Source: Somniosus microcephalus (taxonomy: Eukaryota). From it: DNA of 64,000 nt. Position numbers and translations under genes: made by a program. This document shows positions 1 to 64,000 of this stretch, one piece after another. The stretch's first letter is position 1, and every line of letters starts with the position of its first letter. The stretch spans positions 162,936,001 through 163,000,000 of the forward strand of contig CM126207.1 of NCBI GenBank assembly GCA_052327205.1, read 5' to 3'. The notes under the pieces were generated by a model, which was given only the letters and a program-made list of their open reading frames with translations, made no database searches and was not told where the DNA came from.

Positions 1-170
1 TATTCTTTTTTATCAGCGTTATCAACTTGACCTGCCACCTTCAAAATGTGTGCATGTGAAAACCCAGGTCTCTCTGTTCCTCCACCCCTTTTTAAAATGG
101 TACCACGTAATTTATAATGCCTCTCTTCACTGTTCATTCGAAAATGCATCACTTCACACTTCACAGCTAT
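1..170 (-). mobile_element. Degenerate CR1-type LINE fragment (C-terminal part of ORF2)
   Basis: The minus strand reads CEVMHF...YKL..TILKGVEEQRDLG-like, matching the post-RT region of the CR1 copies elsewhere in the window. Confidence 0.6.
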
Positions 171-692
171 GTGCTGAAGACCGGCACTTCCGATGTGTCA
201 AGGATCCTCTTGACAGACCCTCCCCCTGGAGAAGGGCCTCTGCGGGCTGAGAGTTCCGCTTTCTGCACAACCTCCGCCCGCTGAAAACCTTTAAAAATCT
301 TATGCCTGGTAAAAGCCTGGTAAGGCCTGCTTTTACCAGCATAGGAGTTTAAAATATAAAAAAATAAAACCATTTTCACTCATTTATAATTTAAAAATAC
401 TTTTAAAAAGGTAAGTTTATTTTTAGCCTCGTAAATAACTTTAATTTTTTTTCAAAAAATTAAATTTTTGTTTAATATATTTAATTTAATGTAATTTTAA
501 CTAATTTTAACTACATGATTTAAAAAAATGATTTAATGTTTTGATTGGTTCCCATGGCTCACGTGATCCCAGAGATGCTTGCGAACCGCCTGGGATACCT
601 GGGCCTCTGCGCCCGCGCACCAGGAGAAGCCCAGGAGCAGAAGTGTTGGGACCTACGAAGTCAGCAGGTAAGTTCATAGATTTTTTCCAGGC
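171..692. mobile_element. Non-autonomous interspersed repeat (MITE-like), copy A
   Basis: Reverse-complement similarity to ~988-1575 (cctgggatacctgggcctctgc vs gcagaggcccacgtatcccagg; ttaccagcata..aggtaagtttattttt vs aaaaataaacttacct..tatgctggtaa). AT-rich core and internal palindrome tgtcaagg..cttgaca. Boundaries approximate. Confidence 0.6.
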
Positions 693-694
693 CT

Positions 695-2020
695 GTAGTT
701 ACCTGGTTTATTTATCTCCTTTTTTGAACAGGGTTGTAACATTTGCAACTTTCCTGTCCTTTGGCACTACTCCCATATCCAAGGAAGATGGAAAGATTGT
801 GGCCAAAGCCTCTGCTATTTCCACCCTTACTTCCCTCAGCAACATGGATGCATCCAATCTGGACCAGGTGACTTTTCTACTTTGCATGCTGCCAGACGTT
901 TAAGTGCCTCCACTTTATCAATTGCTACCCTATCCAATGTTTCTACCGCCTGCTCCTTTACTGTGACATTAGCAGCATTAACCCAACATTTGGAGGTTTC
1001 TTGCGGGCGGATGCCTCCGACATGTAAAATATCTACGTATTTACCTGGTGGCACAGGAGATGTGGAGGCTTACGATCCTGGGCCTCTCCGGGTAAGCGAG
1101 GGCAGAGGCCCACGTATCCCAGGTGCGCACGCGGTTCACAAGCGCCCCGGGATCACGTGGGCTGGTCGAACCAATAAAAGAAGGGAATCCCCATTCATAC
1201 TTATGGGGGTTGCGTACGTATGTTTTTTTTCATGTTTAAAATTAATTAAAATGCCATTTAAATACTTTAAACCAAAATTTAAATTTTTGAAAAAAAAAAT
1301 TGATATGTTTTACGGGGCTAAAAATAAACTTACCTCATTGGACAATGTTTTTAATGCATAAATGAGTGATAAAATTTTATTTTTTTATGTTTTAAAACTT
1401 ATGCTGGTAAACCAGGCAGAAGAATTTCACGGGCATTCAGTGGCTGGAAGTTGGGATTGCGGAGGATCTGTCAAGAAGATTCTTGACAGATGGCAAGTTC
1501 CGGGTTTTAGTGCAAGCGCTTCGCATACCTAAACCCGGAACTTGTGCGGCCCCTACAGGCGCTTACACGCCCATAATCTTCTTTAGTGAAGACAGATGTA
1601 AAGTAGTAATTTAGTACCTCCTCACTCTTTAATATATTTTCAAGTTTTGTGTCATCTGCACACTTTGAAATTATGCGCTGTATATCACAGTCCAGATCAC
1701 TACTATATATCAAAAAGAGCAGTGGTCCTAATACCACCCCTGAGGAATATCACTGTATACTTCCCTCCTGTCTTAAAAACAACCATTAACCTGTATTCTC
1801 TGCTTTCTGTCTCTTACTAATGTCATATCCACACTGCCACTGTCCCCTTAATCCCACGGCCTTTAATTTTGCTAACAGCTCTATTATTGGCATTTTTTCA
1901 AACGCACTTTGAAAGGCCATATACACAACACCAACCACACAACCTTCATGTACCTTCTCTCATAGTTCAGTAAAGAAAGCAATCAAGTTTGTGGGACACG
2001 ATTTTCCTTCAACAAATCAT
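695..2020 (-). mobile_element. Degenerate CR1 LINE ORF2 fragments interrupted by repeat copy B
   Basis: ORFs 836..1054 (VEKSPGPDWMHP) and 1507..1737 (LGPLLFLIY..ISKCADDTKL; EVLNYYFTSVFTKED) are CR1 ORF2/RT motifs. Confidence 0.8.
988..1575. mobile_element. Non-autonomous interspersed repeat (MITE-like), copy B, inverted relative to copy A
   Basis: Interrupts the CR1 frame, which resumes at ~1576. Internal palindromes ctgtcaagaa/ttcttgacag and caagttccgggttt/aaacccggaacttg. Homologous to 171-692 on the opposite strand. Confidence 0.6.
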
Positions 2021-2489
2021 TTGGTTGGATCAAGGGATGAGCTCTATAATATAAGATATAATGAACGAGATGTGTTGCTGTGGTTTGGTAATTACGTTGG
2101 TGCGCATCCATACAGCTGAACTGCGCAGAATACAATACTCATTAGAATAATTTTATTAGAACAGGTCACACTATTGCAGATTTAATCATTGTAACAGTTA
2201 TGAATGCTGATCTTGAACTACAATGCAGAATAAAACATTAAATAATATGGATAATGTCAATGCAGAAATGTCAAAGTAAATCTGGGAAGTAGTAGCAGAG
2301 TACAGAAAGTAACTAAAGTAAGAAATATTTTTAAAAGAGGTATCAGAAAATATTGTTTGTTACTCAGAGGCTGGAATATTTGGTCAGAGTGGCTACAGAA
2401 CCAACACCAGGTGGATTGAAAATGTGTCTGGATGATATAACGGGAGAGCTGGGGTACTGGGGTGTCATCCAATCGGCGGCGAGTGTGGG

Positions 2490-5400
2490 TTCGTAGAGCC
2501 AGGTGTGGGTAAGGAGGGTCGGTGGTGGATAAGGTGGGCTGGGTGTGGGTAAGGAGGGTCGGTTGTGGGTAAGGAGGGCCGTGTGTGGGTAAGGTGGGCT
2601 GGGTGTGAGTAAGGAGGGTGGGGAGTGGCTTAGTAGGGTCGGGTTTGGGTGAGGAGGGCCGGGTATGGGTGAGGAGGGCCGGGTGTGGGTGAGGAGGGCC
2701 ATGTGTGGGTAAGGAGGGCTGTGTGTGGGTAAGGTGGGCCAGGTGTGAGTAAGGAGGGTGGGGAGTGGCTTAGTAGGGTCGGGTTTGGGTGAGGAGGGCC
2801 GGGTATGGGTGAGGAGGGCCGGGTGTGGGTGAGGAGGGCCGTGTGTGGGTAAGGAGGGCCGTGTGTGGGTAAGGAGGGCCGAATGTGAGTAAGGACGGCC
2901 GGGTGTGAGTAAAGAGGGCTGGGTGTGAGTAAGGAGGGCCATGTGTGGTTAAGGAGGGTCGGGTGCGTGTAAGGAGGGCCGTGTGTGGGTAAGGAGGGCC
3001 GTGTGTGGGTAAGGAGGGCCTGGTGAGGGTAAGGAGGACCGAGTGTGGGTTAGCAGGGCCGGGTGTGGGTTAGGAGGGCCGAGTATGAGTAAGGAGTGCT
3101 GGGTGTGAATAAGAAGGGCCGGGAGTGGGTAAGGAGGGCCGGGTGTGGGTAAGGAGGGCCGGGTGTGGGTAAGGAGGGCCAGGTGTGGGTAAGGAGGGCC
3201 AGGTGTGAGTAAGGAGGGCTGGGTGTGAGTAAGGAGGGCCATGTGTGGGTAAGGAGGGTCGGGTGCATGTAAGGAGGGTCGAGAGCGTGTAAGGAGGGTC
3301 GGGTGCGGGTAAGGAGGGCCTGGTGCGGGTAAGGAGGGCCTGGTGTGGGTAAGGAGGGCATGGTGTAGGTAAGGAGGGCCTGTGTGGGTAAGGAGGGCCG
3401 AATGTGAGTAAGGAGGTCCGGGTGTGGGTGAGGAGGGCCGGGTGTGAGTAAGGAGGGTCATTTGTGGGAAAGTGGGGCCGGGTGTTGGTAAATAGGGCCA
3501 TGTTTGTGTAAGGAGGGTTGGGTGTGTGTAAGGAGGTTCGGGTGTTGGTAAGGAGGGCCTGGTGTGGGTAAGGAGAGGCGGGTGTTGATAAGGAGAGTCG
3601 TGTGTAGGTTAGGCGGGCAGGGTGTGGATTAGGAGGGCCGAGTTTGGGTAAGGAGGGCCAGGAGTGTGTAAGGGGGTGTCGGGTGTGGGCAAAGAGGGTT
3701 GGGAGTGTATAATGAGGGCCAGGGGTGCGTAAGGAGGGTTGGGTGTGGGTAAGGAGTGCCGGGAGTGTGTAAGGAGGGCCGGGTGTGGGTACGGAGAGCC
3801 GGGAGTGGGTAAGGAGTGCTGGGAGTGGGTAAGGAAGGCCTTGTGTGGATAAGGAGGGCCAGGTGTGGGTAAGGAGGGATGGGTGTGGGTAAGGAGGGTC
3901 GGCTGCGTGTAAGGAGGGTTGGGTGTGGGTAAGGAGGGCCATGTGTGGGTAAGGAGGGCCTGGTGTGGCTAAGGAGAGTCGTGTGTAGGTTAGGAGGGTC
4001 AGGTGTGGTTTAGATGAGCGTGTGTGGGTTAGGTGGGCCGAGTGTGAGTAAGCAGGGCCAGGTGTGGGTGAGGAGGGCTGGCTGTGTGTAAGGAGGGTCA
4101 TTTGTGGGTAAGGAGGGCCGTGTGTGGGTAAGGACGGTCAGGTGTGCGTAAGGGGGGCCGAGTGTGAATAAGAAGGGCCGGGTGTCGGTAAGGAGGGCCG
4201 GATGTGGGTAAGGAGGGCCGGGTGTCTTTAAGGAGGGCCGGGAATATGTTAGGAGGGCCGGGTGTGGGTTAGGAGGGTCGGCAGTGGGTAAGGTGCGCTG
4301 CGTTTGGGTTAGGAGGGTCAGGAGTGGGTAAGGAGGGCCGGGTGTGGATAAGGAGGGTCGGCTGTGCGTAAGGAGGGCAGGGAGTGGGTAAGGTGGGCCG
4401 GGTGTGGGCAAGGAGGGCTGGGTGTGAGTAAGGAGGGCCGTCTGTGAGTAAGGGCAGCCGAGTGTGAGTATGGAGTGCCATGTGTGCATAAGCAGGGCCA
4501 TTTGTGGGTAAGGAGGGTCGGGTGTGTGTAAGGACAATTGGGTGTGGGTGAGGATGGCCGGATGTGGGTAAGGAGGGCTGGGCATGCGTAAGGAGGGCCA
4601 GGTGCAGGTAAGGATGGTCGGGTGTGTGTAAGGAGGGTAGGGTGTGGGTAAGGAGGGCCGGGTGTGGGTGAGGTGGGCTGGGTGTGGGTAAGGAGGGATG
4701 GGTGCGGGCAAGGAGGGTAGGGTGTGAGTAAGGAGGGCCAGGTGTGAGTAAGGAGGGCCATGTGTGGGTAAGGAGGGTCGGGTGCGTGTAAGGAGGGTCG
4801 GGTGCGTGTAAGGAGGGTCGGGTGCGGGTAAGGAGGGCCTGGTGTGCGTAATGTGGGCCTGGTGTTGGTAGGGAGGGCTGAATGTGGGTTAGTAGGGCCG
4901 GGTGTGGGATAGGAGGGCCGAGTTTGAGTAAGGAGGGCCGGGTGTGGGTAAGGTGGGTCGTGTGTGGGTAAGGAGGGCCGTGTGTGGGAAAGGAGGGCCG
5001 GGTGTGGGTTAGGAAGGGCCGAGTGTGAGTTAGGAGGGCCGGGTGTGGGTGAGGAGTGCCGGATGTGAGTAAGGAGGGCCGTGTGTGTGTGTAAGGAGGG
5101 TCGTTTGTGGGTAATGAGGGCCGTGTGTGGGTAAGGACGGCCAGGTGTGTGTAAGGGGGGCCGAGTGTGAATAAGAAGGGCCGGGTGTCGGTAAGGAGGG
5201 CCGGATGTGGGTAAGGAGGGCCAGGTGTGTGTAAGGAGGGCCGGGAATGTGTTAGGAGGGCCGGGGGTGTGTTAGAAGGGTTGGGAGTGGGTAAGGAGCA
5301 CCGAGTGTGGGTTAGTAGGGTCGGGAGTGGGTAAGGAGGGCCGGGTGTGGGTAAGGAGAGTCGGTTGTGGATAAGGAGGGCGGGGTGAGTGTAAGGAGGG

Positions 5401-7734
5401 TCAGCTGTGCGTAAGGAGGGCAGGGAGTGGGTAAGGAGGGCAGGGAGTGGGTAAGGAGAGTCGAGTGTGTGTAAGAACGGCCGGGTGTGAGTAAGGACGG
5501 CCGGGTGTGAGTAAGGAGGGTCATGTGTTGGTAAGGAGGGTCAGGTGTGTGTGAAGAGTGTCGGGTGTGAGTGAGGAGGGCTGGGTGTGGGTAAGGAGGG
5601 CCATGTGTGGGTAAGAAGGGTTGGGTTTGGGTAAGGAGGGCCGTGTGTGGGTAAGGATGGTCGGGTGTGTGTAAGGAGGGTAGGGTGTGGGTAAGGAGGG
5701 CCAGGTGTGGGTAAGGAGAGTCGTGTGTGGGTAAGGATAGTTGTGTGTGAGTAATGAGAGTGATGTGTGGGTAATGAGAGTGCTGTGTGGGTTAGGAGGG
5801 CCGGGTGTGGGTAAGGAGGGCCGGGTGTGGGTAAGGAGGGCCGGGTGTGGGTAAGGAGGGCTTGGTGTGGGGAAGGAGGGCCTGGTGTGGGTAAGGAGGG
5901 TTGGGTGTGGATAAGGAGGGCCGTGTTTGTGTAAGGAGGGTGGGGAGTGGCTTAGGAGGGTCGGGTGTGGGTGAGGAGGGCCGGGTATGGGTGAGGAGTG
6001 CCGGGTGTTGATAAGGAGGGCTGTGTGTGGGTAAGGTGGTCCGGGTGTGAGTAAGGAGGGCTGGGTGTGAGAAAGGAGGGTGGGGACTGCCTTAGTAGGG
6101 TCGGGTGTGGGTTACGAGGGTCGGGTGTAGGTAAGGATGGCTGTGTGTGGGTAAGGAGGGCAGTGTGTGGGTAAGGAGGGCTGTGTGTGGGTAAGGAGGG
6201 CCGAGCGTGGGTTTGGAGGGCCGGGAGTAGATAAGGAGGGTCGGGTATAGGTAAGGATGGCTGTGTGTGGGTAAGGGGGGCTGGGTGTGGGTAAGGAGGG
6301 CCGGGTGTGAGTAAGGATGCCCGGGTGTGAGTAAGGAGGGCCAGGTGTGAGTAAAGAGGGCCATGTGTGGGTAAGCAGGGCCTGGTGTGGGTAAAGAGGG
6401 CCGGGTGTGGTTTAGGTGGGCCGGGTGTGTGTTAGGAGGGCCGAGTGTGAGTAAGGATGGCCGGGTGTGGGTGAGGAGGGTCGTTTGTGGGTAAGGAGGG
6501 CCAGGTGTGGGTAAGGACAACCAGGTGTGTGTAAGGGGGGCCGTGTGTGAATAGGAAGGGCCGGCTGTCGGTAAGGAGGGCCGGATGTGTGTAAGGAGGG
6601 CCGGGAATGTGTTAGGAGGGCCGGGTGTGGGTTAAGAGGGTCAGGAATGGGGAAGGAGGGCCGGGTGTGGGTAAGGAGGGTCGGTTGTGGATAAGGAGGG
6701 CCTGGTGTGGGCAAAGAGGTCTGGGTGTGTGTAAGGATGGCCGTGTGTGGTTAAGGAGGGCCATGTGTGGGTAAGGAGGGTCGGGTTTGTGTAAGGAGGG
6801 TTGGGTGTTGGTGAGGATGGCCGGGTGTAGATAAGGATTGCCATGTGTGGGGAAGGAGGGCTGTGTGTGTGTAAGGAGGGTCGGCTGCATGTAAGGAGGG
6901 TCGGGTGTGGGTGAGGTGGGCCAGGTGTGAGTAAGGAGTGCCGAGCGTGTGTAAGGAGGGCTGGGTGTGTGTAAGGAGGGTTGGGTGTGGGTAAGGATTG
7001 TGGGAAGTGTGTAAGGAGGGCCGGCTGTGTGTAAGGAGAGTCGGGTGTGGGTAAGGAGAGCCGGGAGTGGGTAAGGGGGGCTGGGTGTTGGTAAGGAGTG
7101 CCGGGTGTGGGTAAGGAGGGCCGGGAGTGGGTAAGGAGGGCCGGCGATGTGCAAGGAGGGTGGAGTGTGGGTAAGGAGGGCCGGGTGTGGGTAAGGAGGG
7201 CCGGCTGTGGGTATGGAGGGCCATGTGTGGGCAAGGAGGGCCCGGTTTGTGTTAAGAGGGCCGGGTGTGGTTTAGGAGGGCCGAGTGTGATTAAGGAGGG
7301 CCGGGTGTGGGTGAGGAGGGCCAGGTGTGTGTAATGAGTGCCGAGTGTGTGTAAGGAGGGCCGGGTGTGTGTAAGGAGGGTCGTTTGTGTGTAAGGAGGG
7401 CCGGGTGTGTGTAAGGGGTCCAAGTGAGAATAAGAATGGCCGGGAGTGGGAATGGAGGGCCGGGTGTGGGTTCGGAGGGATGGGAGTGGGTAAGGAGGGC
7501 CCAGTGTGGGTTAGGATGGTTGGGAGTGTGTAAGGAGGGCCAGGTGTGAGTAAGGAGGGCCGGGTGTGAGTAAGAAGGGCCGGGTGTGAATAAGGTGGGC
7601 CGTGTGTGGGTAAGGAGGGCCATATGTGGGTAAGGAGGGCCGGGTGTGGGGTAGGAGAGTCGGGAGTGGGAAATGAGGGCCTGGTGTGGGTAAGGAGGTT
7701 CGGATGTGTATAAGGTGGGCCAGGGTGTGGGTAA
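2490..7734 (+). repeat. G-rich 20-bp minisatellite array, block 1 (consensus GGGTAAGGAGGGCCGGGTGT)
   Basis: 20-bp periodicity is directly visible, with diverged units. Confidence 0.97.
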
Positions 7735-8917
7735 TGTAAGGTTCGTAAGAATTTTGGGAAATTGCTACAGCCCCCGAAGATTATTTTTGACTAAAGAAAA
7801 CCTGGGTGGAATATAACTTAAAAACCCAGGGTATCAAAATGGCTGTCAGGCCTCGTGGCAGAAGACAAATACAGCCTGCTTGTATATCTTCAATCACGGG
7901 CTGACAAAGGATTTGAAAAAAACACCAGCCTGTGCGAATTTTGAAGTACTTGAAACTGTCAATCAACTGCAGTTTAGGACGTTTCACCCACAAGACAAAG
8001 GATGTTTGTTTACAGGACACTCTACAATGTTGACTCAAAGGCTTAAGTACTTAAAGCTGTCAATCAATTTCAGTTGGGCGGTGACCGCAGGACAATGCTT
8101 TGTTTCCAAAGCACTTGAGTGCTGTTGACTGAAATTCAGTAGGACATTTCAAACTGGTCGCAAGCCAGTCAAATGAATGGGAAAAAACATTCAAACCCAT
8201 TACAGTCAATGGGGACAGAGCGATCCCTTTTGTATAGCTCAGATACATCCAGATATAGGTGCCAAGATAACTGCTCCCAATGGGGTATAAAGATAGCCCC
8301 TCAGGAAGCCACATTCTCTCTCTGCTGCCTCGCCTCCGTGCCCTGCCTACAAGAAGAACAGCTCAGCAGCCCACCCAAAGAAGTGGAATACCAGCAGTTG
8401 CTTTCAATTACTGGGATATCTCTACTTCAGGGTGGTGAAGAATCCAAGGCAGACCGCAAGGGCACGGAGCAGGCATTTACTGGTGAGCATAAAACTTTCT
8501 GGCCCATTACAAGGCAACCTAGATAGGTAGAAGGGGTGGGAATTAAAGGGGAATTTTGTTAAATCGTAATTTTAGTCAATTTTCCCTTGATGTGTCCATT
8601 TCTCCTCCCCTATTAAGTAAAGGTGTCCTGTATTAAGCAAAAGAGTGTTGTATTAAGCAAAGGTGTGCTGTATTAAGCAAAGGTGTGTTGTATTTATTAT
8701 TTTCAATTTATTTCCTTTTATTTCAATAAATACTGGTCTTCTTTGCACCCAACCATGAGTCTCGTTTTGTCTATATCGCGACTGAAATAAGTGCAGCGGT
8801 CAGAACCAGAAAAGGGGAGCGATTCGAAACCACACAGGCCTCTGGAGCAGCTCAGATACTTCTGACTGGCTAGAGACAATAACCCCAGTACGAACAGCTC
8901 CCCCCCCTATTTCTACA
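7735..8917 (+). repeat. 5' LTR
   Basis: TG...CA ends; direct repeat of 10897-12957; AATAAA at ~8725; four internal 20-bp TATTAAGCAAAGGTGTGCTG-type units (~8611-8694). Confidence 0.93.
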
Positions 8918-8919
8918 AA

Positions 8920-8937
8920 TGGGGACCGTGGCAGAAC
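8920..8937 (+). promoter_or_regulatory. Primer-binding site, probably tRNA-Arg(TCG)-like
   Basis: TGGGGACCGTGGCAGAAC lies 2 nt after the LTR and resembles the complement of a vertebrate tRNA-Arg 3' end (TGGCGACCGCGGCAGGAC, recalled from memory) with three mismatches. Confidence 0.6.
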
Positions 8938-9015
8938 CGTCGCGATGTAGCAGCCATTGGACTGGGTCTGGAGAGAGCAGCAGTTATTGGTTTTCTTTTT
9001 ATCCCACTGATCTGT

Positions 9016-9498
9016 TTGTGGTTAGGTGCCCGCAAGTTTGGGGAAGTTACCTGCAGGCTTAGGGAAGTTAAAGCAGAGAGTTGGGATAAGGAAATGGAGA
9101 TTGAAGAATACCAAGCCAAGATAGAGCACCTGGTGGACCAGCTTAGTGAGGGCAAAAGCCACACGAGGTATGAATTAGAGTACCTGAAGTGCCTAGTTGC
9201 AGAGGCCAAGAGCAATGAGATGAGGGTGTGGGAGGAGAATACCCGCCTCAAACAAAAGGATTTAGAACAGGGTTACTGGCAGGCGGCTAGTTATATTGAA
9301 CAATGCAATTTGTTTAAGCCGGAGGCAGGGAAACGGGCAGCTGGAATTGAACCTGAGAATAGAAATCCTCAGCCTGCAGCGCATACACTCACACAGACTG
9401 CACACGCAGGCGTAGTCATGTGCGTGAGAGGAGAAGTTCCCCAGCACTTGGCCCGAGTGATTTCCCCCTCTCTTGTGGGACCCTGGGGAGGAGCCTGA
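9016..9498 (+). pseudogene. Coiled-coil-like ORF inside the LTR element, possible gag-leader remnant
   Basis: Charged helical peptide (EMEIEEYQAKIEHLVDQLSEGKSHTRYELEYLKCLVAEAK) just after the PBS. No zinc knuckle, protease or RT is recognisable. Confidence 0.35.
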
Positions 9499-10896
9499 AC
9501 CAGGTTTCAGACCGGAAGGGGAAGACTCTTAGCCACCGGCAGCCGGTGGCAAGGGATTGCCTGTCCCCAGCCCAGGTTTAGGAAGGGATGGACCCGAGGG
9601 AGAAGGTCCCCAGCCAGCAAGGACTGTGACCCGAGCTAAGGGTCCGCTCACCAGGGTAGCCCCACCAGCGACACTCCCTAGGAGGTCTCTTCGGGTACCC
9701 CAGCCCAAGAAAGTATGGTCACCAGCTTTCCAGTGGAAAAAGGCGTTCTCCCGAGTCAGTGAGAAGCCAAAAGCCAGAAGTCCCCAACCAGCAGCCATAA
9801 GCTGCGAGGGACCAGGAGTTGGAATCAGTCCAGCCACGCCGCAGGGAGCAGCCTGTGGCAGCCCAAACAGGGATTAGGCTGGCTGCCTGGAGATGGGCAG
9901 CGCTTGTATATAGCTTTGTTTAAGTAAGATGTATAGAGGATTAAGTTAGAATGTGTTAATTTAAATTTTATATTGCAATTCGGTAGTGTTAATTATTAGA
10001 GTATAAGTTTTAAGAATGGTACCATTCCAGAGTGTTGTCTATGTGAACCGATGTTGCAGGACCCGATCACACTCCCCCAAGCCAGGGGACCTGGCTAGAT
10101 TTAAAAAAAAATCTTTTTCAGAGTTCCGGAAGGTACAGAGGACCATCGTGTCTTTGGATGCTCGAGGAAGGGAGCACCCATAGCCCACAAAGGGAGGGAT
10201 CTGCAGGAGGCAGATGCCCACAGCAATTAAACTGTTATTGGAAATCCCAATGAAGATTAAGAGTTTTGAAAAGCTTGTTAATTATTTCATATTTTGTATT
10301 ATGTACTGGTCCCAACTCCAAAGGAAATAATGTGTGAATTTTGTTCCTAACTGTGAGATTGTACTATTTGTTTAGAGTCAATTGAACAAATTGCATACGC
10401 CTGTGAATTGTTGTGTTTGCAGATTGTGGAAATTTGAAATACATTTATGGCTGTAGAATGCTGCCATTTATTAAAGTGTCAGGCTAATGCATTATAAAAA
10501 AAAAGAAAGGGAAGCTCGTTTTCTTCCCTTTGTATTTTTAACAGATATGTTTTGGCCTGGTGGTAATCCCATTAAACGATGTTGTATCGTGTTAAAACTA
10601 TGTCACAAGTGGTGCAGGGGCATTGGAACCCCTCCATGCTTGAATTATTGTAAGTACTCAGTGGTGCAGGGGCTTTTGGCCCCCTCCGTGTTTGAATTAT
10701 TGTAAGTAACCATGTTTTTCTGTCGATAGATGCCTACCATGTACTGCAATTCTCTCTGGGTAAGGGGGATGGAGGTGTCGGGGGATCAAAGATAGATATC
10801 GATAAGTATAAGGGAAGGTTGTTTGTGGGGGGTGAGGAATTATTGGTCACCTTTGAACAGGATACTACAAGCAAGTTTTAGTATCCGATGGGGGAC

Positions 10897-12957
10897 TGTA
10901 AGGTTTGCAAGAATTTCGGAAAATTGCTACTGCCCCCGAAGATTACTTTTGATTAAAGAAAACCTGGGTGGAATATAACTTAAAAACCCAAGGTATCAAA
11001 ATGGCTGTCAGGCCTCGTGGCAGAAGACAAAGACAGCCTGCTTGTATATCTTCAATCACGGGCTGAAAGGATTTGAAAAAAACACCAGCCTGCGAGAATG
11101 TTGAAGTACTTGACACTGTCAATCAACTGCAGTTTAGGAAGTTTCACCCGCAGGACAATGGATGTTTGTTTACAGAACTCTCTACAATGTTGACTCAAAT
11201 GCTTAAGTACTTAAAGCTGTCAATCAATTGCGGTTGGGCGGTGCCGCAGGACAATGCTTTGTTTACAAAGCACTTGAGTGCTGTTGACTGAAATTCAGTA
11301 GGACATTTCAAACTGGTCGCAAGCCAGTCAAATGAATGGGAAAACACATTCAAACCCATTACAGTCAATGGGGACAGATCAATCCCTTTTGTATAGCCCA
11401 GATACATCCAGATTTGGGCACCAAGATAACGGCTGCCAATGGGGTATAAAGATAGCCCCTCAGGAAGCCACATTCTCTCTCTCTCTCTTGCCTCGCCTCC
11501 GTGCCCTGCCTACAAGAAGAACAGCTCAGCAGCCCGCCCAAAGAAGTGGAATACCAGCAGTTACTTTGAATTACTGGGGTATCTCTACTTCAGGGCGGTG
11601 AAGAATCCAAGGCAGACCGCAAGGGCACGGAGCAGGCATTTACTGGTGAGCATAAAACTTTCTGGCCCATTACAAGGCAACCTAGATAGGTATAAGGGGT
11701 GGGAATTAAAGGGGAATTTTGTTAAATCATAATTTTAGTCAATTTTCACTCGATGTGTCCGTTTCTCCTCCCCTATTCAGTAAAGGTGTGCTGTATTAAG
11801 CAAAGGTGTCCTGTATTAAGCAAAACAGTGCTGTATTAAGCAAAGATGTGCTGTATTAAGCAAAGGTGAGCTGTATTAAGCAAAGGTGTGTTGTATTCAT
11901 TATTTTCAATGTATTTCCTTTTATTTTCATAAATACTGGTCTTCTTTGCACCCAACCACGAGTCTCGTTTTGTCTATATCGCTACTGAAATAAGTCCGGC
12001 GGTCAGAACCAGAAAAGGGGAGCGATTCGAAACTGCACGGGGCTCTGGAGCAGCTAATATATGTCAGGGTTGGGGAGCCACGGGGCCGTGCTCTCCGGGC
12101 AAGGTAGGTTCTGGACCCAAGTGCAGAAACCAGGCTAGAGGCAGGTATACAATCTTAAGGAACAGCACTTTATTCATTACTTAATTAGATTCACACATAA
12201 CTAGATTCATACAAGGAACACAACAGCATGCGTAAGAACTCGAGACAGGAACACCACATCATAAATAGAACTCGAGAGAAGAACAATATACATAGAACTC
12301 GAGACAAGTTACAAAACTGCTAGTCAAGAATAGGAACTCAGGACAGCTTCCATGAGGCAACATACTTGTCCACACTGAGCTGGGATAAGCTTACCACAAG
12401 CGCAACCAGCTTGCCGAGACGGGACTCGAGACAACCTATCACGAGGGGCTGCCGTGGGGTAACAGGCTTCTCAATAGAGCTCAAGACAAGCGCCAGCATG
12501 GCAACACGCCAGTCCAGTCCAGCACCTTATCAAGACTAAGAAAACAAGGACACAAAGTTAGTTACATCTTAAATACAGAGCTCGAGAATACATCTTAAAT
12601 ACAAAGCTCGAGAATACATCTTAAATGCAAAGCTCGAGAGAACTATGGCAACCAACTTGGTAAAGCCAGGAGCCACAGAGCAAGGGCTAGTCCCCCCGGT
12701 TACCCGGCTAGGACTGAGCAAGGAATGAAGCAACCACAGAACTTATATACCAAGAAAACCAGGTGCAACCCATGAACAGCTAACAGGCCGTTAAGCATAA
12801 ACACAGGAGGCTAGGAAACAATTAACAAAGGCCTAGAAAACAAACAAGTGAAGGTGCCATCTAGAGGTTACAGAAGGAACTGACTGGCACCCTCACAATA
12901 TACTTCTGACTGACTAGAGACAGTAACCCCAGTACTAACACCCCCGCTATTTCTCCA
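10897..12957 (+). repeat. 3' LTR split by a nested solo LTR
   Basis: Colinear with the 5' LTR to 12061 and resumes at 12898 (atacttctgactgactagagac). Six internal 20-bp units versus four in the 5' LTR. Confidence 0.92.
12062..12897 (-). mobile_element. Solo LTR of a second family nested in the 3' LTR
   Basis: Termini TGTCAGGG...CCCTCACA (imperfect inverted repeat); TSD ATATA (12057-12061 / 12898-12902); TTTATT at ~12169 gives AATAAA on the minus strand; internal CTCGAG-containing repeats. Confidence 0.88.
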
Positions 12958-15900
12958 GTAAGGAGGGCCGGGTGTGAGTGAGGAGGGTGGGGAATGGGTT
13001 TGGAGGGCTGGGAATGTGTTAGGAGGGTTGGGAGTGGGTAAGAAGCCCCCAGTGTGGGTTAGGAGAGTTGGGAGTGGGAAAGGAGGGCCGGGTGTGGGTA
13101 AGGGGGATCGGTTGTGGATAAGGTGGGCCGGGTGTGGGTAAGGAGCGACTGGTGTGTGTAAGAAGGGTGGGGAGTGGGTTAGGAGGGTCGGGCATGGGTA
13201 AGGAAGGCTGGGTGTGGGCAAGGATGGCTGGGAGTGGGTAAGGAGTGCTGGGTGTGGGCAAGGAGGGCCGTGTGTGGGCAAGGAGGGCCGGGTGTGTGTA
13301 AGGAGGGCCGGGTGTGTGTAAGGAGGGCCGGGTGTGTGTAAGGAGGGCCGGGTGTGAGGAAGTAGAGCTGGGTGTGAGTAAGCAGGGCCGTGTGTCGGTA
13401 AGGAGGGCCGTGTGTGGGTAAAGAGGGCCATGTGTGGGTAAGGAGGGTCGGCTGTGGGTAAGGAGTGCCTGGTGTGGGTTAGGGGGACCGTGTGTGGGTA
13501 AGGAGGGTCGTGTGTGGTTTAGGAGCGCCGGGTGTGGGTTAAGGGGGCCGGGTGTGGGTAAGGAGGGTCAGGTGTGGGTAAGAAGGGTCAGGTGTGGTTA
13601 CGGAGGGCCGGCAGTGGGTAAGGAGGGCCTGCTGTTTGTAAGGAGGTTCGGGTTTGGGTAAGGAGAGCTGTGTGTTGGTAAGGAGGGCTGGGTGTTGGTA
13701 AGAAGTGCTGGGTGTGGGTGAGGAGGGCCGTGTGTATGTAAGGAGAGCCATGTGTTGTTAAGCAGGGCCTGGTGTGGGTAAGGAGGACCGGGTGTGGGTA
13801 AGGAGAGTCGTGTGTGGGTTAGGAGGGCCGTGTGTGGGTAAGGAGGGCCGTGTGTGGGTAAGGAGGGCCTGGTGTGGGTAAGGAGGGTCGAGTGTGGGTA
13901 AGGAGAGTTGTGTGTCAGTTAGGAGGGCCGGTTGTGGGTTAAGAGTGCCGGGTGTGGGTTAGGAGGGTTGAGTGTGGGTAAGTAGGGTCGGCTGTGGGTG
14001 AGGAGGGCTGGGTGTGGGTTAGGAGGGCCAGGTGGGGGTAAGGAGGGCCAGGTGGGGGTAAGGAGAGCTGGGTGTGGGTAAGGAGGGATGCGTGTGCGTA
14101 ATAAGGGTCGGGTGTAGGTAAGGAGGGCCGTGAGTGGGTAAGGAGGGCCGGCTGTGTGTAAGGAGGGTCGGGTGTGGGTAATGAGAGCCGGGTGTGGGGA
14201 AGGGGGGCTGGGTGTGGGTAAGGAGGGCCGGATGTAGGTAAGGAGGGCCGGGAGTGGGTTAGGAGGGCTGTGTGTGGGTAAGGATGGCCGAGTGTGGGTA
14301 AGGAGGGACAAGAGTGTGTAAGGAGCGCACAGTGTGGGTTAGGAGAGTCGGGAGTGGGAAAGGAGGGCAGGGTGAGGGTAAGGGGGATCGGTTGTGGATA
14401 AGGTGAGCTGGGTGTGGGTAAGGAGGGCCGGATGTGAGTAAGGAGGGTGGGGGGTGGGTTAGGAGGTTCGGGCGTGGGTAAGGAGGGCTGGGTGTGGGCA
14501 AGGATGGCTGGGAGTGGGTAAGGAGTGCTGGATGTGGGCAAGGAGGGCCGGGTGTGGGTAAGGAGGGCTGGGTGTGAGGAAGTAGGGCCGGGTGTGAGTA
14601 AGAAGGGCCGTGTGTGGGTAATTAGGGCCGTGTGTGGGTAAGGAGGGCTGGGTGTGGGTTAGGAGGGTCGTGTGTGGTTTAGGAGGCCCGGGTGTGGGTA
14701 AGGGGGGCCAGGTGTGGGTAAGGAAGGTCATGTGTGGGTAAGAAGTGTCTGGTGTGGTTACGGAGGGCTGGCAGTGGGTAAGGAGGGCCTGCTGTTTGTA
14801 AGGAGTGTCAGGTGAGGGTAAGGAGAGCCGTGTGTGGGTAAGGAGGGCTGGGTGTGGGTAAGGAGAGCCATGTGTGGGTAAGCAGGGCCTGGTGTGGGTA
14901 AGGAGGGCCAGGTGTGGGTAAGGAGAGTCGTGTGTGTGCTAGGAAAGCTGGGTGTGGGTAAGGAGGGCAGTGTGTGGGTAAGGAGGGCCGGGTGTGGGTT
15001 AGGAGGGCCGGGTGTGGATTAGAAGGGCCGGGTGTAGGTTAGGAGGGCTGAGTGTTAGTAAGTAGGGGCGGCTGTGTGTGAGGAGGGCCGGGTGTGGGTA
15101 AGGAGGGCCGGGTGTGGGTAAGGAGGGATGCGTGTAGTTAAGGAGGGCCGGGAGTGGGTAAGGAGACCCGGCTGTGTGTAAGGAGAGCCGGGTGTGGGTA
15201 AGGGTGGGCTGAGTGTGGGTAAGGAGGGCCGGATGTGGGTAAGGAGGGCCGGGAGTGGGTTAGGAGGGCTGTGTGTGGGTAAGGATGGCCGTGTGTGGGT
15301 AAGGATGGCCGTGTGTGGGTAAGGATGGCCTGGTGTGGGGAAGGAGAGCCGGGTGTGGGTAAGGAGTGTCGTTTGTAGTTAGGAGGGCCGTGCGTGTGTA
15401 AGGAGGACCGTGTGTGGGTGAGGAGGGCTGTGTGTGGGTGAGGAGGACCAGGTGTGGGTAAGGAGGGCCGTGTGTGGGTAAGCAGGGTCAGGAGTGGGTT
15501 AGGAAGGTCGGGTGTAGATAAGGAGGGCCGGGAGTGGGCAATGAGGGCTGGGAGTGGGCAATGAGGGCCAGGAGTGGGCAATGAGGGCCGGGAGTGGGCA
15601 ATGAGTGCCGGGAGTGGGCAATGAGGGCCGGGAGTGGGCAATGAGGGCCGGGAATGAGCAACGATGGCCGGGAGTGGGTAATGATGGGTGTGGGTCAGGA
15701 GGGCCGGGTTTGGGTCAGGAGGGCCGGGTTTGGGTCAGGAGGGCCGGGAGTGGGTCAGGAGGGCCGGGAGTGGGTAAGCTGAGCCGGGTGAGTGTAAGGA
15801 GTGCCGGGTGTGTGTAAGGAGTGCCAGGTGTGGGTAAGGAGGGCCGGGAGTGGGTAAGGAGGGCCGGGTGTGGGTAAGGAGGGCCGGGTGTGGGTAAGGA

Positions 15901-18900
15901 AGGCCGGGTGTGGGTAAGGAGGGCCGGGAGTGGGTAAGGAGGGCCGGGTGTGGGTAAGGAGGGCCGGATGTGGGTAAGGAGGGCCGGATGTGTTTATGGA
16001 GGGCTGGCTGTGGTTAAGGAGGGCCGAGTGTGGTTAAGGAGGGCCGAGTGTGGTTAAAGAGGGCCGAGTGTTGTTAAGGAGGGCCGAGTGTTGTTAAGGA
16101 GGGCCGTTTGTTTGTAACCAGGTAGGGTGTGCGTAAGGAGTGCCGCGTTTGTGTAAGGAGGGCCGGATGTGGATAAGGAGGGCCGGGAGTGGGTAGGGAA
16201 GGCCGGGAGTGGGTAAGGAGGGCCGGGAGTGGCTGAGGAGGGCCGGGAGTGGCTATGGAGGGCCGGGAGTGGCTAAGGAGGGCCAAATGTGGTTAAGGAG
16301 GGCGGGTGTGGGTAAGTAGGACCGGGAGTATGTAAGGAGGGCCGGGAGTGGGTAAAGAGGTCTGGGTGTGGATAAGGATGGCCGGGTGTGGGTAAGGAAA
16401 GTTGGGTGTGGTTAGCGAGGGCTGGCTGTGGCCAAGGAGGGCCGGCTGCGGCCAAGGAGGGCCGGCTGCGGCCAAGGAGGGCCGGCTGCGGGCAAGGAGG
16501 GCCGGCTGCGGGCAAGGAGGGCCGGCTGTGGTCAAGGAGGGCCGGCTGTGGTCAAGTAGGGCCGGCTGTGGGCAAGTCGGGCCGGGTGTGGGCAAGGAGG
16601 GCCAGCTGCGGGCAAGGAGGGCCATGTGTTTGAAACCAGGCAGGGTGTGGCTAATGAGGGCCGGGTGTGTGAAACCAGGTAGGGTGGTGCTAAGGAGGGC
16701 CGGGTGTGTGATAGGAGGGCTGGTCGAGGGTAAACAGTGCCAGGTGTGTGTAAGGAGGGCCGGGTGTGGGTGAGGAGGGCCGTGTGTGGGTGAGGAGGGC
16801 CGGGTGTGGGTAAGGAGGTTTGTGTGTGGGTAAGGAGGGTCAGGAGTGGGTTAGGAAGGTCGGGTGTGGATAAGGAGGTTCGGCTCTGGGCAATGAGGGC
16901 CGGGAGTGGGCAATGAGAGCCAGGAGTGGGCAATGAGGGCCGGGTGTGGGTGAGGAAGGCCGGGTGAGGGTGAGGAGGGCTGGGTGTGGGTGAGGAAGGC
17001 CGGTTGAGGGTGAGGAGGGCCGGGTGAGGGTGAGGAAGGCCGGGTGAGGGTGAGGAGGGCCGGGTGAGGGTGAGGAGGGCCGGGTGTGGGTGAGTAGTGC
17101 TGGGTGTGGGTGAGGAGGGCCGGGTGTGGGTGAGGAGGGCCGATAGTGGGTAAGGAGGTTTGTGTGTGGGTAAGGAGTGGCGGGTGTTAGTTATGAATGT
17201 CAGGAGTCGGATAGGAGGTGCGGGTGTGTATTAGGAGGGTCGGGAGTGTGTTAGGAGGTCCGGGAGTGTGTTAGGAGATCCGGGAGTGGGTAAGGAGAGC
17301 CGGCAGTGGGTAAGGGCGGCCGGGAGTGGGTAAGGAGGGCCGGGAGTGGGTAAGGAGGGCCGGGAGTGGGTAAGGAGGGCCGGGAGTGGGAATGGTGGGC
17401 CGGGAGTGGGTATGGAGTGCCGGGAGAGGGTAAGGAGGGCCAGGACAGGGTAAGGAGGGCCGGGAGTGGGTAAGGAGGGCCGGGAGTGGGTAAGGAGGGC
17501 CGGGAGTGGGTAAGGAGGGCCGGGTGTGGGTAAGGAGTGCCGGGTGTGGGTAAGGAGTGCCGGGTGTGGGTAAGGCATGCCGGGTGTGGGTAAGGAATGC
17601 CGGGTGTGTGTAAGGAGGGCCGGGTGTGCGTAAGGAGTGCCGGGTGTGGGTAAGGAGTGCCGGGTGTGGGTAAGGCGTGCCGGGTGTGGGTAAGGAGTGC
17701 CGGGTGTGCGTAAGGAGGGCCGGGTGTGCGTAAGGAGGGCCGGGTGTGGGTAAGGAGGGCCGGCTGTGGGTATGGAGGGCCGGTTGTGGGTAAGGGGGGC
17801 AGGGTGTGGGTAAGGAGGGCCGGGAGTGGGTAAGGAGGGCCGGGTGTGGGTAAGGAGGGCCGGGTGTGGGTAAGGAGGGCCGGGTGTGGGTAAGGAGGGC
17901 CGGGTGTGGGTAACGAGGGCCGGGTGTGCGTAAGGAGGGCCGGGTGTGTTTATGGAGGGCCGGGTAGGGTTAAGGAGGGTGTGTGGTTAAGGAGGGCCGA
18001 GTGTGGTTAAGGAGGGCCGAGTGTGGTTAAGGAGGGCCGAGTGTGGTTAAGGAGGGCCGAGTGTTGTTAAGGAGGGCCGTTTGTTTGTAACCAGGTAGGG
18101 TGTGGGTAAGGAGGGCGGGGAGTGGGTAAGGAGGGCCGCGTGTGTGTAAGGAGGGCCGCGTGAGTGTAAGGAGTGCCGCGTGTGTGTAAAGATGGCTGCG
18201 TGTGTGTAAGGAGGGCCGGATGTGGATAAGGAGGGCCGGGAGTGGGTAAGGACGGCCTGGAGTGGGTAAGGAGGGCCAGGAGTGGCTATGGAAGGCCGGG
18301 AGTGGCTAAGGAGGGCCGGGAGTGGCTAAGGAGGGCCGAGTGTGGTTAAGGAGGGCGGGTGTGGGTAAGGAGGACCGGGAGTATGTAAGGAGGGCCGGGT
18401 GTGGGTAAGGAAAGTTGGGTGTGGTTAGCGAGGGCCGGGTGTGGCCAAGGAGGGCCGGCTGTGGCCAAGGAGGGCCGGCTGCGGGCAAGGATGGCCGGCT
18501 GCGGGCAAGGAGGGCCGGCTGTGGTCAAGGAGGGCCGGCTGTGGTCAAGGAGGGCCGGCTGCGGCCAAGGAGGGCCGGCTGTGGCCAAGGAGGGCCGGCT
18601 GCGGGCAAGGAGGGCCGGCTGCGGGCAAGGAGGGCCGGCTGTGGTCAAGGAGGGCCGGCTGTGGTCAAGTAGGGCCGGCTGTGGGCAAGTCGGGCCGGGT
18701 GTGGGCAAGGAGGGCCGGCTGCGGGCAAGGAGGGCCATGTGTTTGAAACCAGGCAGGGTGTGGCTAATGAGGGCCGGGTGTGTGAAACCAGGTAGGGTGG
18801 TGCTAAGGAGGGCCGGGTGTGTGATAGGAGGGCCGGGCGAGGGTAAACAGTGCCAGGTGTGTGTAAGGAGGGCTGGGTGTGGGTGAGGAGGGCCGTGTGT

Positions 18901-21900
18901 GGGTGAGGAGGGCCGGGTGTGGGTAAGGAGGTTTGTGTGTGGGTAAGGAGGGTCAGGAGTGGGTTAGGAAGGTCGGGTGTGGATAAGGAGGTTCGGCTCT
19001 GGGCAATGAGGGCCGGGAGTGGGCAATGAGAGCCAGGAGTGGGCAATGAGGGCCGGGTGTGGGTGAGGAAGGCCGGGTGAGGGTGAGGAGGGCTGGGTGT
19101 GGGTGAGGAAGGCCGGTTGAGGGTGAGGAGGGCCGGGTGAGGGTGAGGAAGGCCGGGTGAGGGTGAGGAGGGCCGGGTGAGGGTGAGGAGGGCCGGGTGT
19201 GGGTGAGTAGTGCTGGGTGTGGGTGAGGAGGGCCGGGTGTGGGTGAGGAGGGCCGATAGTGGGTAAGGAGGTTTGTGTGTGGGTAAGGAAAGTTGGGTGT
19301 GGTTAGCGAGGGCCGGGTGTGGCCAAGGAGGGCCGGCTGTGGCCAAGGAGGGCCGGCTGTTGCCAAGGAGGGCCGGCTGTGGGCAAGGAGGGCTGGCTGT
19401 GGGCAAGGAGGGCCAGCTTTGGGCAAGGAGGGCCGGCTGTTGCCAAGGAGGGCCGGCTGTGGGCAAGGAGGGCCGGCTGTAGGCAAGGAGGGCCGGCTGT
19501 TGCCAAGGAGGGCCGGCTGTGGGCAAGGAGGGCCGGCTGTGGGCAAGGAGGGCCGGCTGTGGGCAAGGAGGGCCGGCTGTAGGCAAGGAGGGCCGGCTGT
19601 TGCCAAGGAGGGCCGGCTGTGGGCAAGGAGGGCTGGCTGTGGGCAAGGAGGGCCGGCTGTAGGCAAGGAGGGCCAGCTTTGGGCAAGGAGGGCCGGCTGT
19701 GGGCAAGGAGGGCCAGCTTTGGGCAAGGAGGGCCGGCTGTGGGCAAGGAGGGCCAGCTTTGGGCAAGGAGGGCCGGCTGTGGGCAAGGAGGGCCAGCTTT
19801 GGGCAAGGAGGGCCGGCTGTGGGCAAGGAGGGCCGGCTGTGGGCAAGGAGGGCCGGCTGTGGTTAAGGAGGGCCGTGTGTGGATAAGGAGGTCCGGATGT
19901 GGGTAAGGAGGGCCGGGATTGGGTAAGAAGTGCCGGGTGTGGGTAAGTAGGGTCGAGTGTGGGTAAGGAGGACCGGGCGTGGGTAATGAGGGCTGGGTGT
20001 TGGTAAGGATGGCCAGGTGTTGGTAAGAGGCCGGGTGGGGTTAAGGAGAGCTGTGTGTAGGTAAGGAGTGGCGGGTGTGCGTACGGAGGGTCGGGTCCGT
20101 GTTGGAGGGTCGGATGTGGGTAAGGAGGGTCGGATGTTTGTTACGAGGTCCGGGTGTGGGTGAGGAGCGCCGGGTGTGGGTGAGGAGGGCCAGGTGTGGG
20201 TGAGGAGGGCCGGGTGTGGGTGTGGAGGGCCGTGTGTGGGTGAGGAGGGCCAGGTGTGGCTGAGGAGGGCCGGGAGTGGGTGAGGAGGGCCGGGTGAGGG
20301 TGAGGAGAGCCGGGTGAGGGTGAGGAGGGCCGGATGAGGGTGAGGACGGCCAGGTGAGGGTGAGGAGGGCCGGGTGTGGGTGAGGAGGGCCGTGTGTGGG
20401 TGAGGAGGGCCGTGTGTGGGTAAGGAGTGGTGGGTGTCGGTAAGGAATGTCAGAAGTGGGTTAGGAGGGGCGGGTGTGTATTAGGAGGGTCAGGAGTGTG
20501 TTAGGAAGTCCGGGAGTGTGTTAGGAGGTCCGGGAGAGGGTAAGGAGGGCCGGGAGTGGGTAAGGAGGGCCGGGACTGGGTAATGAGGGCCGGGTGTGGG
20601 TAAGGAGGGCCGGGTGTGGGTAAGGAGGGCCGGGTGTGGGTAAGGAGGGCCGGGAGTGGGTAAGGAGGGCCCAGTGTAGGTAAGGAGGGCCGGGTGTGGG
20701 TAAGGAGGGCCGGGTGTGGGTAAGGAGGGCCGGTTGTGTTTATGGAGGGCCGGGTGTGGTTAAGGAGGGCCGAGTGTGGTTAAGGAGGGCCGAGTGTTGT
20801 TAAGGAGGGCCGAGTGTTGTTAAGGAGGGCCGTTTGTTTGTAACCAGGTAGGGTGTGGGTAAGGAGGGCGGGGAGTGGGTAAGGAGGGCCGCGTGTGTGT
20901 AAGGAGGGCCGCGTGAGTGTAAGGAGTGCCGCGTGTGTGTAAGCAGTGCTGCGTGTGTGCAAGGAGGGCTGCGTGTGTGTAAGTAGGGCCGGATGTGGAT
21001 AAGGAGGGCCGGGAGTGGGTAAGGAGGGCCAGGAGTGGCTAAGCAGGGCCGGGAGTGTGTTAGGAGGGCCGGGCGTCGGTAAGCAGGGCCGGGTGTGGGT
21101 AAGGAGGGATGCGAGTGTGTAAGGAGGGCTGGGAGTGCGTAAGGAGAGCTGTCTGTGGTTAAGGAGTGTCAGGAGTGTGTTAGAAGGGCCGGGTTTGGTT
21201 TGGAGGGCCGGGTTTGGGTTTGGATGGCCAGGTGTGGGTAAGGCGGGCCAGGTGTGGGTAAGGCGGGCCGGGTGTGGCCAAGGAGGGCCGGGAGTGGCCA
21301 AGGAGGGCTGGGAGTGGCCAAGGAGGGCCGTGTGTGGCCAAGGAGGGCGGGGTGTGGGTAAGGAGGGCGGGGTGTAGGTAAGGAGGGTCAGGAGTGTGTT
21401 TGGTGGTTCGGGTGTTGGTAAGGAGGGCCGTGTGTGGGTAAGGCGGGCCGTGTGTGGGGAAGGATGGCCGTGTATTGGTAAGGAGGGCCGGGAGTGGATA
21501 AGGAGGGTCGTGTTTGTGTAAGGAGGTTCGGGAGTGGGTAAGCAGGGCCGGGTGTGGGTAAGGATGGCCGGGTGTGGGAAAGGAGGGCAGTATGTGGGGA
21601 AGGCGGGCCGTGTGTGGGTAAGACGGGCCGTGTGTGGGTAAGGCTGGCCGTGTGTGGGTAAGGCGGGCCGTGTGTGTGTAAGGCGGGCCGTGTGTGGGTA
21701 TGGCGGGCCGTGTGTGGGTGAGGAGGGTTGTGTGTGGGTGAGGAGGGTCGTGTGTGGGTGTGGAGGGCCGGGTGTGGGTGAGGAGGGCCGGGTGTGGGTG
21801 AGGAGGGCCGGGTGTTGTTGAGGAGCGCCGGGTGTGGGTGAGGAGCGCCGGGTGTGGGTGAGGATGGCCGGGTGTGGGTGAGGAGGGCCGGGTGTGGGTG

Positions 21901-24900
21901 AGGAGGGCCGGGTGTTTGTGAGGAGGGCCGGGTGAGGGTGCGGAGGGCCGGGTGTGGGTGAGGAGGGCCGGGTGTTTGTGAGGAGGGCCGGGTGTGGGGA
22001 AGGATGGCCGTGTATGGGTAAGAAGGGCCGGGAGTGGATAAGGAGGGTCGCGTTTGTGTAAGGAGGTTCGGGAGTGGGTAAGCAGGGCCGGGTGTGGGTA
22101 AGGAGGGCCGTTTGTGGGGAAGGCGGGCCATCTGTGGGTAAGGCGGGCCGTCTGTGGGTAAGACGGGCCGTGTGTGGGTAAGGCGGGCTGTGTGTGGGTG
22201 AGGAGGGTCGTGTGTGGGTGAGGAGGGTCGTGTGTGGGTGAGGAGGGTGGTGTGTGGGTGAGGAGGGCCGGGTGTGGGTGAGGAGGGCCGGGTGTGGGTG
22301 AGGAGGGCCGGGTGTGGGTGAGGAGGGCCGGGTGTGGGTGAGGAGGGCCGGGTGTGCGTGAGGATGGCCGGGTGAGGGTGAGGAGGGCCGGGTGTGGGTG
22401 AGGAGGGCCGGGTGTGGGTGAGGAGGGCCGGGTGTGGGTGAGGAGGTCCGGTAGTGGGTAAGGAGGTTTGTGTGTGGGTTAGGAGTGGCGGGTGTTGGTA
22501 AGGAATGTCAGGAGTGGGTTAGGAGGGACGGGTGTGTGTTAGGAGGTCCTTGAGTGTGTTTGGAGGTCCAGTAGTGGGTAAGGAGGGCCGGTAGTGGGTA
22601 AGGAGGGCCGGGAGTGGGTAAGGAGGGCCGGAAGTGGGTATGGAGGGCCTGGAGTGGGTATGGCGGGCCGGGAGTGGGTAAGGATGGCAGGGAATGGGTA
22701 AGGAGGGCCGGGTGTTGGTAAGGAGGGTCGGGTGTGTCGGTAAGGAGGGCCGTGTGTGGGTAAGGAGTGCCATGTGCAGGTAAGGTGGGCCGTGTGTGGG
22801 TAAGGATGGCCATGTATGGGTAAGGAGGGCCGGGAGTGGATAAGGATGGTCGCGTTTGGGTAAGGAGTTTCGGGAGTGGGTAAGCAGGGCCGGGAGTGGG
22901 TAAGGAGGGTCGGGTGTTGGTAAGGAGGGTCGGGTGTGTGGGTAAGGAGGGCCGTGTGTGGGTAAGGAGGGCCGTGTGTGGGTAAGGCGGGCCGTGTGTG
23001 GGTAAGGATGGCCGTGTATGGGTAAGGAGGGCCGGGAGTGGATAAGGAGGGTCGCATTTGAGTAAGGAGGATCGGGAGTAGGTAAGCAGGGCCGGGTGTG
23101 GGTAAGGAGGGCCGGGTGTGGGTAAGGAGCGCTGTTTGTGGGTAAGGCGGACCATGTGTGGGTAAGGCGGGCTGTGTTTGGGTAAGGCGGGCCGTGTGTG
23201 GGTTAGGCGGGCCGTGTGTGAGTGAGGAGGGTCGTGTGTGTGTGAGAAGGGCCGGGTGTGGATGAGGAGGGCCGGGTGTGTGTGAGGAGGGCCGGGTGTG
23301 GGTGAGGAGCGCCGGGTGTGGGTGAGGAGGGCCGGGTGTGGGTGAGGAGGGCCGGGTGAGGGTGAGGAAGGCCGGGTGTGGGTGAGGAAGGCCGGGTGTG
23401 TGAGGAGGGCCAGGTGTGGGTGAGGAGGACCGGTAGTGGGTAAGGAGATTTGTGTGTGGGTAAGGAGTGGCGGGTGTTGGTAAGGAATGCCAGGAGTGGG
23501 TTAGGAGGGGCGGGTGTGTATTAGGAGGTCCGGGAGTGTGTTAGGAGGTCCGGGAGTGTGTAAGGAGGGCCGGGAGTGGGTAAGGAGGGCCGGGAGTGGG
23601 TAAGGAGGGCCGGGAGCGGGTATGGAGGGCCGGGAGTTGGTAGGGAGGGCCGAGAGTGGGTAAGGAGCGCCGGGAGTGGGTAAGGCGGGCCGGGCGTGGG
23701 TAAGGAGGGCCGGGCATGGGTAAGGAGGGACGCGAGTGTGTAAGGAGGGCCGGGAGTGTGTAAGGAGAGCTGTCTGTGTGTAAGGAGGGTCAGGAGTGTG
23801 TTAGAAGGGCCGGGTTTGTGTTTGGAGGGCCGGGTTTGGGTTTGGAGAGCCAGGTGTGGCTAAGGCGGGCCCGGTGTGGGTAAGGCGGGCCAGGTGTGGC
23901 CAAGGGGGGCTGGGTGTGGCCAAGGAGGGCCAGGAGTGGCCAAGGAGAGCCGGGTGTGGCCAAGGAGGGCCGGGTGTGGCAAAGGAGGGCGGGGTGTGAG
24001 TAAGGAGGGCGGGGTGTGGATAAGGAGGGCCGGGTATGGGTAAGGAGCGCCGGGTGTGTGTAAGGCAGGTCGGGTGTGGGTAAGGAGGGCCGGGTGTGGG
24101 TAAGGAGGGTCAGGAGTGTGTTTGGTGGTTCGGGTGTGGGTAAGGAGGGTCGGGTGTGGTTAAGGAAGGTCGGGTGTTGGTAAGGAGGGTTGGGTGTGTA
24201 GGTAAGGAGGGCCGTGTGTTGGTAAGGATGGCCGTGTGTGGGTAAGGAGGGCCGGGAGTGGATAAGGAGGGTCGCGTTTGGGTAAGGAGGATCGGGAGTG
24301 GGTAAGCAGGGCTGGGTGTGGGTAAGGAGGGCCGGGTGTGGGTAAGGAGGGCCGTTTGTGGGTAAGGCGGGCCATGTGTGGGTAAGGCGGGCCGTGTGTG
24401 GGAAGGCGGGCCGTGTGTGGGTAAGGAGGGCCGTGTGTGGGTAAGGATGGCTGTGTGTGGGTAAGGAGGGCCGGGATTGGATAAGGAGGGTCGCGTTTGG
24501 GTAAGGAAGTTCGGGAGTGGGTAAGCAGGGCCGTGTGTGGGTAAGGCGGGCCGTGTGTGGATAAGGCGGGCCGTGTGTGGTAAGGCGGGCCGTGTGTGTG
24601 TAACGCGGGCCGTGTGTGGGTAAGGCGGGCCGTGTGTGAGTAAGGCGGGCCGTGTGTGGGTAAGGCGGGCCGTGTGTGCATAAGGAGGGCCGGGTGTGGG
24701 TAAGGATGGCTGTGTGTGGGTAAGGAGGGCCGGGATTGGATAAGGAGGGTCGCGTTTGGGTAAGGAAGTTCGGGAGTGGGTAAGCAGGGCCGTGTGTGGG
24801 TAAGGCGGGCCGTGTGTGGGTAAGGCGGGCCGTGTGTGGATAAGGCGGGCCGTGTGTGGTAAGGCGGGCCGTGTGTGAGTAAGGCGGTCCGTGTGTGGGT

Positions 24901-25312
24901 AAGGCGGGCCGTGTGTGAGTAAGGCGGGCCGTGTGTGGTTAAGGCGGGCCGTGTGTGCATAAGGAGGGCCGGGTGTGCATAAGCAGGGCCGTGTGTGCGT
25001 AAGGCGGGCTGTGTGTGTGTAAGGAGGGCCGGGTGTGTGTAAGGAGGGCCGTGTGAGGATAAGGAGGTCCGTGTGAGGGTAAGGAGGGGCAGGAGTGCGG
25101 AAGGAGGGCTGGGAGTGGGTAAGGAGAGCCGGGTTTGTGTATGTATGTCTGGGAGCGGGTAAGGAGGGCCGGGAGTGGGTAAGGAGAGCCGGGTTTGTGT
25201 ATGTATGTCTGGGAGTGGGTAAGGAGGGCCGGGAGTGGGTAAGGAGAGCCGGGTTTGTGTATGTATGTCTGGGAGTGGGTAAGGAGGGCCGGGAGTGGGT
25301 AAGGAGGGCGGG
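12958..25312 (+). repeat. 20-bp minisatellite array, block 2, with variant domains and kb-scale duplications
   Basis: Same unit continues in phase after the LTR TSD. Variant runs include GGGCAAGGAGGGCCGGCTGT, GGGTGAGG and GGGTAAGGCGGGCCGTGTGT. Confidence 0.97.
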
Positions 25313-26462
25313 GTTAATTTATCCAGTCAGCAACCTGTGACCTGGGAGTGGGGGGTTTCCTTCAATTTTACTATTATGAACAAATCAAATTCAAATCCAA
25401 CAGCATCTCATCTTCCGATTAGGCACTTTACAGCCTTCCGGACTCAACATCGATTTCAACAATTTCAGACCATAACCTCGGCCCCCATTACATTTTTGCT
25501 TATATTTTATCCACATCTATGTTTTGGCCTTTCCCCCCCCCTTTTTTTTCCCACATGGCAGCTGTCTCTCATTCTGCCAGAACACTTCACACCTAATCTA
25601 GAGCTGTCTTTTGTCTCCACTAGTCCTATCACCATCTTGTCTCATTTTGAATACCTCTTAATGTGTCTCACTTCTTTTGTTCTCTTGCAGCCCTGCCTTT
25701 TGACCTATTTCATTTCCTTTCCAGTTTTGAAAAAGGGTTAGTCCCAAAACATCGACTCTATCATCTCTCCACGGATGTTGCCTGGCCTGCTGAGTTTTTC
25801 CAGTATTTTCTGCTTTTATTTCAAATCCAATATTGTCTGTTTCACGGTGCTGATGGATTGAGCAAGAGCAGGGGAGTGAGGGAGTGGGAGACAGTATTCT
25901 GACAGTAGGGGGCGGTGTTGCACCAGGTGAGAAACCTGCAGCCATTCAATGGCCAGAGTCTCACCATCAACAGTCCGTGTATCATTGCAGCAAATTAAAT
26001 GACTGTCACTTAAAGGGGAAGGACACGGGCCTGTCGACATCCAATCTCGGACCGAGCTCTGTGATTTATGTTGATAAGCTTCGTGGAAGGTTTCTGTTTT
26101 TCAGTTATTGCTCCAGGTTTCTCCACAACTCTCATTGGGTGCCTCACAGTTCCCTGGACTGAGGAAGGAGATTCGAGCCCCAGGACATTCACACCATGAC
26201 CTCTGAGCCTCTGCTCGAGAAGGTCCTGAGGCCCCAAGATCATCACTGGGGCAGGAAATGCTCTCATACACCTCTTCCCCAATCAAATCACACACACACA
26301 CACAGACATACTTCCCTGTAGGAGCTGCAGGATAGTGATCAGGAGCCGGATCCCTGGCTGATTTTACTTTATCCCGGGACAATGAGGCCAATTGTAGAGG
26401 CCTAGCTAGGACCATCTAATTAAGCACAGGTCAAGGACTGAGCTGGTTGCTTTCTTGTTTGC
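25313..26462. repeat. Interspersed non-satellite module, copy 1 (with Penelope insertion)
   Basis: Starts gttaatttatccagtcagcaacc and ends gctttcttgtttgc; near-identical to five other copies. Confidence 0.95.
25401..25830 (+). mobile_element. Penelope-like retroelement 3' fragment (also in module copies 2 and 4)
   Basis: Encodes QQHLIFRLGTLQPSGLNIDFNNFR, typical of a GIY-YIG C-terminus, then a T-rich UTR and a degenerate mini-hammerhead-like segment (ttttgaaaaagggttagtcccgaaac in copies 2 and 4). Bounded by the direct repeat TTCAAATCCAA. Absent from copies 3, 5 and 6. Confidence 0.8.
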
Positions 26463-27779
26463 GTGGGTAAGGAGGGCCTGGAGTGGGTAAGGAGGGCCGG
26501 GAGCATGTAAGGAGGGACGGGTGTGTGTAAGGGGAAGTGGGTGTCTGTAAGGAGGGCCGGGTGTGGGTAAGGAGGGCCTGGTGTGTGTAAGGAGGGCCGG
26601 GTGCGGGTAAGGAGGGCCTGGTGTGGGTAAGGAGGGCCGGGAGTGAGTAAGGATGGCTGTGCGTGGGTAAGGAGGGCCTAGTTTGGGTAACGAAGGCGGG
26701 GTGTGTGTAAGGAGGGAGCTGTGTGAGTAAGGCGGGCCCTGTGTGTGTAAGGCGGGCCGTGTGTGGGTAAGGCGGGCCGCGTGTGGGTAAGGCGGGCCGC
26801 GTGTGGGTAAGGCGGGCCGCGTGTGGTAAGGCTGGCCGCGTGTGGGTAAGTCGGGCTGTGTGTGGGTAAGGCGGGCCGCGTGTGGGTAAGGCGGGCCGCG
26901 TGTGGGTAAGGCGGGCCGTGTGTGGGTAAGGCGGGCCTCGTGTGGGTAAGGCGGGCCGTGTGTGGGTAAGGAGGGCCACGTGTGGGTAAGGCGGGCCGCG
27001 TGTGGGTAAGGCGGGCCTCGTGTGGGTAAGGCGGGCCGCGTGTGGGTAAGGCGGGCCACGTGTGGGTAAGGCGGGCCGCATGTGGGTAAGGCGGGCCGTG
27101 TGTGGGTAAGGCGGGCCGCGTGTGGGTAAGGCGGGCCACGTGTGGGTAAGGCGGGCCGCGTGTGGGTAAGGAGGGCCACGTGTGGGTAAGGCGGGCCGGG
27201 TGTGCATAAGGAGGGCCGGGTGAGTGTATGGCGGGCCGGGTGTGCGTAAGGAGGGCCGGGTGTGCGTAAGGAGGGCCGGGTGTGCGTAAGGAGGGCCGGG
27301 TGTGGTTAAGGAGGGCCGTGTGAGGGTAAGGAGGGGCGGGAGTGCATAAGGAGGGCTGGGAGTGGGTAAGGAGAGCCGGGTTTGTGTATGTATGTCTGGG
27401 AGTGGGTAAGGAGGGCCGGGAGTGGGTAAGGAGGGCCGGGTGTGGGTAAGGAGGTCTGTGTGAGTGTAAGGAGGGGCGGGAGTGCATAAGGAGGGCCGGG
27501 AGTGGGTAAGGAGAGCCGGGTTTGTGTATGTATGTCTGGGATTGGGTAAGGAGGGCCGGGAGTGGGTAAGGAGAGCCGGGTTTGTGTATGTATGTCTGGG
27601 ATTGGGTAAGGAGGGCCGGGAGTGGGTAAGGAGGGCCGGGAGTGGGTAAGGAGAGCCGGGTTTGTGTATGTATGTCTGGGATTGGGTAAGGAGGGCCGGG
27701 AGTGGGTAAGGAGAGCCGGGTTTGTGTATGTATGTCTGGGATTGGGTAAGGAGGGCCGGGAGTGGGTAAGGAGGGCGGG

Positions 27780-28935
27780 GTTAATTTATCCAGTCAGCAA
27801 CCTGTGACCTGGGAGTGGGGGGTTTCCTTCAATTTTACAATTATGAACAAATCAAATTCAAATCCAACAGCATCTCATCTTCCGATTAGGCATTTTACAG
27901 CCCTCCGGACTCAACATCGATTTCAACAATTTCAGAACATAACCTTGGCCCCCATTACATTTTTGCTTATATTTTATCCACATCTTTGTTTTGGCCTTTC
28001 CCCCCCCCCCCGCCTTTTTTTTCCCACATGGCAGCTGTCTCTCATTCTGCCAGAACACTTCACACCTAATCTAGAGCTGTCTTTTGTCTCCACTAGTCCT
28101 ATCACCATCTTGTCTCATTTTGAATACCTCTTAATGTGTCTCAATTCTTTTGTTCTCTCGCAGCCCTGCCTTTTGACCTATTTCATTTCCTTTCCAGTTT
28201 TGAAAAAGGGTTAGTCCCGAAACATCGACTCTATTTTCTCTCCACGGATGTTGCCTGGCCTGCTGAATTTTTCCAGTATTTTCTGCTGTTATTTCAAATC
28301 GAATATTGTCTGTTTCACGGTGCTGATGGATTGAGCGAGAGCAGGGGGAGTGAGGGAGTGGGAGACAGTATTCTGACAGTAGGGGGCAGTGTTGCACCAG
28401 GTGAGAAACCTGCAGCCCTTCAATGGCCAGAGTCTCACCATCAACAGTCCGGGTATCATTGCAGCAAATTAAATGACTGTCACTTAAAGGGGAAGGACAC
28501 GGGCCTGTCGACATCCAATCTCGGACCGAGCTCTGTGATATATGTTGATAAACTTCGTGGAAGGTTTCTGTTTTTCAGTTATTGCTCGAGGTTTCTCCAC
28601 TCCTCTCATTGGGTGCCTCACAGTTCCCTGGACTGAGGAAGGAGATTCGAGCCCCAGGACATTCACACCATGACCTCTGAGCCTCTGCTCGAGAAGGTCC
28701 TGGGGCCCAAAGATCATCACTGGGGCAGGAAATGCTATCATACACCTCTTCCCCACACAAATCACACACACACACACAGACATACTTCCCTGTAGGAGCT
28801 GCAGGATGGTGATCAGGAGCCGGATCCCTGGCTGATTTTACTTTCTCCCGGGACACTGAGGCCAATTGTAGAGGCCTAGCTAGGACCATCTAATTAAGCG
28901 CAGGTCAAGGACTGAGCTGGTCGCTTTCTTGTTTG
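27780..28935. repeat. Module copy 2 (with Penelope insertion)
   Basis: Near-identical to copy 4. Confidence 0.95.
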
Positions 28936-30113
28936 CGTGGGTAAGGAGGGCCGGGAGTGGGTAAGGAGGGCCGGGAGTGGTAAGGAGGGCCGGGAGTGGG
29001 TAAAGAGGGCCGGGAGCATGTAAGGAGGGATGGGTGTGTGTAAGGGGCATTGGGTGCCTGTAAGGAGGGCCGGGTGTGGGTAAGGAGGGCCTGGTGTGGG
29101 TAAGGAGGGCCGGGAGTGAGTAAGGATGGCCGTGCGTGGTTAAGGCGGGCCTAGTATGAGTAAGGAAGGCCGGGTGTGTGTAAGGAGGGAGCTGTGTGAG
29201 TAATGCGGGCCGTGTGTGCGTAAGGCGGGCCGGGTGTGCGTAAGGTGGGCCGCGTGTGGGTAAGGAGGGCCGGGTGTGCGTAAGAAGGGCTGGGTGTGCG
29301 TAAGGCGGGCTGTGTGTGGGTGAGGCGGGCCGTGTATGGGTAAGGCGGGCCGTGTTTGGGTAAGGAGGGCCGGGTGTGCGTAAGGAGGGCCGGGTGTGCG
29401 TAAGGCGGGCCGCGTGTGGGTGAGGCGGGCCGTGTATGGGTAAGGCGGGCCGTGTGTGGGTAAGGAGGGCCGTGTGTGCGTAAGGAGGGCCGGGTGTGCG
29501 TAAGGAGGGCCGGGTGTGCGTAAGGAGAGCCGGGTGTGCGTAAGGAGGGCCGGGTGTGCGTAAGGAGAGCCGGGTGTGCGTAAGGAGGGCCGGGTGTGCG
29601 TAAGGAGGGCCGGGTGTGCGTAAGGAGGGCCGGGTGTGCGTAAGGAGGGCCGGGTGTGCGTAAGGAGGGCCGGGTGTGCGTAAGGAGAGCCGGGTGTGCG
29701 TAAGGAGGGCCGGGTGTGCGTAAGGAGGGCCGGGTGTGCGTAAGGAGAGCCGGGTGTGCGTCAGGAGGGCCGGGTGTGCGTAAGGAGGGCCGGGTGTGCG
29801 TAAGGAGGGCCGGGTGTGCGTAAGGAGGGCCGGGTGTGCGTAAGGAGGGCCGGGTGTGCGTAAGGAGGGCCGGGTGTGCGTAAGGAGAGCCGGGTGTGCG
29901 TAAGGAGGGCCGGGTGTGCGTAAGGAGGGCCGTGTGAGGGTAAGGAGGTCCGTGTGAGGGTAAGGAGGGGCGGGAGTGCGTAAGGAGGGCTGGGAGTGGG
30001 TAAGGAGGGGCAGGAGTGCGTAAGGAGGGCTGGGAGTGGGTAAGGAGAGCCGGGTTTGTGTATGGATGTCCGGGAGTGGGTAAGGAGGGCCAGGAGTGGG
30101 TAAGGAGGGCGCG

Positions 30114-30834
30114 GTTAATTTATCCAGTCAGCAACCTGTGACCTGGGAGTGTTGGGTTTCCTTCAATTTTACTATTACGAACAAATCAAATTCAAACGCA
30201 AATTTCTCTGTTTCACGGTGCTGATGGATTGAGCGAGAGCAGGGGGAGTGAGGGAGTGGGAGACAGTGTTCTGACAGTAGGGGGCAGTGTTGCACCAGGT
30301 GAGAAACCTGCAGCCCTTCAATGGCCAGAGTCTCACCATCAACAGTCCGGGTGCCATAGCGACAAATTAAATGACTGTCATTTAAAGGGGAAGGAGACGG
30401 GCCTGTCGACATCCAATCTCGGACCTGTGATTTATGTTGATACATTTCCTGGAATGTTCCTGTTTTTCAGTTATTGCTACAGGTTTCTCCACTCCTCTCA
30501 TTGGGTGCCTCACAGTTCCCTGGACTGAGGAAGGAGATTCGAGCCCCAGGACATTCACACCATGACCTCTGAGCCTCTGCTCGAGAAGGTCCTGAGGCCC
30601 AAAGTTCATCACTGGGGCAGGAAAATATCTCATACAACTCTTCCACACAAAACTCACACAAGGACACACACACAGAGACACACTTCCCTGTAGGAGCTGC
30701 AGGATGGTGATCAGGAGCAGGATCCCTGGCTGATTTCACTTTCTCCCGGGGCACTGAGGCCAATTGTAGAGGCCTAGCTCAGACCATCTAAATGAGCACA
30801 GGTCAAGGACTGAGCTGGTCACTTTCTTGTTTGC
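30114..30834. repeat. Module copy 3 (no Penelope insertion)
   Basis: Empty site caaattcaaacgcaaatttctctg; near-identical to copy 5. Confidence 0.95.
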
Positions 30835-32791
30835 ATGGGTAAGGAGGGCCGGGAGTGGGTAAGGAGGGTCCGGTGCGGTAAGGAGGGCTGTGTGCGAGTA
30901 AAGAGGGTCGGGTGCATGTAAGGAGGGACGGGTGTGTGTAAGGGGCATTGGGTGTCTGTAAGGAGGGCCGGCTGTGCGTAAGGAGGGTCAGGAGTGGGTT
31001 AGGAGGGTCAGGAGTGGGTTAGGAGGGCCGTGTGTGGGTAAGGCGGGTTGTGTGTGGGTAAGGCGTGCCTTGTGTGGTTAAAGCGGGCCATGTGTGGGTA
31101 AGGCAGGCCGTGTGTGGGTAAGGGGGTCGTGTGTGGGTAAGGCGGGCCGTGTGTGGGTAAGGCGGGCCGTGTGTGGGTAAGGCGGGCCGTGTGTGGGTAA
31201 GGCGGGCCATGTGTGGGTAAGGCGGGCCGGGTGAGGGTAAGGCGGGCCGGGTGTGGGTAAGGAGGGCCGTGTGTGTGTAAGGAGGGCCTGGAGTGGTATG
31301 GACGGCCGGGTGTGAGTTATGAGCGCCTTGAGTGGGTAACGAGATCTGGGTATGGGTAAGGAGGGCCGTGTGTGGGTACGGAATGGCGGGTATCGGTAAC
31401 GAGGGCCGAGAATGAGATCGGAGGGCCAGTTGTGGGTTAGGAGGGTTGGGAGTGGGAAAGGAGCGCCGAGTGTGAGTTAGCAGGGTCGGGAGTGTTAGAA
31501 AGGAGAGCCAGGTGTGGGTAAGGAGGGCCGGGTGTGGGTAAGACGGGCCGCGTGTGGGTAAGGCGGGCCGCGTGTGAGTAAGGCGGGCCGCGTGTGGGTA
31601 AGGCGGGCCGCGTGTGAGTAAGGCGGGCCGCGTGTGGGTAAGGCGGGCCGCGTGTGGGTAAGGCGGGCCGCGTGTGAGTAAGGCGGGCCGCGTGTGGGTA
31701 AGGCGGGCCGCGTGTGGGTAAGGCGGGCCGCGTGTGGGTAAGGCAGGCCACGTGTGGGTAAGGCGGGCCTCGTGTGGGTAAGGCGGGCCGCGTGTGGGTA
31801 AGGCGGGCCGCGTGTGGGTAAGGCGGGCCGTGTGTGGGTAAGGAGGGCTGGGTGTGGGTAAAGCGGGCTGTGTGTGGGTAAGGATGGCCGGGTGTGCATA
31901 AGGAGGGCCGGGTGTGCATAAGGAGGGCCGGGTGTGCATAAGGAGGGCCGGGTGTGCGTAAGGAGGGCCGGGTGTGCGTAAGGAGGGCCGGGTGTGCGTA
32001 AGGAGGGCCGGGTGTGGTTAAGGAGGGCCGGGTGTGCGTATGGCGGGCCGGGTGTGGTTAAGGAGGGCCGGGTGTGCGTAAGGAGGGCCGGGTGTGCATA
32101 AGGAGGGCCGTGTGTGCGTAAGGAGGGCCGGGTGTGGTTAAGGAGGGCCGTGTGAGGGTAAGGAGGTCTGTGTGAGTGTAAGGAGGGGCGGGAGTGCATA
32201 AGGAGGGCTGGGAGTGGGTAAGGAGAGCCGGGTTTGTGTATGTATGTCTGGGAGTGGGTAAGGAGGGCCGGGAGTGGGTAAGGAGGGCCGGGTGTGCGTA
32301 AGGAGGGCCGGGTGTGGGTAAGGAGGTCTGTGTGAGTGTAAGGAGGGGCGGGAGTGCATAAGGAGGGCCGGGAGTGGGTAAGGAGAGCCGGGTTTGTGTA
32401 TGTATGTCTGGGATTGGGTAAGGAGGGCCGGGAGTGGGTAAGGAGAGCCGGGTTTGTGTATGTATGTCTGGGATTGGATAAGGAGGGCCGGGAGTGGGTA
32501 AGGAGAGCCGGGTTTGTGTATGTATGTCTGGGATTGGGTAAGGAGGGCCGGGAGTGGGTAAGGAGGGCCGGGAGTGGGTAAGGAGAGCCGGGTTTGTGTA
32601 TGTATGTCTGGGATTGGGTAAGGAGGGCCGGGAGTGGGTAAGGAGAGCCGGGTTTGTGTATGTATGTCTGGGATTGGGTAAGGAGGGCCGGGAGTGCGGA
32701 AGGAGGGCTGGGAGTGGGTAAGGAGAGCCGGGTTTGTGTATGTATGTCTGGGAGTGGGTAAGGAGGGCCGGGAGTGGGTAAGGAGGGCGGG

Positions 32792-33950
32792 GTTAATTTA
32801 TCCAGTCAGCAACCTGTGACCTGGGAGTGGGGGGTTTCCTTCAATTTTACAATTATGAACAAATCAAATTCAAATCCAACAGCATCTCATCTTCCGATTA
32901 GGCATTTTACAGCCCTCCGGACTCAACATCGATTTCAACAATTTCAGAACATAACCTTGGCCCCCATTACATTTTTGCTTATATTTTATCCACATCTTTG
33001 TTTTGGCCTTTTCCCCCCCCCCCCGCCTTTTTTTTCCCACATGGCAGCTGTCTCTCATTCTGCCAGAACACTTCACACCTAATCTAGAGCTGTCTTTTGT
33101 CTCCACTAGTCCTATCACCATCTTGTCTCATTTTGAATACCTCTTAATGTGTCTCAATTCTTTTGTTCTCTCGCAGCCCTGCCTTTTGACCTATTTCATT
33201 TCCTTTCCAGTTTTGAAAAAGGGTTAGTCCCGAAACATCGACTCTATTTTCTCTCCACGGATGTTGCCTGGCCTGCTGAATTTTTTCAGTATTTTCTGCT
33301 GTTATTTCAAATCGAATATTGTCTGTTTCACGGTGCTGATGGATTGAGCGAGAGCAGGGGGAGTGAGGGAGTGGGAGACAGTGTTCTGACAGTAGGGGGC
33401 AGTGTTGCACCAGGTGAGAAACCTGCAGCCGTTCAATGGCCAGAGTCTCACCATCAACAGTCCGGGTATCATTGCAGCAAATTAAATGACTGTCACTTAA
33501 AGGGGAAGGACACGGGCCTGTCGACATCCAATCTCGGACCGAGCTCTGTGATATATGTTGATAAACTTCGTGGAAGGTTTCTGTTTTTCAGTTATTGCTC
33601 GAGGTTTCTCCACTCCTCTCATTGGGTGCCTCACAGTTCCCTGGACTGAGGAAGGAGATTCGAGCCCCAGGACATTCACACCATGACCTCTGAGCCTCTG
33701 CTCGAGAAGGTCCTGGGGCCCAAAGATCATCACTGGGGCAGGAAATGCTCTCATACACCTCTTCCCCACACAAATCACACACACACACACAGACATACTT
33801 CCCTGTAGGAGCTGCAGGATGGTGATCAGGAGCCGGATCCCTGGCTGATTTTACTTTCTCCCGGGACACTGAGGCCAATTGTAGAGGCCTAGCTAGGACC
33901 ATCTAATTAAGCGCAGGTCAAGGACTGAGCTGGTCGCTTTCTTGTTTGCG
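32792..33950. repeat. Module copy 4 (with Penelope insertion)
   Basis: Near-identical to copy 2. Confidence 0.95.
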
Positions 33951-35446
33951 TGGGTAAGGAGGGCCGGGAGTGGGTAAGGAGGGCCGGGAGTGGTAAGGAG
34001 GGCCGGGAGTGGGTAAAGAGGGCTGGGAGCATGTAAGGAGGGATGGGTGTGTGTAAGGGGCATTGGGTGCCTGTAAGGAGGGCCGGGTGTGGGTAAGGAG
34101 GGCCGGGAGTGAGTAAGGATGGCCGTGCGTGGTTAAGGCGGGCCTAGTATGAGTAAGGAAGGCCGGGTGTGTGTAAGGAGGGAGCTGTGTGAGTAATGCG
34201 GGCCGTGTGTGGGTAAGGCGGGCCGCGTGTGGGTAAGGCGGGCCGCGTGTGGGTAAGGAGGGCCGGGTGTGGGTAAGGAGGGCCGGGTGTGCGTAAGAAG
34301 GGCTGGGTGTGGGTAAGAAGGGCTGGGTGTGGGTAAGGCGGGCTGTGTGTGGGTGAGGCGGGCCGTGTATGGGTAAGGCGGGCCGTGTGTGGGTAAGGCG
34401 GGCTGTGTGTGGGTGAGGCGGGCCGTGTATGGGTAAGGCGGGCCGTGTGTGGGTAAGGCGGGCCGTGTGTGGGTAAGGCGGGCCGTGTGTGGGTAAGGCG
34501 GGCCGTGTGTGGGTAAGGCGGGCCGTGTGTGGGTAAGGCGGGCCGTGTATGGGTAAGGCGGGCCGTGTGTGGGTAAGGCGGGCCTTGTGTGGGTAAGGCG
34601 GACCGTGTGTGAGTAAGGCGGGCCGTGTGTGGGTAAGGCGGGCCGTGTATGGGTAAGGCGGGCCGTGTGTGGGTAAGGCGGGCCGTGTGTGGGTAAGGCG
34701 GACCGTGTGTGGGTAAGGAGGGCCGGGTGTGCGTAAGGAGGGCCGGGTGTGCGTAAGGAGGGCCGGGTGTGCGTAAGGAGGGCTGGGTGTGCGTAAGGAG
34801 AGCCGGGTGTGCGTAAGGAGGGCCGTGTGAGGGTAAGGAGGGCCGGGTGAGGGTAAGGAGGGGCGGGAGTGCGTAAGGAGGGCCGGGTGTGCGTAAGGAG
34901 GGCCGGGTGTGCGTAAGGAGGGCCGGGTGTGCGTAAGGAGGGCCGGGTGTGCGTAAGGAGGGCTGGGTGTGCGTAAGGAGAGCCGGGTGTGCGTAAGGAG
35001 GGCCGTGTGAGGGTAAGGAGGTCCGTGTGAGGGTAAGGAGGGGCGGGAGTGCGTAAGGAGGGCCGGGTGTGCGTAAGGAGGGCCGGGTGTGCGTAAGGAG
35101 AGCCGGGTGTGCGTAAGGAGGGCCGGGTGTGCGTAAGGAGAGCCGGGTGTGCGTAAGGAGAGCCGGGTGTGCGTAAGGAGAGCCGGGTGTGCGTAAGGAG
35201 GGCCGTGTGTGGGTAAGGAGGGCCGGGTGAGGGTAAGGAGGGCCGGGTGTGCGTAAGGAGGGCCGGGTGTGCGTAAGGAGAGCCGGGTGTGCGTAAGGAG
35301 AGCCGGGTGTGCGTAAGGAGGTCCGTGTGAGGGTAAGGAGGGGCGGGAGTGCGTAAGGAGGGCTGGGAGTGGGTAAGGAGAGCCGGGTTTGTGTATGGAT
35401 GTCCGGGAGTGGGTAAGGAGGGCCGGGAGTGGGTAAGGAGGGCGCG

Positions 35447-36168
35447 GTTAATTTATCCAGTCAGCAACCTGTGACCTGGGAGTTTTGGGTTTCCTTCAAT
35501 TTTACTATTACGAACAAATCAAATTCAAACGCAAATTTCTCTGTTTCACGGTGCTGATGGATTGAGCGAGAGCAGGGGGAGTGAGGGAGTGGGAGACAGT
35601 GTTCTGACAGTAGGGGGCAGTGTTGCACCAGGTGAGAAACCTGCAGCCCTTCAATGGCCAGAGTCTCACCATCAACAGTCCGGGTGCCATAGCGACAAAT
35701 TAAATGACTGTCATTTAAAGGGGAAGGAGACGGGCCTGTCGACATCCAATCTCGGACCTGTGATTTATGTTGATACATTTCCTGGAATGTTTCTGTTTTT
35801 CAGTTATTGCTACAGGTTTCTCCACTCCTCTCATTGGGTGCCTCACAGTTCCCTGGACTGAGGAAGGAGATTCGAGCCCCAGGACATTCACACCATGACC
35901 TCTGAGCCACTGCTCGAGAAGGTCCTGAGGCCCAAAGATCATCACTGGGGCAGGAAAATATCTCATACACCTCTTCCACACAAAACTCACACAAGGACAC
36001 ACACACAGAGACACACTTCCCTGTAGGAGCTGCAGGATGGTGATCAGGAGCAGGATCACTGGCTGATTTCACTTTCTCCCGGGGCACTGAGGCCAATTGT
36101 AGAGGCCTAGCTCGGACCATCTAAATGAGCACAGGTCAAGGACTGAGCTGGTCACTTTCTTGTTTGCA
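35447..36168. repeat. Module copy 5 (no Penelope insertion)
   Basis: Near-identical to copy 3. Confidence 0.95.
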
Positions 36169-39100
36169 TGGGTAAGGAGGGCCGGGAGTGGGTAAGGAGG
36201 GTCCGGTGCGGTAAGGAGGGCTGTGTGCGAGGAAAGAGGGTCGGGTGCATGTAAGGAGGGACGGGTGTGTGTAAGGGGCATTGGGTGTCTGTAAGGAGGG
36301 CCGGCTGTGCGTAAGGAGGGTCAGGAGTGGGTTAGGAGGGTCAGGAGTGGGTTAGGAGGGCCGTGTGTGGGTAAGGCGGGCTGTGTGTGGGTAAGGCGTG
36401 CCTTGTGTGGTTAAGGCGGGCCATGTGTGGGTAAGGCGGGCCGTGTGTGGGTAAGGCGGGCCGTGTGTGGGTAAGGCGGGCCGTGTGTGGGTAAGGCGGG
36501 CCGTGTGTGGGTAAGGCGGGCCGTGTGTGGGTAAGGCGGGCCGTGTGTGGGTAAGGCAGGCCATGTGTGGGTAAGGCGTGCCGGGTGAGGGTAAGGCGGG
36601 CCGGGTGTGGGTAAGGAGGGCCGTGTGTGTGTAAGGAGGGCCTGGAGTGGTATGGACGGCCGTGTGTGAGTTATGAGCGCCTTGAGTGGGTAACGAGGTC
36701 TGGGTATGGGTAAGGAGGGCCGTGTGTGGGTACGGAATGGCGGGTATGGGTAACGAGGGCCGAGAATGAGATCGGAGGGCCAGTTGTGGGTTAGGAGGGT
36801 TGGGAGTGGGAAAGGAGCGCCGAGTGTGAGTTAGCAGGGTCGGGAGTGTTAGAAAGGAGAGCCAGGTGTGGGTAAGGAGGGCCGGGTGTGGGTAAGGAGT
36901 GCCGTGTGTGGATAAGGAGTGCCGGGTGTGAGTAAAGAGGGCCGAGTGTGGGTAAGGAGGGCCGTGTGTTGGAAACCGGGCCTCGTGTGGGTAAGGAGGG
37001 CCTCGTGTGGGTAAGGAGGGCCTCGTGTGGGTAAGGAGGGCCATATGTGAATAAGGAGGGCCGGGTGTGGGTAATGCGAGCAGGTTGTGGGTAAGGAGGG
37101 ACGTTTGTAGGTAAGGATGACCGGGAGTGGTTATGGAGGGCTGTGTCTGGGTAACGAGGGCCGAGTGTTTGTAAGGAGGGCCGTGTGTTTGAAACCAGGT
37201 AGTGTATGGGTAAGGAGGGCCTGGGGTGGGTAAGGAGTGCCGGGTGTGGGTAAGGAGAGCTGGGAGTGGTTATGGAGGGCCGTGTCTGGGTAAAGAGGGC
37301 CGAGTGTTGTCAAGGAGGGCCGAGTGTGGGTAAGGACGGCCGTGTGTAGGAAACCATGTAGGTTGTGGCTAAGGGGTGCCAGGTGTGGGGGAGGTGGTCT
37401 GTGAGTGGATAAGGAGTGCCGTGTGTGGGCGAGGAGGGCCGTGTGTGGGCGGGGAGGGCCGTGTGTGGGCGAGGAGGGCCGTGTGTGGGCGAAGAGGGCC
37501 GTGTGTGGGCGGGGAGGGCCGTGTGTGGGCGGGGAGGGCTGGGAGTGGGCAAGGAGGGCTGGGTGTGGGCAAGGAGGGCCGGGTGTGGGCAAGGAGGGCC
37601 AGGGGTGGGCAAGGAGGGCTGGGGGTGGGCAAGGAGGGCTGGGTGTGGGTAAGGAGGGCCGGGAGTGGGCAAGGAGGGCTGGGTGTGGGCAAGGAGGGCC
37701 GGGTGTGGGCAAGGAGGGCCAGGGGTGGGCAAGGAGGGCCGGGGGTGTGCAAGGAGGGCCGGGGGTGGGCAAGGAGGGCCGGGGGTAGGCAAGGAGGGCC
37801 GGGAGTGGGCAAGGAGGGCCGGGTGTGTGCAAGGAGGGCCGGGGGTGGACAACGAGGGCCGGTGTGGGCAAGGAGGGCCGGGAGTGGGCAATGAGAGCCG
37901 GGTGTGGGCAAGGAGGGCCGGAGGTGGGCAAGGAGGGCTGGGGGTGGGCAAGGAGGGCCGGGGGTTGGCAAGGAGGGCCGGGGGTGGGCAAGGAGGGCCG
38001 GGGTGGGCAAGGAGGGCTGGGGGTGGGCCAGGAGGGCTGGGGGTGGGCAAGGAGGGCCGGGGGTGGGCAAGGAGGGCCGGGGGTGGGCAAGGAGGGCCAG
38101 GAGTGGGCAATGAGAGCCGGATGTGGGCAAGGAGGGCCGGGGGTTTGAAACCAGGTAGGGTGGTGCTAAGGAGGACCGGGTGTGTGTGGAAGGAGGGCCG
38201 GGTGTGTGTGTAAGGAGGGCCGGGTGTGTGTGTAAGGAGGGCCGGGTGTGAGTGTAAGGAGGGCCGGGTGTGTGTGTAAGGAGGGCCGGGTGTGCGTATA
38301 AGGAGGGCCGGGTGTGTGTGTAAGGAGGGCCGGGTGTGTGTGTAAGGAGGGCCGGGTGTGTGTGTAAGGAGGGCTGGGTGTGTGTAAGGAGGGCCGGGTG
38401 TGTGTGTAAGGAGGGCCGGGTGTGTGTGTAAGGAGCGCCGGGTGTGTGTGTAAGGAGGGCCGGTTATGTGTGTAAGGAGGGCCGGGTGTGTGTGTAAGGA
38501 GGGCCGGGTGTGTGTGTAAGGAGGGCCGGGTGTGTGTGTAAGGAGGGCCGGGTGTGTGTGTAAGGAGGGCCGGGTGTGTGTGTAAGGAGGGCCGGGTGTG
38601 TGTGTAAGGAGGGCCGGGTGTGTGTGTAAGGAGGGCCGGGTGTGTGTGTAAGGAGGGCCGGGTGTGTGTGTAAGGAGGGCCGGGTGTGTGTGTAAGGAGG
38701 GCCGGGTGTGTGTGTAAGGAGGGCCGGGTGTGTGTGTAAGGAGGGCCGGGTGTGTATGTAAGGAGGGCCGGGTGTGTGTGTAAGGAGGGCCGGGTGTGTG
38801 TGTAAGGAGGGCCGGGTGTGTGTGTGTAAGGAGGGCCAGGTGTGTGTGTAAGGAGGGCCGGGTGTGTGTGTAAGGAGGGCTGGGTGTGTGTGTAAGGAGG
38901 GCCGGGTGTGTATGTAAGGAGGGCCGGGTGTGTGTGTAAGGAGGGCCGGGTGTGTGTGTAAGGAGGGCCGGGTGTGTGTGTAAGGAGGGCCGGGTGTGTG
39001 TGTAAGGAGGGCCGGGTGTGTGTGTAAGGAGGGCCGGGTGTGTGTGTAAGGAGGGCCGGGTGTGTGTGTAAGGAGGGCCGGGTGTGTGTGTAAGGGGGGC

Positions 39101-41191
39101 CCGGTGTGTGTGTGTAAGGAGGGCCAGCTGTGTGTGTGTAAGGAGGGCCGGGTGTGTGTGTAAGGAGGGCCGGGTGTGTGTGTAAGGAGGGCCAGGTGTG
39201 TGTGTAAGGAGGGCCGGGTGTGTGTGTAAGGAGGGCCGGGTGTGTGTGTAAGGAGGGCCGGGTGTGTGTGTAAGGAGGGCCGGGTGTGTGTGTAAGGAGG
39301 GCCGGGTGTGTGTGTAAGGAGGTCCGGGTGTGTGTGTAAGGAGCGCCTGGTGTGTGTGTAAGGAGGGCCGTGTGTGTGTGTAAGGAGGGCCGGGTGTGTG
39401 TGTAAGGAGGGCCGTGTGTGTGTAAGGAGGGCCGGGTGTGTGTGTAAGGAGGGCCGGGTGTGTGTGTAAGGAGGGCCGTGTGTGTGTAAGGAGGGCCGGG
39501 TGTGTGTGTAAGGAGGGCCGGGTGTGTGTGTAAGGAGGGCCGGGTGTGTGTGTAAGGAGGGCCGGGTGTGTGTGTAAGGAGGGCCGGGTGTCTGTGTAAG
39601 GAGGGCCGGGTGTGTGTGTAAGGAGCGCCGGGTGTGTGTGTAAGGAGGGCCAGGTGTGTGTGTAAGGAGGGCCAGGTGTGTGTGTAAGGAGGGCCAGGTG
39701 TGTGTGTAAGGTGGGCCAGGTGTGTGTGTAAGGAGGGCCGGGTGTGTGTGTAAGGAGGGCCGGGTGTGTGTGTAAGGAGGGCCGGGTGTGTGTGTAAGGA
39801 GGGCCGGGTGAGGGTAAGGAGGGTCGGGTGTGTGTGCAAGGAGGGCCGGGTGTGTGTGTAAGGAGGGCCGGTTGTGTGTGTAAGGAGGGCCGGGTGCGTG
39901 TGTAAGGAGGGCCGGGTGCGTGTGTAAGGAGGGCCGGGTGTGTGTGTAAGGAGGGCCGGGTGTGTGTGTAAGGAGGGCCGGGTGTGTGTGTAAGGAGGGC
40001 CGGCTGTGTTTGTAAGGAGGGCCGGGTGTGTGTGTAAGGAGGACCGTGTGCGTGTGTAAGGAGGGCCGGGTGTGTGTGTAAGGAGCGCCAGGTGTGTGTG
40101 TAAGGCGGGCCGGGTGTGTGTGTAAGGAGGGCCGGGTGTGTGTGTAAGGAGCGCCAGATGTGTGTGTAAGGAGGGCCGGCTGTGTGTGTAAGGAGGGCCG
40201 GGTGTGTGTGTAAGGAGCGCCAGGTGTGTGTGTAAGGAGGGCCGGGTGTGTGTGTAAGGAGGGCCGGGTGTGTGTGTAAGGAGGGCTGGGTGTGTGTGTA
40301 AGGAGGGCCGGGTGTGTGTGTAAGGAGGGCCAGGTGTGTGTGTAAGGAGGGCCGGGTGTGTGTGCAAGGAGGGCCGGGTGTGTGTGTAAGGAGGGCCGGG
40401 TGTGTGTGTCAGGAGCGCCAGGTGCGTGTGTAAGAAGGGCCGGGTGTGTGTGTAAGGAGCGCCAGGTGTGTGTGTGTAAGGAGCGCCAGGTGTGTGTGTA
40501 AGGAGGGCCGGGAGTGGGTAAGGAGGGCCAGGAGTGAGTAAGGATGTCCGGGAGTGGGTAAGGAGGGCCGGGAGTGGGTAAGGAGAGCCGGGTGAGGGGA
40601 AGGAGGGCCGGGTGTGCGTAAGGAGGGCCGGGTGAGGGTAAGGAGGGCCGGGTGCATGTAAGGAGGGCCGGGTGCGTGTAAGGAGGGCCGTGTGCAGGTA
40701 AGGCGGGCCGTGTGCGGGTAATGCGGTCCGTGTGCGCGTAAGGCGGTTCGTGTGCGGGTAAGGCGGTTTGTGTGCGGGTAAGTTGGGCCGTGTGCGGGTA
40801 AGGCGGGCCGGGTGCGGGTAAGGAGGGCCGTGTGTGGGTAAGGAGGGTCGTGTGGGGGTAAGGAGGGTGGAGTGTGAATAAGAAGGGCGGGGAGTGGGTA
40901 AGGAGGGCCGTGTGTGTGTAAGGAGAGTGGAGTGTGAATAAGAAGGGCCGGGAGTGGGTAAGGAGGGCCGTGTTTGCTTATGGGTGGCCGGGTGTGTGAA
41001 AGGAGGCCCGGGTGTGTATAAGGAGGGCCGGGTGCGTGTAAGGAGGGCCGGGTGTGTGTAAGGAGGGCCGGGTCTGTGTAAGGAGGGCTGGGTGAGCGTA
41101 AGGAGGGCCGTGTGTGGGTAACGAGGGCTGAGTTTGTGTATGGAGGTCCGGGAGTGGGTAAGGAGGGCCGGGAGTGGGTAAGGAGGGCGGG

Positions 41192-41909
41192 GTTAATTTA
41201 TCCAGTCAGCAACCTGTGACCTGGGAGTGGGGGGTTTGCCTTCAATTTTACTATTATGAACAAATCAAATTGAAATACAATGTTGTCTGTTTCACGGTGC
41301 TGATGGTTTGAGTGAGAGCAGGTGGAGTGAGGGAGTGGGAGACAGTGTTCTGACAGTAGTGGACAGTGTTGCACCAGGTGAGAAACCTGCAGCCCTTCAA
41401 TGGCCAGAGTCTCACCATCAACAGTCCAGGTATCAATGCGGCAAATTAAATGACTGTCACTTAAAGGGGAAGGACACGGGCCTGTCGACAACCAATCTCG
41501 GACCGAGCTCTGTGATATATGTTGATAAATTTCCTGGAAGGTTTCTGTTTTTCAGTTATTGCTCCAGTTTTCTCCACTCTCATTGGGTATCTCACAGTTC
41601 CCTGGACTGAGGAAGGAGATTCGAGGCCCGGGACATTCACGCCGGGACCTTTGAGCCTCTGCTCGAGAAGGTCCTGAGGCCCAAAGATCATCACTGTGGC
41701 AGGAAATGCTCTCATACAACTCTTCCACACACAAATCACACACACACACAGACACACTTCCCTGTAGGAGCTGCAGGATAGTGATCAGGAGCAGGATCCC
41801 TGGCTGATTTTACTTTCTCCCGGGGCACTGAGGCCAATTGTAGAGGCCTAGCTGGGACCATCTAAATGAGCACAGGTCAAGGACTGAGCTGGTCGCTTTC
41901 TTGTTTGCG
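41192..41909. repeat. Module copy 6 (no Penelope insertion, CTCF-like motif degenerate)
   Basis: Same termini; empty site caaattgaaatacaatgttgtctg. Confidence 0.95.
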
Positions 41910-43129
41910 TGGGTAAGGAGGGCCGGGGTGGATAAGGAGGGCCGGGAGTGGGTAAGGAGGGCCAGGAGTGGGTAAGGAGGGCCGGGAGTGCGGGAGGAGG
42001 GCCGGGAGTGGGTGAGGAGGGCTGGGAGTGGGTGAGGAGGGCCGGGAGTGCGGGAGGAGGGCCGGGAGTGAGGGAGGAGGGCCGGGAGTGGGTGAGGAGG
42101 GCCGGGAGTGGGTAAGGAGGGCCGGGAGTGCGGGAGGAGGGCCGGGAGTGGGTGAGGATGGCCGGGAGTGGGTGAGGAGGGCCGGGAGTGCGGGAGGAGG
42201 GCCGGGAGTGCGGGAGGAGGGCCGGGAGTGCGGGAGGAGGGCCGGGAGTGCGGGAGGAGGGCCGGGAGTGGGTGAGGATGGCCGGGAGTGGGTGAGGAGG
42301 GCCGGGAGTGCGGGAGGAGGGCCGGGAGTGGGTGAGGAGGGCCGGGAGTGGGTGAGGAGGGCCGGGAGTGGGTAAGGAGGGCCGGGAGTGGGTAAGGAGG
42401 GCCGGGAGTGGGTAAGGAGGGCTGGGAGTGCGGGAGGAGGGCCGGGAGTGGGTGAGGATGGCCGGGAGTGGGTGAGGAGGGCCCGGAGTGGGTAAGGAGG
42501 GCTGGGAGTGGGGGAGGAGGGCCGGGAGTGGGGGAGGAGGGCCGGGTATGGGGGAGGAGGGCCGGGCGTGGAGGAGGAGGGCCGGGTGCAGCCAATTCCC
42601 GGTAAACGGGTGCATATGAGGATAAAATTTCGGAATTCTTTACAATGTTGTTAGGCCAGCAAAAGTGTCAGGCAAAGCCCAGTGACGCCCACACTACAGG
42701 AGGCGAAGTGGTGGAGCGGAACAACAGTCCAACCCTCGGTTTGATGGCTGGTGAAATGGAGGTGCTGCAGCTTTGCTGGATGGAGGCAGAGGAGGAAGAC
42801 TTGAGGGCACAGCTGGCAGTGCCAGTCCTGTGTGTTGGATCCGTGGCTCAGTGGATATGCTATTATTAAATAATCACACGGATGCTGTACATTAAAAAAT
42901 AACAGGTCTTTACTGGAGGAGGGTAGTCTCTAGACTGGGGGTACCGAGGCATGCGCAAAGCTTATATACCGGTGTGGTCACTGCCGGTACTACAGTATAC
43001 AGGAGCTGTAAAAGTATTTCTGACTTAAAGGCACATACACTACAATTCCTCCCCTTTTGGATTAGTAATACCCCTAATATTCAATAACAATTAACATTTC
43101 AACATGTACATTAAACAACAAAAGTCCAT

Positions 43130-45730
43130 TTATAGATTCAGTCTTTGGGGCGGCCTCCTGACCCTTTCGGGATAGCGCCTTTCCAGAGGTTCTTGTTCTT
43201 GGTGCCGAGGCGATTCTGACCCCTTTTCATCGGGTAGTTCATCGGCTTCCACTGCTACTGGGTCTGAAGTAGATGCTACCGGTATGTCGGGTTCATCCCC
43301 AGGTACTCGAGACATGGGGTTGAGGCGTTCCTGTGACGCTAAGATCTGATCGACGTGGCGTCTCACAATGTTCTCCCCAACATCCACTGTGTACATTAAT
43401 GGCCCCTGCCTTGTACATATCGTTCCGGGTTGCCACTTCTCTGTTCGATAGTCACGGGCCAAGACTGGTTGCCCTACATTTAAGCTCCTTGTCGGCTTCT
43501 CATTGATGTGCTGGAATTGTTTGTCCTCAACATTTCTTCGCACATTTGGTCTGAGCAAGTCCAGACGAGATCTCAACCTTCGGTTAAAGAACATCATGGC
43601 CGGGGTCTGGTTGGTAACTGCATGTGTCGCGTTTCAGTAGGCTAATAAGAAATTGTCCATCTTATGCTGTAGTGGAATTTCATCATCGCACATGGCCTTT
43701 ATCGCCTTCTTAAAGGTTTGTATGAACCTCTCAGCCAATCCATTTGTGGTTGGATGATACGGGGCGGATGTGTAATGCCTTACCCCATTCCTTTCCATGA
43801 ATTTTTAGAACTCGTCGGACACAAACTGTGGTCCACTATCAGAGCAAATCTGCTCTGGCAATCCGTTTCTGGCAAATATGGTCCTTAGGACTGCAATCGT
43901 TTTCTCTGTAGTGGTTGAAGACATTTTTATCACCTCAGGCCACTTTGAATGAGCATCCACTGCTATTAAGAACATTGAGTCCATGAATGGACCAGCGAAA
44001 TCAATATGCACCCGTTGCCATGGAGTGGAGGGCCACTCCCATGGGTGTAGAGGGGCATGTGGTGGTGCATTTTGGACCTTCTAGCATCCTGAGCAGCTCT
44101 TAGTTAGGTCTTCGATTTGTTGATCGATTCCCGGCCACCACACATAAACCATAGCAAGGCTTTTCATTTTCACTCCCCCCAGATGACCTTCATGTAGCTC
44201 ATTTAGCACTCTCTCCCTTAACTTGGGTGGAATCACCACTCTGGATCCACACATCACTGTCCCCTGGCATACTGACAGCTGTTCTCTTCTGGATGAGAAT
44301 GCTAGCAACAGTGAGTCGCCATGTGTTGGCCATCCCCTCACCGTCAATTCATATACCCGTGACAGCGTCGGATCATTGCGGGTCTCCTTCTCTATATCCG
44401 CGTTTGTTACTGGCAATCGAACAATTATTGACGAATAAAATATCTCGATAGGGTCCACTGCTGGTGCTTCCGCCACAGTAGGCAGTGGCAGGCGCGATAG
44501 CCCATTAGCGTTCCCATGCTGTTTCGTGCCTTTATATTCTATTTCATATTGATTCGCCCCTAGAAAAAGGGACCGTCTTTGTAACCGCTGTGCAGTCATC
44601 ACTGGAACGCCCTTCTTAGGATTAAAGATGGAGACAAGTGGTTGGTGGTCAGTCAGCAAGGTGAACTTCTGCCCATGCAGATAGTGGTTGAATTTTTTTA
44701 CTCCCCATACTAGGCTGAGGGCCTCCCTGTCAATCTGGGCGTAGTTGCGCTTGGCTGAGGTTAGTGACTGAGACGCAAATGCTACTGGCCTCTCCAACCT
44801 GTCTGGGAATTTGTGCGACAGCACCGCTCCAATACCGTAGGGTGATGCATCACATGCCAAACGAATTGGTAGTGCTGGGTTGAAATGGGCCAACACCTCT
44901 TTTGATGTGATCAATTCTTTACACTTCTGGAAAGCTCATCTACGTTCGTCATCCCACTTCCATGGTACCCCTGTTTGCAGTAGGGTGTTCAGCGGGTGTA
45001 ATACCGTAGACAAATTTGGTAAGAACTTGTGGTAGTTGTTTACCAGCCCGAGGAACGACCTCAGTTGTGACACATTTTCCGGCGCTGGAGCCTTGACTAT
45101 TGCCTCAATCTTGTCAGGGGACTTATGTAACCCCTCTTCATCGATGACGTGGCCACAATACGAGATCTGTTTCTGGAAAAACTCGCACTTGTGGCGATTA
45201 GCTCGTAGCCCATACTCCTTTAATCTGGTGAGCACCTTCTCCAAGTTGGCGAGGTGATCACCGTCATTTTCGCCCGTGACCAAGATGTCATCCAAATAAC
45301 ACTGGGTCCCTGGAATCCCTTGCAGGACCTAATCCATCGCCCTTTGCCAGATAGCCGGAGCCGAGGCTACTCCAAACACCAGCCGGTTGTATTGATAGAG
45401 ACCTTTATGAGTGTTGATCGTAAGGTAATGTTTTGAAGCTTCTTCTACCTCCATTTGCAAGTACGCCTGGGCTAGTTCAATTTTGGTGAAGCGTTTACCT
45501 CCAGATAGCGAGGCGAAAACATCCTCAATTCGTGGAAGTGGATATTGCACCGTGTGAAGGTCTGGGTTCACTGTCACCTTAAAATCCCCACAGATGCGGA
45601 CCTTCTTTGGTTCCCCAGGCGTATTACTCAACGACCTCTTCATTACAGGAACGATGGGTGTAGCCCACTCGCTCCAGTCCTCTTTGGACAGTACTCCTGA
45701 ATGTTCCAACCCATTCCAGCTCTGCTTCAA
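43130..45730 (-). pseudogene. Gypsy pol (RT, RNase H, integrase), broken by stops and frameshifts
   Basis: WATPIVPV..RICGDFK, LDDILVTG, LACDASPYGIGAVL, HEGHLG..CSGC and HIDFAGPF motifs spread over several short ORFs. Confidence 0.93.
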
Positions 45731-47132
45731 CCACTGGTCTGGCCTTCAGAAACTTTGGGCTTGCATTTTCCTCCATTTTAATCATTGCTGTTATTCCTTT
45801 TAGTGTTCCTAGTCCCTCCTGGAACACTTCTTTTGCGTCAGTTAGCATTTTTGACAGTCGTCCAGGTGTGACGTCGTCATCCTTTTTGGCCTCAACCTTC
45901 AGTGCCTGTATGGATTGCCAATCTAATTGTATCTTCCAGATCCATTCACGTCCTAGCAGTGGTGGTCCTCCATTTGGCAATACATATATATCCATTTTAG
46001 GTATTTCCTGGCCTTTATATGTCATTTTCACCCTTATTTTTCCTTTGGGGTAGACTTTTTGCCCCGTATACATTTTCAAGACAATCTCTGTAGCTTTCAA
46101 GGGTATGTGTGAAAATAGCCGCTTGTAGTCTCTTTGATTTATGACTGTTAGAGCTGACCCTGTGTCCAATTCCATTTCCACTTGGACCCCGTCTATCTTG
46201 AGTGTAACCCAGATAGTCTGGTGATCCTCCATTTTGGTTACCTTATGTAGATTCAGACAACCAAGCTCCTTGCTTCCGGAGTCTGTGTCACTTTTCTGTT
46301 CGTCTGAACCACTGTCCATCACCTGGTGTACCTTTTTGTGCTTCTCCTGTGGAGATTTCTTACTGTTGGTTTTCTTCCCAGACCTGCAGACTCTTGCTAT
46401 GTGTCCTGCTTTCCCACACTGTCTGCACACTTGGTCCTTGAACCAACAATCTTTCTGGTCATGTGTTGTTCTGCCGCAGCGATAGCACTTCCCTGTTCCA
46501 TAGGACATTTCATTGGTGCCATATTCTTGCGGTCTCCGTTGTATCTCTGCGGCGCCCCTTGCGGCTGCTTCGTGTGATACTGCCATACTGAAAGCTTTGT
46601 CTAGCATAAGGTCCTTTTCTGATAGAAGCCGTTTCTGCATTCCTTCACTTTGTAGCCCACACACAAACTTGTCCCTTAACGTATCTGCTAGTCCCGCTCC
46701 AAACTGGCAGTGTTTCGATAGCTTGCGCAGTTCCATTAGGTACTCAGCATTGCTTTCGTCTTTGTGTTGGTTCCTTTTATGGAACTTAAATCGTTCTGCT
46801 ATCAGCAGTGGTGTGGGGATTAAGTGATCCTGTAGGATTTCTACTATGCTTTCAAAATTCTTGTTTACCGGCTTCTCTGGGGTTATTAGATTTCGCAGAA
46901 ACCCATAAGTTTTTGTACCCATGGAATTTAACAGAACCAGTGCTTTATTAGCATCTGGCACTTCATTCGCCCTGCAGTACACCTCAATACGTTCCACATA
47001 TGTCGCCCAATCTTCGACTTCATTGTCGAACGTAGAGATACTGCCACTCTTCGGCATCCTTGGGTGTGAGTTAACTGTCACAAATGGCGCCTCCCGCTCT
47101 TCCCCTTCTTCTCCGCTGGCACAAAATGGCAT
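45624..47132 (-). pseudogene. Gypsy gag-protease
   Basis: Two CCHC knuckles (CYRCGRTTHDQKDC, CRQCGKAGHIARVC) and aspartyl protease motif LDTGS. Confidence 0.92.
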
Positions 47133-48324
47133 CTCCCGCGCTTTGCTTCCTTTCCACGCTCGCCTTTCTTCTCCGCTGTGGTTTCTAAAAATGGCACCTC
47201 CCGCGCTCTTCCTTCTTCTCCATGGCTCAATGGCGTCTCCCCTTTCTTCACCCCGCAGACCCTGTTCAGCCCGTGAGCACTGGCTGTGCTCTGCGCGTTC
47301 TTCTTTTTATATTTTTCGACGCCGCTCAGTCTAGAACCCGGCTGTTTCTTACCCTCTCTCTCTCCGGTTTGTTTTCTTTTTCTCGACGCCGCTCGGTGTT
47401 CAACCCTGGCTGCGCCCTGTACTCTTCACCCTCTGTCTTACCCCGTCGACGCTGCTCGGCTTTCTCTCCACCATCGGTTGGCTCCAGCCGCCGCTGCTCG
47501 GGAAGGGTCTGCGCTGGACCTGTTGTCGGTCTCTTACTGCTCGTTGTGGCTGGGGAACCAAGCCTGGCTCTCCACAGCCTCCTCTGCGAAGATGGATCTC
47601 TGCCTGACTGCTGGGTGGTTGCTCATGGTCGACGCCTGTGTTCCTGGCCTCGACTATTTTTTTTTTTTATTATTTATGTTGCAGGTAGATTCGAATCGGC
47701 ACTCGTCACCACTGTTGGATCCCTGGTTCAGTGGATATGCTATTATTAAATAATCACACGGATGCTGTACATTAGCAAAAAACAGGTCTTTACTGGAGGA
47801 GGGTAGTCTCTAGACTGGGGGTACAGAGGCATGCGCAAAGCCTATATACCGGTGTGGTCACTGCCGGTACTACAGTATACAGGAGCTGTAAAAGTAGTTC
47901 TGACTTAAAGGCACATACACTACACCATGCACCATGTGAACTACAGGTGTCCTTGCAGCAGCTGGCACAGCCGTCTGCTGACTCTCTGCCTGCGTCACCA
48001 GCTCCATACATTGACTGCCAGGTTGGTGCCCCTCGGCCTGTATACATGGGGGCTGAGGTTTACCAGCTGCTATGTACAGTCTGCCCTACGCTGCAGCCTG
48101 CAGTCCCACAATGCTCCTCGGAATCTTTGCCATCTAACCATGCGTAAAGTTGAATAAACACATCAGGACTTTCCTAGGTGCTGCACTCACTTTGCCACCA
48201 GAATATTGGTGGACACCTTGATTGTACACGATAGAGTATGAGAGTAAAGAGGCAATGATACCGTTGTATGCACCGATGGTTAAGCCACAGTTAGTGCACT
48301 GTTTTGGGAACCCCATTATCTAAC

Positions 48325-48700
48325 GCGTGCTGTACCTGCCCTGGGAGTTTTTCATGGCACAGTGTAGAGGGACCTTTACTCTCTATCTAACCCATGCTGT
48401 CCCTGCCCTCCCTGCCCTGGGAGTGTTTGATGGGACAGTGTAGAGGGAGCTTTACTCTGTATCTAACCCGTGCTGTCCCTTCCCTGGGCGACTTTAATGG
48501 GACAGTGTAGAGGGAGCTTTACTCTGTATCTAACCCGTGCTGTACCTGCCCTGGGAGTGTTTGATGGGTCAGTGTAGAGGGAGCTTTGCTCTATATGGAA
48601 CCCGTGCTGTACCTGCCCTCGGAGTGTTTGATGGGTCAGTGTAGATGGAGCTTTACTCTTTTTTTAACCCTGGAATCTGCCCTGGAAGTGTTTGATGGTA
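48325..48700. repeat. Short tandem array of a ~66-bp satellite
   Basis: Repeated CCGTGCTGTACCTGCCCTGGGAGTGTTTGATGGGACAGTGTAGAGGGAGCTTTACTCTGTATCTAAC, about five to six copies. Confidence 0.9.
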
Positions 48701-48851
48701 ACACTGGAGTGCTTACAATTGGAAGTGTTCCGTTCCCTTGCAACAAGATCCCTATATCAAAGGGCACAAACAATTCATACCAGTAGAGTCAGAAGAAACA
48801 ATCAGTTTTGACATTAACTGCAAACACTCACCAAATGGAGCTCTAACTTAC

Positions 48852-49043
48852 CATTTCCACTGTGGTGGCTGAGTGTATCCCTCCTGCTCTGTTGAAAGCC
48901 CAGGGAAAGTTGAGGAGTCCTGCACCAAGGGCTGATTTTAAGAGGATGAATACTGCTCCGAAGGAGGACAGACTTGACCTCCTGATGTCCAGAGAGTTTG
49001 GCTTGGCCAGGAGATTAATACTCTCTCTAGCAAGCTCCTCCAT
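48852..49043 (-). CDS. SLC38A8: First coding exon of a sodium-coupled neutral amino acid transporter 8-like gene
   Basis: [15 protein letters not shown]...[34 protein letters not shown]. The [15 protein letters not shown] motif fits SLC38A8 rather than SLC38A7 ([15 protein letters not shown]). 64 codons end at a phase-0 donor ATG|GTAAGT (intron starts at 48851). Confidence 0.9.
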
Positions 49044-49979
49044 CTGCACTAATCACTGCAATATTCTAGAGCTTCCTAACCTTCTCAGACGATGGCTCAT
49101 CTAGCCATGAATGGCCTCTCTTCCTGCTGCCCAATTCTTACTGGGATCTGATCCACCTCTTGTCTGGTAGAAAACTCTTCAGTCTACGAATGCAAGGATT
49201 GGTGGTCCTCTGGCCAATCAACTGCCTACAGAAGTTCTCTGCCAGCAGTCCGAGCTTGTTGGAGGAGCCGCCATTACCTTGCAGCTGTAACTGTATCAAG
49301 TCTCACATCAGCAGAGACCCAGCTAAAGCAGGAGCAAGATTGGAGGTGTCACTTCACCTGCCGGGATTTCAAAAGCAATCTGCATTTCCTTGAGAAAAAT
49401 TGCTCAATTTTTCAGCTTAAAATTGGCTGAAAACTTAATAGGATTTACAGCACATCGTTAGTTCGTATTACCGACACTCAAATCTGTCACTTCCAATTCA
49501 CTTTTTCGGCCGTAGTTTTAAAGAATGAGAATTATTCCAAATCTCTTTTCTGAGGTGGTGGGCTGTGGTCCAGTTAATTCTGCAATGTGAAGAATTCGCA
49601 AAAAGCTGGTTTCGTGAATTGGGCATTGACCTGTGAAATTCCAGGGATTGGGAAACTGGGCTTTGATGGGATTTCATAGGCCCAGGCCCACTCTTTAACA
49701 GGGACATCTCCGTGGGGCACTTTGGTATCTCAGCACTTTCAATCGACGGACATGTGCCCGCTGCTCTCGTGGACTCTTGGCAAGCACTATTCATCCATCA
49801 TTCCATCAGTCTTTCAGGGGGGAGACAGGGGAAAGAGGACTGGTCATGATTACCGAGAAAGGAATTGAAATTTCACAATGAATAAATCTTCAAATTTTTG
49901 TATATAGAATGTATATATTGTTCACTGGAATTTTCACACTGATTTGAAATTAGTGTGTGGTTATAATGGACCTTTATTG

Positions 49980-50645
49980 ATTTACTTCCACCTCCATAAC
50001 ATCACTTGTCTCTGCCCCTGCCTCAGCTCATCTGCTACTGAAACCCTCATTGATGCCTTTGTTGGCTCCATACTCGACACTTCCAATGTTCTCCTGGCTG
50101 CCCTCCCACCTTCCATCCTACGTAAACTTGAGTTCATCCAAAACTTTGTTGCCCTATCCTAACTCGTACCAAGTCCTGTTTACCATCACCCCCTGTGCTT
50201 GCTGACCTACATTGGCTCCCGATCCAGCAACATATCAATTTGAAGATTCTCGTCGTGGTTTTCAAAGCCTTCCAAGGCATCTCTTGCCCTATCTCAGTAA
50301 CATCCTTCAGTCCTACAAACCTCCGAGATCTCTGCACTCCTCCAATTCTGGTCTCTTGCGCATCCCAAATTATAATCACTCTATCATTTGCTGCGGTGCC
50401 TTCAGCTGCCAAGGTCCCAAGCTCTGGAATTCCCTCCCTAAACCTCTCTGCCTCTCCAGCTCTCTTTCCTCATTTAAGACGCACCTTAAAACCTAACTCT
50501 TTGACCATGCTTTTGGCTACCTGTCTTAATATCTCCTTATCTGACTTGGTGTCAAATTTTGTCTGATTACGCTCCTGTGAAGTGCATTGGAATATTTTAC
50601 TATGTGAAAGGTGCTATATAAATGCAAGCACTTGTTGTTGTTGTT
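49980..50645 (+). mobile_element. L2-clade LINE 3' fragment
   Basis: SSSATETLIDAFV and LADLHWLP motifs; tail ctatataaatgcaag followed by (GTT)n. Confidence 0.85.
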
Positions 50646-52050
50646 AATCTCTACACTCAATTTGTGAGATGTTGGCAGGTGTTCCTAACCTGCTCATGCT
50701 AGCCCTTGATTTTTCATCCAGGTGATATCTTGAGACTCAGCATATATATACAACAGCACAACATGGCTTCCAGTAAGAACTGTACTGCATATGGCTTTAT
50801 TATTATATACATCAGTAGTCCACCAGTTGGCTCTATTATACCTCTCCCTCCTTATTGAAGAAGTTAATCATAGCAAATAATCATTGTACATGACTTGCAT
50901 GGTATACACAACTCTTGGTATACATTTCTCAAATGGAACTCATTTTATGTTTCCAAATTCTACTATAGAATTCTGTAACACAAACAAAAGATATGAACTT
51001 ATTTTCCATATTTACAGATTAAACTTAACCACTGGTTTTCTGTTTCAAAGAGGATACCTTCTTTCTTGAACAGAACTTTCAGTTATTGTTGTAAAACGTT
51101 GACGCATTCTAGGCTGAGCCTGCGGAGGGTTTTTCTCCAAGGGCTGGCGTTGATCGACATTTGGAAACTCTATACTTTCAGACTGTTTGTCTGTCTGACT
51201 TGGGTTCAGATTTAAATTCTGACTTTGTCTTGGATTTGTTTCTGGTACATCTGAATTTGGATTTGCTACAGGTACTCTACTTATAACAATACTATCTGAC
51301 TCATCAGAATAAATTGAATCATCCCAGCTTTCAACTCCTTCCACATCTTTAGGTAAGATCTGATTAATGTGAACAAACCTAACCTTTCCATGATCAAACA
51401 TCTTGACCAAATATCTGCAAGGGCCACATATCTTCACTACTCTTCCTGGTAACCACTTTAACCATTTATTCGAAGTTCAGAAACATTCTTGGGAGTGGGT
51501 GCATTTCTGATTGCACCCAGCTTCCCCTTGGTTGGATGTAAACCATCTTTGTGTACTCTGTGCCCTAAGTACTCGCAGAGTTTTGAAACAACTCACACTT
51601 GTGAGCTGTCACTCATGCTCTGTGCTTCTCCAACTGTTTGAGCACTTCATTCAACACCTCATCATGGATTTGCCTGTTTGGTGCTGAAATGAGCATGTCA
51701 TCCAAATAATATACTACAGTACCCCTTCAATCCCTTGCAAAATTTGGTTCATCACCCCCCTGGAATACGTCAGGGGAAGAAGACACTCCAAATGGTAGCC
51801 TATTGAACTGATATAGGCCTCGATGAGTATTTATAGTCAAGCATGACTTGGACTCTTCAACTAACTCAACTTGTAGGTAGGCATTTGTTAGATCTAACTT
51901 CGAAAAGATCTGGCCACCTATCAGTGTTGTGAACAAATCTTCCACATTTGGCAATGTATCAGGTAGATAACACTCTAGAACCTAGCTAATGGTTACCTTA
52001 TAATCACCACACAACCTTACCTTACCATCTGACTTAGGTACAACAACAAT

Positions 52051-54230
52051 AAATTATTAAGGAACATAAAACAAAACAGTAAAATATTTTATAGGCACAT
52101 CAATAAAAAAAGGAAGGTTGGAATGGGAATAGGGCCATTCAGGGATGGACAGGACAATACCACAGGTAACGATAGCGAGATGGCAGAAATATTAAATAAG
52201 TATTTTGCTTCAGTATTTAGCAGGGAGATAGAACAGGTGGACATGGCATTGGATGAAGAGATCAGTTATGAGAAAAGTGCATTTAAAATTAAAAAAGGGG
52301 ATATATTAAATAAACTAATCAAACTCAAAGAGTATAAAACCCTTGGTCCGGATGGATTGCATCCACACATTTTAAAAGAATCTACGGAAGAGATAGCAGA
52401 GTCATTACTACACATATCTAATAATTCATTAGAAAAAGGTGCAGTGCCAGAGGACTGGTGGATAGCTAATGTAATATCTATATTTAAGAAGGGGGATAGA
52501 ACATGTCCAGGAATTATAGACCAGTCAGCTTAACATCAGTGATAGGAAAAATAACGGAATAAAGGAGAGAATAGAAGAATATCTAGAAACAAAAAGTATA
52601 ATAATGAATAGTCAGCATGGATTTCAAAAGGGAAAGTCTTGCTTGACCAACCTTATTGAATTTTCTGAAGAGGTAACAGAGAGAGTAGACAATGGTAATG
52701 CAGTAGATGTAATTTATCTAGATTTTCAAAAGGCCTTCGATAAGGTACTCCATAACAGACTAATGAATAACATCAGAGAATGCAGAGTCAGGGGACAAGT
52801 AGCAGAATGGATTGCTAGCTGGCTTCAAGGCAGAAAGCAGAGAGTGGGAGTAAAGGGTAGCTATTCACAGTGGCAGAAGGTGGGTAGTGGTGTTCCACAG
52901 GATCAGTGCTGGGGCCACCGCTGTTCACAATTTATATTAACGATTTAGACTTTGGAATCAAAAATACATTTTCTAAATTTGCGGATGATACCAAATTGGG
53001 GGGATAGTCAATACTGAGGAGGACTGCAACAAATTACAGGAGGACATTAATAAATCTGCAGAATCAGCAAATAAGTGGCAAATGTGAGGTATTACATTTT
53101 GGTAGGAAGAATAGGGAGGTCACTTATTGCTTGGAGGGTGCGAGTCTAGGTGGGGTAGAGGGACAAAGGGATCTCGGAGCACAAATACACAAATCACTAA
53201 ATGTTGCGCCATAGGTTAGCAAGGCTATTAAAAATGCAAACCAAGCATTGAGTTTATTTCTAGAGGGATAGAATTGAAAAGTAGGGAAGTTATGCTAAAC
53301 TTGTATTGAACCTTGTTTAGACCACACTTAGAGTATTGCATACAGTTCTGGTTGCCTTATTATAAAAAGGATATAGAGGCACCGGAGAGGGTGCAGAGAT
53401 GATTTACAAAGATCACAGATCACAGAAACCCCACAGTGCAGATAGAGGCCATTTCAGCCCATCGAGCCTGCACCGACACATATCCCACCCGATCCCTGTA
53501 ACCCCTACACCAACACATATCCCACCCTATCCCCACGTATTTAATCCCCCTAACACTAAGGGTCAATTTATCATAGCCAATCAACCTAACCCGCACATCT
53601 TTGGACTGTGGGAGGAAACCGGAGCACCCAGAGAAAACCCAAGCAAACACAGGGAGAATGTGCAAACTCCACACAGACAGTCACCCGAGGCCGGATTCGA
53701 ACCCGGGTCCCTGGCGCTGTGAGGCAACAGTGCTAACTACTATGCCATCATGCTGCCTGATGATATGAGAAATGCAAGGGTATACATATCAGGAAAGGAA
53801 GAACAGACTGTGTCTCTTTTCTCTTGAAAAAGGAAGGCTGAGGGGTGACCTAATAGAGGTCTTTAAAATTACGAAAGGTTTTGATAGTTTGGCTAGAGAG
53901 AATATTTCCACTTGTGGGGAGGAGCATAAATGGAGGCCATCAATATAAGGTAATCACCAAGAAATCCAATAGGGAATTCAGAAGAAACTTCTTTACCCAA
54001 AGAGTGATGAGAATGTGGAACTTGCTACCACAGGGAGTGGTTGAAGTGAATATTATAGATGCATTTAAAGGGAGGCTGGACTCCCTTGTGGAAATATGTG
54101 GGAAAAGGGAATAGAGGTTTACGCTGATAGAGTTAGATGAGGAAAGACAGGAGGAGGCTCGTGTGGATGATAAACGCCGACATGGACTGGTTGGGCCGAA
54201 TGGCCTGTTTCTGTGCCGTGTATCGTATGT
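52051..54230 (+). mobile_element. 5'-truncated CR1 LINE nested in Gypsy pol
   Basis: EMAEILNKYFASVF, GPDGLHP, QHGFQKGKSCLTNLIEF, YLDFQKAFDKV, FRRNFFTQRV motifs; flanked by AACAAT direct repeats. Confidence 0.92.
53410..53757 (-). mobile_element. HE1/V-SINE nested in CR1
   Basis: Minus strand shows a tRNA-like head (GGGTTCGAATCC B box), a V-domain (GGGTGCTCCGGTTTCCTCCCACAGTCCAAAGATGTG) and a CR1-like tail. Confidence 0.88.
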
Positions 54231-54693
54231 AACAATGGGTGTAGCTCAATTACTGAGATCGACCTTAGAGATAATGTTCTCAGTTGCTAGTCTTTTGAGT
54301 TCTTGCTCAACTTTCTCCTTGAATGCGTATGGTATGGAACGTGGCTTGCAGTAAACTGGTCTTCGTCCTTCTGCGCTCTGACACTCGCCCTGAAGCCTTG
54401 GATCGGACGCCCGTTTCACTGAACACCTTCGGATACGGTTTGATGACATCATCTTTCGATGCAAATTTCTCTTCCACACGAACAATCTCATTCCAACCCA
54501 GCTTCAGTGGCCCCAACCAATTTCTACCTATCAAGGCAGGCTTGTCTCCTGCCATTACTGTGAGAGGCAAGCTCTGACACTGATCCTTGTATTTCGCTGG
54601 TATGGTGACACTTTCTACAACAGGGATTTGGTCTCCTGAGTAGCCTCGCAGCTCGACCTTTGATTTCTCTAGTCGATAATCACACAACTTGTT

Positions 54694-55048
54694 CAGAAAT
54701 CACAGAAATCACAGAAACCACACAGTGCAGATAGAGGCCATTTCGGCCCATCGAGCCTGCACCGACACATATCCCATCCAATCCCCGTAACCCCTACACC
54801 AACACATATCCCACCCTATCCCCGTAACCCCACGTATTTAATCCCCCTAACACTAAGGGTCAATTTATCATGGCCAATCAACCTAACCCACACATCTTTG
54901 GACTGTGGGAGGAAACCGGAGCACCCGGAGTAAACCCACGCAAACACGGGGAGAATGTGCAAACTCCACACAGACAGTCGCCCGAGGCTGGATTCGAACC
55001 CGGGTCCCTGGCGCTGTGAGGCCAGTGCTAACCACTATGCCACCATGC
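54694..55048 (-). mobile_element. HE1/V-SINE nested in Gypsy
   Basis: Closely similar to 53410-53757. Confidence 0.88.
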
Positions 55049-55734
55049 AATATAGGATTCCAGTACTACGCTCACCGATGCACCAGTGTCGATTTTCATG
55101 GGTCTTCTTCCTCTTCTCTTCTGCTGCTCCCTGCGACATATTCTTGGATGACGATACCTCGCGAATCCTTGTTAGATACCTTCATGCTCCTAATGACATA
55201 AATCTCCAGAAACTCCTCATCCTGCTGCCTCTCTTCAACGGTATGTAGTGTTCGGCGATTTCTACTTCTAGCATTGCTGGTTGGATTACACTTCTGTCGG
55301 CACACCTTTTCAAGATGCCCAGTTTTCTTGCAGTAGAAATACTCTGCCTTCACATATGGACAGTTTTGAGCGATGTGTTGGCCCAGGCATGGAAAGCAAG
55401 ACTTCAATGCACTGTTACCTTTGCCAGTTGCTGCGGCCTTGGGGCCAAACTGCCTTTTACTTTTAGCCTGCAGTCGATTCACCTCGGCTGTCTGATGACT
55501 GGAAATGGTGCCGAACTCTCAGGAGTATCGGTCTGCCATACCCATCGACAGCTGTCTGACAAGCTAAGTCAAAAGTCAAGTTAGGAGTTGGCAGCAATTT
55601 ACTTCTGATACTTTCATTTTTCAACCCACAAACAAAGCGGTCACGCAAAGCTCGGTCCTGAAAAGTTTCCGAAATGACAGTGAATGGATAGCTTTATTAA
55701 AACTACAATGTATTCATTGATACCCTCATCATTT

Positions 55735-56508
55735 AGAAACATAGAAACATAGAAGATAGGAGCAGGAGTAGGCCATTCGGCTCCTCGAGCCTGCTCCGCC
55801 ATTCAGTGAGATCATGGCTGATCATCCAAATTCAGTACCCTGTTCCTGCCTTCTCTTCATATCCCTTGATCCCTTTAGCCTTAAGAAATATATCCAACTC
55901 CTTCTTGAATATATTTAATGAATTGGCCTCTACTGCCTTCTTGGGCAGAGAATTCCACAGTTTCACCACTCTCTGGGTGAAGAAATTCCTCCTCATCTCT
56001 GTCCTAAATTGCTTACCCCTTATCCTTAGACTGTGACCCCTGGTTCTGGACTCCCCGACCATCAGGAACATCCTTCCAGCATCTAGTCTGTCTAGTCCTG
56101 TTAGAATTTTATAAGTTTCGATGAAATCCCCTCTCCTTCTTCTAAACTCGAGCGAGTACAAGCCCAATCAACCCAATCTCTCCTCATACGTCATTCCTGC
56201 CATCCCAGGTATCAGCCTGGTGAATCTTCACTGCACTCCTTCCATGGCAAGAACATCCTTCCTCAGATAAGGTGACCAAAACTGCACACAATACTCAAGA
56301 TGGGGCCTCACCAAGGCTCTGTACAACTGCAGCAAGACATCCTTGTTCCTGTACTCAAACCCTCTCGCTACGAAGGCCAACATACCATTTGCCTTCTTAA
56401 CCACCTGCTGCACCTGCATGCTTACTTTCAGCGACTGGTGCAAAAGGACACCCAGGTCTCGTTGCACTTCCCCTTCTCCCAATCTATTGCCATTTAGATA
56501 ATAATCTG
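55735..56508 (-). mobile_element. CR1 LINE 3' fragment nested in Gypsy gag
   Basis: LVRPHLEYCVQFWSP, LYSLEFRR and RNFFTQRVV motifs; (AGAAACAT)n tail. Confidence 0.92.
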
Positions 56509-57169
56509 ATTTAATTGATCAAGTGTTCCAAAACGGTAACTTTCAGCAATTTCCAGGGGCTCAGGACTGTAGTGCTGTTCTAACTTGGTTAGGATCTCCT
56601 ACAGTGGTGTGTCCTTTGGCTTGGCAGGAACAAGCACATTTTTCAGGGTTTCATACAACCCGGGGCCTGCTTCAGTCAAAAAAATAGCCTGTTTCATTTC
56701 TAAAATCGCCCGGTTACGATTTACATCATCAGGGACTTCGACAATACTATTTGCGGTGAAAAACATTTCAAGCTGCTCCACATACACTCAGAAAGTCTCT
56801 CGGTCGTGATGGAACTCACCCAAGAACCCTATTATTCCCATAGGCGTGGCCATCTGGACTCTGGCAACGTCAACAGTTCAGCCACGTGTGCTCAAAATTT
56901 ACCTCGGATTTTTAAGTTTTTCTGCAAAACGAAGAACCTCTAACAGTCCCTCTGTCGATTGGCAGGATTATCCTCGAACAAAAATTTCAGCTCGGGAATC
57001 CGCAATCTCATCCTTATCGCCAATTCTATAATATCTTGAGACACAGCATATATATACAACTGCACAACATGGCTTCCGGTAAAAACTGTACTGCACGTGG
57101 CTTTATTATTATATACATCAGTAGTCCACCAGGTGGCTCTATTACAAGCCATAACAATTCTGAAGTTGT

Positions 57170-58110
57170 TTTTCATTAATTCTTGGGATGTAGGTTTTGC
57201 TGCCAAGGCCAGCATTTATTGCCCATCCCTAGTCCATCCCTTAAAAGGTAATATTGGGCCTTTTTTGTATTGGTTTGATACAACTGAGTGTCTTCTATAA
57301 CACTGGGAGATGGAGATACAGTTGGATGGGAGCTGATTCTCTAAGTACAGGCTATCAGCAAGGAACCCTGGGTGTACTCAGGAAACCAGCGCCAATTCTG
57401 TTTTAGTTGTCCTGGGCTCGGACTTTACCACAACGGGGGCGTGGGGTCACACCATTTGTTTTTTCATTCTCGGGATGTGGGTGTCACTGGCAAGTTGCCC
57501 AGAGAAGGTGATAAGTTTATTTCTCGCAGTTTGACACAACTGAGTGTCTTGTTAGACCACTCCAGAGGGCAGCTCAGAGCCAGCCATTTTGGTGTGGGAC
57601 TGAAGTCATATGTAGGCCGGACTGGGTAAGGATGGCAGGTTTCCTTCCCTGAAGGACATTAGAGAAACAGTTGTGTATTTACGACAATCCGACAGTTTCA
57701 TGCTCACTTTTACTGAGACCAGATTTTTATTTCCAGATTTCTTTTAAAAACTGAATTCAAGTTCTCAAACTGTCATGGTGGGATTTGAACTCACGTTCTC
57801 TGAGTTATTAATCTAGGACTTTGGATTTGTAGTCCAGTAACCATTACTCTCCTGTACCCTAGCACCGTATAAAATCAGTGTGTCAGGTTGTGAAGTTGAA
57901 TTAAATAAATCTTGTAATTTATGGGCTGGCACCAGACAAAGTGACCATGAAGTTGTCGAATTGTTGTATAAAAACTGCTGAATCATTAACGTACTTCAGG
58001 CAAGGAAACCAGCCGCCTTTACCTGGTCTGAGCCTACATGTTACTCCAGTCCCACATTACATGGTTGACTCAATGCCCTCAGGGCAATGAAAATGGGCAA
58101 TAACTGTTGC
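57170..58110. mobile_element. Cluster of degenerate SINE/LINE-tail fragments in both orientations
   Basis: 57460-57850 has a minus-strand tRNA-like head (GGGATTTGAACTC). Its core (ggaaacc..cttacc..gcctacat..ccagtcccaca) recurs on the plus strand at ~58000-58060. Confidence 0.55.
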
Positions 58111-58145
58111 ATCTGCCTTCTCAGGTGGACTTAAAAGATCCCACA

Positions 58146-58620
58146 TGTGTCAGCCATGGCTCAGTTGGTAGCACACTTGCTTCTGAGTCAGAAGGTTGTG
58201 GGTTCAAATTCCACTGCAGAAACTTGAGCATATAAATCTAGGCTGACACTCCAGTGCAGTGCTGCGGGAGTGATGCACTGTCGGAGGTGCCGTCTTTTGG
58301 ATGAGATGTTAAAACGATGCCTCGTCTGCTCTCTCAGGTAGACTTAAAAGATCCCATGCCACTATTTTGAATAAGAGTAGGGGGGTTATCCCCCGTGTCT
58401 TGGCCAATATTTCTCCCTCAACCAACATAACAAAAAAAACAGATTATCTGGTCATTATCACATTGCTGTTTGTGGGATCTTGCTGTGCACAAATTGGCTG
58501 CTGTGTTTCCCACTTCACAACAGTGACTGCACTTCAAAAGTACTTCATTGGCTGTAAAGTGCTTTGAGACATCTGGTGGTCATAAAAGACACTATATAAA
58601 TGCAAGTCTTTCTTTCTTTC
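58146..58620 (+). mobile_element. Deu-domain tRNA SINE (SacSINE1-like) inserted into an older copy of the same family
   Basis: A and B boxes (TGGCTCAGTTGG, GGTTCAAATTC), Deu-like core and L2-like tail ending (CTTT)n. The host copy runs ~58110-58145 and resumes at 58621-58780. Confidence 0.82.
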
Positions 58621-58852
58621 ACTATTTGAAGAAGAGCAGGGGAGTTCTCCCCGGTCCTCACCAACATTTATCCCTCAACCATCATCAATAAAAGAGATTA
58701 TCTTGCTGCACGCAATTTGACTGTCACGTTTCCCTATGTTACAACAGTGACTACACTTCAAAAGTACTTCATTGGCTGTGGGGCAGTACCCCAGTAAGAA
58801 TCAGGGAAGGCCGAGGGAGGAGTGAATTGGGACGCAGGCTCTTTACATTTTT

Positions 58853-59560
58853 GGGGGGAGAAATTCAGTTGGTTAGCGCCTCCCATTAGCGCCTGGGGGC
58901 TCTAGCGGGATGCTAATGCAGTAGTGCCAGGACGAGACGAATCCAGTGCCACATGCCAAATCCAGTCGCCCCTTAGCACCGCCGCTCACACTGCCTGGGG
59001 CTTTAGTGCCAGGCAGATCATGACATCAGTGAATATGCAACCCTAACTGAACACCCGATTTACCAAATTAATTATCGTCCCCTGCCTTAGTGCCTCGCCA
59101 CGACAATGACAGGAAGAGGAGGTGTGATGAAGGCGGATGGCGGCTCCAGGCATGCTATTTAAAGGGAGGAGTCACAGCTGCCAGGTTAGTAATATTTCAC
59201 TGCTTCCTTCTCAATTTCAGATTGTGCAAGAGTTTAATTCAGTCATATAAAGGTTCTTTAGCATTAGGAGTGTTGTGGCTATTAAAAATTAGTTACATTT
59301 ATTCTGACGAAATTTCAAAGTGCTACACATCGTTACATTAATGGGGGCTGTACTGGCAGTTGACCTCACCCTCCAGCATCCACAGTGGAGGGAGCACAGG
59401 CAGCGAGAAAGACTGCAAGATGTTGCCAGAGGTAGGAGGAGGCCTTACCCCCTGAGGGTATTCCAATAGCACTTTTCCTACCTCCAATTAAGTGAGGAGT
59501 AGTCTATTAGAAGGTGCCACTTCAGCAAGGATGTGGTCACCGAATTCTGCTACCTCAGGC
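58853..59560 (+). mobile_element. PIF/Harbinger DNA transposon 5' remnant truncated by CR1
   Basis: Possible TIR start GGGGGGAGAAATTC. ~59436-59550 reads RRPYPLRVFQ*HFSYLQLSEE*SIRRCHFSKDVVTEFC, resembling a HARBI1/Harbinger transposase N-terminus, with stops. Confidence 0.6.
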
Positions 59561-59564
59561 AACC

Positions 59565-61275
59565 AGACAATTGTAAGGAAGGATATTAGCTCTGATGATG
59601 TGGAACCTGTATGGGTAGAACTGAGAAATACCAAGGGGCAGAAAACTTTAGTGGGAGTGGTATATACACCTTCAAACAGTAATGCGGAGGTTGGGGAAGC
59701 CATTAAAAGGGAAACTGGAGAAGCGTGCAATAAGGGCACAGGAGTCATTATGGGTGACTTTAATCTACATATAAATTGGGCTAACCAAATTAGTAACAAT
59801 ATTGTGGAGGAGGAATTCCTGGAGTGTTTACAGGATGGTTTCCTGGACCAATATGTCGAGGAACCAACCAGAGATCAGGCCATCTTAGTCTGGGTATTAT
59901 GTAACGAGAAACGATTAATTAACAATATTGTTGTACGAGGCCCATTGGGTCAGAGCGATCTTAATATGATAGAATTCTTCATTAAGATGGAGAATGAAGT
60001 TGTTGACTCAGAGACTAGGGTCCTGAATTTAAATAAAGGAAACTACGATGGTCTGAGGCGCAAATTGGGTAGGATTGATTGGGGAATGTCACTCAAAGGG
60101 TTGACGGTGGATAGGCAATGGCAAACATTCAAAGACTGCATGGATGAACTACAGAATTTGTTCATCCCAGTTCGGCATAAAAATAAAACAAAAAAGGTGA
60201 TTCAGCCGTGGCTAACAAGGGAAATTAGGGATAGCATAAGATCCAAGGAGAGGACATATAAATTGGCCAGAAAAAGCAGTAAACCTGAGGATTGGGAGCA
60301 GTTTAGGATTCAACAAAGGAGGACAAAGGGATTAATTAAGAAGGGGAAAATAGAATATGAGAGTAAGCTCGCAGGGAACATAAAAACTGACTGTAAAAGC
60401 TTTTATACATATGTGAAGAGAAAAAAATTGGTGAAGTCAAGCATAGGTCCCTTGCAGTCAGAAGCAGGGGAATTTATAATGGGGAACAAAGAAATGGCCG
60501 ACCAATTAAATATATATTTTGGTTCTGTCTTCACAAAGGAGGACACAAATAACCTCCCAGAGATGCCGGGGAACATAGGGTCTGATGAAAGGGAGGAACT
60601 GAAAGAAATCAGTATTTGTAGGGAAATCGTGTTACGGAAATTGATGGGATTGAAGGCCGGGAAATCCCCAGGGCCTGATAATCTACATCCTAGCGTACTT
60701 AAGGATGTGGCCCCAGAAATAGTAGATGCATTGCTGATCACCTTCCAACATTCGATGGAATCTGGAACAGTACCCATGGATTGGAGGGTAGCTAATGTCA
60801 CCCCACTATTCAAAAAAGGTGGTAGAGAGAAAACGGGGAATTACAGACCAGTAAGCCTGACATCGGTAGTGGGGAAAATGCTAGAGTCCATTATAAAAGA
60901 TGTAATAGCAGAGCACTTGGAAAACAGTGACAGGATCGGACAAAGTCAACATGGATTTACAAAGGGTAAATCGCGCTTGACTAATCTACTGGAATTTTTT
61001 GAGGATGTAACTTGTAAAATAGATAAGGGAGAACCAGTGGATGTGGTGTATTTGGACTTTCAGAAGACTTTTGATAAGGTCCCGCATAAGAGATTAGCGT
61101 GTAAAGTTAAGGCTCATGGGATTGGGGGCAAGGTACTGACTTGGATAGAGAACTGGTTGGCAGACAGAAGGCAAAGAGTTGGAATACACGGGTCTTTTTC
61201 TGAGTGGCAGGCAGTGACTAGTGGGGTACTGTCTGGTTCGGTCCTTGGACCCCAGCTATTCACAATATATATTAA
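59565..61275 (+). mobile_element. CR1 LINE ORF2 (partial APE endonuclease plus RT), open frame, cut at 61275
   Basis: ORF 59492..61279 contains IMGDFN, KSPGPDNLHP, NYRPVSLTS, QHGFTKG, YLDFQKTFDKV and GSVLGPQLFTIYIN. Confidence 0.95.
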
Positions 61276-61310
61276 CTAGCTGAAGTGCCCGGCGGTGCCG
61301 AGGGATTTTT
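61276..61310 (-). mobile_element. Helitron 3' terminus
   Basis: Minus strand reads CCCTCGGC-ACC-GCCGGG (hairpin), CACTTCAG, CTAG, then T. It sits exactly where the CR1 would read ATTAA|TGA, an A|T target. Confidence 0.8.
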
Positions 61311-61329
61311 GAGGGCATGTTGTTGTTGG

Positions 61330-62200
61330 AAGAGAGAGAGAGAGAGAGAGAGAGCGACTGGGGGGAAGAGAGAGCGCGACTGGGGGGAAGAGAGAGAGCG
61401 GCTGGGGGGGAAGAGAAAGAGCGACTGGGGGGAAGAGAGAGCGCGACTGGGGGGAAGTGGGGGAAGGTGGTGGGGGGAAGGGGGGAAGAGGGGGGAAGTG
61501 GGGGAAGGGGGAAAGGGGAGGGGAGGGGGGAAGGGGGGGAGNNNNNNNNNNNNNNNNNNNNNNNNNNNNNNNNNNNNNNNNNNNNNNNNNNNNNNNNNNN
61601 NNNNNNNNNNNNNNNNNNNNNNNNNNNNNNNNNNNNNNNNNNNNNNNNNNNNNNNNNNNNNNNNNNNNNNNNNNNNNNNNNNNNNNNNNNNNNNNNNNNN
61701 NNNNNNNNNNNNNNNNNNNNNNNNNNNNNNNNNNNNNNNNNNNNNNNNNNNNNNNNNNNNNNNNNNNNNNNNNNNNNNNNNNNNNNNNNNNNNNNNNNNN
61801 NNNNNNNNNNNNNNNNNNNNNNNNNNNNNNNNNNNNNNNNNNNNNNNNNNNNNNNNNNNNNNNNNNNNNNNNNNNNNNNNNNNNNNNNNNNNNNNNNNNN
61901 NNNNNNNNNNNNNNNNNNNNNNNNNNNNNNNNNNNNNNNNNNNNNNNNNNNNNNNNNNNNNNNNNNNNNNNNNNNNNGGAGAGGAAGGGGAGAGGAGAGG
62001 GGAGGGGGAGAGGAGGGGGAGGGGGAGAGTGGGGGGAGGGGAGGGGGAGAGGGGGGAGGAGGGGGAGAGTGGAGGGGAGGGGGCAGGGGGGGAGAGGAGG
62101 GGGAGAGGGGAGGGTGGAGGGGAGGGGGGAGGGGAGGGGGAGAGGGGGGGAGAGGTGGGGGAGGTGGGGGAAGGTCGGGGGGAGAAAGGGAGGGGGGAGC
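61330..62200. repeat. Purine-rich low-complexity tract around an assembly gap (N 61542-61977)
   Basis: (GA)n, short GAGAGCGCGACTGGGGGGAA repeats and G/A runs on both sides of the Ns. Confidence 0.9.
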
Positions 62201-62560
62201 CAGCAGACCCTCTCCCCTCTGCCGCCGATGGCTCCGCTGAGCTCCGCCGCTCCATGCACTGACATGACGAGCGCAGCGCCCCGGTCAGCCCGAGCCCAGC
62301 CCTCCTGAGGCCGGGCCTGATGCGGCTTGAGATGGCCGATTGCGGCTGGCCGGGCCCGGTTGCCGGGGCAACCCTCTCCGCTCCCCTTATCCTCCCGAGC
62401 CCCGCCCCCCCGCTATCCTGCTCGCTTCCCTCTGGCCGTGCTCTGTGTGGAGGTGCGCGTGCGCCGTGCTGCGCAAGCGCGAGGAGCTTTCAGTGCGTCC
62501 AGCCAGCCTTTACCAAGATGCTGGCCGCTGGTTTGGAATCGGGCCCAGCGCGGGGGGTGG
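62200..62560. promoter_or_regulatory. CpG-island-like segment
   Basis: High GC and CpG density, GC box CCCCGCCCC (~62400) and NRF1-like TGCGCGTGCGC (~62454). Confidence 0.6.
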
Positions 62561-62796
62561 GGGGTGAGGGGTGGGAGGAGCTTGCCACTAAACAATTGCC
62601 TGGGGTCCAGCATGGCTGGCAACAGATGCCCAGGCTTCGAGGCCTACCTGCAAAAACGGGGAAAGGTAGGAAAATTAATGAGATTAGGTAAAAGATTTAG
62701 AAAGTAATTAACTTTTTTTTAAAACAATATGTGTTTTAAAAGCAATTTTTTTTTAAAGACACAGAAAGCGGGAAAAAGAAATGAAAAGTTTGGAAT

Positions 62797-63010
62797 CAAG
62801 ATGGCGGCGACTCACCTCGGTTCAGAACGATAAGCCCCACCCACGCACGCACCGATTGGTCGACTGTCAGGTCACCGAAGCGTAGGATTGGTCAATTGTC
62901 CCGTCACTCGACTCTAGGAGGGCCCGCCCGCACACGCCAGGAACCCGCCCCCGCCACGCAGCGTTTGGTCGACCGTCGGGTCAGCCGACCGTACGATTGG
63001 TCGACCTCGA
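62797..63010 (-). promoter_or_regulatory. CCAAT/GC-box promoter with a short first exon ending at a GAG|GTGAGT donor (62816) and a YY1 motif
   Basis: ATTGG at 62855, 62887 and 62996 (TTTGG at 62964); GC boxes ~62923-62952; CAAGATGGCGGC at 62797-62808; ACTCAC at 62810-62815. Confidence 0.65.
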
Positions 63011-63050
63011 CGTCATTCAATGCTAATGAGCAGATAATGAGTGGAATTTT

Positions 63051-63860
63051 AGAACATAAGAACATAAGAACATAAGAAATAGGAGCAGGAGTAGGCCAAT
63101 CGGCCCCTCGAGCCTGCTCCACCATTCAATAAGATCATGGCTGATCTGATCCTAACCTCAAATCTTCTATCACTCTGCATCCAACCTAACCCATGTGATC
63201 TCCCGGGAGAGGCGAAAAACCAGATAACGACCCTATGGCCAATTTGGGAGAAAAAAATCTGGGAAATTCCTCTCCGACCCATCTAGGCGATCGAAATTCT
63301 TCCAGGAGATCACTCTGTCCCTATATTTTCTACAGGACTTACCTTCTGTAAAGGCAATCTCCACCCCAGCCAGGAACAGGAATAAAACCATCTCCTGAAA
63401 TCTAACAGAATTAGAACACAGTAGGAGCAGAACAAGGCTACACAGCCCCTGGGCCCACTACACTACCCACAGGGCCATGACCATTCCGAACCTAGACTCA
63501 TGTCCAATTTCCTGCCCGCTCCCCGTAACCCTTAATTCCCTTTACTTCTAGGAAACTATCTATTTCTGTTTTAAATTTATTTAATGATGTAGCTTCCACA
63601 GCTTTCTGGGGCAGCAAATTCCACAAACCTACCACCCTCTGAGTGAAGAAGTTTCTCCTCATCTCAGTTTTGAAAGAGCAGCCCCTTATTTTAAGATTAT
63701 GCCCCCTAGTTCTAGTTTCACCCATCATTGGGAACATCCTCACCGCATCCACCCGATCAAGCCCCTTCACAATCTTATATGTTTCAATAAGATCGCCTCT
63801 CATTCTTCTGAACTCCAATGAGTAGAGTCCCAATCTACTCAACCTCTCCTCATATGACCT
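63051..63860 (-). mobile_element. CR1 LINE 3' fragment
   Basis: YEERLSRLGLYSLEFRRMRGDLIETYK..RNFFTQRVV motifs; (AGAACATA)n tail. Confidence 0.93.
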
Positions 63861-64000
63861 CATTTTGAACGTTATTTGGATACCGCGGGCACAATTTTTG
63901 TCTCACCGAAACGTAAATATGCTTACAACCATTCTGGAATCGTAAGCTTTCTTTTGATGTAACACCCGTGTAGGTACGCTCTATAACTTTTGATTGTATA

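Follow-up and report, generated by a model that had tools for sequence, protein, structure and literature searches.

A complete non-autonomous Helitron upstream of SLC38A8 in a shark most likely carries its own decayed promoter

The window analysed here is a stretch of 64,000 nucleotides of the Somniosus microcephalus genome (assembly GCA_052327205.1, contig CM126207.1, positions 162,936,001 to 163,000,000 of the forward strand). Its minus strand carries the first coding exon of SLC38A8 (48852..49043), which a homologue search found to be 92–94% identical to named shark SLC38A8. The ATG is at 49043, and a CCAAT pair of the gene's own lies about 160 bases upstream of it, at 49198 and 49214. No other SLC38A8 exon falls within the window, intron 1 apparently being longer than 48 kb. 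The exon was not among the matches listed in a strict first-look genome search with Pfam Aa_trans, no run was among the matches listed when it was queried against RNA runs, and a PDB search returned nothing informative for it.

Upstream of SLC38A8 lies the left half of a CR1 LINE ORF2, comprising endonuclease and reverse transcriptase (59492..61275, plus strand; Pfam RVT_1, E 1.7e-19), whose frame of 595 aa halts at A|CTAG (61275|61276). The first-pass annotation had read this as an open reverse transcriptase frame that stops at an A|T junction and does not resume in the window, had noted a GC hairpin with CTAG on the minus strand, had proposed a Helitron terminus there, and had suggested extending the sequence rightward in search of a TC end followed by the rest of the CR1. 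All of these points held. The Helitron (61276..64000, minus strand) runs on to virtual position 64056, 56 bases right of the window in the neighbouring stretch, and the right half of the CR1 restarts directly past it, outside the window, at virtual position 64057; a 5′ end or a CR1 continuation hidden inside the N stretch of the element is thus ruled out. When aligned separately, the two CR1 halves sit back to back on six independent CR1 copies, with a half-to-half offset of 1 (the target T), or 2 in the most distant copy. Since the CR1 halves are contiguous once the Helitron is left out, the insertion took place at A|T without duplication. Pieces of what we take to be a Gypsy-like LTR retrotransposon occur just right of the resumed CR1 (L031, 4230-6000; loci are cited by our own L numbers) and also at 43800-47300 of the window, just inside SLC38A8 intron 1.

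The element is 2781 bases long, its N stretch and a nested CR1 included. On the minus strand it starts as A|TCTATATATATAAA, that is, with the TC required of a canonical Helitron (HLE1). Its 3′ terminus (61276..61304) consists of an imperfect GC hairpin (61288-61304), an 8-base spacer and CTAG (61276-61279), in agreement with the CTRR of Helitron 3′ ends, and the same first base was found in 29 of 30 loci. An A adjoins the 3′ end in all 30, three of which have one common flank. A genome search with this end gave at least 984 candidates, the best 40 of them identical. The stem-loop has a folding energy of −4.9 kcal/mol and a z score of −0.76 against shuffled sequences, and so no extra stability by itself; its standing as the probable Helitron hairpin comes from conservation across many copies. 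The hairpin region is also the part that the most distant RepHel-coding copies retain (last 30 bases, 90–100%). Among 15 distinct full copies, 10 sit in a strict A|T, three abut the CTAG of another Helitron and two have another right flank, with no consistent target duplication. The published hallmarks of HLE1, or Helitron1, are a 5′ TC, a 3′ hairpin with CTAG, an A|T target and no duplication (PMC11417382). The window element and canonical HLE1 are alike in the TC, the CTAG, the A|T target without duplication and the ends shared with RepHel copies, and probably in the hairpin, and we see no difference in kind. Assigned to its group by ends and target alone, the element is a non-autonomous canonical Helitron. 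Its 5′ subterminal region (63867..64000) is common to short and RepHel-coding copies. No description of this shark Helitron family was among the papers listed in a literature search, and an Rfam scan over the whole element gave no match at E 0.1.

The interior of the element holds, next to the 3′ terminus, a repeat tract that is pyrimidine-rich in the sense of the element (61330..62199, with N at 61542-61977) and has five strong AG acceptor-like sites at 61358-61447. Other copies carry the parts in the same order as the window element, and the distance from the 3′ end to the CpG-rich block described below is 924 bases here versus 376-1046 in other copies. Given that the right-hand ends were found and that order and spacing match those of other copies, the evidence favours a Helitron that is continuous across its N stretch. 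A second CR1 piece, missed in the first pass, separates the CCAAT array from the 5′ end; it is a 3′ fragment (63051..63861, minus strand) with an ATTTT duplication of 5 bases and a (TTCTTATG)n tail, and we take it to be CR1 from its likeness to other CR1 ends. It is not at the same point in the other Helitron copies examined, and by this comparison it is younger than the Helitron.

Two further blocks make up the rest of the interior, both on the minus strand. The CpG-rich block (62200..62660) contains an RFX X-box-like sequence (62359-62372), a GC box (62401) and an acceptor-like site (62648). The CCAAT/donor block (62790..63050), which was aligned to the 5′ ends of six RepHel-coding copies, has CCAAT boxes at 62855, 62887 and 62996, GC boxes, a short exon ending in the donor GAG|GTGAGT (62816|62815) and a YY1-like site (62797-62808). 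Both blocks had been proposed as separate units in the first pass, with the span 62200-63050 to be searched for multiple copies linked to the same terminus, and genome searches bore this out: they returned at least 2815 candidates for the CpG block and at least 3177 for the CCAAT/donor block, and an 18-base donor motif had 13,192 exact matches versus none for its reversed control, which rules out that the blocks are single-copy. Three donor blocks were found in two of 20 evenly picked 10-kb stretches. The copies, spanning 1.3–2 kb, are joined to Helitron ends in the order 3′ end, CpG block, donor, CCAAT array and 5′ end. Three reading frames across the blocks, two of them in the CpG block, had no Pfam match, and the idea of coding cargo was set aside. 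Compared with the majority of the 29 closest copies, the block in the window differs at 13 of 291 bases. Seven of these changes are CpG transitions; one change abolishes a CCAAT box and two strike the exon-proximal GC box. The pattern fits methylation and neutral decay, and the CCAAT/donor promoter block is probably silent in this copy.

The coding relatives of the element proved informative about the nature of the block. The best RepHel relatives listed were 50–60% identical and mostly unnamed or invertebrate. Among 407 RepHel candidates in the genome, the upstream regions of 29 loci were read, these being a non-random choice, for long frames, from 150 listed; the domains Helitron_like_N and PIF1 were confirmed for one RepHel locus. 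Six of nine loci read on both sides have the 5′ subterminal piece and the 3′ end in common with the window element. The CCAAT/donor block stands upstream of RepHel in sense, and is closely alignable, in 12 of the 29; being placed ahead of the ATG acceptor there, it is not foreign to the autonomous element as cargo of the HelibatN3 type would be. Within the stretch read it is absent from the other 17, some of which have other exon/donor modules and some N stretches. Mapping of the RepHel start codon succeeded for 21 loci, of which 19 show a T-rich tract with an AG a single base ahead of the ATG. Ten of the 21 also bear the block, and in eight of those no other donor of this type stands between its donor and the acceptor. 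A compact case is L136, with its 5′ end at 7235, donor at 7625, acceptor at 8127 and ATG at 8129, giving an intron of 503 bases. Diverged counterparts of the CpG block (65–77%) were likewise found in the 5′ regions of the RepHel-coding loci L152, L145 and L124.

The layout suggests that the CCAAT/donor block is likely the promoter of the RepHel transposase together with a noncoding exon 1. In coding copies, transcription would begin in this block and the donor would be spliced to the ATG acceptor across an intron of 0.5–3.6 kb. Internal deletion of the RepHel gene would have produced the short copies, leaving the promoter block behind, and these would have been mobilised in trans by RepHel. 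The copy in the window would afterwards have been methylated and then struck by the second CR1. Just before the hairpin, the subterminal sequence of the short copies (window positions 61305-61325) resembles the RepHel acceptor-plus-start of one subfamily (L116, 8517-8545) minus the AG, a likeness that perhaps records where the deletion fell but could be coincidental.

RNA from a related organism was mapped on L136 as two runs (X4 and X5) with two contig sets. A donor-to-acceptor joint was not among the nine joints listed, from a calling that would miss a very short exon 1 and left 453 further loose-end rows outside the listing. Between 120 and 376 reads per row pass unspliced through the donor into the intron, and reads fall on both strands of the block, which is what copies lying within other transcripts would give. 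At the RepHel acceptor the depth of X4 climbs from 0.6/3.8 before to 12/60 after, with a strand bias consistent with sense RNA given the usual stranded library type; the signal of X5 is weaker (to 0/7). Many copies retain RepHel frames of more than 1,400 codons (C5:124114328, C9:119840093, C4:135496465 and others), and reads at the RepHel start are present in the related organism; the family may therefore have been active recently.

Taken together, these observations give us considerable confidence that the Helitron in the window, complete and non-autonomous, is an ordinary member of a very large shark family and that the promoter it carries, now decayed, is most likely its own. The promoter is most likely that of the transposase because of the 13,192 donor copies, the occurrence of the block in 12 of the 29 RepHel loci and the ATG acceptors in 19 of 21. 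The suggestion of the first pass that the element carries captured 5′ gene ends is not supported: RepHel-coding members of the family have the block as their probable 5′ regulatory region, and no host donor was found among the best matches. That search scored 40 candidates each time, a depth at which a diverged donor gene could escape. Around the best non-self CpG-block loci, a Helitron end or promoter block lies within 1.5 kb in 27 of 29; the other two, L078 and L080, turned out to be copies broken by Harbinger inserts and were rejected as possible host sources of the block.

It is still conceivable, though we think it unlikely, that the CCAAT/donor block or the CpG block was captured from a host 5′ gene end in ancient times and later adopted as the promoter of the autonomous element, in which case "own" and "captured" would each be true at different times. 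The RepHel subfamilies have a 5′ end in common but differ in what follows it: four or more distinct exon/donor modules occur, and a single element may hold several in a stack (varied modules occur in L120, L124, L126, L143, L149, L152 and L155). Since 17 of the 29 loci have no such block within the stretch read and some have other modules, the 5′ region is a modular one, to which a host gene could have contributed. The motifs of the block are those of vertebrate CpG-island promoters. Helitron capture is biased toward 5′ gene ends in bats and Xenopus, according to two papers (PMC4224331, PMC12001565). Against such an origin, however, stand the missing donor and the Helitron surroundings of the CpG-block loci, the three frames without a Pfam match, and the GTGAGTGGC that follows the donor in three of the four modules and is consistent with divergence from one Helitron module. 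A broader version, in which Helitrons swap promoter/first-exon modules, some of them host-derived, that drive the transposase, and in which the more than 13,000 seeded cassettes include some that are first exons of host genes, possibly of SLC38A8, strikes us as quite improbable.

The first pass had placed the minus-strand block about 14 kb upstream of the SLC38A8 start; the donor at 62816 is indeed on the same strand, 13.8 kb from the ATG, and it is intact and has three CCAAT boxes behind it. An AG stands immediately before the SLC38A8 ATG, and HelibatN3 is described as acting in this way in bats and HeLa cells (PMC4778049). That SLC38A8 gains an alternative start and first exon here, with the donor at 62816 joined to an acceptor near 49043 as in a HelibatN3-like exon trap, is nevertheless very unlikely in our estimation. 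When pyrimidines are simply counted as a crude measure, no AG near the ATG does better than 8 of 16; 151 of the 418 intervening acceptor-like sites rank above this value, and six of the eight strongest such sites lie inside the element, the first of them only 168 bases from the donor. Ten AATAAA motifs occur between the donor and the ATG, a CCAAT pair near 49200 belongs to SLC38A8 itself, and this copy shows CpG decay and a lost CCAAT box. Assuming a uniform spread, an exact donor on the same strand would lie this close by chance in 1.4% of genes, or about 280 genes if 20,000 are assumed. The stronger internal acceptors, the weak acceptors at the ATG, the decay and this chance proximity are what make the alternative start unlikely, and an element with its own decayed promoter remains the preferred reading.

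Within the element, a near-palindromic site (62721..62737), empty here, is occupied by Harbinger-type transposons in other copies. The inserts are at the equivalent site in all 11 interrupted copies examined (L067, L073, L076, L077, L078, L080, L084, L087, L089, L091 and L092; 12 were seen among 29, L083 being left out), and a further case of 7.8 kb spans L134-L135. They have similar inverted ends, different interiors and both orientations, and the insert in L080 codes for a DDE_Tnp_4 transposase. The site is a Harbinger-type hot spot. It resembles the palindromic target of Harbinger3_DR (PMC3016246); a literature search on the target motif gave no match. Family copies also stack head to tail, often right behind a RepHel-coding copy (L128-L129 14149-20000, L118-L119 14484-16450, L012, L055 and L079). 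Three loci spaced at about 30 kb (L017, L018 and L019; C2:63.53-63.59 Mb) share one flank and represent a tandem segmental triplication.

The locus itself, a single decayed copy of a very common element, is of little significance; the family has more than 13,000 donor cassettes genome-wide. What the family offers is the likely transcription layout of an autonomous vertebrate Helitron, namely a 5′ CCAAT promoter, a short noncoding exon and an acceptor at the ATG. It also cautions against reading promoter-like sequence in a Helitron as captured before the autonomous partner has been checked.

Two vertebrate systems invite comparison. Heli1Xen1 of Xenopus laevis is a Helitron1 that starts with TC..TATATAAA and ends with CTAG as the window family does; its hairpin differs (CCCGTTA..TAACGGG), and the likeness is drawn from the described features (PMC12001565). 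The coding copy of Heli1Xen1 has a 5′ "presumed promoter" with ChIP peaks of myb, foxn4, rfx2, foxj1 and ep300, which provides a precedent for a Helitron with its own promoter (PMC12001565). HelibatN3 of Myotis is likewise a short Helitron that has spread a promoter and splice donor in thousands of copies and is a potential exon trap, and what it carries is the promoter, first exon and donor of NUBPL (PMC4778049, PMC4224331). The HelibatN3 block has a known single-copy host donor and coding codons, whereas the block in the window maps to the element's own RepHel gene.
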